NCBI GenBank assembly: GCA_039621445.1
Contig: CP154954.1
Location: 6,049,693 to 6,113,692 of the forward strand
Direction of reading: 5' to 3'
Source: Euglena gracilis
Taxonomy: Eukaryota
DNA length: 64,000 nucleotides
This document shows, piece by piece, positions 1-64,000 of this stretch. The notes below the pieces were generated by a model that worked only from the letters and a program-made list of their open reading frames with translations, had not been told where the DNA came from and ran no database searches. Both the position numbers and the translations under genes were made by a program. Position 1 is the stretch's first letter. Each line of letters opens with the position of its first letter.

Positions 1-1599
1 GGTAGGGGGGGCAGGACACTTTCGACCCCCGGAGGGGTCAGGTTTTTGGGGTGTTTCTGTTATTGAGCCCACGGCGCGGGGGCCTGAAAATGGTCATTTT
101 CAAGGGAAAATTGGAAAGTTGGTAAGCACCGGGACACAACGCCGAGCTCCGGAGGTTGGGGGTTTCTGTGGGACGGCAACCCATGGCACAAGGCTACCCC
201 CCCTCTCCCCCAGGTTGGAAAAAAGAAGCCTGCCGTATGCGCATTTGAGCGAATAGTCCCTTTGCGCGATTGTGCAACCAACATTTTAAGTCGAAGTCAA
301 TGGTATCGTCCAGCGCTCGGTCTCACCTGCCCCAAATCGCTCCGGCAACTCTCCCGAAACTAGGTTGCTCGTTATGGATTTGCGTCTTGTAAACCCCGCA
401 GGTGCATATGCAAGTGTCTTGTCCATTGCCTCGGGTATCTGGTGCAACAACTGAGACACTTTTTTGACCAACTCAGATGTACTGTACAAACACTTCCACT
501 TATGAACGCCACTCACAGAACGCCGCTCCCCACTAGGGTGTTTTTATCGACCCCCCCGCTCACAGAGGTTCCAGCTCAGAGGCTGGAACATCTGGCTGAC
601 CCCCCTCCACCCCCCCCCAGGGGTCCGGGGTCCGGGGTCGAACCAGGTACCAAAAAGAATCGAAACTGCAAAAATGTCCAAAAAAACTGACAATTACTTC
701 TCAGCCCTTTTCCAACCCATTTTCGCCCATTTTTGACCTATTTTGTGGTCAAAAATGTCGAAATTCCAGAGGAGCATTGAATCTTCTCGATAAAACCCCA
801 TCAGGGTCGAACACCAAGCCGCACTCTGTAACAATGAGGGAGTTGTAAGTGGGGCAGGATTTGACACACTGAAATCCAGACTTTCCTGGATTCTGTAGTC
901 TTCCTTATTCTGCAGTTAGCTGTGCAGATTATTCAAAGGCCATTGTTTTCTTTCTTTCACGGTTTGGGAGACACAGTGGAGTGCAACTGAGGACATTTCA
1001 TCCGTCGGGGGAATTTTTTCCACGCAAAACATATTACTGGCAATGCAGACTCCCCAGCAACGGTTGAAGAATACACCCATGTTCAACTCCGCACTTCAGG
1101 CAGCAATGAATTATGAGAGCCCTAACTTGCCGCAAACCAAGAACACAATTGAGCACGTGAACCCTTGCTGGTGCCCACTGGAGCCAGTGTGATTGGGTCG
1201 CAGAGGATTTGTGCCAACGGCGCACCCGTCGCAGGGCAGGAGGCTGTGTTGGCCGGAACACAGGATTGGCAAACAGGAGGCAATTACTGCCATTCGCCCC
1301 CCCCCCCCCGACACCATGGACATGGTAGAGATATCTAGATAGACAGAGCATGGACATGGCCATGCTCAGGCCGTGGCTTGGCGTGTACCGGCCCAAATGC
1401 CTGCCCAACACCCTCCCCGTGTCTCGCCACGGCTACACTGTACACCGCACTGATGCTCGCGCAGTCCCCTGCCCTGCCACGCTCCATCCGCCAATGGACT
1501 GTGGGGGGAGGGCAGCCCACAGCTCTTGGATGGCACGCGGAGCTGCAGTGGCAAGCGGAAGCCGGCGGACCGCACTGGTCAGTGAGAGGGCAGGGGAGG

Positions 1600-27148
<25,549 letters not shown>

Positions 27149-27853
27149 CTTGCACCACCCCCCCCCCCAAATGGCAAGGGGCTTTTGGATCTGGCAGATG
27201 TCAATCAAGGTCCAAAAAATGACCACAACTGGAAAAAAAATTGTTCCACATCTCCAAATTCACATGTTGCATTTCTTTTCTTCTGGGGGGGGGGCAATAA
27301 TTTAACAACCATTTTGAAGGTCGATTAGGACTTCTACCTCCCCGCACTCTTGAGCTAATTGAAAGAGGTCTTCTGGGGGGCTGAACAACGCCATTTGGGG
27401 TCATTTCAGGGCCATTTTGAACAATTATGGACGATTATTGGACATTTTCAACCATTTCCAAAGTGACCCAAGGTCCACAAAAATGCAAGCAAGTTCTCCA
27501 AAATAATTGGGAAAGACCATCGTTTCGTTCCGCACTTAAAGCTTGCGACGAACGAACTCGTGGCGGAGGTCGGCGTTAGTTTTTGAACCCCCACCGAGTC
27601 CTGAGGTCCAGGACAGCCCGATTCGGTCTGTCACCACACCCGCTGACGGGACTCCATTGCGCATTTGCACAACCGCGCTGTTTGAAACTCATCTCGCGAC
27701 GCAGGGAGAGAACGGCTGTCGCAGAGTATGAACACCAGAGGGGATAGAGCACAGTGGGGGACGGGTGGATGGAAGCCTTCTCTCGGCAATGTTGTCTCAA
27801 AATTGGGTAAACATTGCGCATCTGCGAAACAGCCACGCTGACATGGAATTGAA

Positions 27854-27903
27854 ATGAGATGAGATGAGAGATGAGATGAGATGAGATGAGATGAGATGAG
27901 ATG
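27854..27903. repeat. (GAGAT)n microsatellite
   Basis: Seen directly. Confidence 0.92.
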
Positions 27904-29331
27904 CTTCCAGACCACTCTCTCTCCGCCCAAAGCGATATAAATATGAAATTTAGGATGGGTAACCACTGCGCATCTACGCAATGGGCACCCTCATGTAGGT
28001 TGTGTCCGGCAGTGGGCTCATCAACACCCACAACCCCGGCACCCAGGTGGTTCCCTACTGTGAACTACTGCAACCCTCCTCCCGCTTCAACCTCCAAGGG
28101 ATCAAACTCTCTGGCACGCCGTTCTTGAAGCTCCTCAGCAACATGGTGCGTTGATTCCACCCTGTAGACGACTCAGCAGATAACCCTTTACGGACATTTT
28201 GCAGAGCCTAAAACAAGCCAAATTTCACCTGGACTGTGCAACGCTGTCTGGGGAACACAGCCGGGGCTTCGAAAGCGAGGGACTGGCAACGGGGGGTTTG
28301 GCCCTTTTGGGGGGGGGGGGTGAATTCACATCTCCCAGAGTCGAAACCCGGGGGTTTGAACTTTTCTTTAACGAAAACTGCGATTTCCCCAATTCTCCCG
28401 CAATTTTTCCGCAATTTTCCCGCAATTTTTCTGACATTGATTTTCCCCCTGGGGACAGTCCAGGGCCATGGAGTTGGGCCAGTGACCAGACAACAGACAG
28501 TTGTTCTGGATGAGACCCCCGAACAGAATTTGTTGACACCAGAAACGACTGGTCGTGAACAGTTTTTGCCATCCCGGGAAAAAAAAAGAGCAATCAACGT
28601 TTTTAGGCGGTGTCTTATGATTTGGTCAGCCATCCACTTCGAAAATGCTTTCCTGAAGTCGAGGTTCCAGGGGCCAGCAGCACATCTTCAAGAGCAGCGC
28701 GCGACTTGAATTAAGATTCAAATCGAACGAACAATCGACTAATTGACTGGTCGTACCGACCTCATCCAGGGAACCACTTTTGGAGGTGAACTTTGGGTTC
28801 AAAAAGATTTTCTTCGCTTTGTGTCAAAAAAAAGGCCTAAATGACCAAAAGGCTGCCTCCGGCGGGGAACCCAAAAATCCCTTTGGGGTAAAACCCTCCC
28901 CCCAAACAATACCCCCCCAGAAAGCCCCCCCTTGGGGTCCGACCTCCGCGACCGTATTAATCCCCCCCCCCCCGGTTTCGGCCGAAGGCCCAGATTTTGA
29001 TCTGAAAATACAGGTAAAAATCACAATCTCTAAAAAAAAAAAATCGATTTTTCTGGATCATCTGACCTCCAAAAAAAAAATGGTAAATTTCATAAGAAAG
29101 TGCAAAAAATGACCCCAAAGGGTTTTTTGGCTCCTTCGGTACTTCGAAAAATTTCGAAAAATTTTGGGTGCTATTACCCCTCTCCAAATAATACCCACCC
29201 GCGTAAGGCGGGGACTGCGGGCGAAAAAATAATACCCGGGGGGCATTATTTGGGGGGTTTACCCCCCCCCCTTTATTTGACCCCCCCCTTAATTGAGCAT
29301 TTGGGTCCGGGGAAAAAAAATTTTTCATGCA

Positions 29332-29988
29332 GGGAATTTCATTGGCCGAGCCAAAAAAACCCCTCGTCGGCCGGGGCCGAGGGACAATATGGGGGGGGGG
29401 GGGGTGGTATTCCTAATTTTTGGTGCCAAACCCCCATTTTCATGGGGCCCCCCCCCGGGGTACCACCCCCTCACTTTTATTTGAGCACACCCACAGGCCA
29501 AAGAACCCCCAAATGCTCAAATAAGGGGAGGAAAAATACCCCCCCCCCTCATTGTCCCACCGACCTCCCCCCGGGAGGCCCGACCGGACAATATGGGGGG
29601 GGGGGACAATATGGGGGTACCAAAGGAATTTCATTGGCCGAGCCAAAAAAAACCTCCCGTCGGCCGGGGCCGAGGGACAATATGGGGGGGGACAATATGG
29701 GGGGGGGGGGTAAAGGGGGGTCAAAAATTCCGGGGGGAGGTCGGTGGGACAATAAGGGGGGGGGGGGGTATTTGACCCCCCCCTTATTTGAGCATTTGGG
29801 GGTCCTTTGGCCCGTGGGTGTGCTCAAATATAAGGGAGGGGGTGGTACCCCGGGGGGGGGGGCACATGAAAATAGGGGTTTGGCACCAAAAATTAGGAAT
29901 ACCACCCCCCCCCCATATTGTCCCCCCCCCATATTGTCCCTCGGCCCGGCCGACGAGGGGTTTTTTTGGCTCGGTCAATGAAATTTCC
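29332..29988. repeat. Long inverted repeat (foldback element)
   Basis: 29332-29530 is close to the reverse complement of 29778-29988; related sequence at 39805-39990. Confidence 0.8.
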
Positions 29989-32900
29989 TTTGGTACCCCC
30001 ATATTGTCCCCCCCCCATATTGTCCCGGCGGGCCTCCTGGGGAGAGGTCGGTGGGACAATATGGGGGGGGGGGTATCGAGCATTTCTGTCAAAAAAGTCC
30101 TTTCAAACAAATTACCTGCAATTTCAATGATATTTTCTTTAAAAAAAAGAACAGATGTTTTTTTTTAAAAAAAAATCAACAAGTTTTTGTTAGGAAAAAA
30201 AACTGGTCCAAACTCAAAATAACCTGGTCCTCACCCTCGCTTGTAGGGACACCTTACGCAAAACGCAGAGCCTCTTCCTCCAGACGAAAAACTCAGCGAA
30301 CATTCTTCGGTTTTCCGTGTTTGAGTGCTGCGGTTTCCAAAATGTGTTGGCAATTGCACCACTGTCCAACAGAAAATCATACAGACAAAACAATGGTTTT
30401 GATGGTGCCCTCCTTTTTCACAAATGCAAATTGAGGGGCGAAATTCAAATTTATCTGGTGATAAGGTGTCCTGGGCATGTGGATACTTTGCACATTTCGC
30501 AAATTTTGCGCATTTTGCATCTGCGTTTCCAAGGAATGCATGCAAACAGTTTGAAATTAGGTCAAAAATGCCCTGGTTGAGTGATAAAAATATTTGGTAC
30601 CCAGGGGTCTTCAAAAAAAAACATTGAACCGGGGGATCAAAACAATTCAAGATGGAATTGGGGGATGGTCATGTTTTTGGTTGCGAGGAGAGAACAGGTG
30701 TGCTCACAAGGTCTGTTCATCTTCAACATCTCCCTCCTCATTCTCCTTCACCTCTCCATCGACAGTTGGCTCGCTGGGGCAAGAGACCCCCGCTGCCATC
30801 TACATTCCAGTTAGTGGAAAGCAACATCCGTGCAACATAAAAATGTTATGACAAAAATCACCTGTGGAACAAAAAAGCTCCAAACCGGTTGATTCCTTCT
30901 GGGTTTGTTTTTGTGACATTTTTGTTCCATTTTCAAACATTTTTTTGGTTCTTAACCTTTTTCTTTAAAAAAAATATCTCATCTCTTTCAGGTCTCCTTT
31001 CTCCTTTCTCCCCCCTATGCAATGGAAATTTGGGACCCTTCATTTTCATGCCAGCATGATGCCCGTAAAAAGCCATTTTGGACGCTAAAGGGGAAAACTT
31101 GGGCGGTCCAAAAATGGCAAAAAAAATGGCCAAAATTTTGGACGATTTTGGCAAAAAATAACAACCAATATTTTTCACCATCACGGTCATTTCCTTTGAC
31201 CAACACCCCCCCAAGCTTTTCAGACCAGGTTTTGCGTGGAGCTGAGCTCTTTTGCCGGGGGGGGGGGGGGCAACATGGACCCTCAAAAAAGGAGGCGCAA
31301 AAAACCACAAATAAACACAAAAAAACACAAAAAAAACACAAAAAAATGCAAATTCCATGTAAAATCCTTCAGGAGCTCCCCCAGGATGAGCACTGCTCCA
31401 CTGGAGAGGACTGGGATGAGTTTTCCACTTTGCTAGGGAAAATTACATTTTGCCTGAAAATGAGCTTTATTAAACAAAAAAAATGGTAAAAATGGCAAAA
31501 ATTTGACAAATTTTTTGGTCTCGAGGAATTTATCATCCAACTCCAAATCCAACAATCGCTGGGAAAGAAAAACACAAGCACAAAAAAAGAAAATTTTGCC
31601 AAAATCGAAAAAACGTGTATGAAACGAAAAACACATTTGCGTTCCCCCCTGCTGTAACCTCGCCGGCGGTGGGTATGGGGGTGTGGGGGGGGAATGGGTG
31701 AACTTCACCGGTGAACTTCACCACCGAAAAGTGCCCCAGTGAACGTTCACCGGGGGGTCTACAGCCTCCCCCCCCCCTGTACTGCCTAACCTCCAGCGCT
31801 GTGCGATGTGGCTGAGTTCTGTGGGTGCCAAGTGAAAGGTCTTGGGGGGATTGCTCAATTGATATGCTAAATGGTACCTGAACCGTGGGATTTGACAAAT
31901 TTAGATCGAAATTTACAATCGCTGAAAATAAGAGCTCTATGCCTTATGGCTGAATTATGTGGCCATCTGTCGAAAGCCCTTGAGAAGCGCTTTCGATTGA
32001 TGGGTAACATGGCTTCAGAAGTGTGAAATCTACCAATTTCGGCGACCAATTCCGGCCAAAATCGCCCATAAGTGTCCCAAACATGGGTATTTGGGGGGAA
32101 ATTGGCTGTGAATCCTTGGCCGCCAGTTCGGGCGTGAAGCCGGAACCCTCAAGACGCGATTTCAAAAAACTGTGTCCAGGACCCCGGTTCGGGCTTCTGC
32201 CCAAACCGGCGTCCTGGACACGGCGATTCCGAAAATGCACATAGGATCAGGGATAATTTTTTTCAAGTTAAACCCCCACCCCACACCCCCCACTGAGGTT
32301 TGTGGAGGCAGCAGTTTTTGCAATGTATGCCCGGACCCGCCCCACTCGAACTCGACTGGTCCGGTTGAGTCGTAACTCGAAAGGGGGGGGTCCCGTGGGA
32401 CCCCCCCTCCCCTGCCTGGGCTCCGAGATGTGTTGGGGGGGAGTATGGGGAAGGGGGAGGGGATGGGGGTGGGTGTGGCTTTTGTTTTTTTAAGCCGGCG
32501 TTTGAGACGCCGGGTTCAGGACAGAACTGGCGTCCCCTCCCACGGGTTTTCCGGACGCCGGTTCTGTCCTAAAGCCCGGCGTTAGGAACGCCGGTTTTGT
32601 CCAAAGCCCGGCGTCCGGTTTTCATTCCTAAAAATGTCACCAAAAGTGCCCAAAAGTGGCCCTAAGTTGCGGGTATGACTGTTTCAACCATCTAGGACAA
32701 TGAACTTTGCCATCTGGGGCAGGGTTGGCGTTTTTTTTGTTTTTTTTAAAAAAAACATGTTTTTTTTTAAAAAAAAACGCAAAAAAAAACATGTTTTTTT
32801 TGAAAAAGCAAAAATTGACCTTTTTCTTTTGCGAAATCGCCATTTTTTGAGGAAAATTTTTCGGGTGTGGTTCGGGTGACGGGGGGGTCACGGGGGAGGG

Positions 32901-34881
32901 GGGTCACGGGGGAACACCACATTTTCGGTGGGCAAATTAGGAATCTCCGAAAACGAATTTTGGGGGGGAAATCCTTTTTGGCTCCAAATTAGGAATCCCT
33001 CAACCTAAAATTAGTATTTTGACACCAAATTAGGCATCACCAGTCTAAATTTTGCAAAATTTATGCCTCAAAATTAGGAATCTACCTGAATATTTGTCAA
33101 ATTAGGCTTTCACCGACCAAGTTTCTTTCAAAAAAAAACATTGCAAAAAATTTTCCGCCAAACCCTCCATGACGTTTTTTTTTGTTTTTTTTAAAAAACA
33201 TATTTTTTTTTAAAAAAAACAATTTTTTTTGTTTCAAAAAAAACAAGCCGTCAACCTTGATCTGGGGACCAGTGGGGTGGACATCCAAATTTGGTGGAAA
33301 TTGGCCCAGATTTGGAAATAGAGTACCGTGCAGTGTGGAAAGATCTGATGAGCACCGCTGGTCGTCTGTTGAAAAGAGCTTTCAATCGAGGGGTAACTTG
33401 GTACCCAAACGTTGCAAGCAGCCCGAGATACGCTCGCGATCGTCGGATCGGCCAGAATCTGAGTCGAAACTTGTGGTAATTTTCAGTGATTTTTGGTTTG
33501 AGATGCTGAATAAACCTTACAGAAACGTTTTTCTCTTCAAATCGACCATCTGAGGGGTCCTAGGGGGCACCAGAGTTTTGAAATTAGGGTTTCCCGGTGA
33601 CAGAAAATAAGAGCTCCAGGCGGCGTGGCTGAATTTGGTGGTGATCGCCAGTCGTCTGATAAAAAGAGGGTGAGTTTGTACTGGGACGATTGACACAGCC
33701 AGAAATACCTACCGATCGCCGGAATTCGGTGAAATGCAAAATGGCGTGACATTGTGGTCCTGGGAGTGTCCTTTGACCGAAGGTTGGGGACGCCGGTTCT
33801 GTCCTGAACCCGGCGTCTCTAAAAACGCCGCTTTAAACAAGGGGTGGCTGACGCCGGTTCTGTCCAAAGCCCGGCGTTCCGGACGCCTGTTCCGTCCGAA
33901 GGCCGGACCCGGCGTCCGGAACGCCGGACTTTGGACAGACCCGGCGTCCGCCACCCCTTTTTTGTTGTATGCTTGTTTTGGCGTTTTTTTTCTTCAAAAA
34001 AAAACATATTATTTTGTTCTTTTTTTAAAAAAAACACCAACTATGGATTGATGATTGGTTGATGAAATTGGTTTCATCTCCAAACCAAAAAAAGCCACCC
34101 TTTTTACGAGGTACCACCTCCCCCCCCCTAATTGACTGTGGGACCTCTCCACGGGACCCCCCTTTTGGTCAATTGGGGGGGTCAATTGGGGGGGGGTGCC
34201 GTCAATTAAGGGGGGGTACCGTCAAATAAGGGGTGCTTCAGCACGGAATCCCCAATTAGGGGGGGGGGGTTAAAAAATTCCCCGGGGCGTTTGGTCAATT
34301 GGGGGTTCAATTAGGGGGGGGACTGATCAAAAATTGACGCCCCCACTAGCAAATCCCCCCACGCCTGGGGAAATTTCATTGAAAACCCTCGTCGTGGAAC
34401 ACACATACTTCGATCCTACCAAATTCAAAAACTGCAAAAAAAATGTCAAAAAAAAACATCCAAAAATGAAAAAAATGCATTTTTTTTACTCTTTTCTTTT
34501 TTTTGTGTAAAGAAGTTCTTGGCAGAAATGACCCAAAAGTTGCCAAAAATGATTGAAAATGTGCATTGAAAAAATTTTACGTGCGAAACCTCGTGGGCGT
34601 TTTTTTCCTGTTTTTTTATAAAAAAAATGGTTGTTAAAATTACCATGACCCCCCCCCTTACTGTTTTGGTTGACATGCTTGAAAATTGCACCTCCACAAC
34701 ATCCATTTTGGCATTGGGTTGGATTTTGGTGGGATTGAGAGCAACTAAAACCGACCAAAAAATCTCCTTTTGCCTTGTGTTCCGAGAATCTTTTAAAAAA
34801 AAGTGCTATGGGGGTTGGGGACGCGGGGGGGACGCGGGGGGGGGGGGGGGGGCGGGGGGGGACGCGGGTCTGGGTACCATG

Positions 34882-35491
34882 TAGCATTGGGTATCTTTCG
34901 AAAGATTGGGAAAATATATTTCATTTCAGAAATATTTCAACAACATTTCAGAAATATTTCGAAAGATGAAAAATATTTCCCCCATTTTTGCAACCATGAA
35001 GGATCCACATACCATACCCCCCCCCTAGTTAGTCACCCCCCCCCAGTTAGTCACCCCCCCCTATTAGTCACCCTTGGGCCCCAGACGAATTTTTTTTCGA
35101 AGGGAAATATTATTCTTTTAAAAAAAACACCGAATTTGGCCATCGGAATTTTTTTTATGGTTACCATCCATGAAAAGTGCCCTGGAATGCCCAAAAACAA
35201 CCTTGAAACCCCCAAGAATTGGGCAGGGGGCAAAATTTGGGCATAAATTGCCCCCCCCCCCCCGAGTGAGCACCCCCCCCCCTGCTAGTCACCCTTGGCC
35301 AAATTCCCCTCCCAAGGGGGTGACTAACTGGGGGGGGGGGGGGCACGGTAACCTCGCCATGCTTTCCCATTCAAGTGGATTGTCAGGAAGGGTCCATATT
35401 TCAAATCTTTCACCAAGGGTAAAATGTATTTCTGAAATTTCATGAAATATTTCAAGTGAAATATTTCAATATTTCTTTCGCCGCAATGCTA
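34882..35491. mobile_element. hAT-like MITE (TAGCATTG...CAATGCTA, 8-bp TSD) carrying a nested MITE
   Basis: TSD GTACCATG at 34874-34881 and 35492-35499; GAAATATTTC subterminal repeats. Confidence 0.8.
35010..35350. mobile_element. Nested MITE with TACCRT/ACGGTA-type termini
   Basis: Imperfect TIR TACCATACCCC...CTAGTTAGTCACCCC versus GGGGTGACTAACTGG...GCACGGTA. Confidence 0.6.
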
Positions 35492-35822
35492 GTACCATGC
35501 TGGTGTTTTTTTAAAAAAAAGTTTTTTGTTCTTTTTTATGAAAACAACAAAGAATGTGTGTTTTTCCTTCAAAATGGCAAAAAAAACGGGTTGTTTTTAA
35601 ATGCAGTTCTACAAGGCATTACCATCTCCTTGTTCTGCCCAACGCACCTTTGCACCCATTCTATTTCTTCTGTTTCTAGTTTTCTTTGGGTACTTGTTCG
35701 CTGTACGACCCCCACCCCCAAAACCACGACCCCCAAACGGCAGAGTCGAACCCTAACCCCAACCCTTATAGCAAAAACTGCGTCTTAGACGCAGACTCCG
35801 TCCCGAAAAAAACATGTTTCTT

Positions 35823-38584
35823 AAAAACGTGTTCAGCCCGCCAAATGCCTGCCCTGAAATTCGTGGTCATGAACACGTTTTCAATGAGGACATTTGTGGC
35901 AATGACACGTTTTCAGTGAAGGCATCTGTGTTCAGGCACGTTTTCAATGAGGGCATTTGTGGCAATGACACGTTTTCAGTGAAGGCATCTGTGTCCAGGC
36001 ACGTTTTCACTGAGGGCATCTATGGCAATCCCCAGCAAGAAAAATCGGCGTGCAAAATCGCAATCATGAAAAATCGGCGTGCGGTTGAGAGGCCGGGTGG
36101 TCCTCAACGGGTGAGGCGGGTCGGGGGCACTCTACAACACGAAGACGACAACAAGAAGGCTAGGTTGCCTTGGCACAACGACAGGGAAGGGGCGAAAATC
36201 ACGGCACACGACATGCTTTACACAAAAAAAGAGCCATACTTTGGTGGCCGCCGCAAATCTTGGCAATGAAAATGATATGCCAAACCGCAGGCGTCATAGA
36301 CAACTTGTTCAGCTCCACACAATTTGGATTTTTCGGAATGGCAACACCACAGAAACCACATTTCTCCTGTTTTATAGGCAGTCGGGACACAGCACGAGGC
36401 ACAGGGGGTTGGTCAGCGGAGGGAAAAGAGCTGACCGCAGGAGCGGAACGTTGCTCGGCGGTGGGAAAGACAGAGGGAACACTGGTTAGGTCCTGATTTT
36501 CGACCGAGTGTTCGTCACTTGGTGGGGCGCAAAAATTTGCCCAAGTTGACCACCGTGCAACGTTCCGCGCCGTAGCTGCACCGTCGTCGTCCTCCTCGGT
36601 TTTCAGGGTGACGGACGGCGGGCAGGCGGCCGAGGGTTGGGTGAGGTCGACGTAGTCTTCGTCAACGTTGATGGCAATCATGTGCTCACTGCGGAAGTGG
36701 TGACCATGAAATTTGAGGGTTTTTCTTTGGAAATACCTGGAAAATGGCGCGTATTCGGGCACATGCGGTGCAAAGAACTCCTCCTCGGTCATCAGTCTGT
36801 GGTGGATGACATAGGAACAGGGAAAAACATGCGTTTAGTACCCGATGGATTCAGCCTCTTTCTTCACGTCGGGAGTGGAGAGTTGCTGATCTGCTTTATC
36901 CTTCAAAGGCGCCCTGAGAGTTAATTAACAGGGATGAGAACGGAAAATTGAAACGTATAACACACGTCGTGCGCCGCCGTTTGGCCGATGCGCGAGAGAA
37001 AAGCACACGCCGCAACGGTTTCCCTTCGTGTTTGGTCTCACCACCGCCACTGTCGGCAACCTCACCCTTTGGTTCGGACTTTGTCCCCCGGGAAAGAATG
37101 GTGGCGGCTTTGACAGGGGTACTGCGTGACATTTGGTGGTAAATTTGGATGGTGTTGCGATGTACCATGAAGTACTTCGCGACATCATCCAGTGACAAGT
37201 CTGGCGCGTTGGCCAGTCTTGTCATCGCGGCTCTTCTGGCCACGTCTTTGAATGTCAACCGCCGGTCAACCTTGCTTGTTGCCCATGCAGCAACACCCCG
37301 GTACGTCTCCGGGGAGGTCTGCAGGGGTAACAAGGTGTTGATGGTGTATTTCGCGGAGTAACCAATTGCCATCCTTCCCGGGTGGAGCTTTTTCCACCAG
37401 CTACTTTTGTCGGCTGATTGCTGCAACCGGACACGACAGAGGATCGGATCCCTCAACGATCACCTGCCGCAGCAGAGCCGCATCCACCCGATCAAAAGCA
37501 GCTGGGTGATTCTTCATGGTTCCAATTGTTGCAGTCAACATTTTTCTGCCATCCACTGTAACCCCCTCTGAAGGAACCAACCTCCAGTCGACTCAACACC
37601 TCGCTGCGGAGGCCAGTGGTGAAACCCACCACCAGGATGTTCGCTCGTTGCGCCTCATAAGCGTTGGACCAGTTCACCCCCTTCAGCAACTGGTCCAACT
37701 CTTCAGGCTGCAACACGTCAGCTGGAGGCCGAACCGCCGTTGACACTGCCTTCCGTGCGCGTTCGCGCTCCAGGGAACGCGAAAACATCTCGTTGAAGTG
37801 GGGGAATTGGCGCTCTGAGGAAGGCAAAACTACTCCCTCGGGCGTTGTTGTGCGGAATCCCCGAGCGACGGCATTCAGGTATGTCCGAAAAGAGGTTGCC
37901 GAACGATTCCCTGAAACGAACAAAGTTCCCGACTGCTGCTCACGTTGAGCCACACATTGTTCAATGACGCTCGCCTCATCGAACAACAGGCTGGGTTCCA
38001 GCTCCCATCCCGTCCAGGCAACAAAGAAAGCATCCAGCTCAGGATAAGAGGCTTGCCGATGTTGACACAGTTTGGCGAACTCCAAACAGTTGGCAACAAC
38101 AAGCTCTGCACCCACGGAGCCGGACTTTTTCTTTGTGTTGCCCTGTGCCAGCAAGGTGCCATGAAGGGGGTCAACCTTCGGCTTCTTGGCATCTTGCTGG
38201 TATACCGCGAGAGCAGCCAGGAACAGTTCCGTCCTAGGGGGTGGTGGCAAAAGACCATTCACAAAGTTTGCCGTGCGTTTGGCCATATTGGCAGGGCTGC
38301 GGGAAAAAGGAAAAAAGAAAAAAGGGGGGGGTGACACGTTTTCAGTGAAGGCATTTGTGACAATGACACGTTTTCAATGAAGGCATCTGTGTTCAGGCAC
38401 GTTTTCAGTGAGGGCATTTGTGGCAATGACACGTTTTCAGTTAAGGCATCTGTGTTCAGGCACGTTTTCAATGAGGGCGCCGTTTTTTTGGGTCCGAATT
38501 TCACAAATTCGCATTTTTGACCCCTTGCGTGAATCATGACCACGAATTTCAGGGTAGGCATTTGGCGGGCTCTGAACACGTTTT
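35823..38584. mobile_element. Inverted-repeat-bounded unit holding the YR-PHD cassette and ACACGTTTTCA tandem arrays
   Basis: About 50-bp inverted repeats at 35823-35871 and 38534-38584; same-orientation arrays at 35870-36029 and 38332-38478. Confidence 0.7.
36199..38286 (-). pseudogene. Crypton-like tyrosine recombinase with downstream PHD finger, disrupted by frameshifts and a stop
   Basis: Reading across frameshifts gives SFRTYLNAVAR, GFTTGLRSE (catalytic R), TMKNHP (K), DPLSCPV and TFKDVARRAAMTRL..YFMVH..IQIY (R/H/Y), then CGFC...DACGLAYHFHC..PPKYG..LCKAC (PHD-like). Confidence 0.8.
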
Positions 38585-41085
38585 TTGATACGAAAACTGT
38601 GTCCAGAACGCCGGTTCGGGCGTGAAGCCGTGTTCCAGAACGCCGGTTCGGGCGGCCGCCCGAACCGGCGTTCTGGAACACGGCTTCACGCCCGAACCGG
38701 CGTTCTGGACACAGTTGTTGAAACCGTGGATTAGGGGCTCTGGCTTCACGCCCGAACCGGCGTTCAAGGAATCCAGGCCAATTTCGCTCTAAATACCCAT
38801 TTTTTGAACCTTTTTGAGCATTTTTTTTTTTTTTGATAGGAAGATTGAAGTTTTCACAAATGTGATGCCATGTTACCCATCAATCGAAAGCTCTTCTCAA
38901 TCATGTATTCCAAAAATTGACATCCTGATTTGTGAAATCCCACACCTCAGGTGCCATACGGCATATCAATCGAAAGCTCTCCCCATGAGCTTTCATTTGG
39001 TTCCCTTAAAACTCAGCCACACTGCATAACGCTCTGAAAATTGCCGATCGCATGTTCCGACCCTTTTCGCAAATTCCAAAATCCACTGTGCACCTGCTGT
39101 GGGGGGGGTTGGTACACCCCTCCCCCCCCCCTCTCTGAGGGGCTCGCCACGCCATTTACCCCCCCTCCCTCTTCCTACAGCCGGCAGACACAATTATTGG
39201 ACCCCGCTGGACATTTTCGTTGGCCCCCGCTGGACAGGAAATGGGAGACTGGGGGACTTTTCTGTAGAGCCCCCAGGGAGACAAATAGAAAACCCCCCGG
39301 CCCATGAAGTTTTGGCCCCGATGGACACTTTTTGCAGGGAAACCCGTCTGAAACCTGGAACTGAAAATTCCACGGCAGACGTTGCGATTCAAATGAAATT
39401 AGGGGGAATGTCTTTGAGAGTCTGCGTATTGATCATCTTCCACCCAAAAGGTGGGGCTAAGCCACAACTCCCAAAGTGTCACAAATGTGGAAGGCAGAGG
39501 GATCATCCAGTAACTTCTCTGAAGCTGTTCCACACTGTCTCTCATTACCATGCCACACATTCACATTGATGACCAAACTTTCTGAAGCAACCTTTCTTGG
39601 TAGCAATGAACATTCCCTAAACATTGCAATTGTGGTTTGTGCCCATGTTTGAACAAATATGCAAAAAATATAAAAAAATAACCTTCACGCGTAAACAGTT
39701 TTGTGTCTACTGCGTATCATGCAAAGCAAGAGGCAACGGTGGCTGTGACGGGGTACACAGCTTTTCAAAATCACTAAACTCACCTTAATTCAGATCATGT
39801 GAAAATACCACCCCCCCCCCCCTTTATTGTCCCACCGACCTGCCCCCGGGAGGCCCGACCGGACAATAAAGGGGGGGGGGGACAATAAAGGGGTACCAAA
39901 GGAATTTCATTGGCCGGGCCAAAAAAAACCCCAGTCGGCCGGGGCCCAGGGACAATAAAGGGGGGGGGGACAATAAAGGGGGGGGGTACAATGTACAGCT
40001 TTTTATGGGTCATTTAACAAAACAGGTGGTCTCTTTGCCGGCCAACATCCAAAACACTCTCTCGACTTTTACGAATGTCACCATCTTTGCACAAATGTTT
40101 CTCCATATGTAAATCAACAGACACTAACGATTTCAGCAGGGGCGCCGGGCCGTGCGAGCGAAGCGAGCGGCCCGGTGCCCCTGCTGAAATCGTTATTGTC
40201 TGTTGATTTACTAAAACCTATTTTGTCTGGGCCCGCACGTCTGCCTTGAAAATTCATTCGACCGATGCAACTGGCTTGAGTTTTGGCCGGTTTTGTCTTT
40301 TTTTTCAAGAAAACGTACACCGTCTTGGAAATCGTTTTACACTAACGGATCCCTGTCTTGGAAATTGTTTTACACTAACAATAGCCTGTCTTGGAAATCG
40401 TTTTACACTAACAGAATTGGCCTGAAATCCATTAGTGTCTGTAGAAATTCAAGTCAGGCGTCGGGCCAGGAAATAGGTTTTAAAAAAAAAGCTGTTTGGT
40501 CCATCACCAGGTGAGCTGGGACACAGAATGTTACAGGCCGATCAGGTTGGCGAATGCCCAATATCGTTCACTCAAAGGGCTTGTTTCAGACCTTTTTGTT
40601 GTGCGAATCCGAAAACTGCTGCAGTGTGGGGGGAAAAAAGCATTTGGTAAAGGTCTGGCCTGCTCCTCTCAGTCTTCTCCATCCACTCACGCATATAACA
40701 ATAGTATGGACCCAGCATGTCCACAACAGGCACCTTCTCAGTGTGGGTTTCAAATTCTTCAAAATCTGGATGTCCTCCATGTTTTTTTCCCACCCACCTC
40801 AGTGAAAAAGCGCTTTTTCTGGTTCCTTTGAATCAAAGTTAAATTGATTTCCCCATTCTTACATAACGTGCCCCCCCCCCTATTTGTCCCTCCCCCCAAT
40901 TGGCATGAGCCCAATTGGCCAATGAGGGGGCGGCGGGGGTACTCGTTTCAAAGCCTTAGAACAAAAAATGTCTTTCCAGTCGAGGCAGTGGCATTGTCAG
41001 CACAACCCACAGGTATGTTTTTTTTATTGAATTTAAGGGTTATCGACACGTTCCTTTGAGATCAAACATTGATGTTCTTTGAATT

Positions 41086-41520
41086 CGTCAACAACGTAAC
41101 CCCCCCCAAAAATAAGACCACGGGTCCATTTCATGGGTCGGTTGCTGGAATGCCCGAGGGGGGGTCTTATTCATGGGGGGGGGGTCCATTTTACGGATTT
41201 TTGCTGGAAATTTTTTCGACCCACCAAAATGTCGAAAAATACCCCCCAAAAAACCATTATTCGAAAATTTCGGCGCTTCGCGCCAGACAAATAGAGGGAA
41301 AAATGCTGAATTGTATGGAAACTGTCCCAAAATGACAGATTTACCGCCCAAAAATGGCCCTTTTTTCAAAAATGCGGGGCTTCGCGCCGGCAGGGGGGGT
41401 CTTATTTATGGGGGGAGTCCATGGACTTTTGCTCGGACCGGCCAGGGGGGGTCTTATTTTTTTGGGGGGTCCATTTTATGGGGGGGGTCTTATTTTTGGG
41501 GGGGGGTTATGTTATTGACG
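41086..41520. mobile_element. MITE with CGTCAAYAACRTAACCCCCCCAAAAATAAGACC TIRs
   Basis: About 33-bp imperfect TIR; internal GGGTCCATTTT/GGGTCTTATT repeats. Confidence 0.7.
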
Positions 41521-41644
41521 CCTTTGATCGGATCGGTGTTTTGTGTCCCTAAGCACACTCACGGTGATTCCCTACTAGACAATTTCTTATTTCAATTGGA
41601 CTACAGGATTTCAGAACCACCAGTCCCAAATGAAGGAAATGTTT

Positions 41645-42645
41645 CGGATTTTCAGATTTTTCTTTTCAATTTTCAGGACCCCCGGCCCCCGAAGGAGAAG
41701 GGGGGGGTCGGATTTTTTTGAATTTTCAGGAACCCCGGCCCCCGAAGTAAAGGGGGGGGGGGCGGTTGGATGTTTGAATTTTCGGATTTTTTTGAGTTTT
41801 CAGGAGCCCCGGCCCCCGAAGGAGGGGGGGGAGGGCGGTTGGATTTTTGAATTTTCAGTTTGTTGGAATAATTCGGACCCCGGCACCCGAAGGAAAGGGG
41901 GGGGGGGTTGTGTTTTTTAATTTTCAGTTTGTCGGAATAATTCGGACCCCGGCCACGAAAGGAAAGAGGGGGGGGGGTTGGATTTTTGAATTTTCGGATT
42001 ATTTTGAATTTTCAGGACCCCCGGACCCCAAAGGAAGGGAGGGGGGGGCGGTTGGATTTTTGAATTTTCAGTAACTTTGGGTAATTCGGAACCCGGCCCC
42101 CGAAGGAAAAGGGGGGGGGGCGGTTGAATTTTTTAATTTTCAGATTTTTTTGAATATTTAGGTCCCCCGGCCCCCGAAGGAATGGGGGGGGGGAGGCGGT
42201 TGTATTTCTGAATTTTCAGTTTGTTGGATTAATTCGGACCCCGGCACCCGAACGAAAGGGGGGTTTGGCTTTTTGAATTTTCAGTTTGTTGGAATAATTC
42301 GGACCCCGGCCACCAAAGGAAAGGGGGGGGGGTTGGATTTTTGAATTTTCGGATTATTTTGAATTTTCAGGACCCCCGGACCCCAAAGGAAGCGGGGGAG
42401 GCGGTTGGATTTTTGAATTTTCAGTTACTTTGGGTAATTCGGACCCCGGCCCCCGAAGGAAAGGGGGGGGGCGTTTGGACTTTTGTATTTTCGGATTTCT
42501 TTGAATTCTCAGGACCCCCGGCCCCCGAAGTAAAGGGGGGGGGGGGCGATTGGATTTTTTAATGTTCGGATTATTTTGAATTTTCAGGACCCCCGGACCC
42601 CAAAGGAAGGGGGGGGGGCGGTTGGATTTTTGAATTTTCAGTTAC
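41645..42645. repeat. About 60-65-bp degenerate tandem array (TTTTGAATTTTCAGGACCCCGGCCCCCGAAGG...)
   Basis: About 15 units seen directly. Confidence 0.88.
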
Positions 42646-43865
42646 TGCGGGAGGCCATGGCCAACATCAACCCACCGTCAACACCTACTCCTGCACCACC
42701 AACTACTACTACTCCCCCATCTACTACACCAACCTCAACTCCATCTACCGCGACCCCGAACCGCACTACGCCAACAACCCTGCACCCGACACCAACACCT
42801 ACTTCAATCCCTTCCACACCGTCGACGGCTGTCGGGAGCGGCGGCGCGGGCGGCGGATTCGGGCCCCGGTGGCCGCGCGGAGCCCGCGGCGGGCAATGGC
42901 GGCGCTTCGCCGCCTACCAAGCCCCCTTCGCACCAACACAATACCCGCATCCGCAATTCTACCCTTTCCCTCCCCCATTCCCGTCCCTTCCTTACCCCCC
43001 CACCTTTCCCATATTGCTGATGAATCCATTGTGGCTCCACGGGAGCCATGGTGGTGGCATGCCCTGTGGATCTGAGAAGGAAAACCCCCTTTTTTTCTTT
43101 ACATCATAAGGCTGTTCCATCAGACAAGAGCGGAATCCAACACAAATTCTCCCAAGAAAGCTTTTCCCCGACCACCGCAATTTTATCCTGTGCTTTTTTG
43201 TTTTTATTTGTTTCACATTCTGTGCCCAAGATGCCAAGACCATGCTCGGAAAGAAATAAGAATGGGGGGGGTGATTGAAACCGCCCACAAGTGGCCTCAA
43301 TGGTGCGAGCCGGGTTGGCTCGCAAGGGGGGGAGTGTTGGCGGAATGGGTCCGCCAAGGGGTTGGCAGGAACAGCCAAATAGCGCAACCCACAGCGGAAC
43401 AAATTAGAACCCAGTCTAAAGGTTTGATGAAACAAAAATCTTTCTCTTATCCACAGGGTCCTTCTGTTTTCTTTCTACCACTCTTATCCCTTCTACTACC
43501 ATCACCACAACTTGTGCTTCACATTGGTGTTCCCATTCATTTTGCTGCATTTGATTCAAGACTTCTTCCAAAGGGTTTCCAAAGGGATTCATTGACTCTT
43601 TCCGAAGTAGTCTTTCACCCATTGTCCAGGATTGTTCTTTTTTTTCCAAAGCAAAGTCCCTCAATTTTCTCTTGCAAACTGTTTGGTGTGAGATAGGACC
43701 TGAGCCCATCCACAAGGAAACAAACTTTTGCGACACCTCGGGCTCCGCACTTTGCCATTTTGAGGCCATGCCTTGCTCGCCGGCGGTTTGTTGTGATTGT
43801 TTGCTGCGCTGGGTTAGGAGGTCCCGCTTAGTGCCTTTTTTCGCCGGAGTTGGCTGATTCTTAGC

Positions 43866-45290
43866 TTGCCCTTCGACACCCAGAAGAAAGGAACAGAGTC
43901 AACGAACGAAGAAGAACCAAGAAAAGAAGTCAAATACCAATTCAATATCCAGAAGGACACGAACCAGACGAATATCAACTCAAAAATCAATTATCAAATT
44001 TCAAATTTGACTTCAATGAGCAATGCAGTTGAGAAGAAATTGGAATTTCATGGCCGCGGACGTCTTGGAGCAGAGGCCGCAGCAGCAGCTGGAGAACTTG
44101 GAGATGCGGTCGACACGTGGCAAACCGTGGCCGTTCTTCCCACCCAGACCCCCACCCCAGAAATTTCCCACAAAAACCCCCCCAGTGACGGCCACGGTCC
44201 TTGGACCACTGTGGCCAGAAGGCCCAGAAAACAGAAGTCAGCCCCAACCCTCAGTGGGCCAAGGATGGGCCATGGAGGCCCAAAATGCTTCAGCATTGGA
44301 CAGCCAAAGCCCACAGATCAGGGGCTTTTCCCCCAAGCCTGCACACAATTTGGCCAAAGGCTGGGGAGATGGAATCAAGGCCAAGGAGGTCACCATTACA
44401 GGGGACATGGGGGCCAATTTTACAAGCAAATCCCCTCAGGAAGGGGCAGAAAAGGTCTGTCAAACCCCCCCAATTCATCTTACACAACAGCCCCTCTCAG
44501 GGGGACAAGGGGGGACCACAGCAGCCCCCCCATATTTCCAATGGGGTTGGAGGCCAAGAAGAACTCAAGGCCCACAAGACCAAGAGATGGATTATGGAAA
44601 AAAATTTATATATGGAGTCCTTGGAAGCCAGCAGGGTGGACCCACAGTGGCCACCAAGAAGCTAAGGGGCATCATCCCCAACCAGCAGGGTGGACCCACA
44701 GTGGCCACCAAGAAGCTAAGGATGCTGCTGGTGAAATCCCCCGAGGGACCCACAGAGGCCCTCTGCCTAAAATGGGGGAAAAAGGGACCCACAGTGGCCC
44801 TTTCAATGACCCAGCCCCAGGAGGAAAATGGACCCACAGTGGCCCTTGTGGAGGGAGGGGCAGGAACCCCTCCAACAATTATTCCTCAATTTCCAATGAT
44901 TCAATCAAGGGGGGGACCCACAGAGGCCCCCCTATGGTATGTCAACCAACCACATCAACATGGAGAAGACCAGATAGGCCAAACAGGGGCAGTAAGCCCT
45001 ATGGTATGTCTTCCAACAACAAGATCATCCAGAGAGGTGAGCAGAGAGGGAGAGAGTGCATGCACATCCCCCCAGAAAATATTTCTTTTTCCAAGGGCCC
45101 AAGCCCTAGGGGACCTAAGGGTGCAATGTCCAACACCCCCAACCCAACCCCCCCACAATCATCTTGTCCAGAAAATAAATTCAATGGAGGAAACGAAGGG
45201 AGACACCCCCCTCCATCAAAGGTTGCAAAAAAGCCTGAAATGTCCCACCCCCAGCCCAGCCCCCCCAAAATCATCTCATCCAAGAAATAA
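43866..45290 (+). CDS. DIRS A ORF1 (gag-like, low complexity)
   Basis: Long ORF just after the left ITR; shares DGHGPWTTV with ORF1 of copy B. Confidence 0.55.
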   Translation: MPFDTQKKGTESTNEEEPRKEVKYQFNIQKDTNQTNINSKINYQISNLTSMSNAVEKKLEFHGRGRLGAEAAAAAGELGDAVDTWQTVAVLPTQTPTPEISHKNPPSDGHGPWTTVARRPRKQKSAPTLSGPRMGHGGPKCFSIGQPKPTDQGLFPQACTQFGQRLGRWNQGQGGHHYRGHGGQFYKQIPSGRGRKGLSNPPNSSYTTAPLRGTRGDHSSPPIFPMGLEAKKNSRPTRPRDGLWKKIYIWSPWKPAGWTHSGHQEAKGHHPQPAGWTHSGHQEAKDAAGEIPRGTHRGPLPKMGEKGTHSGPFNDPAPGGKWTHSGPCGGRGRNPSNNYSSISNDSIKGGTHRGPPMVCQPTTSTWRRPDRPNRGSKPYGMSSNNKIIQRGEQRGRECMHIPPENISFSKGPSPRGPKGAMSNTPNPTPPQSSCPENKFNGGNEGRHPPPSKVAKKPEMSHPQPSPPKIISSKK

Positions 45291-45434
45291 ATTCCATGGA
45301 GGAAAAATGGGGAGACACCCCCCTCCATCAAAGGCTGCAAAAAAGCTTGAAATGGTGGACAAAAATGCCCCCCCCCAACAACATGTCAACTCATCAGGGA
45401 TGGCATTCAACCCCCCTGGGTCTGCCCACCAAAA

Positions 45435-46620
45435 TTGTCCACCCACCCAAAACCCAGAGCCAACCTGGACCTGAACCAGGCAGAAAAAATCCTGCTGGAT
45501 TACGAAAAAACTGGGTCAATAAAACGAGTTTGGGATTCAGAAACCCAGCATTTAATCCCATGGTTTCTAATTTCAAAACCAGAAGGGGGAACAACCAAAT
45601 GGAGAATGATCAGCGACTGCAGAGAATTAAATCAGCAGTTTCGTGTGAAACCTTTCAAGCTGGATCACATCCAGCACATTTTTCCAGTTTTGGAAAAAGG
45701 CCACTGGGCAGCAAAAATAGACCTGAAGGATGCCTATTTTCATATTCCAGTAAGTCCAGGCCTAAGGCCATTTTTAAGGCATCAGGTGGGGGGGGGGGCA
45801 GACCTGGGAATTCCAGGCAGGCTGTTTTGGCCTGAATGTGATGCCCCAAATTTTCATGTCAGTCATGAAAACATTCGAAAAACTGTGGAGGAAAAGGGGC
45901 ATCCAGGTATTTATTTACCTGGACGACATTTTACTGGTGGCCCCAACACAAATCACCTTACAAAATCACGTGAACACAGTGGTCAGGGATTTAATCAAAT
46001 CAGGATTCAAAACCAATGTAAAAAAGTCCACCCTGCAGCCCACACAAATCGTAAATCATCTTGGATTTCAACTAAACTTCCAAGAGGGAAAATTACAGGT
46101 GCCCCCCCAGAAAAAAAAACAGCTGGGAAAAGTGGTGAAAAAAGATTACATGTCAAAAAGGCAACTGGCTGCCATTTTGGGCCAAATAAGATGCAATCTG
46201 ATGGCCCTGCCCTTTCTAAGGGCCTTTACGGATGCCATGGCAAATTTTTTGGTGGAAAATTCCACAGCCCCCTGGGACTCAAAACACCCCATTTCCCAAA
46301 GAATAAAGGCCCAATTAAGGGAAATAAAAATTCTGCTGGACACCTGGGGTGGCAGACCCTTCCCCCGAAGTGCAACCAGGGAGTTGCACTCAGACAGCAG
46401 CACCCACGCATGGGGGGGACTGGACATTCGAACAGGCAAAATTGTGCAAGAATTGTGGAGGGAAAGCTCCATTTTGCACATAAACGTCAAAGAATTAAGT
46501 GCAGCAATAAGCACAGTTCAAAGCCTCAGCCAACCAGGAGAAACTGTGTCCCTGTCAGTGGACAATCAAGTAATTTACTATTACTTAACAAAGGGGGGGG
46601 GGCAGAAAAGACCCCTTCAA
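45435..46620 (+). CDS. DIRS A reverse transcriptase-RNase H (frameshift at a poly-G run near 45790)
   Basis: WRMISDCRELN, KIDLKDAYFHIP, YLDDILL, HSDSSTHAWGG, HINVKEL, VDNQ. Confidence 0.9.
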
Positions 46621-46624
46621 TTCC

Positions 46625-47245
46625 ATGCTAAGACCCTTCTTCAAATGGTGCATGGAGCACAACGTAAACCTGCAAGTAAAGTGGGTCCCTTCAAAGGAAT
46701 GCCTGGCAGACCCCATAATCAGGTGGGAAATGGACAGGGGGGATTATTCCCTGGACCCCCAACTTTTTCAATGGCTGAGGCAGCAGTTCAAAAATTACAT
46801 CACCCTGAAAACAGACCTTTTTGCCTCACCAGGCAACAAAAAACTGCCACAATTTGTGGCCAGGTGGCCCCACTGGGAAGCCACAGCAGTGGATGCATTG
46901 CAATGTCCACTGGACAACATGGGGGGCCTTTATGCAAACCCCCCCTGGTCTGTAATTCAAAAATTTCTCCCCAGATTAAGAGTGTTTCCACAAGCCAAAG
47001 TTTTGATGGTCACCCCCTACTGGGATTCAGCCACATGGTGGCCCCAGTTAATAAAAATGAAAGTACCAGGGACCCCCTGCCTGAAAATCACCCCTTACAA
47101 GGGTATGTTTACCAATTGCAGGGGGGAAAAAATGCCACCCCCCAGGTGGCCCCTCCTTTGCATGATTTGCTCAGGCAAATTTTGTAGGGGAAACAAATAC
47201 AAAATTCAACCATTACAGATTTCCTGGGAAGAAACCCCAGTTTGA
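46625..47245 (+). CDS. DIRS A N6-adenine methyltransferase-like domain
   Basis: TDLFASPGN (motif I), YANPPW (catalytic motif IV), VTPYWDSATWW. Confidence 0.85.
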   Translation: MLRPFFKWCMEHNVNLQVKWVPSKECLADPIIRWEMDRGDYSLDPQLFQWLRQQFKNYITLKTDLFASPGNKKLPQFVARWPHWEATAVDALQCPLDNMGGLYANPPWSVIQKFLPRLRVFPQAKVLMVTPYWDSATWWPQLIKMKVPGTPCLKITPYKGMFTNCRGEKMPPPRWPLLCMICSGKFCRGNKYKIQPLQISWEETPV

Positions 47246-48070
47246 AAAGGTACCAAAGTGCCTTTACGCTTTTATGGGTGATTCTGGAAAAAATGGGGGT
47301 ACCCCCCCCTGAAGCCACCACTGACCAAGTGGTTGACGCTTTAATTCAACTGTTTCAATTTTCAAAGGCCCAAGCACGCAATGCATACAGTGCTATGCTA
47401 TTGATCCCTGGCTTTGGGGGCCTGATGTTCCATGCCATGTTGGCACCTTACAAAAGGCTTTGGAACCAAAACCTGGAGAAATATGGTGCATTCTGGGATC
47501 CCCTCCCAATCCTCCTGGGGCTGGCACAGTCCCCCCTGCCCTCTGATATATGTACATTGCGTACACAACTCATTTCCTGTTCACGAATCCTCTGTTTATA
47601 CAGAAGTTCTGATTTGGCACAGGTCCAAAGAACCACCAGTGTGTGGGGGGGGGGGCACCCTACATCAAAATTAAACGTAAAGGGCAAAAATTCCATAAGT
47701 GGGAGCGGGTTGTCTCCATACCCCAGTGCCCCCAAATCAGCCCCTTTCGTTTAATGCTGTCTTATGTGGCAGCAACACGTTTCTTTGTGAAACCTGGGGG
47801 CCCCCTCTTAATTTACGTTAAAACCCCCCTACAAAGCCATTAAGGCAGATACCATTGCTTCTATCACCAAAGACGTTTTGACCAAACAGGGGGTGCCCCC
47901 CCAGGTTTGGGGACCCCACTCCACCAGAGGGGCAGGGGTTGGTTTGCTCAAAAAATTGGGCCTTTCTGCCCAAGAAGTTTGTGAAATTGTTCAATGGAAG
48001 GGGGTGGAGGCTTTTACAGCCCATTATCAAAGACTTGGTGCCCAAGGTTCTTTGGAGAATGCCCTGGCCC
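47242..48070 (+). CDS. DIRS A tyrosine recombinase (frameshifted)
   Basis: LYRSSDL, HSTRGAG, QWKG..AFTAHY across frameshifts. Confidence 0.85.
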
Positions 48071-48645
48071 CCCTTTTTTCAGTGCACAATCTGGCCTCAC
48101 AATGGCAAAGTGCGGAGCCCGAGGTGTCTCGTACTCCCTCGAGGCAGACCGAGAAGGGAGGAAGGGACACCGAGGGCGAAGCACAAAGACATTGTGAGAC
48201 CGACCCCCCCACCCATATAAGAAAATTTGTCTTCAAACGCCCTCGATCAGAAGATGGGGGCCAGGGGGGGGGGGAGGTGGGGGGGGACCCCCCCAGGCAA
48301 AGAAACAGTGCCATGGTCGCCACGTCGGAGACGATGCAGCCAACTGCGGCGAGGCGGCACTAAGCGGGACCTCCTAACCCAGCGCAGCAAACAATCACAA
48401 CAAACCGCCGGCGAGCAAGGCATGGCCTCACAATGTCTTTGTGCTTCGCCCTCGGTGTCCCTTCCTCCCTTCTCGGTCTGCCTCGAGGGAGTACGAACCA
48501 AAGGGAAAATGCCAGGGGGGAATTCAAGGACCATTCGGGCTCCGCACTGCGAGATGGTGAGGTCCTGCTTTCCTTGCCGGCTGTTCTGTTCTGGTGTGTT
48601 TGTGCGTGCGCGGGGGGTGCTTCTTACTGCTTTTTGTAGCCGGAG

Positions 48646-49764
48646 TTGGCTGATTCCTATTTCTGCCCTTCGACCTCAAGGAGAAATAATTTTACTTCTA
48701 CGACTCAAGTGGACGAAAATTTTCGGAACTTCAACTTCCTGACGGAAGAATTCAACTTTTCGAAGATCAACAACGAGACTTCCATGAAGAATGAATTTCA
48801 AAGAACCTTTGAATTTCAAGAAGAACTTCAACGGACTTCCAAGAAGTCAATTGAAGCTGGGGAAGGTGGAGACACAGCAGCAGCTGCAGCAGCTGGAGGG
48901 GCGGCAACAGCTCGTCAGTCCGTGGCCATCGCAACCCCCCCACCCCCCAACGCTTCAGAGATTTCAAAACTCAAGGTTTCAGACTACCCCACTAACAATG
49001 ATGGCCATGGACCATGGACAACTGTGGTCAGGAAGAGACGACAGAGGGGGACCACCATCACAGGTCCAACAGACTCCACCCCTTTTTCGCAGTTCCTCCC
49101 CTTTCAGGGGAAAAAGCAAAGGCTATGGCAGCCTCAATCCAAAGGATTCAAATCAAAGTCAAGGCTATGGCAGCCATCATTGGACAGGGCCAGGGGCCCA
49201 GAATCATGGCTATGGAAGCCATCATCCAAGAGGGCAGTGGGCCCAGGAGCAAGGCTATGGCAGCCTGTGTCCAAACCTGGGAAGCTCCCATGGAGGAAAG
49301 GTATGTCCAACTTACCCCACAGCTCCCTCAAACACAAACCCCTCAGGAGCTGCACATCCAGTCAAGCAACCCCCCCTTCAAAGGCCAATGGAGGCCATAT
49401 GCAAGGGCCCAATGGGGGCAATCAAAGCATCAAGAAAAAGGCCATCCAAAAAAGATGGCGAGACACAAAAAGCAAAGGATCAATGGGAAAATCAAGCAAA
49501 ATGAACAGGATGGAGCCAAGAACAAGGGGCACAGCCAGCCCGGGGGGGGCCAAGAGAAACCCAGAAGCAGGGCAAGCCAAAAGGACCCCATGGGGCCAGC
49601 ACAGCAGACCCCATTGGGAAGCCAGGGGCCCATTCAGACCAGGGGGCCAGGGAGGACCCCATGATGCCACCCATGGAGGCCAGGGACCCAGGCAGGTGCC
49701 CCATTCAGGCCTGGAGGCCAGCATTCCATTGGGGGGGAGGCCCAGAGGTACAAACAGGGAGTAA
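48646..49764 (+). CDS. DIRS B ORF1 (gag-like)
   Basis: Long ORF with DGHGPWTTV and repeated RLWQP motifs. Confidence 0.55.
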   Translation: MADSYFCPSTSRRNNFTSTTQVDENFRNFNFLTEEFNFSKINNETSMKNEFQRTFEFQEELQRTSKKSIEAGEGGDTAAAAAAGGAATARQSVAIATPPPPNASEISKLKVSDYPTNNDGHGPWTTVVRKRRQRGTTITGPTDSTPFSQFLPFQGKKQRLWQPQSKGFKSKSRLWQPSLDRARGPESWLWKPSSKRAVGPGARLWQPVSKPGKLPWRKGMSNLPHSSLKHKPLRSCTSSQATPPSKANGGHMQGPNGGNQSIKKKAIQKRWRDTKSKGSMGKSSKMNRMEPRTRGTASPGGAKRNPEAGQAKRTPWGQHSRPHWEARGPFRPGGQGGPHDATHGGQGPRQVPHSGLEASIPLGGRPRGTNRE

Positions 49765-50139
49765 TCAGCCAAACCCCCCCCTATATATGTACCCCATTGC
49801 AGACACAACTTTCCCCAATCAAAATCAGGACTGTCTTTGGCCCCCTATGGCAGGGCCAGATTTCCCAGTGATGGGCAGCCAGGCAGGACCCCAGATGGGG
49901 CAGCCAGACCCCATTAAACCTGCAGGACAGGGGGAAGGGGTCAGTGATGGGGCCTGTGGATCCCCCACATTCACCCAGGTCATTCGCAGGCCAGCATTCC
50001 CCATTGGGTCAAGGCAGGGGCCAGCACAGAGGTATTAAACCTGATAAGGGAAGGGGTCAGGGCAGATCTTCCCCTCCCCCCTCAGATGTCCTTAAAAATT
50101 CCCTTCAAAACTCCCCAAGAAATGACTGCCCAAAAAATT

Positions 50140-51190
50140 CTGAGGGAATACGATGTGCAGGGGCAACCAGGCAAATCACCCCAGAGGGAGCAAAACATTT
50201 TGTCCCCTATTTTATCATTTCCAAACAGGAAGGAAAGGAAAGATTAATTTCAGATTGTCGACAGTTAAATCAACATTTCACCCCCCAGAAGTTCAGACTG
50301 GAACACATAGGAAACATTTTCCCATATCTCAGAAAGGGTTGGTTCTGTGGAAAAATAGATCTAAAGCTGCACAGCAGCCTGGAAAAGCATGTCTGCATGC
50401 AAGTGGGGGGGGAAACGTGGCAATTTCAAGCTGCATGCTTTGGGATAAGCAGCCTGCCACAAAAGTTTATGACTCTCATGAGAGTCTGGGAAAGGAAATG
50501 GAGGAAGGAAGGAAAGGTAGTTTTCATCTACCTAGACGACATTTTGCTGTTAGCCCCCAGCAAAAAGACAGCAGCCCAGCATTTAGCAGAAATGAAAAAA
50601 GATCTTTTACTGGCAGGTTTCAGAATAAACCTCCCCAAATCATGTCTGGAACCAACACAAGAAATAAAGCATTTGGGCCAGTGGATCAATTTGAAAAAAG
50701 GCCAGCTGGAAATTCCACAGGAAAAATTAAAATCCCTAAGAAAGGAATTAGGAAAGGTGCTGACAGCACAAAAGATGAGCTGCAGAAAACTCAGCTCTAT
50801 TGTGGGGCAAGTCAGAAGCTATTTAGTTTCAATGCCTTTTCTCAGAATTCTGACAGATCAACTTTGCAAAATGGTGGATTTGCACACAAAGTGGGGTTGG
50901 GACCACACCCTGACCATTCCCCAGGGGGTCAAAGATCAAATTGTGGAGTTAAAAACGTTTTTGCAGCCAGGTGTGGGCAGAGCCTTTCAATCCCAGGCCT
51001 CTCAGGAACTGTTCTCAGACAGCAGCACCTGGCAATGGGGGGGGCTGGACAAAAAGTCTGGTCAAAAGGTCCAGGATTTCTGGAGGGACCTGCCTGTCCT
51101 TCACATCAATCAAAAAGAATTGATGTCTGCAGTGGAAACTGTAAAGGCTTTGGCAAAACCAAAACAAACCATTGTTCTTCATGTGGGCAG
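50140..51190 (+). CDS. DIRS B reverse transcriptase-RNase H (small internal deletion after KIDLK)
   Basis: RLISDCRQLN, KIDLK, YLDDILL, FSDSSTWQWGG, HINQKEL. Confidence 0.88.
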
Positions 51191-52660
51191 TCAGTTATTT
51201 GACAAAATGGGGAGGCAAAAAGCCATATTTAAATTCCATCCTAAAACCCCTTCTGTACCATTGCCAAGAAAGGCAAATCAACTTGCAGGTGGTTTGGGTT
51301 CCCACAAAAGAACAATTGGCAGACTCCCTGACCAGGGAGCAAAAAGATCCAGGGGATTATACCCTGAACCTGACCATTTTTCACCAGATTCTGAAGTTTT
51401 TCAAAAACCACATCACCCCAGAGGTGGACATGTTTTGCACACCCAGCAACAAAAAATTCCCCAAGTTCATTTGTCGATACCCCCACCAAGGGGCTTTGTT
51501 GGTGGATGCTCTGAAGGCAGATTTAAGGGGTCTCCCCCCAGTTTATGCCAACCCTCCCTGGAGCATCATTCCCCAATGGGTTCAGAGATTAATGTTAAAC
51601 CCAGACCTAATTTGTCTGTTGATTGTACCCCACTGGGCTTCGACATCATGGTGGCGCCAATTAATGTCAATCAGGCAGCCAGGCAGCAAGGTTTTGCTAG
51701 TACCCCCCCCACCAACTGCTGGGGGGGAGGAGATGCCCCCCCCCAAGGTGGAATTTGGCCTGCTTGATTGTGTCAGGCAAATATTACAATCCCAGGAACT
51801 TTCGATGTCCAGTATCGACACTTACATAAAAAATCTGGGAAATGTCAAAAGATATGACTCAGCCTTCAGGGCATTGGTGGGTCAATTATTGCACAAAGGG
51901 GTGCCTCTGCAGCAGTGCACAGTCCCCAAGATGGCTGAAGCCATCCTTGATCTTGCTGTTCATAGCATCAATACTGCACGAAATGCATATGCAGCAGCCT
52001 TATTACTCCCAGGGTTTGGGTCTTTGAGATTTTCACCCCTTCTGGCTCCATTGAAAAGGAAGTGGAATGCCAATGTCTGCAAGTATGCCCACTTTTGGGA
52101 CCCCACTGATTTCCTAGAAAACATCATGAGGAATTCCACACCCCTCTCAGACCTATCTGTGAAAGAGCTCAGAAACAGACTCATCATCTGTTGGAGGCTT
52201 TTGGCCCTCCACAGGGGGGTTGATTTAGCCAGGACAAAGCGAAAAATCAGTTTCGTGGGAGAAAAATTTTTCATTTTATTGCAAAGGAAAGGGTGGCAAT
52301 TCCCAAAATGGGAAGAGATTTTGAATTTGCCACACACCCCCCTCATAAGCCCATGGCATTTATTGAAAGAGTATGCGGAAAGGACAGCCCACATGGTTGG
52401 GCACAAAAATAATTTGTTGTGGTCTTTGGATGGTAAAAGACCTTTGACATCAGAAAGGGTGAATTCCCTAACCAAAGAAATTCTGCAGGGGGGGGGTGGA
52501 CACCACCCACTGGAAACCCCACAGCACCAGAGGGGCTGGGGTCTTATGGTGGAAAAATGCTGGTTTGCAAGTGGAAGAAGTCCAGCAGCTGGGTCAGTGG
52601 AAAAATTTTGGTGCCTTCCAAGCTCATTATTTGAGGCTGGGAGTCGTGTCAAAAATTTAA
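51172..52660 (+). CDS. DIRS B methyltransferase and tyrosine recombinase region
   Basis: VDMFCTPSN, YANPPW, LHRGVDL; HSTRGAG and HYLR appear after a poly-G frameshift near 52490. Confidence 0.85.
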
Positions 52661-53215
52661 AAATATTATGGCCCAAAGGGGGGTGCACAGTACCTCACCA
52701 TCTCGCAGTGCGGAGCCCGAATGGTCTCGGGCTCCCACGACAAAGGAAGGGGGAGGAAGGGACCAAGAGGGCGAAGCACAAGAAGATGGTGAGCCCAACC
52801 CCCCCCCCCCAAAAAATCAAAGAAAAACAACCCCAACAGAAAAAGGAACCCCAACCAAACAGCCCCAAACACCCACCCAGAAACACAAAAAAAAACCACC
52901 ATCGCCATCAGGGGGGGGGGGCTCACCAAGCGACCATGGGAGAGGGGGGGGCGGGGCCACGGCGGTTCAGCTTCGCCAAGGTGTCGGAGGAGGCCTCATC
53001 ATCGCCAACTCCGGCAACAAAGGCGCAGTAAGAAGCACCCCCGCGCACGCACAAACACACCAGAACAAAACAGCCGGCAAGGAAAGCAGGACCTCACCAT
53101 CTTCTTGTGCTTCGCCCTCTTGGTCCCTTCCTCCCCCTTCCTTTGTCGTGGGAGTCCGAAAGTGGATCCTACGCTTACGGAAAAGGGCAAACCCCAAGTC
53201 AACCCGGCAAAAGGC

Positions 53216-53355
53216 AAAAGGCGAGCACGGCATAGCCTCACAATGTCTTTGTGCTTCGCCCTCGGTGACCCTTCCTCCCTTTTCGGCTTTCCTCGAGGGA
53301 CACCTCGGGCTCCGCAATTTGCCGGTGAGCAAGGCATGGCCTCACAATGGCAAAG
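53216..53355 (+). mobile_element. Remnant of a DIRS A-family right ITR joined to a left terminus
   Basis: Diverged copy of 48410-48490 followed directly by CACCTCGGGCTCCGCA, the left-end sequence of copy A. Confidence 0.75.
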
Positions 53356-54866
53356 GCGGTGAAAAAAATCGAAAACGAATTCTGTCCGAAACGATGTTTT
53401 TTGGCCTCCCGGCTCCGGAAAAAGCTGTTTTTGAGCTGAACTTTGCACCAAAAAACATCCACCCCAAACGTCCCCCACATCCACCCAGACATAACCGCAG
53501 TCGCTCCACTTTATGCCTTTTGTGAAAACAACCCCAAAAGACGGAAGTGCGGAAATTTTGCCAAATCAAAAAAAGTAAAAAACCCACAAAAAACGCTTTT
53601 GGCCTCTCTCTGCTCGGCAGGAAATGATGGTTCCAGCACCGAAGCATGCACTGATGGGGATGTCTTGCCTTGGGGATGTCACGTCAAAAAGTATATAATG
53701 CCAAAGCAAAAAAAAAAAAAACGAAGGACAGGAATTATTGCGATCGACAGACAGATCAATCAGGACTGTCTGCAAGCTGCAGAAAACGTTCAACGCGGGG
53801 AACAAAAACAGGGAGAGAAAATGATGCCACTTTCATACAAGGTGACAGACATGCACCAGGAAAGAATCATTCTGGTATATGGCATCGACAAACAATAGAA
53901 AAAAAAAAAAAAAAACAGAGAAAAACAAAAAAGAAAACAAAAATATACAATCTTTCGGTGAATCATCAGAACTTCATTTTCAGAACAATTTGACATCCTG
54001 AAAAACTGCAATATTCGGCATTTATAAACTGCTTTTAACACAGGAATACATGATTTGGGAAAAGAGTAACTCATGATTCAATTCATCCCAAAATCCAGGG
54101 GAGGGAGGAGGGATAATTTTCATAATCTCCAAAACAAACAGTTTCTGTGGAAAATTCTTAGGGTTAGTGAGCCATGAAAATGAATTTACAGCTACCTGAT
54201 GAACGGACCCCAAGAGGCTGTCCACTCATGTGAGGTTAATTAGTCCGGTAACTGTTTCAATTCTTCCAGCTTTGGTTCACTGGCCCCGAAACTAATGTTG
54301 GACTGAAATATTTGCCACATTTCAAATCGCGTTTCGGGTAAAATTTGGCCTAATTTCGGCCTGAAGGAAACCAACCCATTGCATCATTAACCATTACACT
54401 AATGAACCCTAACAGACCACTGACTAACCAAACCCTATATCCTGACCAACAACCACTACCCTATTTAAGAAAAAAAATGCTAACCCATATCACGAAACAA
54501 GCTTCGGCACATAACCAACATCTAGTATGCAGTTGCCAACTTTCTCTTGATCAATCAAAATGGGGACATACCTTTGGCTGCAAATTTTCAAATGATGCAA
54601 ATTGAGATTCCAAATCACATTTGTAGTTGCAATAATATAACATTCAACATTCGATGATGAGCAAAACTGTGGACAATTTCTGTGATGCATTTGCTCAAAG
54701 ACCAACAGCAAAATTCCACCGAAAAAGATGTGCGAATTGTGATCACAGAAGGAGTGGAGTAAGCATCTGGTCAAATTTGGGAGTTGACATCTCTGTTCAA
54801 ATCCTGGCCACCTGGTCACCACTTTAAGCAACGCATTGGGGGCTGGGAGGATCGCCAAACCGGCGT

Positions 54867-60241
<5,375 letters not shown>

Positions 60242-60259
60242 TGAGGGGGGATACGGATC

Positions 60260-60280
60260 CTGGGAGAAAGGAGACAAATT
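60260..60280 (-). promoter_or_regulatory. Pyrimidine tract + AG just upstream of the MGST3-like ATG (candidate spliced-leader trans-splice acceptor)
   Basis: Minus strand ATTTGTCTCCTTTCTCCCAG, about 18 nt before the ATG. Confidence 0.5.
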
Positions 60281-61066
60281 ATGGAAGCTGTGTTTGTTTG
60301 TGCATGGCGAAAAATGAATGAATCCGACCGTTAAAATGAAACTTTGATCCTGCTATTTTGTTACGCTTCAACTCACTGTTCATTCAGAAAATGTTTTATG
60401 GGGGAAAGACATTTTTAGATTTCAAAATGAGGGCATAAGAAACACACAAATTTGAAAACCTGCAAAATTGATATAAAACAACGTGTTTCCTCGAAATTTG
60501 CAGTTCTGTCACAATAAATAAAGACTGTAATTGTGGCAATAACCCTAATCCCATCCATTACGGACCACAATAGGAGTATTTTGAGGTTAAGATGAGAGAT
60601 TCATTTAATGACCTCGGGCCAAAAAGGGTTTTTGGCCCCTTTTCCTGGGCCAAAAACCCACCACCCAACTTTTTTTCTTCAAAAACCCACCCACCCAAAA
60701 CCCCCTGGGGGCTCTACCCCCACCCACCCACCCACCCACCCAAAACCACCCAGAATCACACCAAAGGCCTTCAGCCGAGCTGGACTGACAAATGCCACAC
60801 CCAACCCCAGGAGTATAAAAAAAAACAACTCTAAGCACATTCAAGGGAAAGTTCACCGAAAAAAGGGTCATATAAATTTCAACAAAAATGGGTCGACTTC
60901 GGGGAAGAAGTCACATCTGGCATCCTTGGACCATCGCCCATCCACCCAGACGTCAAAAGATATATTTTTCGACATCTTGTCTTTCGAGTTCGACCCCTGG
61001 ACCGGCTGTTGGCTGCTTAGGGTGGTGTTCAAGGGGCGGTCGTCGTGGGGGAGAAAGAAGGGACCC

Positions 61067-61494
61067 CAGGGTTCGATATAAGGAGAGGAGGGGGGGGGTG
61101 GTCCGGACCCCCCTGCGGGCCAGGAGGGGGGGGGGTGGGGGGGGGACACTCCCCCCACCTAAACAGTGGCGCGGTCAGGGTGACTGATTTTCGGCATGGC
61201 GCGAAGCGCCGGGCCGAAAAATTTTGACCCCCCAAAACGACCAAAAGTGCCATTTTGGGCACTTTTTGGGCAAAAATTGGCCAAAAATGCAAAAAAATTT
61301 TCGGCGCGAAGCGCCGGAGGAAAAAATTGACCCTTTTTTGGGGGGGTCCCGGGTACCCCCCGAGGGTCGGTCCAGACCCCCCTTGCAGGTGGGGGGGGGG
61401 GTGGTCCGGACCCCCCCTGCGGGCCAGGAGGGGGGGGGGTGGGGGGGACACCCCCCCACCTAAACCATGTACGCCCTCCTTATATCGAACCCTG
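61067..61494. mobile_element. hAT-like MITE, same family as 2699-3166
   Basis: Same 18-bp TIR; AGGGACCC duplicated at 61059-61066 and 61495-61502; shared subterminal sequence. Confidence 0.92.
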
Positions 61495-63537
61495 AGGGAC
61501 CCCCCTGGTCCGGAACCCCTACGCATGGGGGAGTCCTGACTCTCTCTCTGATCAAGCAAAAGAGGGACACACCGTGACCCCAAACCATGGACACCTTGAC
61601 TTGAACGAAACCCTCCCCTGGGGGTTCTCCTCAGATCAGGACCTGCCTTCCAGATTGACTGGTCTGGCCAGCAAGAAATCCCAATCAGTTGATTTTAACG
61701 CTGTATGGGTCGGCTGCGTTTCAGATCGCATCGCAGGACCCAGACGCAAGCATAGAGGCGAGAACAGAGACGAACCATCTTCACTGCAAACACAAATAGA
61801 CTGCCAACGGTCAGCCTGATCACTTGCGTGGCGGGCCGTACCAAGAATTTTTGAGTCCAACCCTGGGAGGAGGCGGTCTAAGCACTCAATCTACCAACCC
61901 AGGGGGATATCTGAGAACATTCATTACCCCCCCCCCCCGGGAAATTGACGCCACCGGGCAATTGCCGCCCCCGGGCAATTGTCACCCCTAGCTGTGCCGG
62001 CCAATATGTCACCCCGGGAAATTGTCACCCCCCTCCGTGCTGCCCAATCTGTCACCCCCCCACAGAAGATGTTTGTGAACTTTCTTCTCGCCGACACGAC
62101 AGCCAAATGAGTTTAGTGTAAGATGGCACTGGAATTGCATTTGAAGGCTTTCAGCATCTGAGAACGTTCATACCAAACTGAAAACAAATAGAACGTATCA
62201 GACCAGACTGATTCCCTGCAGTGTGTTCAAAAGAAAAAAAACAAAAAAAACAAAAAAGGGACTCTTGAAATACCTCCCACCCAACTGCCGCACGTGCAAA
62301 AATAAAATAAAAAGTCGCAACTGGAGAAGGGGCTACTCCCCGGAGAGTGTGCGAGAACTCCCTGGGAGGGCTGAAACCATGGTTTGATATTGTGGGACAA
62401 AGGCAAGTTTCAGCTTGACACGGCAAACAATTGAGGGGCAGCAATCAACAATAACCTCCCCAAATTTCATATTATTATACCCGCCCCCCCCCCCCTTGTC
62501 GTACGACCGGGTTCCTGAAACCTGTGACCGGGGGGGGGGGGTGGTTGTAACACCCCACTAACCTTCAATCTGGGACCGGGGGGTGGTCATAAATGGGGGG
62601 TGGTCGTACGACTAGGGGACTAGGGGGGGGGGGTAATTTGTAAGGGAGAAATTAGGCCCAAATTCAGCCTAACTTTGACCGAAAGCGGTTCCACCAAACT
62701 CCACCCCATTTCAAAATTTTCAAAAAAGTGAGATATTGCCGGAAGACTGGCCTTAACTCTAACCCTATTCCCCTGAGATAACCCCAACTTTCCGAATTCT
62801 TTCTGGGTGGAACTATAGGGCCCTTCCCCTTGGATGATCTGCATGCCCCCCCCTGGATGGCACAGGCTCAAGCTGAACAATTTATTTTGCCAGAAAAGGT
62901 TGCCTTTTGCCTTCGCCTCAGAACATAAATTCACTCAGTGACTCCCCGGGTGGGGGTACTTTTTCCCGGGCCCAAACCCCCCCCCCCCCAATCCCCCCCC
63001 CCCCAAGAGGGTCAACCACCCATCCACTCAAATCCAGCCAAATACAGCCAAAAACGCTAAAAACACTTACTGGCCCAGCCTTTTGGTCGGGCAAAAACCT
63101 GACCCATGGTGCACCCCACGGGGGTAGTCCCGGGGCCCAACCCACCCATCCACTCTCGAAAAGCCCCTCGGGGGAGGGCTCACACAGCTGTTAAATGAAT
63201 CTATGCTCCAGACAATGATACTTTTCAAAATCTATTTCTGTCTGGCATTTAAATTTGGTAAACAAGGGGCTCTACATTTTTGAATTGTTCTCACAAGCGG
63301 AGTTCATATTTGGGGTTGTCCCAGGAGGGTCACGGTCGGGGATCTTGTTTAAGATCCTCGTGCATGAATGTGAAATGTGAAAAATACACAGCAAAAACCT
63401 TGAATATAGTGTGCCCTGTGAACTCCCCTTTGCTGTGCAAGTCTTCTGACACACAAATGCCTTATGCAAAATGCCAAAAATACAACCACAGCCAATTGGC
63501 ACATAGCACGTAGCATAAATGTATGGTGTATGGCACT

Positions 63538-63777
63538 AAACCCCCCCTAATAGAAGCACGGGGCCGCTACAAGCGCAGGGTCCAAATAAAAGTGCACCCC
63601 CGCCGCCGAAGGCGGCGGTCTGCTACAGGCGCACCCCCCCCCCATTTTGATGGGATTTCTAAAGAAAATCAACCAAAATCGCGCAGACAGGGTCCAAATA
63701 GAAGTGCACCCCCGCCGCCGGAGGCGGCGGTCCACTATAAGCGCACCCGTGCTTCTATTAGAGGGGGGGGGGGTTAA
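63538..63777. mobile_element. MITE with CCCCCTAATAGAAGCACGG TIRs
   Basis: The right end reads CCGTGCTTCTATTAGAGGGG; internal direct repeat GGGTCCAAATARAAGTGCACCCC. Confidence 0.65.
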
Positions 63778-64000
63778 CTACAGTGATATGGCGGATGGCA
63801 CTATCTCGAAATATTTTGAGGTTGTTGTAAGGATGCAATTTAAGCCTCCCCCTTTGCGGGGCCTGAAAATTTCAGACGTTGCTTGATTCAACTGCCCCAG
63901 GTTGCATTCACCGCCACAAGCCTTGACCCCATAGATGAAATTGGACGCTGCAATATCCAACGGTGGGAAAAAAATTCCTGTGCTCAGCCTTCACACAAGC

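What the first reader, a model, noticed from the sequence alone, without database searches (positions are those of the whole stretch)
36199..38286. Crypton-like tyrosine recombinase linked to a PHD finger, with an atypical HxxR box
Seen: YR motifs in Crypton/DUF3504 order (TGLR, KNH, CPV, late H and Y) with no RT inside the unit. The HxxR box reads KDVARR. After an acidic/Pro linker comes a PHD-like finger (CGFC..DAC..YHFHC..PP.YG..LCKAC) recovered across frameshifts. I do not recall Cryptons with PHD readers or Cryptons described in euglenids. Inference: a chromatin-mark-guided YR DNA transposon. This copy is disabled (frameshifts and a TAG), and fusion into one protein is inferred.
Basis: partly seen in the sequence, partly recalled or inferred. 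Interest (0 to 1): 0.75.

Follow-up and report, generated by a model that had tools for sequence, protein, structure and literature searches.

The report
Hairpin-ended recombinase transposon with PHD finger
This is a broken copy of an abundant, recently spread jumping gene whose single enzyme is a Cre-like DNA recombinase, likely joined by splicing to a PHD zinc finger, and whose self-pairing ends suggest it likely moves as a folded single DNA strand, which would be a new way for a eukaryotic DNA transposon to jump.

Summary
Observation confirmed, with corrections. The window holds a disabled copy (four frameshifts, one TAG) of a 2.9-kb element. Two further breaks are GT-AG introns; one is spliced in RNA reads. 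11 of 30 sister loci keep an open 664-666 aa recombinase-plus-PHD frame. The model folds like Cre (Z 18.5).

In 8 of 8 families examined (30-56% protein identity) the element starts with a long hairpin, capped by a C-GNA-G loop on the coding strand. An inverted copy of the 3' end follows, so one strand can fold both termini together. Insertion is precise, leaves no duplication, and falls at a mimic of the element's own 3' end. In this copy a sister family's hairpin replaces its own.

Best mechanism (inferred, 45%): single-strand excision and integration resolved by replication, as in integrons. Chromatin-mark guidance is unshown. It is Crypton-like, but its inverted repeats and catalytic box fail Crypton criteria. 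I found no description in 10 literature searches; this scan noted the same group at other loci of this genome.

The parts
35823..38585 (-). Element core (family A), from the inner inverted repeat to the 3' terminus; full-length sisters are about 2.9 kb including a 5' hairpin of about 120 bp that this copy lacks
35823..35872 (-). 3' inverted repeat (about 50 bp); it forms the terminus itself and is followed by target-derived AA at 35821-35822
   Evidence: (I4, 38 nt at 97%)
35873..36029 (.). 3' subterminal array, 63-bp unit of two 31/32-bp repeats that carry the terminal motif; likely recombinase binding sites
36199..36796 (-). Exon 3: linker with conserved LTQPS (36631-36645) and APP..QDL motifs, then the PHD finger
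36211..36360 (-). C4HC3 PHD finger, broken here by two 1-bp frameshifts
36797..36841 (-). Intron 2 (45 nt, GT-AG), spliced in RNA reads of the family
   Evidence: 45-nt skip, 5 reads in X21 and 1 in X22, none in X24 or X2
36842..36913 (-). Exon 2 (72 nt)
36914..36965 (-). Intron 1 (52 nt, GT-AG), predicted; needed for the fusion; not seen spliced in reads
   Evidence: one X2 contig crosses it unspliced
36966..38286 (-). Exon 1: Cre-like tyrosine recombinase (R228, K260, K350-D351-x-x-R354-R355, Y386 in the intact L006 protein); two frameshifts and a TAG in this copy
38332..38478 (.). 5' subterminal repeat array, same unit and same orientation as the 3' array
38534..38585 (-). Inner inverted repeat, complementary to the 3' terminus; in intact copies it directly follows the second hairpin arm
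38586..38765 (+). 5' fragment of a sister family (perfect 61-bp-arm palindrome at 38595-38716 plus its own inner repeat), sitting where family A's hairpin normally joins

Best explanation
The locus is a dead copy of a many-copy DNA transposon whose one gene encodes a Cre-like tyrosine recombinase, likely spliced to a PHD finger, and which likely moves as a folded single strand. Shown: dispersed near-identical copies, fixed ends, precise insertion without duplication, introns kept in the copies, and ends that can fold into two abutting stems. Inferred step 1: the coding strand, exposed during replication, folds so that the 5' hairpin stem stacks on the stem formed by the inner and 3' inverted repeats. 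This aligns both termini on one continuous partner strand. Inferred step 2: the recombinase cuts one strand at each terminus and joins them into a single-stranded circle. Inferred step 3: one strand exchange puts the circle into a pyrimidine^A site that resembles the element's own 3' end, and replication resolves the junction, as shown for integron attC sites. R228, K260, R354 and Y386 are the likely catalytic core; K350 and R355 would stand in for the missing histidines. The PHD likely helps the enzyme engage nucleosomes; no mark specificity is shown.
For: Mobility: 154 matches from 40 scored of 5,238 candidates, about 24 near full length at 93-99%; sister family E copies are 99-100% identical on many contigs. 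Enzyme: Cre Z 18.5, rmsd 3.8 A over 300 residues; R228 in 50 of 51, K260 44 of 46, R354 34 of 36, Y386 31 of 34; pN/pS 0.23-0.33 for the YR between family A subfamilies. Ends: 8 of 8 family representatives fold into two abutting stems with the 5' TA end unpaired, and in all 8 the inner junction reads as the 3' end plus A, the target's first base. Strand: the loop is C-GNA-G on the coding strand in all 8, with the middle base varying (A, C, T); this is an unusually stable DNA loop (PMC3201870, abstract and passages). It faces the same way in 25 of 28 family A copies chosen by their body (1 flipped, 2 broken). Insertion: empty paralogous sites show nothing added or lost (2 sites in A; at least 7 in E, output cut). 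The left flank is always target-derived and the right end always element-derived, as expected if only one strand exchange is inherited. Precedent: PMC3458562 (abstract).
Against: No intermediate was observed. ViennaRNA gives equal folding energy for both strands, so the strand argument rests on the published loop rule. The 8 families are related, not independent. Copies with the hairpin tip deleted occur at separate sites with intact ends (L105, L107, L119, L122, L127), so the loop may be dispensable. The target-mimics-end rule also holds for CryptonF-1_cRei, which is read as ordinary site-specific recombination (PMC9977147, section 7). The 5' T of the element would face a mismatch at ligation. 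Active-site geometry was not measured. Intron 1 was not seen spliced, one contig retains it, and exon 2 shows no purifying signal, so a YR-only 466-aa product may also be made.
Confidence: 0.45

Rival explanations
1. A Crypton-type element that excises as a double-stranded circle and integrates by recombination between its end and a similar target; the hairpin and inverted repeats are accessory (extra binding sites or a replication aid).
For: The target resembles the element's 3' end (A: TTTY in 16 of 16 sites; E: consensus ACAY in 25 sites), like CryptonF-1_cRei. The spacing between binding motifs across the circle joint looks the same in families A-E (read by eye). Hairpin-tip deletions occur in dispersed copies.
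Against: It does not explain why an inner mirror of both ends and a strand-specific C-GNA-G loop are kept across families at about 30% protein identity. With two staggered exchanges and imperfect homology, some junctions should carry swapped spacer bases; none did.
Confidence: 0.3
2. A reverse-transcriptase-less DIRS-like retroelement: the inner mirror works as a DIRS internal complementary region and a DIRS reverse transcriptase acts in trans on an RNA copy.
For: DIRS1-like elements have inverted repeats, an internal region complementary to both ends, and no target duplication (PMC3266345, passages). RT- and Dam-bearing DIRS-like elements lie at window 45351-53028. The nearest named Atlas clusters are eukaryotic ALOG/phage-integrase proteins.
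Against: 27 of 28 aligned copies keep both introns (the other has a deletion there) although intron 2 is spliced in RNA. No gag or RT. The family's YR profile does not hit the neighbouring DIRS recombinase region.
Confidence: 0.1
3. The YR-PHD gene is a passenger, and an HUH enzyme (Helitron2 or Replitron type) moves the element through its hairpin and asymmetric inverted repeats.
For: Helitron2 elements have asymmetric inverted repeats, terminal hairpins, insertion after TTTT and no duplication (PMC3627910, passages).
Against: Every full-length family examined carries the YR as its only gene with catalytic residues conserved, and target preference differs by family along with its own ends. 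I did not search the genome for HUH partners.
Confidence: 0.07
4. On the PHD alone: the finger reads a histone mark and steers insertion.
For: C4HC3 ligands invariant in 10 of 10 fingers. The profile matches PHF10, ING1, PHF21A and KAT6A fingers at E about 6e-6. 0 nonsynonymous against 3-4 synonymous changes between subfamilies. The host H3 tail is canonical.
Against: No Trp two residues before the His ligand in any of the 10 (Tyr in 4), so a methyl-K4 cage is unlikely (role recalled). Insertion sites are explained by DNA sequence. No chromatin data were examined.
Confidence: 0.25

Closest known systems
Cryptons (CryptonF, S, A, I; Kojima and Jurka 2011, PMC3212892, parts 1-2 of 7 and passages read; CryptonF-1_cRei, PMC9977147, section 7 read)
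   Same: YR is the only enzyme; no RT; non-autonomous derivatives; no true target duplication; the target resembles a short motif at one end.
   Different: Cryptons have neither terminal inverted repeats nor long direct repeats and use R-H-R-Y. This group has 35-50-bp inverted repeats, a 50-60-bp-arm hairpin, subterminal arrays, an FKDxxRR box and a PHD. A PHD appears in the legend of Fig. 4B of PMC9977147; I could not see which element carries it, so a Crypton with a PHD in Chlamydomonas is not excluded.
DIRS1-like YR retrotransposons (PMC3266345, passages)
   Same: An internal region complementary to both termini; no target duplication; the HSTR box is variable.
   Different: No gag, RT, RNase H or methyltransferase; introns retained; the mirror sits next to the 5' end and forms a hairpin rather than lying near the 3' end.
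Helitron2 (PMC3627910, passages)
   Same: Asymmetric inverted repeats with a hairpin outside one of them; precise insertion after a T-rich motif in family A.
   Different: Helitron2 uses a Rep/helicase, and its repeats are 8-15 bp.
Integron attC/IntI (PMC3458562, abstract) and Vibrio strand-biased circularizing elements (PMC9345347, abstract)
   Same: Tyrosine recombinases acting on, or producing, one specific DNA strand; for attC, resolution by replication.
   Different: Bacterial, with different architecture; single-strand use is proven there and only inferred here.
Cre recombinase (PDB 1kbu, 1ma7)
   Same: Whole two-domain fold.
   Different: 13% identity; both catalytic-pocket His/Trp positions are replaced (assigned by spacing; canonical spacing recalled).

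Membership tests
Tyrosine recombinase superfamily | Core-binding plus catalytic fold | tested here: met
   Foldseek E 9.9e-9 to Cre; Z 18.5; protelomerases Z 8.6-9.3
Tyrosine recombinase superfamily | Conserved Arg I, Lys, Arg II, Tyr | tested here: met
   50 of 51, 44 of 46, 34 of 36, 31 of 34
Tyrosine recombinase superfamily | HxxR histidine and late His/Trp | tested here: not met
   Asp three residues before Arg II in 31 of 36; H379 in 11 of 33; Gly at Tyr-9 in 26 of 34
Crypton | YR as only enzyme, no RT | tested here: met
   2.5-2.95-kb units hold only YR, linker and PHD
Crypton | No terminal inverted repeats or long direct repeats | tested here: not met
   Inverted repeats, arrays and hairpin
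Crypton | Short terminal direct repeat or target resembling one end | tested here: met
   Imperfect 4-5-bp match between left flank and 3' end
Crypton | R-H-R-Y tetrad | tested here: not met
CryptonA / DUF3504 | DUF3504 profile match | tested here: inconclusive
   Not among the 25 families listed (of 28) for 52 members at E 0.1; the genome search found none but its controls were also blank
CryptonF | GCR1_C domain | tested here: not met
   The C-terminal exon gives only PHD-type hits
Crypton groups F/S/A/I/V | Phylogenetic placement of the YR | not testable with these tools
   No Repbase reference sequences were available
DIRS1-like retrotransposon | gag, RT/RNase H, methyltransferase | tested here: not met
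   Absent from the unit
DIRS1-like retrotransposon | Internal region complementary to both termini; no duplication | tested here: met
   8 of 8 families; empty sites
Helitron2 | Rep/helicase gene | tested here: not met
   Absent from the unit; a trans-acting partner was not searched for
PHD finger | C4HC3 ligand pattern and profile match | tested here: met
   Invariant in 10 of 10; Pfam PHD in 8 of 10, best E 7.6e-6; L006 scores 23.4 bits against a cut-off of 24
H3K4me3-reading PHD (ING type) | Cage Trp two residues before the His ligand (role recalled) | tested here: not met
   A, E, S, T or Y at that position
Tec elements of ciliates | DDE transposase beside the YR (Tec1, Tec2) | tested here: not met
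   No second gene; definition from PMC3212892; the Tec3 paper is not held

The most novel reading that the evidence does not exclude
A new superfamily of eukaryotic DNA transposons that moves as a folded single-stranded DNA dumbbell, using a tyrosine recombinase with a rebuilt active site (FKDxxRR, no histidines) for a single strand exchange resolved by replication, and a PHD finger to reach chromatin: a eukaryotic counterpart of integron-type recombination and a possible link between Cryptons and DIRS ends.
Probability: 0.4. Interest if true: 0.9.

Novelty: new variant of a known kind. Interest (0 to 1): 0.72.

Why it matters
The transposition mechanism of Cryptons has not been demonstrated experimentally (PMC13565253, passage). 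This group offers small, young, intact, transcribed elements with exact ends and explicit structural predictions, so the question becomes testable. It shows DIRS-like self-complementary ends in an element with no reverse transcriptase. It also points to a working tyrosine recombinase without the canonical histidines, and to scarless insertion at a 5-6-bp site that differs by family, which could interest genome engineering. It is also an abundant, unnamed repeat class in this 2.37-Gb genome.

Tried and rejected
Sequence search alone does not reveal the YR: no Pfam hit for the intact 466-aa frame, no PDB hit, and only XerA at E 1.9 with the profile; 8 of 52 members touch Phage_integrase, best E 0.001. 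No relatives in metagenome or viral contigs (475 and 116 pattern hits, none confirmed), so the end structure was verified only in this genome. PHD with the host H3 tail: no answer, score 0.00, my alignment not used; this is not evidence either way. Protelomerase reading: set aside, since the fold ranks well below Cre and junctions lie outside the hairpin, not at its centre. Flip-flop replication as in hairpin-ended viruses: set aside, 1 flipped loop in 28. TA target duplication: rejected by empty sites; 23 of 25 family E sites share no bases and 2 share two bases. A separate PHD protein: unlikely, because families C and D have no Met ahead of the finger in its frame and relative L079 lacks the exon-3 Met. 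Left-flank counts are biased (the query held four flank bases) and are not used; its 26 hairpins are left out of the orientation count. The query held three flank bases, a slight bias. Literature: 10 searches found no description. Repbase, Goodwin 2003, theses and figures were not visible; supplement file 1 of PMC9977147 was not searched; other papers' supplements were not opened.

Full report
Observation. Against intact sister L006 (98.3% identical) the window copy has four frameshifting indels, one in-frame 3-bp loss and a TAG at 37401-37403. Two further apparent breaks are GT-AG introns of 52 nt (36914-36965) and 45 nt (36797-36841).

A mobile family. A search of the own genome (2.37 Gb, 46 contigs) returned 154 matches from 40 scored of 5,238 candidates, about 24 of them near full length at 93-99%. 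Of the 30 loci fetched, 28 could be parsed and 11 give an open 664-666 aa frame once both introns are removed. A 181-bp 5'-end query gave 40 perfect matches on four contigs, of 761 candidates; most of the 30 fetched are internally deleted copies of about 1.5 kb. Protein searches found further families at 59-65% over the catalytic part and, with a distant relative as query, families at about 30% to family A. Family E copies are 99-100% identical on many contigs.

Splicing and fusion. RNA reads skip the 45-nt intron (5 reads from 5 starts in X21, 1 in X22, none in X24 or X2). Intron 1 was not listed; depth there was below 1, and one X2 contig crosses it without a gap, so retention is possible and would give a 466-aa YR-only protein. 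For the fusion: relative L079 (68% identical) has GT-AG introns of different sequence at both positions (read; that copy is itself broken and the script found no open fusion for it); families C and D have no start codon ahead of the PHD in its frame; and five database proteins carry YR and PHD in one frame (P0015, P0033, P0049, P0158, P0174). Only 3 of the 150 listed hits show a PHD, but most are fragments or end at introns. Exon 2 shows no purifying signal. A PHD follows the YR in 16 of 20 and 15 of 20 loci of sister families. I put the fusion at about 85%.

The recombinase. 234 representatives at 50% clustering match at E 0.001 or better. The only named one is a hypothetical protein on a 1.9-kb contig of Genlisea aurea. 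The model built on 52 sequences has pLDDT 93.6 and matches Cre best (E 9.9e-9; Z 18.5). R228, K260, R354 and Y386 are conserved, and so are K350 (29 of 36, Arg in 5), D351 and R355. The atypical box is therefore a family trait, not decay. A K-D-x-R box in topoisomerase IB and protelomerases is recalled, not tested. pN/pS between family A subfamilies is 0.23-0.33 for the YR. Catalytic activity is inferred from this and from recent spread.

The ends. Full-length family A copies begin with a hairpin of about 52-bp arms, followed at once by an inverted copy of the 3' terminus. The same layout holds in families B-E and in the distant F-H. Folding the first 215 and last 60 bases gives two abutting stems in 8 of 8 representatives. 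All start with TA, all have a C-GNA-G loop on the coding strand, and in all the inner junction reads as the 3' end followed by A. Among 20 distant loci, 10 showed the C-GAA-G hairpin at the 5' end, 1 farther upstream, 3 a tip-deleted palindrome and 6 none within the fetched flank. d(GNA) loops closed by C:G are unusually stable in DNA (PMC3201870). In the window copy the hairpin is gone: the 5' end of a sister family sits exactly at the inner junction (38586 onward), as another family's does in L030.

Insertion. Family A inserts at TTTY^AA (TTT and Y in 16 of 16 sites). Family E inserts at ACAY^A (A 19, Y 23, A 23, Y 25, then A 25, each of 25). Each motif resembles that family's own 3' end. 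Empty paralogous sites show nothing added or lost. The elements often land in each other's ends and inner junctions.

Mechanism. Shown: YR fold, recent dispersal, fixed ends, precise insertion, retained introns. Inferred: the coding strand folds to bring both termini together, the YR closes a single-stranded circle, one exchange inserts it, and replication resolves the junction, as for integron attC (PMC3458562). I give this 45%, a double-stranded Crypton-type circle 30%, RNA-based movement by a DIRS enzyme in trans 10%, and an HUH partner 7%. Against the favoured model: no intermediate was seen, computed folding does not separate the strands, tip-deleted copies are dispersed, and the target rule is shared with CryptonF-1_cRei.

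The PHD. It is a true C4HC3 finger with no amino-acid change between subfamilies. It lacks the Trp of ING-type methyl-K4 readers. Binding to histones was not shown, and 'mark-guided' remains a guess (25%).

Comparison and novelty. It works like a Crypton in being YR-only, but fails two defining features: absence of inverted repeats and the R-H-R-Y tetrad (PMC3212892). Its ends resemble those of DIRS1-like elements and Helitron2, whose enzymes it lacks. Ten searches found no description, with the limits given under Tried and rejected. What I saw of each paper: PMC3212892 parts 1-2 of 7 and passages; PMC13465315 part 1 of 9 and passages; PMC3627910, PMC13565253, PMC6681497, PMC4157794, PMC3266345, PMC3201870 and bioRxiv 10.64898/2026.05.21.726589 passages; PMC9977147 passages, section 7 and a supplement search; PMC3458562 and PMC9345347 abstracts. 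Earlier scan notes describe the same group elsewhere in this genome; they are leads, not support, and I consulted them after the structure was worked out (the first look-up was empty). Verdict: a real and well-defined, apparently undescribed group of YR DNA transposons; new variant of a known kind; interest 0.72.

Noticed in passing
window 35766-35800 (+): The flank beyond the element's 3' end resembles the 5' end and first hairpin arm of sister family I (L119), cut short, so this copy has sister-family fragments on both sides.
   Followed up: partly
window 33782-33963: A decayed end of a family H-like element: inner repeat plus a 63-bp-arm hairpin with a GAA loop.
   Followed up: partly
window 43800-53500 (+): Two DIRS-like retroelements with RT hits, a Dam-like methyltransferase hit (E 4e-4) and an HSTR-type recombinase region; unrelated to this YR by profile.
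   Followed up: partly
window 8139-8189: An empty paralog of the site filled in L004 and L008.
   Followed up: yes
L002 (G000:C1, about 2 Mb from the window): A duplicate of the window copy with the same flanks; it shares the TAG and the 5-bp deletion but not two of the frameshifts.
   Followed up: partly
L058: Two element bodies head to head around one hairpin, with an inner junction on both sides: fold-back replication or a crossover between arms.
   Followed up: no
L152-L151, L154, L016: Head-to-tail joints identical to the predicted circle joint; they could be insertions into the element's own 3' end or tandem products.
   Followed up: partly
L023: The only family A copy seen with the hairpin loop flipped.
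   Followed up: partly
P0001: A 48%-identical relative is annotated in the carnivorous plant Genlisea aurea on a 1.9-kb contig; contamination from a protist is likely but untested.
   Followed up: no
L006 exon 3; P0015, P0120, P0158, P0174: The linker holds two short motifs conserved across distant families (acidic stretch plus LTQPS; APP..QDL..P.FP), of unknown role.
   Followed up: no
window 40109-40211; 8577-9509; 41711-42643: A 44-bp-arm inverted repeat with matches near other family copies, and two long tandem arrays.
   Followed up: no
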